Of a stretch of DNA of 64,000 nucleotides, positions 1-64,000 are shown piece after piece. The stretch is from Sminthopsis crassicaudata (lineage: Eukaryota). Made by a program: the position numbers and the translations under genes. The stretch covers positions 454,301,644 through 454,365,643 of the forward strand of contig NC_133619.1 of the NCBI RefSeq assembly GCF_048593235.1. The letters run 5' to 3'. The notes under the pieces are model-generated. The model had not been told where the DNA came from. It did no database searches and saw only the letters and a program-made list of their open reading frames with translations. The first letter of the stretch is position 1. The number at the start of each line of letters is the position of its first letter.

Positions 1-964
1 ACAATAACTGCTAATGTTTTTTTCCCTCCCTTCTATCTTATCTTTTTCTTTTTCTAAATTATTTAAGACCAGATTAAGGGCACATTCATTCAAACATAGT
101 TGTCTTATTCAGTACTAGTTATCATAAAAAGAAGATAATGACCACAGTTCAATATAACAATTTATTATCTGTCCTTTAACTATAATAATATGTAGTATTC
201 ATGTGGCACTTTATGATTTGCAAAATGCTTTACATGTTACATAATTTAATTTTTTAATGAACAACAAATGAGAAAACATAGGAGAAAAATTAGAGAGAAA
301 CAGATTTCTAGAATCAGTACACTGACTGTATGTATACATTGAAGAGGACAGTGGATGTAAACACAAAATAAAAATAACAAAGCTTTTGTCTCCAGCTTTA
401 GCTATCCTAGTGTTCTTTCTTTAGTTGCTAATTAATTTGCAAAGTGCCTGCTATGCTCTACAGAATTTAATTCCAGTAGGTTTAAGAATAGAGTCAGTCC
501 CTTCAGGGATGAAACAGGGTTATGAATAGCTAGACCAAACTGCTTATATTATCAACACATTCTTTAGAAACAATAAATAAAATTCAGACAAATGTGTTCT
601 TTGAGTATAGGAACTAATTTGAGCACTAGCTTAATTTTGGAGTACTTGATCGAATTTGGTGACTTAGGAGGGAGGAGAAACCCATGAGGATACCTACTGA
701 ATTTATCCATTATCATACATTACAAAAAATATCCATTACTCAATATTTGGTGTCCATAACTTTTTTTCTCAATCAAAGGTTAATTGAGAAAATAATGGTA
801 GCTTAAGCACAAACTTCCTTCATTAAAGAACCTAGTAATGGTGCCTTTTGCTTTTCATTGTCTATTGAACCCCAGCATCTAACTGGAAACAGAGAAGAAA
901 CTTAATTCATAAGGCATGTAGAAGCATCGAAAAGCTGTCCACTCATGGATCAGATCAAGTGACT

Positions 965-1330
965 GCATTTCAACTCAGTTCAATAAGTATTTAAGTGCCT
1001 ACTGTGTGCAAGTCATTGGATGGATGCTGGGAATACAAAGATAAAAGCAAAGAGTTTTTGCTCTCAAGGAGTTCATATTCCACTAGTTAATATGATATGA
1101 TAGATATTTAAATAAAGGGTAATCTGAGAAGGTAGAAAACCTGAGTCTGAACTCAGAAGGAAACTAAAGTTTTTAAGAAATCTAAGTTAGGAAGGCATGA
1201 ATGCAGGTATGAGAAATTACCTGTGCAAAGGCTGATGGGTGAGAAATGATGAATTAATGGAACTAATGAATAGACTTATGTAGTAGGGAAATAGAGGATA
1301 TGAAAAGGAGGGATGTGAATTAATTTTGAA
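965..1330 (-). mobile_element. L2 LINE 3' fragment
   Basis: Reverse complement of the L2 3' end (tcaataagtatttaagtgcctactgtgtgcaag...gctgggaatacaaag...ctctcaaggagttcatattc) followed by purine-rich L2 body. Confidence 0.6.
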
Positions 1331-2829
1331 TATCCCTTTATATGTGTGCACTGGATCAGCTGCTAAGTAGAGTACTACTGATAAGATAGCATACTAGAGC
1401 TATTAACTTTCCATTCCTGTTATTTTCCACACAGTAATTTTCTGATCAATAGAAGATTTTTATTACCGTGATAACTTTTAACATGAAACTGAATTTTAAA
1501 TATCAAAAATTTATACAAATAAAAAAGGACAAGGGATAGTTCTGGTGTGAAAATAAGGGTTAACAAATGGACTCCTTGAATATTATAATAGAACAGATTA
1601 AGGGTAAGAAATGTACTCCTTGAATATTATGCAGAGAAAGGTCCCTAGTACTTTCTGCAGTTGATTTATATAAGATTCATAGAAAACACACAGGTTGAAA
1701 AATTTAGAGATTGGCTTAAATAAAGGAACACGCACACCAGTAAGGTAAAAGCTTCATTTAAGTACCATAGAAGTCTGAATTATAACCAACTCACATATCT
1801 ATGCATACCAGAAAATGAAAGAGATGAAAGTCTGAATAAGAAATTACCATTGCCTATTACCAACCCCTGCAGCTGAAATCTACTCTTCTGACAAGTAGAT
1901 TGTAGAGAATAAAGGTGTTGTGAAAAGAAATATTTTCTTTATTATTTTTCTAGTGCACTCTACCTATTTAGTAGGCAAAGGTAATTCCTGCTTGGGAGGA
2001 TGATTAGATTTTGTAAAAAATTTTACTCTAGAGTTTCTTAGAGAGATAACTCTATTGTAAATGTAAAATAATTATAATAAATTACAATTTATTTAAATTG
2101 TATAGATTATAAATTACATATGTTATATATCATAAGTAGTACATGTAGATATAATTTATTAAATTATGACCATTCTGAAGTGTCTCCAGAAATAATACCT
2201 AAAGTGACATGGTTCTTTTGGGTTACAGTAAGAAATAAAGCAAAATGTACATTTAAAAAATTGCATTTCCAAAGAGGAAAGATCATTCACCTCAATTCAG
2301 AGAAAAGTGAACTCAGCCATAAAAAAGGTCATAGAGTAAGGGCATAAATTCACAGCTGCTAGGTTTGGGGTGGGGAATCCTAATGAAATTTCTCTTAGGT
2401 CTGGGGCAGCCTTCTGCTTAACTCCTTGTATAGTGGTAGGAATCTACTTTTTTTTTTAGTGTACCTAGTTTGGTTTCTCTCTTGATTCAGACACTGCCAT
2501 TAGCTGTTTCAGTGACTCTGCTAGTGTGCCTATTGGAAGTCGTAAATCTTTCAGTTGTTTGAAGTTCACATTGTCATTCTCTGATCTAGATGAGGGAAAA
2601 GAAATAGCCATTTCTCTCCACCCTTCACTAGCCACTCCCTATCCCCAAGTGATTCCTTTATTCTTTAGGCTGCCCAGATTCTGAACTAGCTTATTTTTCA
2701 GTAAAGATAGAGAGTATGATTAGCCAATCCCAATACACTTCCCTTGTAGCATCATTCAGTATCTTTCCAAATTGGTTGAAGATTTTTGCTTTTAATTTAA
2801 TGAATTTGACTGACTAGTAAAGGCGTTCT

Positions 2830-3128
2830 CATATGATTCAAGTATTTACTTTTAAGTGGAGTGCAGAAAAGATTTAATTAAATAATCCTCACCATTACAA
2901 TGATCTGGGATTGGGAGAGACATTCTGATAAGTAGGGAAGGGCTAGGGTCAAGATGTCTAAGATAGAAGGTCTTTTTCCTTATCTGGATCATCATGATTA
3001 GGAGGGAGGGGTTTTTTTGCAGGATTAAACAGAACAATTAGGAACTGAGGCAGAACAATTCAGGGAAACCAAGGCAGGACAATTAGGGAAATTTAATCAA
3101 GACAATAAAAGAGAACTGTGGCATAACA
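2830..3128 (-). mobile_element. Solo LTR-like relic
   Basis: Begins TGTTATG on the minus strand at 3128. Contains three imperfect ~22-24 bp repeats (agaacaattaggaactgaggc / agaacaattcagggaaaccaaggc / aggacaattagggaaatt) of the kind seen in marsupial ERV LTRs. Confidence 0.45.
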
Positions 3129-3162
3129 TAAGGAGAAGGGAAGGGAAAAGCATTCATATGGA

Positions 3163-3403
3163 ACCTATTATATATTAGACACTGTGCTAAGTGGTTTTTA
3201 AATTTTTTTCTCATTTTATCCTTATCACACTACTAGGATATATGTGTTGTTATTTTTCCCATTTTATAGTTGGAGAAACTAAAATATAAAGCAATTAAGT
3301 GACTTGCCCAGGATCACACAGCTAGTAAGTATCTGAGACTATCTTGGAAGTCAGGTTTTGCTAATTCCAGACCCAGTGCTTTATCCACTGTACCACTGAC
3401 TGC
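3163..3403 (-). mobile_element. MIR-family (CORE) SINE
   Basis: CORE motif ttaagtgacttgcccaggatcacacagctagtaagtatctgag, followed by the reversed tRNA-like head. Confidence 0.8.
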
Positions 3404-3617
3404 TTATGTGATTCTCTGACAAATGTCAGAAATGATAGAATAAACTATTTGAAGGAATGAAAATAGTCCTTTAAAAAGTACTGTTGCTTTAAAATTGTAG
3501 AAGAAAAATGGGAGGCTCCAATGAAATAGGATTTTAATGGCTTTATCTAAAAAAAATTTTTTTTCTTTATTTTTTTCCCTCTCTCTTCAGGTTAAATTTC
3601 CATTCTTGTTAGTAACC

Positions 3618-3642
3618 AAAAAAAAAAAAAAAAAAAAAAAAA
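3618..3642 (+). repeat. poly(A)25
   Basis: Counted directly. Confidence 0.95.
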
Positions 3643-4599
3643 CCCACAAAACAATGCACATAAAAAAACCTAGATCTGAAATTTGGTAAGTTAATTTATG
3701 AATATTCTCAATTTTTAATATTTTAATTTCCTTTGGCAAAATTCTAATGGATAGAAAATATTTGAATCAGTAGAAAACTTTAATCTGTAGCTGCAATTTT
3801 AAGTTTTAGCTCATTTACTATCGGCTTAGCCATGCACAAATCTTGTAAACATGCTTCTACCACTCAATCTACAAAGTGGGAATGACATCAAAATATAGCA
3901 GTTCTAAGAGTATTGGTGAATTCCATGGAGAGCCAAATATATATGGCAAAGCAAGCTAAACATCAAAGAAGTACCTATAGAACAGTCATCCTAAGAAGAT
4001 CTATTGCAGCAAAATTACATGAAGCATTAAAAAAATGGAAACGAAATATCAGATAGTCCTCAAGACATTTCTAATCTAGTTAGAAGAGAAACACCCAGTC
4101 GTGATTTCACCAACGCTTGTAAAAATTATTCTTGCTTTTCATTCTGATGTTGAAAATTAGACTTAATGAGAATCAAAAAAAAGTAACAGAATTAAATGAA
4201 TTAGCAGCAGCCAGGCAGAACTACACCATAAGCTAAAAAATCATTGTCATGAGTATAATGATGAAGTGAAGAATGGTAATCTGGGGGAGATTCTATTAAA
4301 ATAATCAGAACTCAAGTACAAATTCAGTTGAACATAAAAATACAAGTATCTGGGGAAAACACAAATAGTACGCTTTTTGTTCTTTACTTTTGTCCAAGAG
4401 TATCACATGATGTTTTTGGTCAAATTAAGTAGACATCCTAGACAACAATAATGTTATTGTTTGGTACTATCAAGTATCCTGCAGACACATCACTGAGCAT
4501 TCATCAATACACTTTTGTATTGTTGAATTGCATACACTCCCATTGTTTCAAATGGCACATACACAATAAGGATTCTTCCTTACAGCAAAGAGGGAGAAA

Positions 4600-4990
4600 A
4601 GGGATAGAGTGACTATTCTTGACATTCATCCATCTCAACATCAAGCATCTGTCACTTGGTTTGAGTACTTACTTCCTCCAAAGATCACAGCTTTTCCACA
4701 GCCATATCCAGATGGAGAGGGGTTAATGAGTTGCTGGGGCCAAAAATATAACAATAACAATGGCAATGATGATGAAATATCACCTAGTAGCCAAATCTGT
4801 CTCTGATGATGAACTTCCTTGAACTTAACAAGGCTCATCCTCAGATGGCAGACATTCAGCCCATCTCTGGACCTGTTTCCAAGGCCTTTCCAGCTTGGTA
4901 GAACCTGCCAAAGTTTTCACTGACTTGCTCGTCTACAATATCTCAAGGTGACCACTACATCCCAGTAAAAATTCAGAACTGTACTTTGGT
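4600..4990 (-). mobile_element. Very diverged CR1-clade LINE 3' fragment (tentative)
   Basis: Patchy minus-strand similarity to the CR1/L3 3' region (accaagctggaaaggccttggaaac, gccatctgaggatg, cagagacagatttggct). All frames contain stops. Confidence 0.35.
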
Positions 4991-5084
4991 CAGAGTGACA
5001 ACGAATTAAGTTATCTCAAAATGTGAGGTGCCATTTTTATTGTTATATTGACATTTAAAAAAAAAGAATTAGTAGTATGTTTTT

Positions 5085-5335
5085 AGATGTACAGAATCAT
5101 TGACTCAGATTTGGAAGATGCTATAGGGGTCATTTGGTTTATTTGTTTATTTAATAAAGGATCATCCTTTACAACATCCTTGATATGTCATCAGACATAT
5201 GCTTGAATACTTCCAACATCAGAAAACTCAGTATTTCTCAAAGTTGTTCATCCCATTTTGGGGGCACTTGTGTTTTTAGAAAATTTTCCCTTATATTGAA
5301 TACACATACCTTTACTATTATTTTTCCCTCTGTAG
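5085..5335 (-). mobile_element. L3/CR1 3' end
   Basis: cctttacaacatccttgatatgtcatcagacatatgcttgaatacttcc...tttagaaaattttcccttatattgaa resembles the reversed L3 3' end. Confidence 0.65.
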
Positions 5336-5344
5336 CTATTTGAA

Positions 5345-5915
5345 ATGCAACTAAGTATGCATTTATTAACTGGGTTAGGAATTATGCTAGATTCTAGAAA
5401 TACTAAGGCAATAAATAAATAGCCCTTGTCCTTAAGAAGCTTCTTTTCTAAGGAGAAAATAACAAAGAGAATTAAGAGGAAAATGTATACAAAGTGATTT
5501 CTGGTGAAAGTACTCTAGCAATTGGAAGGGACAATTAGGAAAGGCTTCTAGTAAAATGGGAGCTGAGCTTTGAAAATAAAATTAGAAATTCTAAGAGGAA
5601 AACAAAAGCAGATGATGCATTCCAAACATGGGAGATAGCCTTGCAAAGATCATTAGGTATAGGCTTCAGCAAGCAGATCATATACAATGTGGGAAGGAGA
5701 ACATGTGCAACCATCCTGGAAAGGTACAATGGTCTGACAGTAATGGACTTTAAAACCCAAAACAGGCAACTTTTCATTTTATCCTAAGGAAAAGTAAAAA
5801 GCAATGGACTTTCTGGAACAGAGGAGTGATCCTGTCAGACCTGTGCCTTAGAAATATCAATTTAGTAGCTATGTGAAGAATAGATTGGTCCCTTTCTTAT
5901 AGTAGCTATTCAAAT
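5345..5915 (-). mobile_element. L2 LINE fragment
   Basis: gcatttattaac...gcccttgtccttaagaagc...ggaaggcttc...gagctgagctttgaa...agaggagtgatcctgtcagacctgtgccttagaaa. Confidence 0.7.
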
Positions 5916-6647
5916 AATCCAGAATTCCTGTCACATTTTAATACATTAAAATTCCATTTTAATGCCTTATTGTGTCATGAAAATGACTTTGTTTCTCAAG
6001 TCAGTAGAGGAAAAAAGTTCACATATTTTAATCTAATTTTAATCTAACAATGGATCCAGTGGAAATGCATATTTTTTTTCTAAGGGCCAGCATAGCAAAG
6101 GGTCTGAGAATCTTACTTCAAGAGATTTTATCACCAGGTGATGGGTTTTTATTGCTGTTATTTGTTTCTTTTGCCATAGCAATCTTCAGAATACAAAAAA
6201 TAGTTCCTAGGTCTATGCCATCCTTCAAGCATTTTTCTATCTGTATTCATTGGTAGATAATAAGTGTATAATAAACATTTTTTATGCAATCATTCATATC
6301 ACTGATTGGTAAGACCTAAAGTCAAAATAAGTGCTAAGTTTGACCAAAAAAAAAAGATGATAATAAAGAATATGAAATTATATTAGTTTTGACCGGAGCT
6401 GTTTAAACAAGTTGTCACCTCTGGAAAATGGGAAATGAGCAAAGATAACGACATTGACTCTGAATAGCACCGTTTCTCAGAAAAGTTTAATTGATGCAAA
6501 ATAGTTGCCACAACAAGGAGGCTGAAAGAGCCCAGAAACTGACTCAGCCAGCAAATACAATTTCCTTGCCAAGTGGAGAGACATAGCAGCCAAGGTAAAC
6601 ACAGATTTAGAACAAAAATCCATTTGAAAAACATCACAGAGGAGGAT

Positions 6648-6878
6648 AATAATAATAGTATCTCACATTTACATTGCACTTTGAGGTTTCCAAAATGTTT
6701 TCCTCATAACAACCCTGTGAGGTAGTCCAAGATATCATCACTTTTATCTTTTAGGCAAGAAAACAGGTTCCAAGAGGGTTATTTACTCATGACCACAGTT
6801 AGTGAATACTTGAAATAAGACTCAAACTCAGGCCTCCTGACCACAAGTGTAATGTTGTTTCTACTTTGTTGTGCTGCT
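6648..6878 (-). mobile_element. MIR SINE
   Basis: aataataatagtatctcacatttacattgcactttgaggtttccaaaatg...acaaccctgtgaggtag, the reversed MIR tail plus CORE. Confidence 0.8.
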
Positions 6879-7124
6879 GTGTTGAGCTTGAAGTCTACAA
6901 AGCCTCCCAGATCATTTTCAGGGAACCATTGACTAGCCACACACTCCTATCTCTCACTTGAGTGCTATGCTTGATTCCTTCAAGATGTTAAAATAACTTT
7001 TAAAAACATCTAGAGAAAGCCTTCAACACCTTGGGTGGATCTATTATAGAAGATTATAGAAAGACAGGTAAGAATAATACAGTATATGAAAGCTTGGATT
7101 CATTTTGATCTGCACCCACACCCC

Positions 7125-7310
7125 TGGGATCATAGATTTAAAGATGGAAATTCTCAGAGGTCATCTAATCCAAGCTTTTCATTTTACAAATATGGAAATT
7201 GAGATCCATGAAGGGTAAATTACCCACCTAATGTTATGAAATGACAGGCATATGATTTAAAACCAAGCTCTCTAATTCAATAGTCAGTATTCTTTCCATT
7301 CCCTATGCTG
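7125..7310 (-). mobile_element. MIR3-type SINE
   Basis: ggatcatagatttaaagatggaa...gaggtcatctaatccaag...cattttacaaatatggaaattgag. Confidence 0.65.
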
Positions 7311-7609
7311 CCTTTTCCACCTACCACTGTATTTAATTATCATGTGCTCTTTAAGTTTTCTCTTTTCTAGTCTAAAAATTCTTAGTTTTTTTCCTGCAAT
7401 TTTATCATCCTCTTGATTATACTTCTATGTAGAGATTTGATTTTACCAGTATCCGTGTTAAGATTTATGCTAAGAAGGTAGCATTATATTTAAGATGTTA
7501 TTTAACCAGAACATATTTTAATGGGGATATTAATTTTCCTTTGATGCTTCCATTTTTTATTAAAACCACCTGAGATTTTTAAAAAGTTTATTGGTAGCAA
7601 TGGCACAGT

Positions 7610-8650
7610 CAAGTTCAATAATTCAGGTCAACAAATATTAAAGTGATTACCTAATACAAGACTGGGATGCCAGGTCCTAGGTATGCCAAGGTAGAAAATA
7701 TCTTTAAGAGACTTAAAATCTAATGGGAAAATGAGCAAGAGTATATGATAAATACAGAAACAAATATGAAATGAAGTAGAATGTAATAGAGATGAAGGAG
7801 AAAGAGGAAAATTCTATCAAATTCAAGAATAAGCAGATCACTTTTACTTCAGAGTCTCAAGAAAGGCTTCATGAAGGCATCTGAAAAAGCATATGAATTA
7901 TGTCTTGAAAGAAGAAAGATGAGGATGAGAGGAAACAGAAAACAAGAGAATACGAATTTAGATAGTATCTATTATGTGTCACATACCACATTGTCCTTTT
8001 TGCAAATATCCCTTTTGAAGTGACTCCAATAGAAGAAGATAGGGAGATCTATTTCAGCCATGGAAAACAGTTTAAACAAAGACACTGAAATAGAAGTTGT
8101 TACAAGAAAGTGAATTTAAAAGTAACCCAATCTGGGCTGGAACATATATATAAAGGGACTAGTATGAGATAAAATTGGACAAGTAAGTTTGAATGGGAGG
8201 GGCAAGAGTTAAAGTTCTGGTAAGCAATGGGGAAGTCCAGTTGGAAGTATAAGACTAGGGCTCTGATGAGAGATTGAGTGTGAAAAATCTACATAGAGGT
8301 ATGGCAATGGATATGATCACCAATGGAAAAAAACGTAAAGAAAATGATTCAACATAAGCCTAGGGGAGGCTCATGTTTATGGGAGTGAGAAAACAAAGGA
8401 AGAAGCAACAAAGGCATGAAAGAAAGAAGTAGAGGAGGTAGGAAGAGAACCCTGAGAATGCAATGTCATGGAAGTTAAGAAAGATGAATTGGTCCACAAA
8501 GTAAAATGCCAAAGAGAGGTCCAAAAAGATGACAATAGAAAAGGAAAGGTTACTGGATTTAGTAATAAGGAAGCAATTAGATCTTGAATAGAGGTTGTTT
8601 TATAAGAGAAATAGAGGTGCAATTCAACTGCAAAAGGTTGAGAAAGAAAG
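7610..8650 (-). mobile_element. L2 LINE fragment
   Basis: Reversed L2 3' end (tcaacaaatattaaagtg...ctctttaagagacttaaaatctaatggg) and purine-rich body (gaatgcaatgtcatggaag, ggatttagtaataaggaagcaattag). Confidence 0.7.
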
Positions 8651-9554
8651 TTGATACAATTTGCTCACAGTTAACTAAAAATACAAATATTTAAAAATCA
8701 ACTATAGGGTCTCCCCTATTCCGTACTGGTGACTTTAAATAAAAAATCAAGTATAGACAGAACTTCCCATTTATAAATACAAAATTTAATTCTGGTGATA
8801 ATCTGCTTCATTGAGACTTTGTTGGATTCTATCATCCAAAGGATTAACTCTCCTCACTTTCTAACTGTGACTTTACTGCATTTGAGATAAATACAGTGGC
8901 CATTTTAGCAAATGATTAGCTAAGTAAAAGAGCTGAGTGAAGAAAACAATGGAGATCAATTAGAAGAACTCATTAACAAAGGTATATAAGGCAGAGGGTC
9001 CAGGAACTGGCACAAAAGGAAAGGAATCAGGAAAAACTGTCTAATGGATGTAAAGGATAATCTAGGGTCCTTCTTCAAGTGAACAGGAGAGCAGGAAAAT
9101 GTGGGAATAAAAGCAAATGATTAGTGGATCCAACCTCAAGTGGACAGAAGACCAAGGCCAAGTCTAGAGGATGAACAGAAATGGGAAATTAAGATTCCCT
9201 CCTTTAAGGAGAACAGAAAAGCTCTACAGAAGGATAAAAAGGGAAATAGGGGCAGGAGTTCCCATTTGGGGTTTTAAGGCCATAGATATTTTGGTCAGAA
9301 ATTTAATATTATATACAGAGAATCATAAACATCATGAAAGATTTTTGTCAAATAGCTTGCCTGAGATACATCGTGACTACAGCATGTTCCTGATCTACAT
9401 TATTTAAAAAGGAAATGAGGCTTGTTTGGAATAGCTTACTTTTAATGAACTTGTGCTGGCACCTAGTGATCACCATCTTTTCTTCCTAAGTGTGCACAAA
9501 CCATCTGTTTAATGAACCATTCTAGAATTTCTCCAGAAATCAAACTAAGTTTTT

Positions 9555-9745
9555 AAATTCAGAGTTGCACTGGATTCTAGTGGCTATCTAGCCCAACCCC
9601 CTCATTTTATAAATAAGAAAACTAAGGTTAAATAACTTGCCCCAAATCACAAAGGAACAAAGATCCAAACAATGATTTTAATTCCAAATCTAGTACTCTT
9701 TTTTTGTACCACAAGGCTTCCATCAAACTCAGTGATATATAGGTT
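9555..9745 (-). mobile_element. MIR3-type SINE
   Basis: atctagcccaacccctcattttataaataagaaaactaaggttaaataacttgccc. Confidence 0.75.
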
Positions 9746-9859
9746 ATAGAAGCTACTTTTTCTCCTTTTTGGAAAATTAGAAAAACATATTCCTCTCCTT
9801 TATCTCTTGGCATCTCTCCTTTTTCTCCATGATTCCTCAAAGATTGCCAGCACTACTTT

Positions 9860-10082
9860 ATTCTATTAAAGGGATAACAGAAAAGACACAGGCAGCTCCA
9901 GAGAAATCTGTGTCCCAGGAGGTTGCTGTAGCTACGCCAACCAGCCCTGGCTCAGTACATCCAGTACAAGTCATCTCAGCAAGGAGTGACTTTCAACTTT
10001 AGAGCTACACAGCAAAGAGATTCAGATGGTGGAAAATGGAGGAAGATCTCCAGTGGAGTGTCTAAGAATCAAGATGAACAAA
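9860..10082 (+). pseudogene. SNW1: Processed pseudogene fragment of SNW1 (SKIP splicing factor), about residues 140-216
   Basis: Translates, across two frameshifts, to IKGITEKTQAAPEKSVSQEVAVATP / ALAQYIQYKSSQQGVTFNFRATQ / IQMVE...PVECLRIKMNK. Human SNW1 reads IKEITEKTRVALEKSVSQKVAAAMP(VRAADK)LAPAQYIRYTPSQQGVAFNSGAKQRVIRMVEMQKDPMEPPRFKINK. No introns are present. Confidence 0.92.
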
Positions 10083-10254
10083 TGTGATTGCATTTGCAGA
10101 TTCTATCAGTACCCTGGGATGTAATCCATCTGGCCTTAGAGACCTGAACTCATTTGAATCAGGTGGCTGGCTTCCACTTCCATTTAACTCTTTCATTTAA
10201 CTATGTCCATAACCAAGGAAGGTCATTAAGTTTCATGAAGAAGGATTATGGACT

Positions 10255-10470
10255 TGGCCTAGGGATTTCACTGGTATAGGGAATATCCCAGGATTCCTCT
10301 ATTAGATGAGGAACTGAACTTTCTCTACCACTTAGAGTCTTACAGAGTTATCCAGAGCAATGAAAGGTTAAAATACTGGCTAAATGTCATACGGCCAAAA
10401 GAAGGAGTATTTGAACCCAGATCTTTTTTGGCTTATGAGGTCAGCTCTCTATCCCAGCCACTCTCTTTGC
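10255..10470 (-). mobile_element. Mar3/WALLSI4-like marsupial SINE
   Basis: gatttcactggtatagggaatatccc...atttgaacccagatc, the reverse of the ..gttccctataccaatgaaatc tail. Confidence 0.6.
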
Positions 10471-11624
10471 TTCTATTTTGATAAAGAACAAAGTAAAATA
10501 GGATCATAGTGCTGTAGCTCTGATCTGTTTCTTTGTTTTTAAGTAACATTTTATATTTTATTATACCATTTCCTCTCTTCTTTTTTTTTTCTCTTTTTCT
10601 GAATGTACATTCAAAATGCTCCTTTACTGTCCTTTGCTTGTTCACAAAACTCAGTTTATTTTGGGCCTGAACCACTCTGACTCTATTTTCACCAGCATGG
10701 AATACTTTTTTTTTTTTTTCATTTGTCCTTCTTTTCTATTTTTCCTACATATTCTTTTATAATATGAGCTCTTCAGAGAGCTCCCAGCACAGGCTATTTC
10801 CCCACTTAAAATGCCTTTCTTCTTCCTCATCCAGGTCAGTTGTGATTGTATTGTCAGAATTTCATCCTTGAGAGCTTCCTGAGACATTTGCCTTCTTATA
10901 ATCTCCAGCCCTGAAATCGTATCTCTTTCACTTTCTTCAAATCCACTTTTCTTATGCCTCTGGCTGTGATTCTCAATTTTTTTTTCTTTTTTCCCCTCAT
11001 GGTACAGTGGTTATTTTTACTATGAGAAAGTATGGATCCAATGAACATTTAAATTAGACACACAAAAAAAGGGTTTGGTAGAGGACCCTTCACACCTTTT
11101 TGTTAAATTGGCTTCCGGATTTTTCTTCCTCTCCTTCCTCTTCCCCATTTCCTCAGCTTCTTTTTTCTTTCCTTTACAAGAATTTTCAATAGAAAATGCA
11201 GCTTTGGCAGAAAACCATTATGGTGATCTTCCTGACACCAAGTCTGGAAGATATCATCCAGGGTTGGAGGTGGAGTGTATGTGGAAATATTTGGGGTTCA
11301 GGAAAGGGAAACTTAAGGGAGAAGGCAAATGACACTTCAATGTTGACAAATGTTTGCTGACTCTTGCAATTCAGGAGGTCATTTTTTTTTCTTTGAGCTC
11401 TGATGGTTCATATTAATTGCAAGCTTAAAAGGAGTTGAATTTATGGTGGAGGCCAAAGTGGTTGGTTTAGAATTTATAAAGCTTTACATGGATATAAGGA
11501 GAGAAAGTTTTCAGGGAACACCTTTATGCCTTGATGTGCCTTGGATATTCTTTGAAAAATTTAAATATTGTTTTAATTTTTTAAAAAAATAAATATTAAG
11601 GAAAAAGCTCTCAAACATGGTCTT

Positions 11625-11850
11625 ATTTAATTGTTTTTCAGTTGTGTCCTAATTTTTGTGTTCCCTTTTGGGTATTTCTTGGCAAAGATACTGAAATGGC
11701 TTGCCATTTCTTTCTGCAGCTCATTTTACAAACAAGGACACTGAGGCAAACAGAATTGTGATTTACTCAGGGTCAAATAGCTAATGCCTGAGGCCAGATT
11801 TGAATTCAGGAAGAAGAGTCTTCCTTTTCCAACACTCTATCTATCATACC
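11625..11850 (-). mobile_element. Mar1-like SINE (CORE plus RTE-derived tail)
   Basis: tttttcagttgtgtcc...ttcttggcaaagatactgaaatggcttgccatttc...ctgaggcaaacag...gatttgaattcaggaagaagagtcttcc. Confidence 0.8.
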
Positions 11851-13329
11851 ATGTTATTGGCTAACTCATACATAGTAGGTTCTTGGTAAATATTTGTAGA
11901 ATGAATTAATGAAATCAAATGAAAATTTTAATTTCCTCTAATGTTGATACATTTTCTGTATGATAAAAGTCTTTGTCAATGACAAAGCAGATAACCAACA
12001 ATGAAAAAGCTTCTATGATTTCTGAAAATGTGTCTTGGGGTCACTAATTGGCATGTGCTTTAATTTAATTTAATTTTTAACTTAATTTTTAAATGTTTGT
12101 TAAAATATCACCTAAAATGAATGCTCTTCTCTCTAGATGGTAAAAATTAAAGATATAATGAACAACAAAGTCATTTGGAATATAATATAAATAAAAAAGG
12201 CTAAAATAAAAAATAACGCCTTTCTGCAGTACCCATAGTGTTTCATCTTATATCCATGTATAGTAATCTAATTAAATGTTGTCAGGGGTTAAAATAGTGT
12301 TGCATGACAGCAAATTCAGCAGGAGTGCTTTGAGGTCACAGTCAGCATGGTTATAACTGACTTTCATCCTATTCAACTGACAATGCTGCCATATTTTCTG
12401 AAACTGGCATATGCAGTTTTGCTGTCATCAATCATGGAATCTCTGCCTAGATCAGACATACTTTTCCTTGCAACAGCTGAGACAAGCAACATAATTCACA
12501 AAACTGCATTGTTTCCTCAAGGTTCTACCTCTGTCATCTCTGTCACCTTTGCCTCTTCCCTATTATATCCCTGCTTTCCCCCTACCAAATTAACTTATGA
12601 GATCTTCACTTTCTTTTTCTCCCACCTCTTGCATTGTCCTATTCCACTAGTTAATCCATTTTCCATATCAGCTTTCTTTACTATTTTCCCCTCTTCTACA
12701 GCTAATAGTGCTCTATGTCTAGTAATAAATATCATTATTTCTGAATATAGATTCAACTTCTCATATTTGTGGGTTTCTCATTTTTGCAGAACAACAGAGA
12801 TTCATAAAAGATTTCCTACAATTGCTTAATATACTCTTTATAAAATTTTTCATTTTTGATTTGATTTTTCAACGAATAAACATTTTCCTCTTTCTCCAGA
12901 GCCCTATTCTCAGTTTAAAAGAAAAAGAAAATGCTTGTAACAAATATGTTTAATCAAGAAAAGCAAACTTACACATTATTCATGTCAAAAAATGTTCATA
13001 CACATTTAGAGCACATTTTTCAAGGTATGACTTTTCTCAGCAATAGATTTGGTTCTATGATAGAAGTGAGCTGTAACCATTCAAGTAAGATAAGCTCCAG
13101 TATGGAACACAGCAGGAGGGCAGAATGGAAAAGCCTGGGAATAAAGTTATCATGTTTGGAAGAGGAAATTTAACAAAAGTTAAATTTTTGGTAACATTAT
13201 GAGAAATATAAGTAGGTAAGTCCAAGGTTGGGACTGAAAGAAAATGAAAATTTACTTTTACTCATAGCACCTATTCATCAAAATTTTGATTCCTATATCT
13301 CTAACAATAGTTTATCTTCATTACATTTC

Positions 13330-13900
13330 TCCTGGATTATTGCAAATCTAATAGCTAGTATAGTTGCTTCCAATCTCTCCTCTCTGTAATTCATAATCTA
13401 TACAGCTCCCAGAATAATCTTCCTAAAGACCTGACTATTTCACTCCTTACTTAAAAACCTTCAGTAACTCCATATTACCTCTAGGAAAAAAATATATATA
13501 TATATATAAACTCTACTCTCCTCTATTTGGCTCCAACATCATTTTTCAGTTTTTATTTTATTTCCCTTCATGTATTCTTCTTTCATGAATTTGAATGAGC
13601 CATCCATAATAGTTTTAACACATTCTTTCCTCATCTTTTCCTCTCAAGGTTTAGCTTAGGAAATAGCTCTTTTCTAAAGTATACACTCATCCCCCTGAAT
13701 CTTATCTATCTCTCCACCTTCAAATTCTCTTATATTTATATATCTGTACAAGTTATTTATATAGAAGTGTCAAACTCACAATCTACAGATCCCAAGTGTC
13801 AGTAAACTTTGTACTGAAACCTGAACCAGATAATTTTTATCTTTGTATATCTCCATACCAAAGAATGCCTTGCCCACAATAGGTGCAAAGTAAATATTAA
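13330..13900 (+). mobile_element. L2 LINE 3' fragment
   Basis: aataatcttcctaaagac...ttaaaaaccttcagtaactcc...attacctctagg...cccacaataggtgcaaagtaaat. Confidence 0.7.
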
Positions 13901-15775
13901 ATTAAAGAAAAAGAAAGAATTTCTCAAGGTGCTTTATATTTCTCTTAAGCCAAAAGCATCCTTGATTTTGTTGTTATGCAATTTAAACATTTCTTTGTAA
14001 CAAAACTTTAAATTTTCTCTTGTCCTCTAAACTCCAATAAATCAAGTCTCTAAGATACATACTACCTTTGGCTTCTACTTTACAGTCTGAACTTCTCATG
14101 CTTATAAAAAATTATGAAGTATTTAAAAAAGAAAATCCTACATAAGATATTAAATTTAGAGTTACTTTGTTATAAAACAGTTTTATCATGACTTTACCAT
14201 TTTAGTTACCATGGATATGAGATTTTTTGAAAAGATGCTAAGTTAAACCACGCTCTTTAGGAAAGAGATGAGAAATGTCGTGTTAAATCATATTGTTAGC
14301 CTATGAGCTAATAATACTTTATTTTCTGAATCAATGCTTTGTACAGAGTTGACATTTAATGATGAATAACATGAATGAATGAGGGAATGAATGAAGGAAT
14401 GACAGATTTTGAGATGATTCCAACTTAACCTTTGCAGAAAGAGGAAGCCTCTTAAATTTGTTTAAAGAAACACTTTAATCTTCTGCAAAATTACTGGTGT
14501 ATTATTTGAAAAGTTATTTTTTATTAGCAAGACAGGCCTTGTCATTACTCAAAAAAGTATCTTATTTTTATTTTAGGCACAAAATGTGTTTTACCCTTAT
14601 TAATCACAACCCTAAAAGAAATTTTTTTGGTTTTAGAAATTGTCATATTTACTAGTTGTTTTAAAGTCTTTAATCTTTAGTATGCCAAGTAAACTCTTCA
14701 GTATGCTCCATGCTTTTTGTATAAAAAATCCATCAAATTGATATCAATAAAGAGTATTCAAATAATATTTCTACCATAAGAAAATGAACATGTTAGGTTT
14801 GTTCTTGAATTGTTTAAAAAAGTATGGCCCATGCTTATCACTTTAATCTAGATTGTACTTCAATTCTTCATATAGGGACAATTTATTCTTTCTACAGGAT
14901 AAATATAAAGTCCCATTGTGCTCAGAAAGTTAAAAAATTAGTATATTCAGTGCATTAAGAATTAAACTATAGGCTGATCTGGCATTACTGTTTCAAAGTC
15001 CAAACTTGATCATAGGTTACCACTAACTTTGGGATATTATGAAAACTTTCTAATTTCACCAATCAATAAAATAAATTAAAAATAGCCTTTTGAAGTTTTA
15101 TGTTATTCTGTTATACAGAAAACTGTATAAAAACCATAGATATGAATGCTAAGTATAGAGAAAAGAGGGTAAGACAGAGAGATATGCTGGTTTTATTACA
15201 GAGAGACTAATATTGATCATATACATTATGAAGAAGATATGAAGCAAAAGCTGAATCACAAGATAAGTAAGCATTTAAAGGAATACCAACAGGCATTTTG
15301 GTACCCACCTATCAGAAAGGAATTGCTATCTGAAACAGTTCCAATGCTTACAAAACTTTTCTTCACATCCAAATTATACATGCTTCACTTCAACTTCTAA
15401 ATTATGTGATTTTTCTGTCCTCTGGAGCTAAGCAAATTAAATCCAAACTTTCTTCAACAGGACAGCGCTTCAAATATTTGAAAATATCTATCATAGCCTC
15501 TTAATAATCTTCTTCTTTACAAGCTGAACATTCCCAGTTGCTCCATAACCAATTTTCACATTTGTCTTAATCTCAAAGGCCTTCACCATCTTGCTTTCCC
15601 TCTTTAAATGAATCCCCAGTTAATCAATGAATTTGCTGAAATATGACACTTAGAACAACTTAGAACCCTAGCTGTCCTCTGAACAGAGCAGAACTATGTA
15701 CTAGATAGTAGTATGGTTACATCCTTGGTCCTGGATGTTTTCCCTTTCTTAATCCAGAGCCATATCTCACAGGGT

Positions 15776-16615
15776 TTTTTTAAATTAAGTTTTTATTTAT
15801 TTTTTATTTTTATATGCTTATCCCCAATATCCCTCTGTACATCTCCCAGAAGACATATAACATATAACAAATATATTTTTAAGAGAGAGAAAAAAATCAA
15901 CACATCTCTTAAATTCATTGAAAAAGTCTGAAACTGTGTAATGATTAACTCCGCCCTCTACCACAAAGGGATGGCTTATAAGTGTCTCCTCATATCTCTT
16001 CATTTGAGTCCTGTTTGATCATTTTGTCAATTCACTTTTGTTTTTTTAGATGTGTAGTTTATCCTATTAACATTGTAGCTGTTACTGTGTGTATTTTTTT
16101 CATGGCTCTATTTACTTTGCATCAGTTTAGGTAAATCTTTCCTTGTTTCTCTACTCAGTACATATATTTTTAAATTTTTTTTACTGCATTCCATTCTTTT
16201 CATGTGCCACAATTTGCATTTAGTTTATTTCCAGTCCTTAGCTATCACCAAAAAAATGATGCAATAAATATTTTGGAGTATATGGAGACTTTCTTCCTAA
16301 TATTGGCTTCTTTAGGTATAAGTTCAGTAATAAAGTACCTGGTCCAAAGGGCAGAGATATTTTAGTCATTTTATTTGCCTACTTTCAAATTGCCCTATTT
16401 CACAGATACAGCAAAAAATATATTAGTGCCTCTATTTTTCCACAACCCCTCCAATATAACTATTGACAGGTTTTAGTCATTTTTATAAATTTGCAGGATT
16501 AGAGGTAATATCTCAGTGTTATTTTGATTTACATTTCTCCTATTATTAATAACTTGGAGCATTCTTTCATTTCCTTATAAAAACTCTGCAATTCTTCTCT
16601 TATTTGTTAATATCC
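15776..16615 (-). mobile_element. Old marsupial L1 3' fragment
   Basis: T-rich tail at 15776, then reversed 3' UTR and ORF2 C-terminus (ggtccaaaggg, ccacaacccctcc, ctcagtgttattttgatttacatttctc). Confidence 0.75.
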
Positions 16616-17384
16616 TCTAATCATCATTTATCTATTTAGGGAATGCCTTTCACATTTGCTTTGTAAGCTACCATGTCGTAATTGTGGACTTATGCAGTCC
16701 ACTAAAATTCCCAGATTTTTTTTCCAATAAATTGTTCTTTAATCATGTACCTCCATTTTATACTTTTGCTGACTTTTTTTTTAAACTCAAGGATAAAATC
16801 TTCTGTTTTCTCTGTTAAATATTATTTGACTTAACCCAAATTGCAAACCTGTTGAGATTCTTTTGCACATTATTTAATTTGAATCATTTCTTTTAGCTCT
16901 CCCACATCTTTTGAAACTGATAAAAGAAACATATACACCTTATTTAAGTCATTGATAAAAACGTGAAAGTCCCATTAATGACCATTCTTCAGTTCCAATC
17001 ATTAAAAGAGTTTTAAATTCAGATAACTTGACTAGCACAAAACTTCTACTTCCCTCCACAAAAACAGCATGACAAACTTTGTCAGATGCTTTACTAAAAT
17101 CTCCATGAACTCAAGTGACAACATTCCCCCAATTTGCCAATTTAATAATCTTATCAGAACAGGAAATGAGGTCAGTCCAGCATAAGTTGTTTTTGATGAA
17201 GCTATACTAGGCTTTTGAGGGTTTTTTTTCCTTTTCTTTTTCTTCTTTTTTTGGGTGGATGATTACTACTTTTTTTCTAAATGTTCACTAACTAATTACA
17301 TCTTTAATAATACATTCTAGAATTTTGACAGGAATAGAATTTAAGCTTACTGACTTATAGTTTATAGATTTCATTCTCTTCCTT

Positions 17385-17386
<2 letters not shown>

Positions 17387-17442
<56 letters not shown>
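17387..17442 (+). repeat. (AC)28 microsatellite
   Basis: Read directly. Confidence 0.95.
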
Positions 17443-17444
<2 letters not shown>

Positions 17445-18064
17445 CCCTTTCCTAGTTTTATAATAGCTCTTCTATTTTTCCCCCCATAGACTACACTTAT
17501 ATCTTGAAATGTGATGGGTATTGACCCAGTAATTTGATGTGCTCATTTTTGTCTTCCTAAGTTATCTTCAGTTTCAACTTCCTAGGAGTCACTTTTTCCC
17601 AGGTCTTTTCCAATATAAATATATTTCTTCTTGGTAAAGAATGTAAAAGCAAAATAAGAGTTGGATAGTTCCCTTTGTCTTTTGTCTGGTCATTTTTTAA
17701 TCCTCCTTCCAACTATCCAGGAGCAGCCATATTCCTTTTTTTTTATCAGATTATCTACTCAAAATGCTCAATTCATATAGTATAAGAATATTTTAAATAC
17801 TTAAGGAAAATATTCTGAAAGGAATGTGATCTAGAGCTAAAGTAGGGGCAAGTAGGGGAAGGTTAATATTCTAAAACAGCAGGTTATTTGTGGTACAAAT
17901 TCTATAAAAAGTTAGAGGTGTCAACAATGTAGCCTGCAAACTAAGCCACATATGTATGTAATTTCTTTACTCACAATAAAGTGAGAAAAAGGGTAAAAAT
18001 CACAATATATTGAAATACTACCACACAAACACTCAGACTACCCCAAATCAAACTATGGACAAGT

Positions 18065-18305
18065 TTCAAACTTAGCTTTAATGTAGCACTTTAATGTTTT
18101 CAAAGAACTTTACAAATATCTTGTCTTATCCTCATTACATGCTTTTAACATAAGGATTATTATCTCCATTTTACAGGAGTTTAGGAAACTGAGGTAGGCA
18201 GAGATTAACTGGATTGGCCAGGGTCTTACAGCTAGAAAATATGTAAAGTTAGATTTGAACTCAGGTCTTCCCGATTACAAGTTCAGGACTCAGTTTACCA
18301 CCTAA
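18065..18305 (-). mobile_element. MIR SINE
   Basis: tatctccattttacagg...gaaactgaggtagg...agatttgaactcaggtcttcc. Confidence 0.8.
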
Positions 18306-18849
18306 TTGTTGAGTTTTAAGACAGACATGGCTACTCTTCTAGCAATTAGTGGGAACTTTCATAGGAGTTGAAGTAATAATATTCAAATGTTATTCTGTTT
18401 CCATATGCCTAGTTTACAGGAGAATCCAGTCAAGTTCACAAGGGATTCAGAACTTGGGGCAATTTAATGTCCTGCCTTCTGACACAGGAAAGTGCAAGGC
18501 TTCTTAAACTTTTTCCATTGGTAACCTCTTTTGGTTTGAGATATTTTTACATGACCCCAGGTGTGTATATATATATATATATATATAGTATACAGATCAA
18601 ACATTTACTGATAAGAAATCATAATTTTGTGACCCCCACAATTCAATTAGAAGACCCCATATGGTTTTGTGAGTCACAGATTAAGAAGCTGTAGACTAGA
18701 CCATAGATGGATATAGTGGAAGGTGGAAGTACACTGGGGGGAAGGGACTTTTTCAGAAAACAAAAAAATTACTCTAATTGCTTTCATTCCTGTAGGATTT
18801 TCTACTAAGAACATGCTTCAGTCTTTCTTGCTTATTATTTGGCTCCTGA

Positions 18850-20950
18850 TAAAGGCATCAATCATATAATGGAAAATTGGCACCAAAGAAAAAAGCATAC
18901 CTTGTATGTCTCAACTGCTATCTTGTCTCTTTGCAGATGCTATGATGGTATACTTAAAGGACCTCAGAGAATCAATTAAAATTGAGTTGAAACAATTAAG
19001 AGTGTTAGCAAAGTTAGAGGATGTAATTTTACAAAAATGCTGGGAAAACTGAAAATTAATTTGGCAAAATCTAAGCATAAAGTAGCATCTCACCATATAC
19101 CAAGATAAGGTCAAATTAGATAAATTATTTAGACAAAAAAAGGTGACATTATATGTAAATTAGGGGAGCTTGTACAAAATACCTGTCAGATTTATAGATA
19201 ATGAAAAAGTTAATAACCAAAAAAGAGATAGGATCACTGGAAGTTAAATTCATAATTTTGATCACATGGAATTAAAAAACTTTTGCACAAATAAGAATAA
19301 TGCAACTAAAATTAGAAGGAAATAGAAAACTGGGGGGGATATGTAGCAAATTTTTCTGGTAAAGGTGTCATCTTTCAAGGATACAGGTAACTAAGCCAAA
19401 TTCATAAAAATAAACAATTCTCCAAATCTTCTGATTTTCTATAAAAATATAATGAATAGCCAAGTAGATGGAGTTAACTTTTTACAAACCACCAAATCCT
19501 CTATCCCCCAGATTATGAGAAGTTATTCTAATTACTTTTAAAAGTACATGTCATATTATACCTTCTTTCTCTCTGTAATTAAAAACATTTGTCTCAATTA
19601 AATAGGATAAAATATTGGACCCTTCCTACTGAATAACCTTCATACAAGAACAGGCAATTTTCAGAAGAAAAAAAATCAAAGCAATTTTCATAAGTGAAAT
19701 TTAACAAAAAAGGCAAAGTGAAACATGTTTCTCAGAGCAAGTTAACATTTTTATCATCAGGGTCAATAATCCAAAAATAAGATGGATCAATATCTTGCCT
19801 CCATTTATGCCAAAGACCCAGAGATGAAGATTCAGTTCATTTTAATAAGCACAGAACAAAGAACAGAACAGAAATCACATAATTGCCTGGCATCATGGGG
19901 GTAAGGTGTCATGACATTACATTAAGAAAAGTATGTTTATACATGTGTGAGATTCTGGACCACCTTTCTCTTGTCTTAACACAATTCCTTATGAATTTTT
20001 GGAACCCACTGCATCCTGACATCACTGATTGGGAATCAGGGATATAGGCTCAGTAGTGCCTGGCATTTAGATAAGACCACCTTTTCAATTGGCAGGCATG
20101 AGACTAAAGATGGAACTAAATCAACTAGTCAGCCTGCTTCTTAAGGATAATATACAAATGCCACAAAGTTTTTCAGAGATTTGAGTTATGTGGGATGACA
20201 AGCTTTCTTTGACAGGAGTTATTTGCAGGGGGTTGCTAAGATAACATTTCCCATAGAATTAGAATGTTTTGTTTGAGAATTATACTTCTAAGCTCTAGCT
20301 TTAATTTAACAGTAATTAACAAGAGAACTGGATTTTTTTCAATTTAACCAATTTAGGACATGTGAATTCTGAAGTAAGTTCAGAGATAGAGAGCCATGAC
20401 TTAAAATTGTGCATTCCCTTTGACTCAGCAATACAAAATCTTTATCTCAAAGATATCAAAGAAAATGGAAGGATCTATCTTGTACAAAAATATTTATAGT
20501 CGAATTTTTTATAGTGGTAAAGAATTAGAAATCAAGGGGATGTTCATCAATTGAGAATGTCTGAACAAGTTGCAGTATATGATTGTGATAGAATCCTGTT
20601 GTGCTCTAAGAAATGATATGCAGGATGATTTTAGAAAAACCTGGGAAATCTTACATGAATTGATGCAAAGTGAAGTGAGCAGAACGAGGAGATCAAAGTC
20701 TAATAATTACTATATTATAAGAATGATCAACTACAAAGACTTAGCCACTCTGATCAAGATAAATATCCAAGATAATTCAGAAGGACTAATGATAAAAGAT
20801 ATTCTACCTCAGAGAGAAATTTGATAAGCTTTAAATACAGATTGAAACATATTTTGACTTATTTTTCTTGGGTTCTTTTGTCTACATTTTTACAACATAG
20901 AAAATATGGGAAAATAAATCATTGGGAAATATTTAATAAAGTAAGTAAAA
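18850..20950 (+). mobile_element. Fragmented L1 (part of ORF2 plus 3' UTR) with internal inserts at ~19427-19643 and 19760-20395
   Basis: SLFADAMMVYLKDLRESIK (L1 RT core), ttttgcacaaataagaataatgcaactaaaattagaagg, NRQFSEE, then tgcattccctttgactcagcaatac and the 3' UTR. Confidence 0.75.
19760..20395 (-). mobile_element. LTR-like element nested in L1
   Basis: Higher GC than flanks, minus-strand ATTAAA at 19841-19846, and shares an ~89-bp segment with the LTR at 22190-22690. Confidence 0.5.
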
Positions 20951-21174
20951 ATATAATGAAATATATAGATAGGTTAATATATGCTTTTCTAAGTAAATTT
21001 GCAGGCTCAGGGATCCTTACATATAATTTAGTGGGCTTCAGTGACATCAGTGGTTTACATAGTGAGAAAAAGTTAAAGAAGAAACTAAGAAAAACAGAGA
21101 AAAATGACACATCATATCCAAAAGAAATATTTTATCATTAATACTTTCATTTCATTAAGAATCACTTAAACAGT

Positions 21175-21365
21175 ACAGGACAGAGGAAATGTTATTGGCT
21201 TTAGTGTAACAGAATACAGATTCATCTTCTGTCACTGTCATTTACTACTCTTCTGACATGCAGAAAGTAAAATAACCTCCCTAAGTTTCATTTTCCTCTT
21301 CTATCAAGTTCAGAGATCAGACTAGACAGTCTTTAAACTCTCTTCCAACTCTGTAATCCATGAAT
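21175..21365 (+). mobile_element. MIR3-type SINE
   Basis: tttactactc...taacctccctaagtttcattttcctc...gactagacagtctttaaactctcttccaactct. Confidence 0.6.
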
Positions 21366-21867
21366 CTGTTTTGTTGCTCCTTCGATCAACATAATTTTTT
21401 CAGCTCACTTGATAGAGACCAACTCTTTTTCTGATTTCCAATAAAGATCTAATGAGTACCCAAGTAGATGAAGTCAGCTTTTTGCAAGGTCAGCCTTAGG
21501 ATTAAAAATAAATGATAAAAACCCATAAGTTAAAACTGCTAGAAATTAATCATTGTCTAGTAATATAAGAGAAAGCCTTGTCTGTTAAATATAGTATGGA
21601 AATGGAGGTTGATTGAATCAAGTACCCAGCCTTAGTAATATTAATACTATAACCCTGATACTTTCATCAGCTGAGAACACTTCTAAGGAATCAAGCAAGC
21701 AAGCAAAGCCATCAAACTAAGTGTGAAAACTTTAAAATTAAAAGCCATTGAATGAATTGAAATGACACTATTCAGAAAGTGCTGGTTGAAAAGATTTAGG
21801 CACTATCTGTGGTAATCTGTAAATGCAAGGCAGTTCAGAACTCAGGCATCCTGGTGTTTGGCTAGAC

Positions 21868-22105
21868 CATTTGTTATTGTTCACTAATGTCTGATTTATT
21901 ATGGTCCATTTGGGATTTTCTTGGCAGAGACACTGAAGGGGTATGCCATTTCCTTCTCCAGTGCATTTTACAGATGTGGAAATTGAGTCAAACTTGTTTA
22001 AGTGACTTGCCCAAGCAACTAGTAAGAATCTAAGGTCAAATTTGAACTCAGACAGAGCCTGACTTTAGGCCCTGGACTCTCTCCACCATGCCCCTCTCAC
22101 TTGCC
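21868..22105 (-). mobile_element. Mar1-like SINE
   Basis: gggattttcttggcagagacactgaagggg.atgccatttccttctccag...ttaagtgacttgccc...aaatttgaactcag. Confidence 0.8.
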
Positions 22106-22189
22106 CCTGGCTAGTCTATTCAGGAAAACACAATACAGCGAAAATCAGAAGAGGAAAGGATTTGGAGAAAGAGAAGAGCTTCTATCTCT

Positions 22190-22690
22190 TCCCAGAACTC
22201 TTGATTAAAGGATGACTTTAAAATTTCAAAAGGACTGAAGATTTTAGACTTCCATGAAAATCTAGAGAGCCTACCCTGGCTTATCTATCTCTGAACTTAG
22301 TTCAGAATTTACATGTCTTAAATTGGTTAAATTGAAAAATCCAGTTCTCTCATTAATTACTGTTATCCACAGATGAGTCAAGAAAGACACATTGTGCAAA
22401 GTCAGATTAGGGATTTTAAAAAGACTTCACCAGAAAACTAACCTATACCAAATGAGAATTTTAAGAGGCTCAAGAAGGGAGAAAAGGATCGCCAGAAAGA
22501 ACTTTTAGTAACTGTTTCATCATTTGCCACATGTATCTAAGTATGAGACCATTTTCTCCCGGACTCAGTATCTGTATAAGTGTATGCTCTCTGCTTGGAG
22601 ACTATTTTGTCTTAATTGTTATTATTCTTTCACCTTAATAAATACTCATTTATAAAAAGTAAACTAAATCTGGTTAGCTAACTGATATCA
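22190..22690 (+). mobile_element. LTR-like element, possibly followed by decayed ERV internal sequence to ~23060
   Basis: LTR-like layout with AATAAA at 22637-22642. Shares an ~89-bp segment, inverted, with 20307-20395. Confidence 0.5.
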
Positions 22691-23879
22691 ATTGAGAATA
22701 AATGATGGAGGAGATTAGAAAGACACACTCAGACCTTCAAGAATAATCCTAGAACCCTGAGATGAGACGTGACCAACATGTCAGGAAGTATGAGGAATTG
22801 GGAGTCCAGATCTTGTAATACAGTAGTAAGAAAAGAAGGGCTTAGACTAATGGTATTTCAGTTTATAGTAAGAGTCAAGAAGAAGATATGTAAAAATTGG
22901 AATAGTTTAAGCTAAATCATTGACATTGTTAAAGAAACAGGTCATCAAAGAAGAAAAATGAACAGATTAGAAAATTAGAGGCAAAGGTTACTGAATATCA
23001 ACTGAGATAACACACAAGAGAAGATTCTCTTCAGAAGTGAAGTGCTGTTAGCCACTAGTCTAGATAATATAATTAGAGCCTATTCTCATGGAATCATTGG
23101 GATTTTATATATTTCATCCAGAACTCATCTTAATTCAAGTGCATTAGATACTAAAGTTGGTAAAAATTTCATCCAGTGTATAATGCATTTCTTGTAGTTT
23201 AGACAATTAGCTATCTCTCATTCATATGTATATAATTATTCACTTAGTAACATTTATAAAAATGCAAAAATTAACTACAAAAATATTGATCACATAATGT
23301 AAATGATTATTACTATAGCATATTTTAATAATTTCTTATTCTAAATAGTTTTTTCTAAAGAAATAGCAAAGAAAAATATAACTAGTAGGATTTCAACTTT
23401 ATATTTAAAATGTTTAAATTTTAGAACATATCAAATCATAAATTTGAAAGTCTGATTATGCCATATGGTTTTAATGTTTATCAAGTACTACTCTCAACTT
23501 TCATTTTAACTAGACCTTTTGTTTTCACTAATTTAATGCAGAAAAAATAAAACCTCAATTAACCAGAAAAAAATTATTTGACATTGTGATTAAACAGAAT
23601 TTTTCTCCTGTCTCCTTTATTTTTTAATGAAAAAAAAGGGCAAAACAAGTTAATAAAGGCAATTTTTGTTCCAAACTTTATAGTCCAAAATTATAGAACT
23701 TTAGAATCTAAAGAAACTTCAGCAGCCTTCAGATCCAATCAATCCCAAAGCCATAGAAATCCTTACTAAAATGTGCCTATTACATAACTTCATCATTACA
23801 CATTCACTACAATTTCAATTAAAATCATAAAATCAAAGATAAAGGTTAGGGATTTATTGTCATTTTCATCTGGATATGA

Positions 23880-24060
23880 TATTTTATAAAAGGAGGGCTT
23901 GCTCTCCTATATCAGCAAGTCCTATATAACTTATTGTAGTATAGTTGCATAGGATGCTGACTGGATATGTGACTTCACGGTGGTCTGAGTTAATAGACAT
24001 CAGAGACAGAATTTGAATCTGTCTTCCTAAACTTAAGACCAATTTTCTATGCATTTCTCA
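23880..24060 (-). mobile_element. Mar3/WALLSI4-like SINE
   Basis: tagttgcataggatgc...gtgacttcac...atcagagacagaatttgaatc.gtcttcc. Confidence 0.55.
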
Positions 24061-24372
24061 GGATTAGGGTGAGAATTTTCATTAAAATGAAAAGATTTCA
24101 AACAATAGGAATTGATTCCTCATCAAATTGTAGATCAATTATTTAGGAGATGGCTTGTGAACACTTGGAATGGGAAAAGGTAATTAAAATAAATCAGCAT
24201 TAATTTTTCAAGGAAGAGTTATACCAAGCTAGCCTCAATTCATTTTTATAAGCTTATTAAAGTATAAAATCAGAGTATAAAAACATAAGCACGTGGATCT
24301 GTATGTTAGCAGATGATCTGACAAAATCTTTTACACTGTTATACTTGTGAGAAATAAGAGTTATATACTAGA

Positions 24373-24936
24373 TTGGAAGTTCTCAATCCCTTGGGCCAGT
24401 GTGCTCTTAGGAGTCCTTTCAATGACCCAAAAGGTAAACAACTTTCATAGTAATACTATTTATTNNNNNNNNNNNNNNNNNNNNNNNNNNNNNNNNNNNN
24501 NNNNNNNNNNNNNNNNNNNNNNNNNNNNNNNNNNNNNNNNNNNNNNNNNNNNNNNNNNNNNNNNNNNNNNNNNNNNNNNNNNNNNNNNNNNNNNNNNNAA
24601 CCAGACAGTTAAGAGATTTGCAAAAATACGTAAAACACTGTCACTTCTCACTAAATGTTTTTGGTTTTGTTTTGGAAAATACAGTTATTTTTCATTCATT
24701 AAAATGTTATTTATGTTAACATGTAACAGATTTAATACTATTGTTTTAAATGAATTAAAATACTTATCCCTTAATTTCTAATATCTAAATATTGATATAT
24801 ATGTAATATAGATATAATCTCATATAAACAAGGTTCTTTGATGTCTCTTCAAAAAAATTTCAAGAGTATAAGGGAGATCTCAATAATTTTAAAGAGTGCA
24901 TAGGACTGTTGATCCTCAAAAGCTTGAGAAACCTTT
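24373..24936 (+). mobile_element. hAT Charlie1-like DNA transposon relic spanning an assembly gap
   Basis: 5' end gttctcaa...tttcatagtaatacta. 3' end aaccagacagttaagagatttgcaaaaat...gttttggaaaatacagttatttttcat...cataaacaaggttctttg...aaaagcttgagaaacc. Both match my recall of Charlie1 ends. Confidence 0.7.
24465..24598. other. Assembly gap (134 N)
   Basis: Run of N. Confidence 1.
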
Positions 24937-25034
24937 TACTAGAGTTACCAGAATTAGAGAGATTCACAACTGCTTGATTGACATCACCCCAAGTCTATAG
25001 ATACGGATCAGCATCAGCAGGAAGGGTTATTTAT

Positions 25035-25708
25035 CTGCAATGTCATTCTGTGAGATCAATTCTTGGGTTAGTTTAATTCAATATTTTTGTCAATGACTTG
25101 GATAAATATATTATAGAGATCAATCTATATCACCAAATCTAATCAACAAAAACTACAAAACTGGAACAGCAAATGCATTAAATAGAATAACTGGAATAGC
25201 CATAAGACAGAAAACTAGGCTGATAACAGCAAAACTAAATTTAATAGAGATGAATATTAAGGCCAATGCTTGTTTAAAAAAAAACAATTGTAGAAATACA
25301 GAATGAAGAACACATGGCTATAAGGAACTTTTTGTAGAAAACAAGAATCCAAGGGATCAAAGAACTATAGGCTCAATGTTTCTCCATAGTATGATAGAGC
25401 AGTTGAAAGAGTAATGTGATCACAACTTACATGTACTGAAGTACAGCATCCAATAGAAGGGAGAGTATAGTTGCACTAACTCTAATACTATCACTCCATG
25501 TATGAAAGATTTTGCCTATTACTGAATATCACATTTTAAAAAGGATACAAACAAAATGAGTACATCCAAAGAAAGACAACTAGGATAATAAGGATACTAA
25601 AAATGATACTATAAAAAGATCATATTAAAGAACTTGAAATGCTTAAGCTGAAAAAATATACTAAATTAAAATTTAGCTAGTATCTAAATAGCACTTTAAA
25701 GTTTTTAA

Positions 25709-25767
<59 letters not shown>

Positions 25768-26190
25768 TACATATATATATGTTATTTCACTTGGTCCTCA
25801 TAATCACCCTATGAGGTAAGTGCTCTTGTTACTATTCCCACTTTACAGATGAGAAAACTGAGGATAAGAGTGGATAAGTTATGTCTTCCTAAGCACTTTT
25901 ACTCATTAAAACAACTATGTATTGTGAATGAGAGATTAAGCTTGTTTTATTTGACCCTACAGGGTAGAATCAGGACTAATAGATGAAAGTTATAAGCAGA
26001 TTTTAGCATAGCATAAAAGACAATTATCTAATAATTAGAGCTGTTCAAAAAATGAAATTAACTATCTTGGAAGAAGAATGCATTACTTATACCAGGAGAT
26101 ATTAATGGAGAAATTAGATAACCCCCAGAAGAATTCATATTTTAGAGAGTTTGGACAAGTTATCCTCTAAAGTCCCTCCTAATTTACTGG
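25035..26190 (+). mobile_element. L3/CR1 RT C-terminus and 3' end, split by a MIR and (AT)n
   Basis: ttcaatatttttgtcaatgacttggat (FNIFVNDLD), acattttaaaaaggatacaaacaaa (HFKKD..K), aattagagctgttcaaaaa. Confidence 0.75.
25680..25875 (-). mobile_element. MIR SINE containing (AT)27 at 25711-25764
   Basis: cataatcaccctatgaggtaagtg...ttcccactttacagatgagaaaactgagg. Confidence 0.8.
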
Positions 26191-26339
26191 ATTTGATTTT
26201 ATAGCCAAAGATATTATATGTATGGATAGAACTAAGTTACAGAATAAAAAAGACTCAGAGGAATTAAAAAACAAACATTTAAAGTGTCTTCATTGTGCTT
26301 TATTTGCTAAGACAAGAGAATATGTATCAGAACAAAATA

Positions 26340-26765
26340 ATTTCAATATGTATTGTATGACAATATACAGTAGCAACAATATTGTTTTATGAACTTTTAG
26401 TGAAATTTTGACTATTATAAATGTCCAAATTAACTAAAAAGGACATATGAATGAAAACACTGTCTACATACAAATAAAGAATTAATAAACAGAAGTATGA
26501 TAAATATATATATATATGTATATATATATACATTTTTTTCTAAAAGGAGCCATCTCTAATATGAGGGAAGGGAGAGGAGAAAAATTTGTTAGATATTTAT
26601 TTTAGAATTTTATTTTATTATTATATTTAACTTTATTATATATTTAAAAGGAATAGCAAGTTGTACATAAAAGATTTGCAGTTTCATGTACAATCATTTT
26701 TTAAAAAATTATATTATTATAAAAATACCTGTTTTATTTCACAAATTAAAAATAAAACAAATAAA
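26340..26765 (+). mobile_element. Old marsupial L1 3' UTR
   Basis: acagtagcaacaatattg...attataaatgtccaaattaac..aaggacatatgaa (same family as 35045-35540), ending in an A-rich tail. Confidence 0.7.
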
Positions 26766-26984
26766 TATGGGAAAAGTTATGGCTTGAAATGGAGAGGGTT
26801 TTCTGGTTAATGCTCAATATTCCATTAATTACAAAATACCATTCCAAGAGTATTACATTCAGGTTTAATAGTTTTGTGTTATAGAGAATGTACTATACTA
26901 TAAAATTTTAGATTAAAGCATGAGTGTAAGTTAAAAAAAATTTAACAATTGATTCTTTAACATTAGAATTGAAGTTATAATTAA

Positions 26985-28380
26985 CTGTGGCTCCCTGTTA
27001 CCTCTAGGATAAAATATAAATTGATGTTTTAGCACTTCACATTATGGTTCTAATCTATATTTATAAACTGATTTCACATTACTGTTTTTCACATACATTA
27101 TATTCCAGCAAAACTAGTCTACTTACAATTCTCTGTGCACAATTCATACTCATATATAGTATTCTGTCTCCCATTTTTCTATCTTAGTATTTGTTAAGAA
27201 TGTTGATCTCTCTACTACCACACACCTCTCAGATTGGCTAAGATGACAAAAAAAGATAATGACAAGTGTTGGAGGGGATATGGGAAAACTGGGACACTAG
27301 TACATTGTTGGCAGAGATGTGAACTGATCCAACCATTCTGGAGAGCAATTTGGAACTATGCCCAAAGGCTATCAAACTGTGCATACTCTTTGATTCAGTA
27401 GTTTCTCAAAGAGATAATAAAAAAGAGGAAAGGATCTAGGTGTACAAAAAAAATGTTTGCAGCAGCCCTTTTTGTATTGGCAAGAAACTAGAAGCTGAGT
27501 GGATGCCCTTCAGTTGGAGAATGGCTGAATAAATTATGGTACATGAATGTTATGGAATATTATTGTTTGGTAAGAAACAACCAGCAGGATGATTTCAGAA
27601 AGGCCTGAAGAGACTTCCATGAACTGATGCTAAATGAAGTGAGAAGAACCAGGAAAATGTTGTGCACAGCAACAGCAAGATTATGTAATGATCAATTCTG
27701 AAGGATGTGGCTCTTTTCAACTATGAGGTGATTCAAATCAGTTCCAATGGTCTTGTGATAGAGAGAGCCATTTGTACCCAGAGAGAGAACTTTGGTGACT
27801 AAGTGTGGATCACAACATTATATTTTCACTTTTTTGTTGTTGTTTGCTTGCATTTTATTTTCTTTTTCATTTTCCCCCTTTTTGATTTGATTTTTCTTGT
27901 GCAGCATGATATTTGTGGAAATATGTATCGAAGAATTGAAATTATTTAACATATATTGGATTACTTTCTGTCTAGGGGAGGGAATGGGATGAAGAGAGGG
28001 AAAAACTTTGAAACACAAGATTTTCCAAGGGTAAATGTTGAAAATTATCCATGCATATGTTTTGAAAATAAAAAAGGTTTAATAAAAAAAAATAGTTGAC
28101 CTCACTTTTGAATTTAAAATCTCTATCTTCCTTCAGGATTTAGATCAAATGCCATTTCCAACATAAGTTATTTCTTAATCCCCCTAGTCTTAGTATTCTC
28201 CTTATCCTGAATCTAAGCAATACATAGTTTATATTTGTTTATATTCTCCCCAGTAGAATATGTTTATAAGTTTCTTAACCGTAGGTACTCTTTAAAAAAA
28301 TCTGAATATTCTTGGTTCCTAACAAAATGTCTGGCACTTATAGACATTTAATAAATAGAACTGTATCTAACTGCATTGAG
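26985..28380 (+). mobile_element. L2 3' fragment split by an L1 (27213-28092)
   Basis: ggctccctgttacctctaggataaaatataaa... before the L1; ...gatcaaatgccatttcc...gtctggcacttatagacatttaataaa after it. Confidence 0.7.
27213..28092 (+). mobile_element. 5'-truncated marsupial L1 (ORF2 C-terminus, 3' UTR, A tail)
   Basis: acacacctctcagattggctaagatgac...ccaaccattctggagagcaatttggaactatgccc...aataaaaaaaaa. Degenerate TSD aagaatgttgatctc / aaaaatagttgacctc. Confidence 0.9.
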
Positions 28381-29199
28381 TTGGGTTGATAATCAAAGGA
28401 TATTTATAAATTCATCATATAATATAGATCTATTTTTGAAAAAAGTAAAAAAATAGTTTTTTGAAAGAAAAAGTTCTACTTAGCTAGAAAAAAGCAAGTT
28501 AGTCATCAAGCTAGAAACTGCTTATGAATTAGTTTCTTTTTGCATAATGCAATATTTAAACCATGCCTATAAAATACAATATGCTATTTTCTTTTAATTT
28601 AAAATAATAAATATAATTTAAAGAACCAAGAAAAGTAGTTTTCAAAGAAATATAATAAATAGCCTTGGTAAATACTTTTAAAATCACTATCCAACATTGT
28701 TTCATCTCAATTAATTATAAAAGGAAAAAGAATATTGTACAATTAATAAATAGGACTTCACTGAAATTCAAGTTTTATAATATTTAAATTGTGTCATTTA
28801 TTTAATCTTTCTTCTAAGGTAGCCAAATCATTTACTTCCTTTGATATTTTTCCCTGAGAAATAAATAAATGACAAAGCAATATGAAATCACTTCTATGTG
28901 TACTCTTCAAATTGATGGTACTCTCCCCATTCCAAATGCTGGGGGAAAAAAAAAGTTATATCTCATTACTACTCTGAGTACTAGTAATTTCTGTAACAGT
29001 TTAAGTTATACACTTTGCACTTCCAATTGTTCGATAACTTTTAGACATATATTGTCACTGCTTATATTTGGACTACACCTCACCTCTCAATCCTTTCCTC
29101 ACTTAAATACCTCCTCCAACCCAAATTCAATGAATAATTTTCATATCATACCATATATGCTTTTGAAGTATTGAGATATAATGGAAAGCATTCAGACCA

Positions 29200-29455
29200 A
29201 TTCAATATTTTTATGTATTTATGACCTTATCATGGCAGATTTTTTTTCTACCAATCAGGTAAATTGCAAATCATCTACGTTTTCTCCATCCATCTTGTTC
29301 ATGACCTTGCATAAGTCCTTCACAGAAAATATGACAACAAAATGAAGAGTTTCCATTAAGTTAGCGTTAGTCTTTTCAGAAATGAGGACCCTTAATTTTT
29401 TTTGTTTACTTTTCCCTATTGTCTCATGATATTCTACTAGCATCTGCTAACTGAT
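29200..29455 (-). mobile_element. Decayed CR1-type RT fragment
   Basis: Minus frame EKTNANLME...KVMNKMDGENVD resembles CR1 KSC.TNL.EF..KVT..MD.G..VD..YLDF. Confidence 0.45.
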
Positions 29456-29486
29456 AAAATACATAATTACAAAAAAAGCTGTTGTT

Positions 29487-29630
29487 GGGGGCAGCTAGGT
29501 GGTGCAGTGGATAGAGCACCAGCCCTGAATTCAGAAGGACCCAAGTTCGAATCTGATCTCAGCCACTTAACACTTCCTAGCTGTGTGACTCTGGGCAAGT
29601 TACTTAACCCCAGCCTCAGGGGGGAGGGGG
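29487..29630 (+). mobile_element. WSINE1-type tRNA-derived SINE, young
   Basis: ggggcagctaggtggtgcagtggatagagcacc (A box)...gttcgaatc (B box)...ttaaccccagcctcagg. Perfect 11-bp TSD AAAGCTGTTGT at 29475-29485 and 29631-29641. Confidence 0.92.
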
Positions 29631-29700
29631 AAAGCTGTTGTCAATTTTGTATCACTTTTTAGAGGATTCATATTTTATCTATTACAAGAATATTTACATA

Positions 29701-30283
29701 AAGGCATATCTTACAGATATTGCAGATTTAGTGATTTAGTTCTAGACCATTGGAAAGTGAATATCACAATAAAGTGAATCACAAGAATTTTTGGGTTTTC
29801 CAGTGCATATAATAGATATGTTTATACTATACTGCAATGTATTAAGTGTGAAATAGTAGTGTCTTTTAAAATGTACATACTTTATTTAAAAATATATTAC
29901 TGCTAAAAAAAAATACTAAACATCACCTGAGTAAATCCTAATCTTTTTTGCTGGTGGAGGGTCTTGCCTCAGTGTTGATCAGGGTGGTGGTTGCTGAAGG
30001 CTGCTTCTTCAANNNNNNNNNNNNNNNNNNNNNNNNNNNNNNNNNNNNNNNNNNNNNNNNNNNNNNNNNNNNNNNNNNNNNNNNNNNNNNNNNNNNNNNN
30101 NNNNNNNNNNNNNNNNNNNNNNNNNNNNNNNNNNNNNNNNNNNNNNTCCCCCCAGTCCAAGGATCGGGATAAATTGGCAAGTGGAGCAGTCAAAAAACAC
30201 ATAACATTTATCGATTAAGTTTACCATCTTATATAGCCTTGTTCATGGCACCCCAAAACAATTACAATAGTAACATCAAAGAT
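29701..30283 (+). mobile_element. Tigger3/Golem-like Tc1-mariner relic (left TIR present, 3' truncated, spans a gap)
   Basis: TA followed by aaggcatatct.acagatattgcag (TIR). Internal blocks aatcttttttgctggtggagggtcttgcctc, acatttatcgattaagtt and ggcaccccaaaacaattacaatagtaacatcaaagat match my recall of Tigger3. Confidence 0.8.
30013..30146. other. Assembly gap (134 N)
   Basis: Run of N. Confidence 1.
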
Positions 30284-31940
30284 TCCTAACCCACAAGTGT
30301 GTAGATAGAAAAGCAAGCAAGCCAAAAAAGAAATTAAACATTCTATAATCAAAATGACCAAGTTTAACTTTGGAAAAGTGTTGAGAAAATATATCTCCAT
30401 TTCCTCTTTTAGGAAAATAATATGTGTTGTTCTATGAGTAGAAAATAAAGCATAAACTGTCAGGGTAGATATATTGATTGGACTTATGGAAATGTTTTGT
30501 CTTTATTTTTGTCATAAAGGTATCATTTAGTGAGTTGTGGAAGAGAAAGGAATGTATTTGGAAGCAAATGATGCCAAAAATATATCAATAATTTTTTTAA
30601 ATAAAAAAAATATTCCTATAATTCTTTAAAATTTTATAGCCTAAAGCAAAGATTTCTTCACTCTATGTTTGATCTGGCCCAAGTTGCTCTTTCTAAGTTA
30701 ATTTTTTAAAAATTCCACTTCTGTTTCTTCCTATAAGACATCAGATTTGAAGAGAATGAATTTCAATAATGAAATCATATCACTGCAGAAGTACTGGTCA
30801 ATCTGTTCTAGTTTCTATCTATTTGCTATCCTCTTTCCAGTTTTATCTACAAATGTTCTTTAGGAAAATACAACTGAAATGAGCTCATACCAAGCTCTCT
30901 ATACACTTTTTCCTCTTACTGATTTTGACAATTTTGTGAGTTATTTGCCTATGTAAAAATTTTTCGAATAAGTTTGTACTATAAACCAGTGTTGTCTTTG
31001 GCTGCCATGTCTAGCTGGTTGGCAAGAAGATAAAATATTTCTTGGCTGAGATAGCATATGGACTCTTTTAGTTTCTGCATTATGGTGACTACTTTGCATC
31101 TCTTCAACTTTTCTTTTAAAATGGTAATAATCAAAATCAATATCTTTATTTTTTATCTATTTCCCATTTTCATAATTGAAAAATTTAAACAGGTCAGGCT
31201 GTGGTGTTTTGTTTTTCCTCCTTTATTAAATGAGACTATATTAGATAACCACTAAAATCCCTGTTAGCTATAAATTTATGATTTTTTCCCATGATTTTAT
31301 ATATAGACTTCATCTTACATTTATTATTTCCCCTAATTTATGTTTGGTGATTGCTCTAATATAATACAATCATATACAGATGGAAGATTCAAAATTGATC
31401 CATGTAATAATTAGATATTATATCCAAAGATATGGTCTATCTTACTTTTTTTCTAAAGACATTCAATGCTCTCTATATCCAGAATTTTATGTCTCTCTTT
31501 GAAGAAAATATTTACAAGATATAAACATAAGGATAAAAAGTCTATGTCTTTGACCTTTTTAATTTCTTAATCACAAATCATATTTGCCAAAATAATTTTT
31601 GCTATCATCCCCCTATACCTACCTTCCAATTAAAATAATTTATTATCAGGGTATATATGTACTTTGGAGGATCTTATCAAATCCTTCATTGAATTTTTCT
31701 ACTTCAATAGCTGTAAAAGATGTGTTGGTCCATAAACTTCATTTCTCATCATGGTGTCTTTTGGGATTATGCTATTCCTGAACATTAACAATGCAAAGTA
31801 AGATGAACAGGTTTCCCATGAAATGATATTTCAGTATTTAGCTCACTTTCTTCTTCTCATCATCTTCTATAGGTTCAATTATCTCTGAAAAAATATATAT
31901 ATATACAACACCAGTCTCTCTCATGAGTTCTACTCTCACA

Positions 31941-32198
31941 TTGCTGTTGTTTAGTCATTTTTAATTGTGTCCAACTCTTTGTGACTTATTTTGGAGTTTC
32001 CTTGGCAAAGATACTGGAGTAATTTTCCATTTTCTTCTTCATCCTATTTTACAGAAATTGAAATGAAAGCAAACAGGTTTAGGTGACTTGCCCATTGTCA
32101 CACATCTAGTAAGTGTCTGAGGTTGGATTTGAATTCAGAAAAAGGAGTCTTCCTGACTCCAGGCCTGGAACTCTATACACTGTGTCACCTTGCTGCCC
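31941..32198 (-). mobile_element. Mar1-like SINE, near full length
   Basis: ttgctgttgtttagtcattt...ccttggcaaagatactggag...ggtgacttgcccattgtcacac...gtcttcctgactccaggcc...ctgccc. Confidence 0.85.
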
Positions 32199-32199
32199 T

Positions 32200-33030
32200 A
32201 ATTCCACCCTTCCAATTGCCTTTGGATATCCAAATTAGATCTCAAATTCCACATGACTAAAAGAGAAAACATTATTCTGTCCCTCTTCAATATCTCTCAT
32301 TTTCTGTTATGTACCACCATTCTTCTAGTGACCTACATTTGCAACCTCAGAGTCATCTTCAATTCTTCATTCACCTTCTCTTCTCCATACTGATATCTAA
32401 TTAACTGCAAATTTTTGTTGATTTTTACCTTTCTAACATCTCTTACAAGCAATCTCTTCTCTCAAGCACCCATATAGTACTTAATTCAGATTCTGAGTCC
32501 CTTTCACCTGGACCAGGGCAATCTCCTCCTAAACAGTATCTCTATCCCCAGCCTCATTCATCTCCAGTGTCTTCCAGACAGTCACCAAAATAATATTCTT
32601 TAAAACACAGGACTAACCATGTAACAATCCTGCTCAAAAATATTTAGTGTCTCTTCATTGTTTCTAAAATGCTGTACAAATTCTTTAGTCTATCTTTTAA
32701 AGCCCTAGTTCCAAATCCGATCTAGTTCCAAACAACCATTCCCAATTTCTTTTATATTATTCCTTTACAAATTCTATATTTTAGTCAATTGGGCTATTAT
32801 TTCTTCCTTGAACTCAACATCCCACATCTTGACTCTGCATCTACACAGATATTCTTCATGCTTGGAATTCACCCTTTCCTCATTTTAAAATACTTCTGCT
32901 AAGGTGCCAAGTCCCATATAATACTCTTCCTAATAAGTAAGAGGAGAATGTTCTGTTCCTCCTCAGCTTGCATAGTATTATAGGGACTGCTTCATTTTTT
33001 CTCCTTTGTTTCCATAACACATTGCCTTAT
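32200..33030 (+). mobile_element. L2 LINE fragment
   Basis: ctcaaattccacatgactaaa, aacctcagagtcatcttc, ataatattctttaaaacacagg, tcatgcttggaattc. Confidence 0.75.
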
Positions 33031-33195
33031 ACTTAGATTTGAAAGCTATTTGTTAAATTTAATTTGAAAATTTCGTGTTGTCATTGGGCCCACAGTGAAA
33101 CTAAGTCCTTCATATGACTCTCTCAGGGGAATACTTATGATCTATCTTTTTAGATACTCTTTCTTTATGCCTTTTTTTTCATATAAGTGGCAGAG

Positions 33196-33390
33196 TAGGC
33201 AATTAGGTGATGTACCAGATAAAATGCTGGACTTGCAGTCAGGAAAAACTGAATTCAAATCCTGTTTCAAGCACTTGCTGGTTATAGGATCCTGGGCAAA
33301 CAACCTAATTCTCTATGCTTCAATTTCACCACTTGTAAAATGAGGAGATTCAACTGCAAGCCTTCTAAGGTCTCTTCCAGGTCTAAGTCA
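33196..33390 (+). mobile_element. MIR3-type SINE
   Basis: ggcaattaggtg...ctggacttgcagtcaggaaaaactgaattcaaatcc...tctaaggtctcttccaggtctaa. Confidence 0.8.
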
Positions 33391-34355
33391 GTCAATTAGT
33401 GTGCTAACTACTATGCTAAGTGCTAGGTCTATGACTGAAATTTCTGATCCTATGATATATCTATTCATTTGTACTATACAAAGATCTCACACCAAGGTTA
33501 GTGTTTAGCTGGTCTAAAACTTGTGAGATTCTTAGCACTGTCTATGTTCTCTTTCACCACTTTGCCACCATCACTGCAGAATGGCACCATCAGTAATGGG
33601 GGTTATTTTTAGCTATTTCTTTTGTTACTTGGCAGACACAGCTTTCTATGTGATGAGCTTTCATGCTTAACATGCTTAAGTTGGTCCTTACTTAAGAGAC
33701 ATAATTTCTCACTGAGCCTATAATCAAGGTCTGTCCAAAATGGTAGCACCTACAAGAGCTTAGAATCTACGACTATTTTTTAAAATTATAAAGTCAGATC
33801 AATGTCATAATGGAGAGTGGGATTTTTAAGGAGACACAAAAATAGAGCTGTACGAGCAAAAACTTATTACTATAATTTATAATGGCGAACTATAAACACC
33901 ACTGAAGATTTCAAATAAAGGTTGGAGAACCATTTGTTGAGGATGTGGCAGAGAAAAATTTTTTCATGTAGGTGTTAGATTAAAGAGATTCTTGGGTCCC
34001 TTTTATGTCTGTAATTTCAATAACCTTCAGGCCATAATTAGATACCACAGATAAACATCAAGGGGAAAAAAGAACAACAGTTTTTAAAGGGAAATAAGAG
34101 AAATAAACCAATCAGAAGAAATCCAGAGTGGAGAGTAGGGCTGAGTGAAGAGATAGGCTGTAGGAATAACTATTCTTGTACCCAGGAATAGGGAGAGGAA
34201 GAAAGAGGTCTGTCTTTGACTCTTGGTAGAGGTTGGTGCATAAGACTGCAGTGATAGATTACCAAAGGGAACTCAGAAATAACAGTTTATGCATAATAAA
34301 GTTCAAGACTGAGATGACTGTAGAGCTGGCTCCTCCCAGGAAGTAAGAATATCTT

Positions 34356-34896
34356 TTTTTTTTCTTTTCTTTTTTTCTTTTTTTTTATTAATTTTTATAA
34401 TTATAACATTTTCTTTGACAGTGCATATGCATAGGTAATTTTTTTTTACAACATTATCCCTTGTACTCCCTTCTGTTCCAAATTTTTCCCCTCCTTCCCT
34501 CCACCCCCTCCCCTAGATGGCGGGCATTCCCAATCATATTAAATATTTTATAGTATATCCTAGGTACAATATATATGTGCAGAACCGAATTCTGTTGTTG
34601 TTGTTGCAAAGGAAGGATTGTATTCGGAAGGTAAAAATAATCTGGGAAGAGAAACAAAAACAATGCTCACAGTTTACACTCATTTCCCAGTGTTCCTTTT
34701 CTGGGTGTAGCTGATTCTGTCCATCATTGATCAATTGGAATTGGATTAGCTCTTGAAGATATCCACTTCCATCAGAATACATCCTCATACAGTATCATTG
34801 TTGAAGTGTATAATGATCCCCTAGTTCTCCTCTTTTCACTCAGCATCAGTTGATGTCTCTCCAACCTTCTCTGTATTCCTCCTGTTGGTCATTTCT
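34356..34896 (-). mobile_element. Young 5'-truncated L1 3' UTR with TSD
   Basis: T-rich tail at 34356-34388 and the reversed dasyurid-type L1 3' UTR. 16-bp TSD GAAGTAAGAA(T/C)ATCTT at 34340-34355 and 34897-34912. Confidence 0.92.
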
Positions 34897-35044
34897 GAAG
34901 TAAGAACATCTTATGGGCTAACCCTGGGCCAAATTCTCACTGGCCTTGAATTAGTTACAACTATCAAAGTCCCTTTTGTCCTATTTCTACCAATAACCTA
35001 ACATGTTAATCTTACACAAATCGCTGAACTTAATAGTTGAACAT

Positions 35045-35540
35045 TATGGCTTAGGATGGTGATGGAATACTACATATATAGTACATTATATAATGAATAC
35101 AATGACCTTGGGGAAAAAATGGAAAGATTTACATGAAATAAGAAAGAGCGAAATGAGTAGAACCAAGAGAACACTGTATACAGTAACAGCAACATAGTTT
35201 TAAGAATAACTTTGAACAAATAAGCTACTATTATAAATATTCAAATTAACTATGAAGGACATATGAAGAAAGATATGTGTAGCCAGAGGCAGAACTGATA
35301 GAGGTATGTATAGAATAATGTTACATATATGTGTGTGTGTGTGTGTGTCTTATGGTGGCCATCTCTAACATATAATGAGGAAAAAACAAAAAAAGAAATT
35401 TACATGTTATCTGTTATATATTTAAAAGAAAAACCAAATGCACACAGTAGATTTGCATTCTCATGTTCAATTATCTTTTTTATTATACTTTATAGAAAAG
35501 ATCTTATACTCTAAAATTTAAAAATTAAAATTTTTAAAGA
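35045..35540 (+). mobile_element. Old marsupial L1 3' UTR
   Basis: gatggaatactac...gaaatgagtagaaccaagagaacactgtatacagtaacagcaac. Confidence 0.8.
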
Positions 35541-36204
35541 CTCATTGAACCTGAGTGGATTTCTGTTTACTTTTCTTTAATGTAGTACTCACAAGAGCCT
35601 CAATGGCATATACTGTAGGAGTGAGGAAGAAGAATATTAGGGCTTTTAAAAAGTTAAACATATTATATAAATGAAAGATGTTTCAAGAAGGATTTCTAAA
35701 TGACTTTCATTGTCATCTGATATGCACTACAATTAAGAAAATTAACCCCCAGAAAATATAAAGGGCATTTTATTAACATTTTAAGGAAACAGAGAATTGC
35801 TTTAAGTACTTTATAAGTTGATGCCAGCCAGCATTCTAAATTTCAGAACCAATTGTCTGGCTTGTTCCACATCTACTTAAAGCCCAAGCATTCTTTTTTT
35901 CAACCTGATACAAATAAAATACTACAATCATCATATTGTACAGTGTCTCCTGACCAGATTTGCCTTTCAGTCTTCTTTTTCTAAAGAAATGCCCCTTTAC
36001 ATTCCCTTGCATGAAACCAAAGACTTGCCATCCTGTTTGAAGTTTCTTTCAGATTCTGATAGACTTTGGTGCCACCAAAATGCACTAATGATTTTCACAA
36101 GATATGATATAAAAGAAGGAACAACAAGGTTTAGAAAGTTCTCATATTTTTCATTGAAACATGTACAAAGGAGGTTAACTGCATATTCACTAATTAAGAA
36201 AAAA

Positions 36205-36385
36205 GTGGACTAGTATAGAGAATTTCCAGGTGAAGAAACTCCCTCTATTCATGCAGCTCAGCACTTCTTGGCAAAGGCAATAAGTTAAGTGATTTGCCCA
36301 CAGGTACTATAAATCAGAACAGAGACTTGAATCTAGCTTTCCCCAGCTTTGAGAACATAGCTGTAATCACTATGCTATATGACCT
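36205..36385 (-). mobile_element. Mar3/WALLSI4-like SINE
   Basis: gtatagagaatttccaggtgaagaaactccct...ttaagtgatttgccc. Confidence 0.6.
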
Positions 36386-36559
36386 CTGATCAAGAGCAAA
36401 CTATTCATATTTTAAATTGTGCATAATCTAATCATCCTCTGAATTTGCCAGTGACCTTTCATCTAAACTAGTTGTATTTAATTATCTTGTATATATTAAC
36501 ATTTTAAAACTTTGTTTATGCTGCATATATTTTTTACATGTACTTGTTTTACCTTTTTC

Positions 36560-36760
36560 ATGTAGTCCCTCCTTCCCTTATGTATTTATTCTCCCTCCCT
36601 TGAGTATTCCTTCTTTCCCTTACATTTATTGTTTTCCTCCATTAGAATATGAGCTCATTGTAAGTGTTATGGCATTCTTTGTATTTATTATCTGGACAAC
36701 TAACACAGTACTGAGCACAAAGTAGGCATTTAATAAATATTTGTTGATTAATTAATTGGT
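36560..36760 (+). mobile_element. L2 3' end
   Basis: cattagaatatgagctc...acacagtactgagcacaaagtaggcatttaataaatatttgttgatt. Confidence 0.8.
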
Positions 36761-36864
36761 TTCAGCATGCAAGCAAAGATGTTCCTGAAACCCTAACTGA
36801 ATGCCTGTAAAAAGTTTCATCAATTCTTTAACATCATTTTCTTCCAGCAAGAATCTTGTATTTC

Positions 36865-37635
36865 AAATCTGAGGACCTAAATTCAAATTCTGTCTATGCT
36901 ACTTACTACTTGTGGAACTTTGTAGAATTTTCTTAATATCTCTGGGCCTCAGTTTCCTCTTTTTAAAATAAGCAGCCTGAGAAACTGGAAAATGAATGGA
37001 TGCCCATCAATTGGAGAATGGCTGAGTAAATTATGGTATGTGAATGTAATGGAATATTATTGTTCTGTAAGAAATGACTAACAGGATGAATACAGAGAGG
37101 CTTGGAGAGACTTACATGAACTTATGCTGAGTGAAATGAGCAGAATGAGGACATCATTATACACTTCAACAACAATATTATATGAGGATCAATTTTGATG
37201 GAAGTGGCTATCTTTGACAATGAGAGGATTCAATCAGTCCTTATTGATTAGTGATGAACAGAACCAGCTTCACCCAGTGAAAGAACACTGGGAAATGAGT
37301 ATGGACTGATTGCATTTTTGTTTTTCTTCTCAGGTTACTTTTACCTTTTTAAATCTGATTTTTCTTGTGCAACAATAGAACTGTATAAATATGTACACAT
37401 ATATTGTATTTAAGATATACTTTAACATGTTTAACATGTAGGAGACTGCCTGCCATCTAGGGGAGGGGGTGGAGGGAAGGAAGAGAAAAGTTGGAATGGA
37501 AGTTTTTGCAAGGGTCAATGTTGAAAAATTACCCATGCATAGCTTCTGTCAATAAAAAGCTATAATAATAATAATTTTTAAAAAGAGCCTGGATGATATG
37601 ACTTCTGTCCTTAAAGTTCCAGTTCTATGATACTT
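36865..37635 (+). mobile_element. MIR3-type SINE split by an L1
   Basis: Head (gaggacctaaattcaaattc...ctctgggcctcagtttcctc) before 36980; tail (ggatgatatgac...ttccagttctatgat) after 37585. Confidence 0.6.
36980..37585 (+). mobile_element. 5'-truncated L1 3' UTR
   Basis: gaaactggaaaatgaatggatgcccatcaattggagaatggctgagtaaattatgg...caataaaaagctataataata. Confidence 0.9.
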
Positions 37636-37752
37636 TACCACTAGCCAGACTAAAGATTGGATGAGAAGATGAATTTTGAATTTCTAAAGTACCTTCCAGC
37701 TCTTAAAGTAGGATTTTATATTTACAAAAAGTTTCATATAATAATGACTATA

Positions 37753-37895
37753 GGGGCAGCTAGATGGCTCAGTGGATAGAATACCAGCCCTAAGTCAGAG
37801 GACCTGAGTTCAAATGTGACCTCAGACACTTAACACTTTCTAGCTATGTGACCCTGGGTAAGTCACTTAATCCCAATTGTTACAGGAAAAAAAAA
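37753..37895 (+). mobile_element. WSINE1-type SINE
   Basis: ggggcagctagatggctcagtggatag...gagttcaaatgtgacctcagacacttaacac...cccaattg, then an A tail. Confidence 0.9.
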
Positions 37896-37994
37896 TTCCT
37901 ATAAGTATGCACTTATGGTTGAAGAAGAAAAGATAGTCCAAATTCACTCTTATTTTTGTCTTTGAAGATATAAGAAAAAAAGTAGATACAATAT

Positions 37995-37996
<2 letters not shown>

Positions 37997-38038
<42 letters not shown>
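37997..38038 (+). repeat. (AC)21 microsatellite
   Basis: Read directly. Confidence 0.95.
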
Positions 38039-38039
<1 letters not shown>

Positions 38040-40319
38040 ACTGATTTCTATTAATTATCCTTTTTCCTCAAGGAGATTTAAGTACAAGGAAAAGAAAACT
38101 GTCGTCTTTAAAAAGATAATGTAACATCTGATGTATTGGTTGTTTTGCTGAACTGCTTTTTTCTTTCTTTTTTATATTCTATGCTACAGGAAATAGCTTA
38201 TTATTGAATATTTTTGAAAATTTAATATGATATAAAAACAAAAAATGCCAAATGTTTTAAAGTTTAAGTATGTACAATACACACTCTAAGATCTCTAGTT
38301 TAAAGACACAAAGTCTATGAAAGAAAAGAAACATACATGTCAAGAATTCCTGAGGTGTAATCCCATTCCTCTGCTAACAGAATCTACCATATAATAAAGA
38401 AGCTATTTTAGAATTATGAAGAGATGAGGATAAGTGTGAAATTATGCTGTCTTGCTACACATATAACTGTTGATACTAATATAATGGAAATTCCTGAAAC
38501 AATACATAATACAACCAACTAAGAGGAAAGAATTCAACGAATATGAAATGTTTTTATATCACAGTAGCAAAGCTTTTTGCACACATATAGTAGATGAAAG
38601 TTATCTATGGCACTGGCTAGACACAATTTTGAAATGACTAATTTACTTTTATGAGGCAGAAATCAACCGATAGTTTAACATTGTGGTGATGCTCAGTAAT
38701 ATTGATCTCAAAATACACATCCAGACATGTTAAAACATGAGCCAAATTCTGCTCTTCGATTCACACATACAGTTTTCATTGGAATTAATAGGATATGCAT
38801 ATCATGAGGATGAATTTGGGCTTTGACATGAAGCTTTGCAGGAGCCTTCCACCCTAGCTGGAAATAAGAGTGTGAAAGGGATTAATTTAACCTGAAGTTT
38901 TCTACTTCGCAGAATCAAAATATTTCCTATGCATTTCAGCTGAATAATTTAAACTTGTAAAAACAAGTTAGAAGGAGGTTTTTGTTTTGTTTTAATTTTA
39001 GCTTCTTTATAGTCAACTCTATCTCAGTTCCTAACAACACAAATCCTTCTGCCTGAATTTTTCAAATGTAACAGTAGGCAAAAACTAGATTTCTAAAGAG
39101 AGAGGCATTCTAAAGACACACATAATGCTACCAATACCTCTAGTAGTTACAGTGATTTCTGAGCTGTTGATCTTTATGGTTGATCAGCTAATCCAGTCTG
39201 ACCACAATAATGATCATCACCATCATCATCATCTCAAAGTCAAGGAAAAATTCTTGTACCACAGAAGAGTGGATTGAAAATCTATTGAGTTTTTAGAATC
39301 ACTTCACCAATACCCAAACAAGGTCAGACTCTTGCTTCAGTGTCTCAGCAATTCTGCCAATGGCAACAACATAATTCTATCAAATTCTATTTTTTTTGGA
39401 AAGTCAGGGATAAGAAAAATGTAAAACAGGGATTTAGATAGGAGCTTCATTTCACTGTCTCTTCCTATCTTGGCAGAATTCACCTCCTTTAAAAGAAAAA
39501 TCACGAAAATAGGAAATAGACCTTCAAAATAAGCCAAAGGCACATGAATATGTGAAGTAATTAGAAAGGGATCTCAAAAATGCTATAACATCAAATTCAA
39601 CAGACACTTCAATTTTACCAGTGTTTTAAAATGACAGATTTATGGTGTGTTTTCTTTTAATGAAAGTCATTCATGGTATCCATAATGAAAACAGGAGACA
39701 GAAACAAGCAGACTTTTTTTTGCAGACAGTTTATTTTGCAGACAATATCTTTATGGTCACATAAGTGACTGAGGTTTAGAGAATATAAGATCCCACTGTG
39801 TTTATTGTTTGCTTTTTTTAGGAAAGCATTTGATGTGGTCAAACAAAATGTAGTCCTGAAAACTCTCCTCAGACAAGGTGTCTCCAACTCATACACTACA
39901 ATCATTTAAGACCCTATGACAGATACCACTACAAAAATAGTTTTTATTTAATGACCTCCTGAGTACTGACATAAAGTATGTTAAAAATAGTACTACATGT
40001 TCTAAAGTTTTTTTCAATGTCATGAAATATGTACCAAATAAAGAAAAAAATATTCTCTTTTGATGGAGATATCCTCTAAATGTTTCTATTTATAAATGAT
40101 ACAGTAATTATATCGAGCCCCAGAATACTTAAGAGCCTTCTCAATGAAATTCACAGAAATACCAAAAAACAAAACAAAACAAAACAAAACCCAACCCAGA
40201 TTTATCAAGCTATGCTATAAAAACAAAGTGGATGAAAAAAGCACAGTAGTTTGGTTAAGTATAATATGAAAAAGAATGTGTAGACTGTTGAATTAGACAT
40301 TTAAACATAAAGGTAAATT

Positions 40320-40323
<4 letters not shown>

Positions 40324-40375
<52 letters not shown>

Positions 40376-40420
40376 TGTAGTGTATATATGTATATATACA
40401 CATATGAATATATACATGTG
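40324..40420 (+). repeat. (TA)n microsatellite with degenerate TA/TG tail
   Basis: About 23 pure TA units (40324-40369), then mixed units. Confidence 0.95.
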
Positions 40421-40589
40421 TGTGAGATGTGGCAAACACTTCTAATGATTTAGAATTTAGTGAAAATAGGAGGAAAAAGTTGAAGTGAATTACACTTGAA
40501 AAATAGAGTGGTAATTGCAATTGTTCTCAAACTGCCCATTGCCATAAAAACTAGACACTTTAACACCAATGACTTTGCACTGAAACTAG

Positions 40590-40690
40590 CTTACTGTAAA
40601 TCACAGATTACTATAATCTGAGGTTTAAATTACAAATTACCTATTTGTAATTTAAACCTCAGATTATAGTAATTTGTGATTTACAGTAAG
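40590..40690. repeat. Inverted repeat: 48-bp arms, 5-nt loop, 1 mismatch
   Basis: Left arm 40590-40637, loop TACCT at 40638-40642, right arm 40643-40690. The only mismatch is G40606 opposite T40674. Confidence 0.97.
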
Positions 40691-40803
40691 AAGGTAATGG
40701 AAAAATTCATGTAAGAAATAAATAATCTACCCTTATGTTACAAGCAAGCAGTATGGTATAATATGACCCAAATACTAAATTCTGATACCAGAAATACAAA
40801 ATG

Positions 40804-40905
40804 GGGGGAGGGGGAGAGAGAGAGAGAGAGCGAGAAGGAAGGAGGGAGGGAGACAGGGAGGCAGGAAGAGAGGGAGGGAAGGAAGGAGGGAGGGAAAGAG
40901 GAAGA
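40804..40905 (+). repeat. Polypurine (GA/GGAA/GGGA) tract
   Basis: ggggagggggagagagagag...ggaaggagggagggaaagaggaag. Confidence 0.9.
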
Positions 40906-41224
40906 TCAGGTACATTTATTACATCTTGGTCAATGTGCTAAGTGTTGGGATCTGGATGAGCTTTGGTAACTCATTCCACTTGTCTACAACTTAGTCATTT
41001 CATATATAAATTGAAGAAGCTGAATTTAGTGAGCTCTAAGGTCCTTTCCAGCTCTAAATCTAAACCATATATGTAAAATGTCATAAAAGAAAATTGATGA
41101 AAGTAGCTGGTAAGATAGCAATGAGGCAAAGATGGAAAGTCTGAATGATCCATTAGTACTTTAAAGTTCATGATCTAAAAATTATAAACAATATAAGAAT
41201 GAAAATAATCACAAAGGATAAGAA

Positions 41225-41680
41225 ACAAACAAGCAAGCAATCAACAAGCATTTATTAAGTACCTACTATGTGCCAAGAGCTATACTGTTAAAAATATAAA
41301 TATTAAAAAAAAATGAAAAAACTCCCTGTTTTCAGGAATCCTATATTCTTTTGAGGGATATAATGTACATATTAAAAATTAATTACAGAGTAAATGTAGA
41401 GATAATAAATACAAGAAAGGGTATAAAGTTTGGTGAAGGAAGTGAAAGATCATACGAAGTGCAGGTAAAGAGATATTTTATTCTAGGTATGGGAAGAAAG
41501 CAGTACAAAAACATGGTGATGTGAGATGAAATACACTTTATGAAGAATAAAGTCAGTTTGGCTGAAGCATAGAGCATGAGATGGGGTAAAATGTACAATG
41601 AGAGCAGAATTTGGTTACAGCCAAATTTTGAAGGGTTTTAAAAGTGAAACAGAAGAACTGGTAGTGCATTGAATTAGAAG
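41225..41680 (-). mobile_element. L2 LINE fragment
   Basis: caatcaacaagcatttattaagtacctactatgtgcc...gttacagccaaattttgaagggttttaaaag. Confidence 0.8.
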
Positions 41681-41822
41681 GCTACTCTTTTTGGCGACTA
41701 GAAAAGTCAAATTTGATTCCACATTTATTTGCTGTGTGATTCTGGGGAAGTCTCAATTTTTGTAATGTATAAAATGAAGGGGTTGGATTCTCTTTGAGAT
41801 CTCTTTCAGCACTATATCTGTA

Positions 41823-41853
<31 letters not shown>

Positions 41854-41867
41854 TTATATATAATCAC

Positions 41868-42248
41868 TTTTATATTTTAGAATAGCTTTTCATTTTCAAA
41901 ATACATGCAAAGGTAATTTTCAGCATTCATTCTTGCAAAACTTTGTGTTCCAAATTTTTTCCCTTTTTTTTTTCCCTTACTGGCCTCCCTTGGACACCAA
42001 GTAATCCAGTATAGGTTAAACATGTGCATTTCTTCTAAACATATTTCCATTGTGCCATTATCATGCTGAATAAAAAAAATCAGATCAAAAAAGGAAAATA
42101 GTTTGAAAGAAAAAAAAAAAACAAGCGAATAACAAAAAAGATGAAAATTACTATGTTGTGATCTATATTCAGTGCTCATAATCCTTTTTCTGGATGCCTA
42201 TCATTCTCTCCATCCCAAATCTATTGAGACTGAATGAATCACCTCATC
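41868..42248 (-). mobile_element. Marsupial L1 3' UTR fragment
   Basis: aatagcttttcattttcaaaatacatgcaaagg...ttcttgcaaaactttgtgttccaaatttttt. Confidence 0.85.
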
Positions 42249-43062
42249 AGATCTATATCTTTAATTCTATAAACCCAAGAAAATAGAGAGCTACTGAAGT
42301 TTACTCAGGGGAGCAACCATTATGGATAGAACACCTATCCCAAGGATATCACAATTCCAAAGCACCATGAGTGAAATAATCTACAGCAGAAAAGGTCACT
42401 TAATGTAGCTTGAGTTAAATTATCACCCTGATTTCTGAATTCTTCTCATGTAAGGGTAAGGCACCTACCAACTTTTAAAATACCTTTGCATATAAAAGAG
42501 CTCTCCAGAAGAGGAAAGGAATTTAAGTGAGACTTCCAAAGCTCCTATCATTCAATAAATGCTGAAAGGAATAAACCCATCCACTTCTCTATTTTGACTG
42601 GCTCTCAAATTACCTTCCTTGGCTAATAATTTAAATGTATTGCCAATAGTGAATTCTTTTGGAATGTTGAGTTTTTCAGAATTTGAGCATCTTGGAATTA
42701 CAGCAAAGTAAAAATAGTTGGGCATATTTCCTGGCTTAGATTTTTTCCCAATGTACCTAAAGATGAAACATTCCATAAGCTTATATGATTTACAACTATT
42801 TTAATGAGTTATAGAAATATGATACAAATTAGGAAGTTAGACATATCATGTAATAATTACTAACCCACATGCTCAGTGTCTAAAAGAAGGCAGGGGAAAT
42901 CTATTGAGCAATAGAATATATTGGGTCTCTATTTCCATTTGCCTTCTATTTGGATTTCATGGAAGTCTATGTTTGTGAGGGAAATTCTGAATATATTTAT
43001 AATAGATAAATATTGTTAGAAGAAGTTATCTGTCTGGAAATTATAGCTGAAATATCTGGAAT

Positions 43063-43131
43063 TCTTCCTTCCCTTTTTCCTTCCTTCCTCTCTCCCTCCC
43101 TTCCTCCTTCCTTGCTTTCCTCTTCCCCTCT
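43063..43131 (+). repeat. (CCTT/CCT)n polypyrimidine tract running into a gap
   Basis: Read directly. Confidence 0.9.
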
Positions 43132-43357
43132 NNNNNNNNNNNNNNNNNNNNNNNNNNNNNNNNNNNNNNNNNNNNNNNNNNNNNNNNNNNNNNNNNNNNN
43201 NNNNNNNNNNNNNNNNNNNNNNNNNNNNNNNNNNNNNNNNNNNNNNNNNNNNNNNNNNNNNNNNNNNNNNNNNNNNNNNNNNNNNNNNNNNNNNNNNNNN
43301 NNNNNNNNNNNNNNNNNNNNNNNNNNNNNNNNNNNNNNNNNNNNNNNNNNNNNNNNN
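43132..43357. other. Assembly gap (226 N)
   Basis: Run of N. Confidence 1.
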
Positions 43358-44034
43358 GCCTAGGATCATACAGCTAGTAAATCTGAACTTAGGTTCTTCT
43401 GAATGCAGGGCTAGTGCTCTGTCCACTATGCTACCTAGCTGCCCCATAATATCTGGGAATTCTTAATAAAAACTGAGGGAAATCCAATGTTTTCTAAAGT
43501 ATATATGAAACCAAGAAAAAAAAAAGTTATGTTCTAGAGAATTCCCAAGAGTTGTTTTGATTTAATGAGATTTAAATAGGTATCAAGAAGTAAAAATGGA
43601 ATTGTTCCTATCTTAACCAGGTAGAAAAAGAAATTACCTCCCTGTTGCTAAAAGATGAAGGTTGATTAGATTAAGTAAAGTGTCTCCTTCAATGTATTTT
43701 CAGTAGTCTGACTTAATTACATTGTTGAATACTCAGTTGTCCATTTCATGTACATGAACAAAATATTTAATTGCAAGCTATGCTTAGTTATCTTATTATA
43801 AGATAGTCATAATATAACTCCTTGTGGGCAAGAATTATCATTTTTATTTCATATCCCTATGTCTAGTATCTAGTCCACACTAAACATTTAATAAATGCTG
43901 CTTGGTCATTATTATTTGCTCCAAATCTTATAAAATAAGCTTTTTTTTTTTTTTTACATGTAATCTACAAGTATTTACCAAGTACTTACTATGTGCTAGA
44001 TACTGTAAAACATTGTTTTGTTTTATTTTGTCTT

Positions 44035-44295
44035 CAAGCAACTTGGTGATATAGTGGACAGAAAGCTGGATCTGAAGTTGAAAAGTTAAGTTCAAATCCA
44101 TCCTCAGACTCTTATGACAAGCTGTGTGACCCTAGACAAGACATTTAACCTTGCTAATCTTCTGTTTCGTCATCTTTAAAATAAGTGGGGAAGGAACATT
44201 AATAGCTCCTATCATCCAGGGTTATTGTAAGAATCCAATAAGATAATATTTATAATGTGATTTGCAAACTTTAAAGTGTTGTATTATTATTACAT
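44035..44295 (+). mobile_element. MIR SINE
   Basis: ggtgatatagtggacagaaagctgga...gttcaaatccatcctcagac...gctgtgtgaccctagacaag...tttgcaaactttaaagtg. Confidence 0.85.
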
Positions 44296-45479
44296 TCAGA
44301 ATATCTATCTTTTATTTATTTTCTCTGAATCTTTCTACCAGTTTTCTCCTGGTTTACTTTAAAACTCTGACCTAACACTTAAGGTTAAACAAAGTGAGTC
44401 ATTCATTCAAGGAATTTAGAATTTCCCTCACAAACATAGACTCCCATGAAATCCAAGCAGAAAGTAAATCATAAATTTGTTCTTTTTAGTCATTTTATTA
44501 TAAGCTATCACACGAGCAATAAAAAGCATGGGAAAAATAATGCATCGTGTTCAAATGTACCCTCCTTTTTACCTTGAGAATCACAACAGGTAATAAGTAT
44601 GTTTACAAGCCTCTTATTCTCCCAACCTTGAAAGATTTTGATTACTGTACATTATAAGGTTTCTTGATCTCTCAAAGCATATAGAATGTATAATGCTTCT
44701 ATGTAAATAACTTCTTCTTGAATATGAGCTAACTAATACTCATAAATTTGGGTATGGCATTGTGTGGAGAGTCTATGCAGTTTGCCTGACTTATAAATAA
44801 ACAGATTGCAATAATCCCTACCTAAATGTGAATACTAGAGCTTTATACAATGGCTTGAAATAATTAACTTAAAATTAATATGTTTAAGTTAATTTATTCT
44901 GGAATTCTTTATAGTTACTAATTTTGTACCTGATCATACCTTTTGCCCTCCCTCTTACCTCAGCTTTTCTTAGACTGTCTACATAAAGACAAACATAGAG
45001 TAGCTTGTGTTTCTATGAGTTTTACAATTTGCAAATAGTTTTCTTGATGACAACCCTATAAGATGAGTATCAACATCTCCATTTTCTAGATGAGGGAACT
45101 ATGCATAGTTATGCTGCTATGGTTTTAACACTGGTTCTGAAAAAAAAAAGCATGAACGATACACTTTAAGTTTAATCTTCTCTATTAATATTTTTTCCAA
45201 TAATGTATTGTCTCTAGACAATCAATAAAATAATAAATAAAGTCCTACTTTGTAACATTTTCCAATTTCAAAGGTGTGAATGCTAATATGGAAAATTTAA
45301 CAACCAGCTCTCATGAACCTGTACAAACTGTCTCTATCAGACAGGGAAAATAACTTGTATATAGCCATGCAATGAAAGATTCTGACTTAAATTTGCTGAC
45401 TCACAGACTAGTGTTCTTTTCACTCTACTATACATGTACAAGTGTATGCATGCATGTAAACATACAAATAAGTACAGAC

Positions 45480-45516
45480 ACATATGTCTATCTGTGTGTA
45501 TACATATATATGTATA

Positions 45517-45547
<31 letters not shown>

Positions 45548-45552
45548 ATACA
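45480..45552 (+). repeat. Compound (TA)/(TG)/(TATG) microsatellite
   Basis: Read directly. Confidence 0.85.
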
Positions 45553-46249
45553 AGATCCCAGGAGAGAGAAACAAGAAATTTTCAACCAACAAATGATGAC
45601 ATTTATTCAGAGAATATGGTAAAGGATTGAGTTGGCAGAAGACTGAATATGTTGGATGTTTCAAAAAAATGTTTGTTTTATCTATGGAGTTTATTTATTT
45701 GTTTTGAATTAGGAGGAGTTTTATGCTTAGGAAGTATCTTGTTACCATGATGATAACACTTCCTATACTTCCCTAGGTAGATCGCCACTTCTGGTGTGTT
45801 CACACCACCATAGCTGGGATCCATAGCAACTAGACTCCTGCTGTACCCTCCACTGATTCAGCTCTCAGTGTGGGAGGGAGATGAATAAAAACTAGATAGC
45901 ATCAAATTATATATTCATGTCCACTTATCTTAAGTCAAAACCCAGCAGCATTTTGGATACAACCAAATTCTTCTTTCTTCATATGAAAGTTTTTAAAGCT
46001 TGAAATAGATTTTGTCAGGTACCTTTGCTCTTTATTTTTTAAGCATATTGATACTTTTCAAAAGGAAAACAATATGTGTTTTGGATTAATTTATACATCT
46101 CAAAACACATCATCAAAATGCTTATCATGGGTTTTTTCATAAGACAATTTAATGTTGAATGTGTCTTGCAAACCTTTTCATTCTCCATTTAGTCTATAAC
46201 TCCCCCAAGGAAAAAAGAAAACAGGAAATCATGTTTTCCAAAAAAAAAG

Positions 46250-46420
46250 GCCATCTTAGTATTAATAGACATGAGCTCAAGTTTCACCTCTGACATATAT
46301 TAGCTGTGTGATCCTAGTCAACTCACTTAAATTCTCAGCATCCTAGGCAATTTTCTAAGACTATAATTTGCAGCAAAGTTATAAATCTGCCATGGTGGAG
46401 GGAGCTATGGAAATCTGGAA
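46250..46420 (+). mobile_element. Mar3/WALLSI4-like SINE
   Basis: tagctgtgtgatcctagtcaactcacttaa...ctaggcaattttctaagactataa.ttgcag...ggtggagggag. Confidence 0.7.
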
Positions 46421-46744
46421 CAAAAAAGTGACATTAAAAATGTAAAAGACCCAAAGTAAAACTGAAACTTAGGATGAGAAACTTATTAACATAAAAATTT
46501 AGTTTTAGAGTAAATTTAATTTATTTTAAAATACTAAATCTAGGTTAGAAATTAAGAGAGAAACTGATTTCTGGGAACAAATTTTTTTATCTTCTATTGT
46601 CTACATTTATTCTCCTTCTTAGGAAGCAATTAATTATACATAGCCTTTTTCTAGACCACTAAATATCTCTAAATCTATGATGCTATGGTCACCCATGTAG
46701 CTAAATCAATGCCTTTGGCTCCTTGAAAATTATAGCAATAAGAT

Positions 46745-46895
46745 CAAAGAAACATAAATCTAGGGCTGGATTAAACTTTACAAGTCATCTGGTCTACTTT
46801 GCTACTTTTATCAATGAGAAAACAGCATCACAGAAAGTTTGAGTGAGTGGTAGAACTGGGATTTAAACTCAAGTCTTTCCCTTGCTCTATACTAA
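46745..46895 (-). mobile_element. MIR3-type SINE
   Basis: cataaatctagggctgga...gtcatctggtcta...ctgggatttaaactcaagtc. Confidence 0.6.
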
Positions 46896-48224
46896 AGTAA
46901 ATGGAAAAAAGAGTGAAAGGACAAAAACCTTTATAAGAGTTATTAAACAAAACTTGTAGGGGATTAAAAGTAATTTGGTAAAAAAACAAAAAGGCAACTA
47001 TTTGTTATTTAGTTCTTTTATTTCTTTTTAAGTAATTTAAAAATCAACCAATGTAAATTAACCAAATGTAAGTAAATATCATGTCCAGAACTCAGTGAAT
47101 AAGAAAACTCCATAGGTACTTGTTAAAAATTAAAATGCACTGATGATGTGGCATTAATACTTTTGTGTTATATTAAATCATTCCTAAAATATTCAAAGAT
47201 GCTAACACACAATCATCAAGCTATCAAACTTATTATGAGATAAGATTAAAAGTTCTTTGAAAATCTTAATATTATTGCTCTTATTATTATTATCACTGGA
47301 ATTATTTCTGTGAGAACTTATGAACAATAATATAATATAAATAATATTAAGAACAACAATAAGAACAATAAGAATTAAAAACAATAAACATGGGTGTGAC
47401 TACAAATGGAAAGTATTTTAGAAGGTGATCTTGTGAATAATGGTTCAAGAACAATGAGAATCCCTTTCTCCCAAGGTATACTAGAAATCAAAATACTGTA
47501 TGTTTAAAATTGTTTCCATGTGATCTTCTGTAGCCTACCAATAAACAGGCTGAAAGATATAGTTCATGGCACACCAGAACAAACAGCTCATTAGCCCCTC
47601 AACCTAACTCATAAAAAGAAAATGGAGACATGTGTTTTTCAGGAAACCAGAAGTAGGAAAGAAGTATATCAGTTTTTATCCAACAGAAATTGCCAATTTG
47701 CACTCCCAGAAGCAGGAATCAATGCATACCCTAGTGACCAGGTGGGAGTTTCACAACTTCTCACCTTCACACATGCAAGGGAGCTACTTGCACAAGAGAC
47801 AAGTCTGTAACTATTTTGTGCTCCATTTCAATAACACCTTAAGTCAGGAGAACGGAATTGCAGAATTTTTCAAAGAGGTGCTATAGCTCAATGTTTCTTC
47901 TAAACTGTGATGTAAAATAAAGTCTGCTTCATAGGAAAGCAGACTTTCTGGTTTCCAGCCAAGAGGAATTTAGAGGAAGAAAGACAGAAAAGGGGCAAAG
48001 AGAAGTGGTTAGTAAATATTATATTCCTAAAGTGTACCAGGTTATATAACTGCTATATTCATACTTCCATGTCAACTGAATCAAAGAAAACTATGGGAGA
48101 AATAGCATTTAATTACAATGAGATTGAATGGATAAATTTAACGAGAGGTAGTTGGATAGAAATTTTGTCTTAAGATCATGAAGATATGCATTCAAGTTTT
48201 TCTGGGGGCACATAATGGCTGTGA

Positions 48225-48600
48225 TTCCCTGGAATTCACTTAACTCCTCAATGCTCTAGTCAACTTTCTTAAGACTCTAAGTTGCAGAGAAAGTGCTGAC
48301 CTATGTTGGCACAAAAAGTTTCCTTAATTGAGAGTGCTTTAGATAATGAAATCAAAGGTAAATATCCTTCTTCTATCCAATAGAGGAAACAAATGAAGCA
48401 TACTAGGTCACATCTATATATTACCTTAACATTCAGAAAGTGCTTTTCTCTCAATAACCATCTGGAACAGGTGGTTAAAAGGCATCATTTTCTCTTTATA
48501 AAGGCAGAAACTGAAGCTTAGAGAGACTAATTGACTTGTCAAGATTTCAAAAAAAGTATCAGACCCAGGTCTCCTTATTCCTGATATGCCATATTTGTAA
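48225..48600. mobile_element. Mar3-like (+) and MIR-like (-) SINE fragments, back to back
   Basis: cacttaactcctcaatgctctag...ctaagttgcagagaaagtgctgacc; cagaaactgaagcttagagagactaattgacttg. Confidence 0.55.
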
Positions 48601-49499
48601 CCATTGAGAAAATTGTTAAACTATCCTTTCACTGATTAATTAATCACAAATCTATAAATGACTATAGGTAATACATTATATACTAGGTTCTATGAGAAAT
48701 ACAAAGATATATATTCAATACAGTTTACAATCTAGTTAGAAAGAGGACAGGTGTATACATATAGATTACTAAAATTTGAAAATAATAAATGTTAAATCCA
48801 AGTGAGTATTACAGAATCAAACAAATTCTTTTTTTCTAATCCTCATTTTAAAAATAAGAGTTAAAAATCTTTGTCTCCTGGAATTTTCTCAAGTAACATT
48901 TTAAGAGTTTCTCTAAAAATTATTTTAGATGATATCAGTGGGAAAATGATGATCAGACAAATAGTAAAAGACTTAGGACTAGTATTCACATAACCAGTCT
49001 CTCATCTGATATTTCTTCCATTTAACTTGCAGATTATCTTTGCCAGCCCCATATTTTTCTACATTTTTTAATCAGACCCATCCATGAACACATCATAAGA
49101 GCTGGGGTAAGCTTGGATGTAGAGGAGCTTGCACTTCAACCAAAAATTGACAGCTTTATTGGAACAATGTAATTTGGCTTGTGTTGGCCTAAGAGCAATC
49201 ATGATCCATGCCGTATAATATGCAGACATAACACGTGTGTGTGTGTGTGTGTGTATATGTATGTATATGTATATGTGTGTGTGTATTCTACCTGGTACTT
49301 GATGTGCACCAGACCTTTTCCGTATAACACCTATTTGACATAGTTATTTGGTGGTTGATCTTCCATAACATTATCATTTATTCACAGGTTTTAATTATTA
49401 GCCATTGGAGAATACCTTAAAGTAAATTTGTTTCCAGAAAAAAAAAGAATGAAATACTGGGAGGATTTGGAAAGATTTATTTTGAAGGTCAGAATTTTT

Positions 49500-49760
49500 T
49501 TCTAAAGATTCAACTACAGTTAGGTCTTTAACCTGTCATCTTTGCACCTGAGACAAGTGTAAAACAAGAGGGTTGAAGAAGATCAGGGAGGAGGTCACCT
49601 GGGAAGTGTCCATTAAGAAAAAAAGAAGGTCTTGGAAATTACTTACTCATTATTCTTGCTAGATGCTGAAAATAATTTGTTATTAAACAGTTGAGAGCCC
49701 AAGAGTTGTAAATGCTGTGATAGATGACTTTCTAGGCCAGGGGAAAGGCCCTAGCTGAAT
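49500..49760 (+). mobile_element. Decayed CR1-type ORF2 fragment
   Basis: KIREEVTWEVSIKKKRRSWKLL resembles CR1 L...VPWE..L.GK....W.LFK. Confidence 0.4.
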
Positions 49761-50309
49761 AATCCTAACTACAGCTTTGACTACACTCTAGATGAATGAC
49801 TATTGTAGCTTCTGTTTATGCTCCTATAACACTTTGGCCATTACTGGGAAAGAAGTGTCATTATATTTACAAAGCAACTTTATTTTAAAAAGCATTTAAT
49901 TATTATGTCATTCTTTTCAAAATTTTAATATTATTTCCCTTCCCATAAGTATGTCAAAATTAATGAAGGTGATTTTGCCAAAACAAATTATTGTCTTCTT
50001 GACTTTTTAGACTAGAAACTTAGAAAATGCATCTTGCACATTATCTATTCCAACTTCCCTTCCCATACAAGAACTTTCTCTGCTATGTCCCTGAGCACTG
50101 GTCATCCAGCCTCTTGTTCAAGTTAGTGACAAATTACTCATTAGGAATCCTCATTTGGGGGCAGCCTAATCTTACTAGCCTCAAAACTCCCTGCACTTTC
50201 TATTTCTGTCCCTTATTCTCCCATGAGGAAGTTTTGTGGCAGTACACCTGCCCTTCCTCCTTCTTTCTATGTGTTTGGCCATTGGTCCTCCCTCTACTAA
50301 TTTAGATTA

Positions 50310-50552
50310 TTTCGCCCAGTAAGGAGAATATTAGGACTGGAGTCAGGAAGACCCAAGTTCAAATGGAACTTCAGACACTTGCTGTGTGACCCTGGGCAAA
50401 TCACTTAATCTTTGACTGCCTCAGTTTCCTCAACTGTAAAATGTAGATCATAACAACATTTACCTTATAGAGTTTTTGTGAGGATTGAATCTTTGTAAAA
50501 TGCTTATCACAGTGCCTGGAACATAGCAAGTACTTAATAAACGCTAGTTCCT
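50310..50552 (+). mobile_element. MIR-family SINE with L2-like tail
   Basis: ggactggagtcaggaagacccaagttcaaat...ctgcctcagtttcctcaactgtaaaatg...acagtgcctggaacatagcaagtacttaataaa. Confidence 0.85.
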
Positions 50553-52492
50553 ACCCTCCCTAAAACAAACTTCTAGAATAAGAATTGGGTTTCCCAGCAT
50601 AGATGCAGCCATTGATAAAGAATAAAGAGAAGTTATTCTTAAGAATTAGCTGAGCTGAATAAGGGAAAATCATATGCCCTATCACCGATCCTAGCCTTGA
50701 CAGCTTAATACTGGCTTTTGTTATAGGGAGAAGCCATGACTCATTTGCAGAACTATGCTTAAAGGAATGAATGATCTTTATTGTCAATGAGAAGGTAGGA
50801 AAAAACTTAAAATAGCAGTTCAGGAGTAGCTATTTTAATACATCTTGCTGACACCAATAGAAAAGTGTCCTGGGACTAGGACTTGTTCTTGAAAGCTTCA
50901 ATACTTAATTTGTGTTAAATATGCATGCAAGCAGTTATCAAGTAATGCAGAAAATATAAATTGAAAGTGACAAACTGCAAACTTTAAATTAGGTAAGGGA
51001 ATTAAGATGCATTAAATGTTTTTATAGACATAGATTTTAGTTTATCATTACTACAAAAGTTGTACATTTTTGTTTTTGTTTTAGTGAAAATTAGTTCTCC
51101 TAAGGGATGATATGAAAAATGGAGGGGTGCAAGGAAATTCTCTTTCTTTGACATTAAACCTAGATTCTTTATTTTCACTAAACTTTACAAAATTACTTGT
51201 CTCACATTCATCAATAAACTATTAAGTGAGTGAACAATTCTATAAAATAAAATGTGTTCAAGTGAAACTTTTTTGTTCTAAGCTTTCTTAAATTTTTTCC
51301 ACTTGTAATTCTTTTTTGCCCAAGAAATTTTGATGGTACCCCCAATATATAGTTATACATAATAGGTATACAAATCAAATATTTACTGACAAAAAATAAT
51401 AAATAATTTATTTTAAAACAATTCTTTAATATATATGTATATATATATAATTTTACCATTTATTAAAGATGAATGCATACTAATAAGATACATGTGCTCA
51501 TGTATTTCTACATAAAGAATTAAATCTTAGCAGAATATTTGATACCTTTAATTGTTGCCAAATTTTTCACAACCCTCACATTCAGTTACATGATCCCATA
51601 TAGAGTCACAATTCACAATTGTTCTAGACTATTATCAACTCAATACATTCTACCACTGGGAGAGGGAGAGAATGAATGAATTAGATATAAGTTTGAGAAC
51701 ATATGTTTTCATCTAAAATGAATTTTAATCCAAGAAAACACCAAAATAGCATAGAATTTTGATCATATTGTCAGTTATATCTGTCTTCAAATCATGCTTC
51801 ACATCTCAGATAGTTAGCCATGAGGACACTGGAGTCTATCCTTTCAGTAACTCCTAATTCTCTTCCCCCACTTTTCAACTTTTTATTCTAGGAAAAAAAT
51901 TACTACATTACTACTATAAAGAACATGACCCTATACTCCACTCACAATCCTGAGACTACTTAGATTAAAACTACCATTTCCATCTTCCATTCTTTTCAGG
52001 TTTTACATCTCTCTACTAAAATGTTCTTGAAGATAGGGACTGTCTCATTTCTGTCTTTATATCCTCAGCACATTGTTGATTTTTAATGAATTTTTTTAAA
52101 ATTGATTCTACTATCCCACAGCACCCCTTATTCTGAAAACACAGCTGATCCAAATAGTTCTGGCCTAAAGGCAGTTTTGATGTTCTCCAAAGAACCATAG
52201 ATTCCTTCCATTTATAATGTCCTTTGATTCCAACTAGATTTAGTTAGTGAGAAAAATTGCTTTCTCCGACTTAGAAGGCAGAATAAATAATTTCTAAATA
52301 ATAATAATAATAATATACTTTTCTATTCCCAGTCCCTGGAAATAGATTCTTGTAAAGCAGTGGACAAATCATAACATAGCTTTTAAAAGCACCCATGGAA
52401 CATCCAGGAAAAAATGCTGTGAACAAGATCTCTTAAGTCTCTATTTTTTAATCACACCCTTAACTTTGTATATCTGAGGTCCAATTCCTTTA

Positions 52493-52494
<2 letters not shown>

Positions 52495-52523
<29 letters not shown>
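52495..52523 (+). repeat. poly(A)29
   Basis: Counted directly. Confidence 0.95.
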
Positions 52524-52525
<2 letters not shown>

Positions 52526-52539
52526 TCAAAGAGAAACTT

Positions 52540-53260
52540 CTTACTGTGAATAGCTTTAGTTTATTGGGATTAGCAAGGACAAGCAGAATTCCAAATGCAA
52601 CTTGAGGTTACTCTAGCAACCAGATATATTTTATATGCAGTGGAAAAATCCTCTTTTCTTGAACTTACTTAATGGAACCTGGTAATATAATTTGCAAGGC
52701 CTCCCCTGCTGACTTATCCCACAGATATGCAACTATAGGGAATTTGTAAGTCAGTTATATCACCATACAGTCTGAAACTTTCCAACACAATCCTCAATCC
52801 TAAATCTTACCATAAGTGGATGAATCTCCATGTCCCAAGGAAACCCTAGAACCTCTCTAGTGGCAAGTGGCCAAGATAGGGTTCCCCAATGATTTTCAGA
52901 CTACAACTCTCTGTAGCTACTCTGAGAAATGCCTTGGAAAAGAGAGTTAGGAGCCTTCTTCCAAACAGAAACTCGGGAACTCAAGGATTGAGCTCCCTGT
53001 GGCTACTTCACAGTCCTAGTCATAAGCAATAGCACTTGCTAAGGAGACCAGCACATTGTATTGGAGTTAACAAGTTATATCATCAATGGACAAGTTGTAA
53101 GCTCAATCAACTGGCAACAAGCTTGATCTTTGATGACTTTGGGTTCCCAGAATGTGAATAGATACAGGAACAAATTAATCCAGTGAAAAGTAAAAGCCCC
53201 TCAAGTCCCACTGACAAAGGACTGAGAAGAAACTCTTGCCAAAATTCCACCTCTCTTTCC
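52540..53260 (-). mobile_element. LTR-like relic (tentative)
   Basis: GC-richer block without an ORF. Minus-strand AATAAA (tttatt) near 52560, at the expected LTR 3' position. Confidence 0.35.
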
Positions 53261-53689
53261 TTTTCAGAAAGGAAAAGAAATAAAGATAAGCAAATTATAT
53301 TGCTCTATTTACATTAGAATTAATCAATTTAACCAACTACCAAAATGCAGTTTCAAAAACGTTGTTGACCTGCTTTGGTAGGGGAGTTTCCATTGCAGGA
53401 GTTCCTTATACCAATGAAATCACAGGTTCAGGCTTTATACTTAATACAATTTTTATTTATTCTCTCTCTGATTTCTTTCTCTTCTTTTGAGGAGGGAAGG
53501 AAGGGAAAAGGAGGTAGAGGCCCTCTGTTGGGTCCAAGTAAATCTATATGGAATTGGTTTTAAGGAAATCGTATCTTCAGGTAAAATAACCTCTAGCTTT
53601 TCTCACATGAAAAGAAAAAGACTAATTCTTTACATTGTCAATTATTCTTTATATTTTCCAAAAACAGTTGTATCCTTCTTACTGCATAT

Positions 53690-53965
53690 TGGAGAAGACT
53701 AGTGTCATTAAAAAGGCACCAGACTTGTTATTAGGAAACTTGAGTTCTCTATTGTTCAGTCGTTTTTCAGTCATATTTGACTCTTCATGACCCTATTTGG
53801 GGTTTTTGCATGAAAGATACTGAAGTGGTTTGTTATTGAGTTCTGTGTAGCCCCATTAATTAGCAGGGTGAATTGACATAAGTCACCTACCTACTTTGTA
53901 TCTTGATTTCTTCATATATAAAATTAGGGAGATGAACTATATGAGCTATAAGGACCATTCCAATT
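53690..53965. mobile_element. MIR3-type SINE (+) with nested Mar1 tail fragment (-, ~53750-53830)
   Basis: ggaaacttgagttc | tattgttcagtcgtttttcagtc...gaccctatttggggttttt...aaagatactgaagtggtttg | ...aaaattagggagatgaacta. Confidence 0.6.
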
Positions 53966-54499
53966 TAAACGGACAATATGTTCCTGAAAGGTATGCATTT
54001 TTTCTCCCATTATTTAAACAATTCTTACTACAAAAATAAAGTCAAAACCTTTAAAAGCTTTTAAAAATGGTTCCTACGTTTAGCTATTTTTCATAAGGAA
54101 AACAACCTTACTAATAGATACTAAAACCATCCTTTCTTATCCTTTTCCTCCCACCTACCACCACACGTGTGAAGCCACTGAAGGAAGCCTACTCTTCAGG
54201 AGAGAGAAAATTAGTTCCATATAACCCCCAGTTCCCCTGCTTCTACAATCTGAATCAATTTCTCTGAAATCGAACTGAAAAAGTAATAATATGGTCCATC
54301 ATTAAATTGACCTAATTTTTAAATTCTTAATTTGGTTTTATATACAGCCTGATTCCAAATAAGTCAGGTGAAGTAAATGCTCAGATTGTATTGTAAAGTA
54401 TTCCCTGTATAATTAAATTATTTAAGGGAATCATTTATTATCCCAAGAGGGAAAAATTTACTTCACACATGCCAGATTTGAGCCCATAGTCACATCCCA

Positions 54500-54720
54500 G
54501 GAGATGATATTGTTTTGATGCTATTTTATGGGGGGTTTTTTGCTTCCTTATTTTTTTGGATCCATAACTATGAACAACTCCCATTAATATGGACCCTCCC
54601 TCCACTAAAATAGATTGCCATACTGATCTGTAATATCTAGTCTTTGAGAACTATGTGGAACATTTAGAAATTTAAATAACTTGTCTATAGTAACATCCAG
54701 AGTGCATCAAAGGTAGAGCT
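54500..54720 (-). mobile_element. Mar3/WALLSI4-like SINE
   Basis: aactcccatta...ccctccctccact...ttaaataacttgtc. Confidence 0.5.
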
Positions 54721-54730
54721 CTCAATAAAT

Positions 54731-54890
54731 CAGGGTTCTCAATAAATCATTTTTCTGTCATAGACTCCTTTGGCACTCTAGGGAAGCCTTTGGACTCTTT
54801 CTCAGAGGAATTCTTTTAAATGCATGAAATACAATGTATAGAAATACCAAGAAAACCAATTGCAATATAGTTAACAAATCTAAAAAATAA
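54731..54890 (+). mobile_element. hAT Charlie4z-like MITE, interrupted by an L1 3' end
   Basis: cagggttctc...tgtcatagactcctttggcactctagggaagcctttggactctttctcag...ttaaatgcatgaaatac...aaaaccaatt. Confidence 0.65.
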
Positions 54891-55095
54891 TTTAAATTTA
54901 TTTTAAAATATTATTTTCTTTTAAAAGTAGAGACTTTTAAAAATATATTATATTCAATTCCAAATTCTCCTCCTCTTTCCCCACCTAATGAGAAGAAAAG
55001 AAATACAAAACTCAATACATAGTCATGCAAAACAAATTTCTTTATTAGCTGGTATTTATTTTTTCAAAGAAAGAAAGAATACTTTAATCTGCCCT
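54890..55095 (-). mobile_element. Marsupial L1 3' end fragment
   Basis: ttccaaattctcctcctctttcccc...catagtcatgcaaaacaaatttc. Confidence 0.65.
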
Positions 55096-55159
55096 CAATC
55101 CATCACCAAATTCACCAACTTGAAGAGTTCTAGCTAGTAATTATAGTACAAAAAAAATC

Positions 55160-55300
55160 AGAGATTCAAAACGAGAAGGGGCTTTTAGAGGTCACCAAAT
55201 CTAATCCCTAATTTTATAGCAGAGGAAATTGGGACCCAGAAATATCAAATGACTTCTTAAAGATACCCCTGCTGATTAGTTATAGAGTATAAACTAGTAC
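55160..55300 (-). mobile_element. MIR3-type SINE
   Basis: ttagaggtcaccaaatctaatccctaattttatag..gaggaaattgggacccagaaa. Confidence 0.7.
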
Positions 55301-56019
55301 ACTTATCTATTAACACTCTAATCTTTTCTCATATTATATTACTTACCTGAGCACTCTAGACCAATGCTGAGATATTAAAACATCTTCATAGTAAAGGCCA
55401 CCATTTACTCCTTAATTTGTCCTATATAATTTATATGTAGTCGCTGAAAAATTGTTGTTTTTTTTTAAAACACACTTTTGTAAAATTAATCCATTTCTGG
55501 TATTCTGGTATACAGTTTCTAACCAACCAGTGCAGGAATATATGTTAATTTTGTTGGATTTACAAAGAGTAATCAATTATGGAGGAAAAGGGGGAAAGAA
55601 GGCTCATTATAGTCTCTTGCATAGAATTGTCACTAAATAATTGCTTAATTGAATAACTTTTTGTTCAATTAAATTTTATTTCCTATGTACCACATGGATA
55701 TACAGCAAATAGGTTAATGTTATTTAAACTTTTTAATATGTTTATAATTCAGGCTTGAAAAAATATTTAAGTATGACATATTAAAATTATCAATAAAAGT
55801 TAAATCATAAAAACAAAATTCACAAATAAAATAAGTTATTTTCATTGCTTTTTGGCTCTTTGATCTTCTTGGCATTTTTTCTAACATTAGAGTATAGATT
55901 TTTCAAATCTCATTTCACAATTTTTTTTAAAAGTATGATATCATCAGCCAATCAGCTCTTATCTTAAATCCAGGTTTATATTTCTAACACTTGGAAGGTG
56001 CAACTGAACTCTTCCATAT

Positions 56020-56150
56020 GTGTTGCCTTCTTTAATTAGAATGTGAGCTCTGAGAGCAAGGACTGTCTCAAATCTCTACTTGCAGTTCTGGTGTTTAACA
56101 CAGTGCATGACACATAGTAAAGCCTAGTAAATGCCTTTTCCATTTCCTTC
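56020..56150 (+). mobile_element. L2 3' end
   Basis: ttagaatgtgagctctgagagcaaggactgtc...acacagtgcatgacacatagtaaagcc. Confidence 0.75.
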
Positions 56151-57329
56151 TATTCTATGTGAGAAATAGGTGATGTTCTGTTAAACTATACTGTTAACCC
56201 CCTACAGTTAGGTTTTTTTTTTAAGTACACCACCAGCTCCTGGCTATAACACTGTCCCCTGGATTGATGTTTCATGATAGCCTTATGGATGAGACATCCA
56301 TTAAAAAGATCTTTGGGGTTTCTCAATAACTAAACTCCTTTGGATTGGGTTCAAAATGAGTCTACATTATACTGAATTCTATAGAATATAAATCTGTTGT
56401 ATGTAATAGAATCATCTCTTCATTGCAAAACAAAAATCCATTCACAAATATCCACCCCCACCCAAATATTCCAACAGTCACCTATTAAAATCTTAACCAT
56501 TCTTTACAACTTGGTTCTATTTTCACTTCTTCCTTGAGTTATAATTTCTCTATCTTCCCCTCCCCTTAGAACTTTGGATTACTTTGTTTATAACTTTGTT
56601 GTATAGCTGTGATATTCTAATTTCTATTTCATTCGGGGAATTGTACCATCTATATTGTAAATGGTTAAGGTCTGAGAGGCAATATTTCATTAATCTTTGT
56701 AACTCGAAAGAGCCTAAAATAATGCTTTACTCAATTAGGTCCTCATAATATTTGTTAGATGGAATAGCTATGTGAAAATAAGGATTCAATCTCAATTACT
56801 TGAAGGGATGCAGCAAATACATACATATTTTCATAATGAAAAATTACTAATTCATCCCTTTCTCCCCTAGGCTTTTTTATTATAAGTGTGGAAATTCCAT
56901 TCATTGGTATAAATCATTGCTGCTACTCCTCTAACTATATAGACACAAAAAGGTTGAGTTAGTCTGGCATTACACAGCTAGTGTATATTAGTGTTTTTGA
57001 TTCCTAAGTCCAGTTTCCTAACCTTCACTCCATATTGTCTCTCAAAACATATTTACAAAAATGATACAGTTACTCTTATTGCTGAAACATATCTTATGGA
57101 AGGGATTGCTGGGTGCATTCTTGAGGATGATCAACAACTATTAAAATACAGTTCAGATTTTGCTCTGGATACAACACAGTTCTGCAGGCAAAGAAGCAAC
57201 AACAAAGTTGTATTTTGTCAGACAAGATGGGTCACAAATAGTACCCCCAACAAGGAGTAGTCTCATCCATGGTATCATAGAAGCAATAGTTGACAAACAG
57301 GATAGGAAAGGAGAGAGATATATTTGTAG

Positions 57330-57752
57330 GCCTCCTGTTTACATATGTGCATATGTATATAAACAATACACTAATATTTTATCACAAATGCTTATATATA
57401 TTTTATATATGCATGTATATATACATACACATATGCACCTATACATATATAAATGCAATTATTGAGGTGCTTATGCACACACATACATATAAACATATAT
57501 ACTTACATATTTATAAACATAATACATATATCTATACATGTAGAAATACATTCCTTGAGAAACATCTATGTTTAGATGCATGTATATATATATATATATA
57601 TATATACATGCACGCACATAAAAACACACAACTTTGTTTATCAAGAAAATTATACATGTATACTCATGTGTACATATAAGTATGCTTTGCACATGTATAT
57701 CTCAAGATATATGTTTATAGATGTTTATATACATATGTACATATATGTGTGT
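57330..57752. repeat. Degenerate alternating purine-pyrimidine (TA/CA/TG) low-complexity tract
   Basis: About 420 bp dominated by tata/taca/catg units. Confidence 0.85.
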
Positions 57753-58814
57753 GATATTCTCTGAGGAGAGTCATCAGTTGATAGGAACAGTCCTTTGGAG
57801 ATCATTTGCTCCAAGGCATGATGAAGAGTTTTCACAAGATCCCTTTGCCTCCATTATTCTTTCAGTTGAAAAAGCTTTCATGGGAGAGAATTCTGGGACG
57901 ATTGCAGAGTAAGTCAGACAACTTTCATCTCTTCAATTTTGTCCACAGAAAAAAGACAGAACATTACCTCAAGAGGAGTACAGAGTAGCAGAAATAAACA
58001 AAAGTCACAGTAAAGCAGTTGTTCTCCCAAAACAGCCTAAGAAGACCCCAGGCAAGAACTGACTTCCTAGGGCAGAGGCCTGAATGAAGTGCAAACACCT
58101 CCAGCAGAGCTGGAATCCACAAACGATAACCCTGGGGGGCAACTGGAGTTGGGAGATTGTCCCGGCTTTGAAACCTTCATCTCAAGGACCTTGTCAGGGT
58201 CCGACAGGTAAGGAGAAGATTGAAGGCCCTTTCAGCTGTGCTGGCCAGACTGTGCTGCCACTGCCAAGCAGAAAGAGCTAGCATACACCTGGTGAGTGTA
58301 GGAGCAGAAGGGCGAGGACCCTCCTAGCTGTGGGCACTTGTAGGGGAGTAGAGTTCCTGGGAAGACAGCTGAAGTCTGTAACTACCAGAGGAACCCAATG
58401 GGTAACATCATAATCAAGACAGCATCACTGGGGGCTCTAGCTGTGATACAGGAGCCCAAAGTTGAACCAGAGGAGAGGTCACAAAAAAATAACAGTAAGA
58501 ATGGCCTGAGGTTTGGAGCATAATTCTTCCCATTTCAGGACTAGAACTTGATCTTACCAATAGCTGCTAAAAATAAAATAATACTAAAAATTAAAAATAA
58601 AAATGAGCAAAGGAGAAAGAACTCAACCATAGACAACTACTATGCGGATAGAGAAGATGAAGGTTCATATTCAGAGGAAGATAATGGAACTAAAAAAAAA
58701 AAAGCCTCTGCTTGTTCAATAAGAAACATCATGCACAAATAAGATTTCTTAGAACTTAAAAAGTACTTCAACAACCAAGTAAGAGAAATCAAGAAAAAAA
58801 TAGGTAAAAAAAGT

Positions 58815-58975
58815 GGGGCAGCTAGGTGGCGCAGTGGATAGAGCACCAGCCTTGAATTCAGGAGGACCTGAGTTCAAATGTGGGCTCAGACATTTAATAC
58901 TCCCTAGCTGTGTGACCCTGGGCAAGTCTCACTTAATCCCAGCCTCAGGAGAAAGAAAAAAAAAAAAAAAAAAAA
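58815..58975 (+). mobile_element. WSINE1-type SINE, young, inside ORF1
   Basis: ggggcagctaggtggcgcagtggatagagcacc (CpG retained) with a long A tail. TSD aggtaaaaaa(a)g at 58802-58813 and 58975-58985. Confidence 0.93.
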
Positions 58976-59179
58976 GGTAAAAAAGAACAATCCAAAATAA
59001 TGAAGAAAATTGTGAAAAGAAAGTCAGCCTGTATGAAATAGAGAGCCAAAAACATAAGGAAGAAACTAATTCCTTGAAAACTAGATTTGGGCAAAAGTAA
59101 GTTAATGATATTTTAAAGACATAAAGAAATAATTTTTAAAAATAAAAAGAATGAAAAAAAAAAGAAGAAGAAGAAGAGA

Positions 59180-59325
59180 GGGCAGCTAGGTAGTGCAGTG
59201 GAGAGAGCACCAACCCAGAAGTGAGGAGGATCTGAGTTCAAATTTGATCTCAGAAATTTAACACTTCCTAACTGTGTGATCCTGGGCAAGTAACTTAACT
59301 CCCCCCCCCAAAAAAAAGAAAAAAA
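59180..59325 (+). mobile_element. WSINE1-type SINE inside ORF1
   Basis: gggcagctaggtagtgcagtgg...gagttcaaatttgatctcag...cttaactccccccccc plus A tail; flanked by agaagag on both sides. Confidence 0.9.
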
Positions 59326-60433
59326 CTAGAAGAGAATATGAAACATCTTATTAGAAAAACAACTGATCTGAAGAACAGATCAAGGAGGCATAATATGGGA
59401 ATAGTCAGACTACCTGAAATTATGATAAAAAAGAATTTTGATATAGTATTAGAAAAAATTATCAAGAAAATTGATCTCCTAAGACAAGAAGACAAAGCAA
59501 AAACAGAAAAAAATCCACCCATCACAACCTGAAAGAGATCCCAAGAGGAAAACTTACAGGAATGTAATAGCTAAGTTTCAAAGTCCCAGATTAAGGAGAA
59601 AATATTGAAAGCAATAGGAAAAAAAACCAAACAATTTAAATATCATGGATTTCAAAAGTCCTAGCTACTATTGCATTGATGAATGGTAGATCTTGGAATA
59701 CTATATTTTCATAGAGCAATAGAGATGACGTTACAATCAAGGGTAACACACCTAGTGAAGTTAAATCTAATCCTGAATGATAAAAATAGACATTTAATTA
59801 ACTTAAAGACTTTAAGATATTTGTAACAAAAATAGCAGAACTTAAAGAAAATTTCAACACATTCACATCCAGGAGAAATATAAAGTAAACATTTAAAGAT
59901 CAATTATAAGGGACTCAATATGGTCAAATTGTTTACTAAGAAGTATGTAATATATAAGTAATAATCTCTTCATGGCAAAATGAATATATATATATACATA
60001 TATATATTCATATATAACAAAAATTCATTCACAAATATCCAACCCTACACAAATATTCCTATTGTCACCTATTGAAATCATAGCCATCCTTTACAATTTG
60101 GGCCATAATTTCTCTATTCTTGATTGACCTTAGAACTTGTATAATACTTTGTTTATATCTTTGTTATACACCTGTGATATTCTATTTTATATGGAGAACT
60201 ATATATATATATAATTATATAAAATATATAAATATATAAAAAATAATATATGACAATATTATCAATTCGCTTATGACAGTCATTTTTATTTTGGTAGTTT
60301 GGAGGAAAGGCTTGGACTGAGCTGAGTACATTGGGACGATTTTCTTCTCTCTCCTCTTGTTTTCTCAGTCTCTGTCTCTCCCTACCTACACATACACACA
60401 TTATATATAAATATGTTATGTATTTAGCTATAC

Positions 60434-60470
<37 letters not shown>

Positions 60471-60636
60471 GTGCATGTATATAAGATGTGTGTATGTGTG
60501 CATATAAATTGTAGGGAGAGATCAAGGATCTCATACAAATGAGGCAAAAAGGGAAAAATAGATACTAAAGAAGCTAGTAAGAAGAGAGTAGGTGGTGCTG
60601 AAACCTTACTGTCATAGGGAATGGGTTAAAGAGGTT

Positions 60637-60642
60637 AGATAG

Positions 60643-60673
<31 letters not shown>

Positions 60674-60680
60674 GGTAGAT
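60637..60680 (+). repeat. (TAGA)n tetranucleotide repeat
   Basis: Read directly. Confidence 0.9.
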
Positions 60681-61164
60681 ATTCATAATATGGTCTTACA
60701 TATATGAATGTATATATATAAATTTATGAGATAACTATGTATATGAATGTGTATATGCATTGTATATATACATATATATACATATATAATATATCAACAT
60801 ACATATTCATGATATATACACATGGGTATATATGTGTGTATGTGTACATGTGTATGAGTGTGTATACATTTAATTATACCCTTCTTGAGGAACAGAGAGG
60901 AAGGAGGAAAAATAAAGTAAAAATGCATAGCATAAAACAAAAGAAAATCTCTAAGGAAGCAAAGATAAGATGGACAGCTCAGAACATCGTGTATAGTATT
61001 TATTGTATAAGCTTTCTTGAAATGTGAATCTATATTTTTCTATTTTGAATCCTCTCATGTTCTACTGTGCATATGGCAATGAATGATTTTTTTTTCCATT
61101 TCTTATTTTGTATTTAAATTTGAGAGGAAAAAAAAAAAAGAAAAAGCATCCATTACTCTTTGGA

Positions 61165-61290
61165 AGTTTATCCAATTAATCAATCAAGATCTATTAAGCT
61201 CTTACTATGTGCTAGGCACTATCTCAAGCACTGGGGATTCAAAGAGGCAAAAAAGTGGTCCCTGTCCTAGAGAAGTTTATAATCTAATGT
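61165..61290 (-). mobile_element. L2 3' end
   Basis: aatcaatcaagatctattaagctcttactatgtgctaggcact...ggtccctgtcctagagaagtttataatctaat. Confidence 0.8.
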
Positions 61291-62914
61291 GCCCTCTGAT
61301 AATATTTCTTGTTGCCATTCTGTTTCTATTGCTGGATTTTTCTCGTTCCATAACATCCCTGGGTTTTCTAAGATCATTTGAACATTTTTTATGTGTGTGA
61401 TATAGTTGTAAAGACTTAGATTCAAAGGAATATAGCTCCTAATCTCTGCTTGGTTATTTATTACATTTATGACTTCGCCTAGGCAAGTATTGTAGCCCTG
61501 TCAAGCCTCTGATTGCTCAGTTTTAAAATGAAAGGGGTTAAATTCTTTTCTTTAAACTCTAAATTCTATTCAACTAATAATTTTTCTACTAGCACTACAA
61601 ATTCACCATGATTAAATCAAACTCCTCTTTTTTCATCCTCACCAGTCTCAGGCTTTTGCTACTGTTCTACTGACCCACTTACCTATCACTAGTGGCAGTA
61701 CCAATATATTACCTGGTTCCCAATCCTAAGGGCCAGCATACATTTCAATAACCATCATTTTATGATAATTATTATTTTTGTTTCTTCATAGTTACTTGTT
61801 TTTCTACAACAAAACTCAAATCTTCCATCCATTCCTTCATGTTCCTACTATCAAAATTCTTTTCCAAAACCTGGCTACATTCCATCAAGATTGTAGGGCC
61901 AAAAAGTGAAGATGGTAAAATATTAGGACAAGAAAAATCCCAAGAATGGATGAATGAGAAGAAGTAAAGTTTTTTTTTGTTTGTTTGTATTGTTTAGCTG
62001 AAAAAAGAGTAGAAAAAAAAAGATCTTTTGAAATGTCTATTGGGAGTTCAAATTTGAGAAGAAAAGGAATGTATTGAGAAAAATATTGAATTTTGAGTCT
62101 AAGAGATTAAGTTCTTGTTCTTTTTCTGTCACTAACAAGTTCTGTGACTTATCACAGACAAATCCCTATCATCTATGTCTGTGGCTTGAACATAAGTGGA
62201 AGCTCAAAAAATGGATGTTGAATGAATGAATCTCCCTGCCTCAATTTCCTCTTCAAGGATAATAAAAGCTGTGCTACTTACCTCAATATTGCCTCAAAGA
62301 TTATATAAGAAATGTGAAAGTAATTACAAAATTAAAAGCCTGTTCAAATACAAAATATTATTATCAAAATAACAATCTTTCCATCTGCTGGGGTTTTTTC
62401 CTGCTGCTCACTGCTAAGTGCCCTCCCCACCCCTCAGCGCCACCTCCATTCTCACTATTTAGACCTCATCCCTATGGTACTATCTTTAAATGGCTCACTC
62501 CAAAATTTTGACAATGATATTCAAATACCATTCCCCCTGAACTCACCCAGCTTAGTTTAGATCCCGTGTCCTAGTCAAGCTTACCTTCCTGCTATTCCAT
62601 TTTATTTTCCCTCTTCTTTCTTTAAGTCATTGTCCAGACCAAACCAAAGTGCTCCCAACTTCCAAAACCTGATTTTTGGCCTTTGGCTTTGACCCAATAA
62701 TTATTGCCCCTCAGCCCAGGTTGTCTCACTAGTTTGAGCTCTGAGTCCTAAGCCCTGTCTGTTTTTCAGGTATGGTTCCTGTTAAACCAAGTCGGGCTCC
62801 CTTCTATACAACTGAATTGTCAAACTTCCTTATAGTTATTTGAGCCTTTACTAATTCCCTACATCTCTTTCACCCCTCCTCCCATCTGTGAGTGCATTTC
62901 CTATTTCTTTAATA

Positions 62915-63135
62915 ATGACTAACATACATATAGTGCTACATATGTGCCTGATGCTGCGCTAAGTGCTTTATCTTATTTGGATTTAACAAGCACTCTGGGA
63001 GGTAAGTGCTATTGTAATTGAGGCTAACAGATTAACCAATTTGCAGAGGGTTACACAGCTAGTCAATGTCTGAGGATGAATTTGAACTCAGGTCTTCCTT
63101 ACTCTAGATCCAGTATCTATTCACTGCGCCCCTTA
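62915..63135 (-). mobile_element. MIR SINE
   Basis: tgtgcctgatgctgcgctaagtgcttta...ggttacacagctagtcaatgtctgaggatgaatttgaactcaggtcttcc. Confidence 0.85.
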
Positions 63136-63214
63136 GGACTCTGTTTCTTGAAGCTTCTGCTTCTACTTTCCATTCATTACTTCAACAAGTATGTATCCCA
63201 TGCCTATTAAGTAA

Positions 63215-63400
63215 TAATATATACATATATGTACATAGTACACTGAGATTTGTAAAGTGCTTTACATTTATTATTCCATTCAATCTCACAACCCATTAGG
63301 CAAATACCAAAGCTTTTCTAACCTCATATTACAAACAAGTAAATTAAGTCTGAGAAAAGTTAAGTGACTTGCCCACGATAAACCAGAGACAGTAATGTAT
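63215..63400 (-). mobile_element. MIR SINE fragment
   Basis: gatttgtaaagtgctttacatt...aatctcacaaccc...ttaagtgacttgcccac. Confidence 0.7.
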
Positions 63401-64000
63401 TATGTGCAAATATTTTCCAAAGATAAGTAAGATAGGCTCCTATCCTCAAGAATCATGGAATCTCAGAGGGTGAGGGGAAAAAAATCATAGGAGCTGTCAA
63501 ATATTCTTTAAATACTGTGAGTAGTAACTAAAGTCAATCTATGCATCTAGTCCAATTTTAAGGGAAAGATCAGAGAGTTGCTCTTGTTTGTTTATGTGAA
63601 ATGTATGAAGTGAGAGTCTAATTGACTTTCTTGTGTGAATCAAATCTCAAAGTAAATCCTCCTTGTTTGGGATAGGTCTGACTCTGCAAAAGGATACCTT
63701 TATTCTGAAATAGAGACTAAGTCATCAATGTTTTTCATCTATCCTTTTTACATAGTTACTCTATCTATCCCTGTTCTTTTCAGATTCATTCCTTTTGTTA
63801 GGACTCTCTAGTTTTCCCCAGATCCTTCCTACCTCTCTGCCCAAACCTGAGACCTGGAAGAACTAAAAAGGTAGGTATTTTAAAAAAAAGAAGAAGAAGA
63901 AGAAAGGCCCCAAACTCCACTGACTGCTAAGAAGGGAACTGGGCATGCTCAGTTGCCAGAGGAGATTCTGGGGTCTAAATAGGAAGCTTTCAATATTCTT

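Follow-up and report, generated by a model that had tools for sequence, protein, structure and literature searches.

A near-perfect 101-nt hairpin in old AT-rich DNA of the fat-tailed dunnart and its probable origin in a recent template-switch duplication

Within the window, i.e., the whole 64,000-nt stretch of Sminthopsis crassicaudata DNA analyzed here, two arms of 48 nt form a near-perfect hairpin, and we consider it probable that this structure arose by a recent germline template-switch duplication during replication (a fold-back or strand-switch event) within old non-coding DNA, most likely a neutral one. As far as the assembly goes, the hairpin itself is confirmed, and so are its uniqueness within the window and its predicted stability. 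From its sequence and that of its surroundings we infer by what mechanism the event took place, that the right arm was copied from the left one, and that the event is young and neutral.

Structure of the hairpin and its place in the assembly

The repeat search returned an inverted repeat with arms at 40590-40637 and 40643-40690, 48 nt each, 98% complementary and separated by 5 nt, so the total hairpin covers 101 bases (40590-40690), and 47 of the 48 arm positions form Watson-Crick pairs. On the plus strand, the left arm (25% G+C), which we take as the ancestral copy, continues an open stretch of 45 codons at 40484-40618. It is followed by the non-palindromic spacer TACCT (40638-40642) and then by the right arm, which matches the left one as its reverse complement and is presumed to be the inserted fold-back copy. 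If the reading frame of the 45 codons is carried on, the right arm amounts to 16 whole codons, including two stops. The sole position at which the arms fail to pair by Watson-Crick rules is G40606/T40674, where the plus strand carries a T at 40674 in place of the expected C. Sequence reading, repeat search, and folding thus confirmed, for the assembly, the near-perfect 101-nt hairpin that the initial annotation had placed here.

The structure is far beyond what the composition of this DNA would generate. With the base composition of the window (33% G+C), the probability of at least 47 pairs out of 48 was 3.4e-25, and about 7e-19 such hairpins would be expected by chance in the window for spacers of 0 to 30; moreover, block shuffles of the window never gave perfect arms longer than 14 nt. 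No other complex inverted repeat in the 64-kb window reached this size, as all the other long inverted repeats sit within (TA)n arrays. Searched against the 64-kb window, neither the arms nor the flanks (40430-40800) had a second copy.

Folding was then predicted for both strands. The plus-strand RNA gave a minimum energy of -72.7 kcal/mol (z = -19.3), none of 200 shuffled sequences folded as well, and all 48 positions were paired, the G.U pair included. For the minus-strand RNA, the energy was -65.0 kcal/mol (z = -16.0), and the mismatch site appeared as a C.A 1x1 internal loop, while the single-stranded DNA folded at -46.3 kcal/mol (z = -18.0). The minimum-energy stem was composed of 48 perfect pairs plus three more past a small internal loop, closed by the 5-nt loop, and the hairpin persisted when folded in a context of 301 nt. 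The mismatch had earlier been read as a G.U pair that leaves the stem of a plus-strand RNA fully paired, and the minimum-energy fold bore this out. Were it transcribed, the sequence could fold into a very stable hairpin, and as DNA it could form a cruciform, or a hairpin when single-stranded. Cruciform extrusion, or a hairpin on the lagging strand, would be possible for an AT-rich palindrome with 48-bp arms and a 5-bp spacer; arms of 48 bp are at the low end of the palindrome lengths that cause instability in eukaryotes.

A structure of this kind could also be an artefact of assembly, polishing, or sequencing, the right arm being absent from the DNA of the animal or carried by only a minority of the molecules. 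Library preparation is known to generate fold-back chimeras, and this has to be counted in favor of such an explanation. In addition, noisy long reads, assembled with Flye and then polished by Pilon, underlie at least one fat-tailed dunnart assembly (PMC11091235). We nevertheless regard an artefact as unlikely, because the original orientation seems to be restored after exactly 48 nt, whereas read chimeras usually stay inverted to the end of the read, and because a consensus of many reads should not retain a chimera found in a single one. The spacer and the one arm difference would also be unlike a strand flip in the assembly graph: a flip in a de Bruijn graph yields palindromes with no spacer, and the 5-nt spacer found here, being non-palindromic, argues against it. 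The closest run of N, at 43132, is 2.4 kb away from the hairpin.

Surroundings and host sequence

The region around the hairpin is AT-rich, with 25-38% G+C, and none of the stop-free stretches near it is longer than 84 codons. A (TA)45 microsatellite (40324-40414) precedes the hairpin, and a purine-rich GGGAGGGA-type array (40806-40895, plus strand) is found 116 nt downstream. Pfam analysis of the window's ten longest open stretches gave no family above the cut-off, the Rfam search of the entire 64-kb window gave no family at gathering score, and none of ten neighboring ATG ORFs was present, by exact look-up, in a collection of 15 billion proteins. Pfam and Rfam thus disclosed no gene, exon, or known RNA in the window to suggest that the hairpin belongs to a transcript. 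It is possible that the hairpin lies within a very long intron.

The initial annotation had described the hairpin as lying inside a decayed RTE element, and this is weakly supported. On the positive side, a 46-codon open piece on the plus strand (39769-39906), about 700 bp upstream of the hairpin and on the far side of the (TA)45 microsatellite, contains the RT-like motif FRKAFD. This KAFD-type motif, at 39823, was the only KAFD match when all six frames were scanned. In the ESM Atlas, 5 of the 30 hits of this piece were RVT_1-labelled clusters, with a score of 0.94, which is a weak lead. On the negative side, Pfam analysis of ten stop-free pieces near the hairpin, with E-values up to 10, found neither RVT_1 nor anything else, phmmer searches of PDB with two translated pieces gave no match, the ESM Atlas gave no usable match for the piece leading into the left arm (40484-40618), and tblastn of six translated pieces against the 64-kb window was equally blank.

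When inspected by eye, the orientation of the flanks fits one decayed RT-like frame on both sides of the hairpin, and Pfam, PDB, the ESM Atlas, and tblastn within the window did not confirm the homology. The frames at 40484-40642 and 40691-40711 resemble, again by eye, the part that follows the RT palm in RTE-like elements, with the right arm as an interruption of exactly 16 codons. As none of these searches confirmed this visual resemblance, we gave it limited weight. A decayed reverse-transcriptase-bearing repeat upstream of the hairpin is plausible; that the host is an RTE element, and that the left arm is RTE coding sequence, may be the case and is weakly supported.

Several other features of the window were recorded along the way. 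On the minus strand, open pieces at 17035-17542 contain strings that by eye are similar to LINE reverse transcriptases and lie beside a (CA)n run; they seem to belong to a further decayed retrotransposon, and tblastn showed no similarity between these pieces and those near the hairpin. The same interspersed repeat occurs at 41888-42248 and, in the opposite orientation, at 27723-28074; the two copies share 73% identity over 365 nt. An open stretch of 106 codons on the minus strand (41880-42197) gave a sub-threshold Pfam match to Marek_SORF3, with 19.4 bits against a required 25, and this is probably spurious. At 12308-12826 on the plus strand, there is a stop-free stretch of 173 codons, which is long for 33% G+C, rich in pyrimidine codons, and devoid of any Pfam family; base composition may account for it, or it may be an A-rich LINE read in antisense. 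A 77-codon open piece at 59299-59529 (plus strand) is, by eye, similar to the C-terminal part of the LINE-1 ORF1 protein, and Pfam gave nothing above cut-off for it. The window contains runs of N at 24465-24598 and 30013-30146, both of exactly 134 nt, and at 43132-43357 (226 nt).

Origin of the inverted duplication

In a template-switch mutation, the nascent strand folds back or jumps between strands, is extended for a short distance, and realigns; this yields perfect stems or hairpins in one step, even where there is no pre-existing repeat (PMC10710096). Applied to this locus, the nascent strand would have left its template just past 40642 while old AT-rich non-coding DNA was being copied. 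Next, it would have copied 48 nt backwards, from 40637 to 40590, using as template either the newly synthesized sequence or the opposite strand, before rejoining the original template at 40691. The outcome would be a near-perfect inverted duplication with a 5-nt spacer, in which a single C>T change at 40674, acquired since then, would account for the only difference between the arms.

Several observations support this sequence of events. The copy directly adjoins its source, with 5 nt between them and 47/48 identity, and it has the properties of the inverted copy left by a template switch, i.e., it is in cis, nearby, longer than the minimum of 15 nt, and near-identical to its source. Moreover, the flanks on both sides appear to keep their original orientation, which would need two reciprocal switches, the signature of template switching (PMC10710096). 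That a local inverted duplication, much younger than its surroundings, had taken place was already proposed in the initial annotation, and the data support it: the arms are identical at 47 of 48 positions, versus plus-strand frames that are full of stops, and it is because the surrounding frames are so heavily broken that the duplication appears much younger than the sequence that hosts it.

The arms also provide a rough estimate of age. One difference in 48 sites represents an arm-to-arm divergence of about 2%, and a substitution rate of roughly 1-2e-9 per site per year was assumed. At such a mammalian rate, the divergence points to a duplication that took place no more than a few million years ago; the error of this estimate is very wide.

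The position of the lone difference could be assigned with the aid of an internal symmetry. The left arm contains a perfect 7+3+7 mini-palindrome (40604-40620, plus strand), which is mirrored in the right arm at 40660-40676, and the mirror is imperfect at 40674 only. The four symmetry-related positions are therefore 40606 (G), 40618 (C), 40662 (G), and 40674 (T), and as only the last one is off-pattern, in the simplest history the right arm probably mutated from C to T at this site once copying was complete; this assignment is based on parsimony.

The junctions were less informative. There was no clear microhomology at the switch points. The tetranucleotide GTAA is present at both 40647-40650 and 40686-40689, and one could speculate that this pair reflects a seeded net insertion of 39 nt with a return at GTAA, which it would fit, although it is perhaps a coincidence. 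Equally speculative is a fold-back seed in the form of a small pre-existing hairpin, for which the 8-bp pair 40630-40637/40643-40650 would be a candidate. The mini-palindrome at 40604-40620 had also been suggested as the seed of the switch. Its existence stands, and we rejected it in that role: it sits at neither junction, and its distance from both switch points (40637/40643 and 40590/40690) leaves the suggestion with no direct support.

A palindrome of this size could also come from the insertion, at a TA site, of a short palindromic MITE, a non-autonomous DNA transposon of the Tc1/mariner type, of which human MADE1 is an example. Such MITEs are known with lengths of 80-100 bp, and some have become sources of microRNA families, as MADE1 did for mir-548; this counts in favor of such an insertion. 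The dinucleotide TA is found at 40592-40593 and at 40687-40688, so a 93-nt element at 40594-40686 flanked by TA is formally possible, and the presence of a single copy within 64 kb says little about a 3-Gb genome. However, when these target sites were checked, both TA were inside the paired region, with pairing extending 2 bp further on each side (CT/AG), and an insertion would need a coincidence to explain this; no other direct repeat flanks the arms. The usual termini of Tc1/mariner elements are of the CAGT type, and the ends of the hairpin differ from them. Moreover, the 98% identity between the arms would require very recent activity of DNA transposons, of a kind seldom seen in mammals; mir-548 and other MITE-derived miRNA families were absent even from the weak Rfam matches, and the left arm carries on the open 45-codon stretch from upstream. 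Taken with these observations, a MITE insertion is quite improbable.

It is also very improbable that the hairpin is an old inverted repeat, formed when the retrotransposon was inserted (by an RT template jump or twin priming) and kept near-perfect by gene conversion or selection. Inverted repeats can be expanded by template switching, and those with a short spacer can be homogenised by it (PMC13100816), and the latter process could keep old arms alike. Twin priming, however, inverts the 5' part of an element and does not leave a mirror copy of 48 nt in the middle of it, followed by resumption of the original sequence. Since decay is heavy in the remainder of the element, homogenisation would have had to go on in these 96 nt and nowhere else, and this extra process explains nothing more than a recent template-switch duplication does.

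Small-RNA potential and known systems

A hairpin generated by the same template-switch event could now be a putative source of small RNAs, either a young lineage-specific microRNA or siRNA-like duplexes cut by Dicer. The predicted fold is very stable on either strand, the lone arm difference is a G.U pair on the plus strand, and template-switch hairpins are a documented origin of new miRNAs in primates and mice (PMC10710096). In addition, Rfam covariance models of miRNA families with perfect hairpins matched the sequence with E-values down to 3e-9. When this search by E-value was inspected, MIR7807 had scored 53.1 bits versus a gathering score of 90, MIR5512 46.6 versus 139, mir-4477 40.4 versus 74, with 38.0 on the other strand, and mir-4637 38.3 versus 89. 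The matches were far below the gathering scores and fell on both strands, and because of this we interpret them as a reflection of shape and not of kinship, since models built on perfect hairpins would be expected to score in this way with any perfect hairpin as long as this one; membership of any of these families was rejected. The hairpin thus matched no curated microRNA precursor family in Rfam, in line with the empty result at gathering score for the window as a whole.

The geometry also argues against processing as a microRNA. The preferred shape of a pri-miRNA is a stem of 35 bp with a loop of 10 nt or longer (PMC10710096), whereas the hairpin has 48 perfect pairs plus 3 and a 5-nt loop. 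As shown above, the window yielded neither an exon nor a protein domain or RNA gene that would make it part of a transcript. Regarding the wobble, the G.U pair on the plus strand is a single event at one site and has no statistical weight. The base rate is low even within genes: in genic regions of the human lineage, 53,666 putative template-switch events were reported, 6,054 of them gave hairpins of miRNA size, and only 0.9% of these hairpins are annotated in miRBase (PMC10710096). From such base rates, a putative microRNA or hairpin-RNA function is unlikely, and we would give the small-RNA source the faintest chance among the explanations weighed here. The chance is just as faint for the fuller version of it, a putative microRNA or hairpin-siRNA gene near its birth in a dasyurid, which would have formed a few million years ago at most, would by now be transcribed and cut by Dicer, and would have the G.U pair on the expressed strand as its first fixed change.

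If the neutral template-switch duplication is real in the animal, it would represent a clean single-locus case, in a marsupial, of a replication slip making a perfect hairpin, and perfect hairpins from replication slips are the raw material for occasional new microRNAs. One neutral case of a common and already described process adds little, and the locus would matter only if processing into small RNA, or instability of the palindrome in the population, were seen.

When compared with known systems, the hairpin shares with canonical animal pri-miRNAs a stable stem-loop of about 100 nt with unpaired flanks, and differs from them in its stem of 48-51 bp with no bulges, its 5-nt loop, and the absence of a family match. 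MADE1-type MITEs, the source of mir-548, are similar in being palindromes of about 100 bp with a very short center, TA near both ends, and a perfect hairpin on both strands. Unlike them, the present hairpin has no second copy in the 64-kb window, its pairing passes the TA, its termini are not those of Tc1/mariner elements, and Rfam gave no mir-548 signal.

Closer parallels are found among systems based on strand switching. In quasi-palindrome correction and the expansion of inverted repeats by strand switching (the Ripley model, and PMC13100816 on yeast promoters), a short pre-existing inverted repeat can prime the fold-back, and something similar could have happened here, where the candidate seed would be 40630-40637/40643-40650, with the arms then extended outwards. 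The difference is that the seed at this locus is hypothetical and part of the present arms, so it is inseparable from the copy without the ancestral sequence. Finally, hairpin-creating template-switch mutations have been described by Loytynoja and Goldman and by Monttinen, Frilander and Loytynoja in 2023 (PMC10710096). The present event was deduced from one genome only, and it involves 48 bases, as opposed to the 28 bases of a published example. As in those cases, an inverted copy of the adjacent sequence would have given near-perfect pairing at once, with flanks that seem to have kept their orientation; the 48-nt arms exceed the 15-nt threshold of that study, and the hairpin is likewise found in non-coding, repeat-rich DNA.
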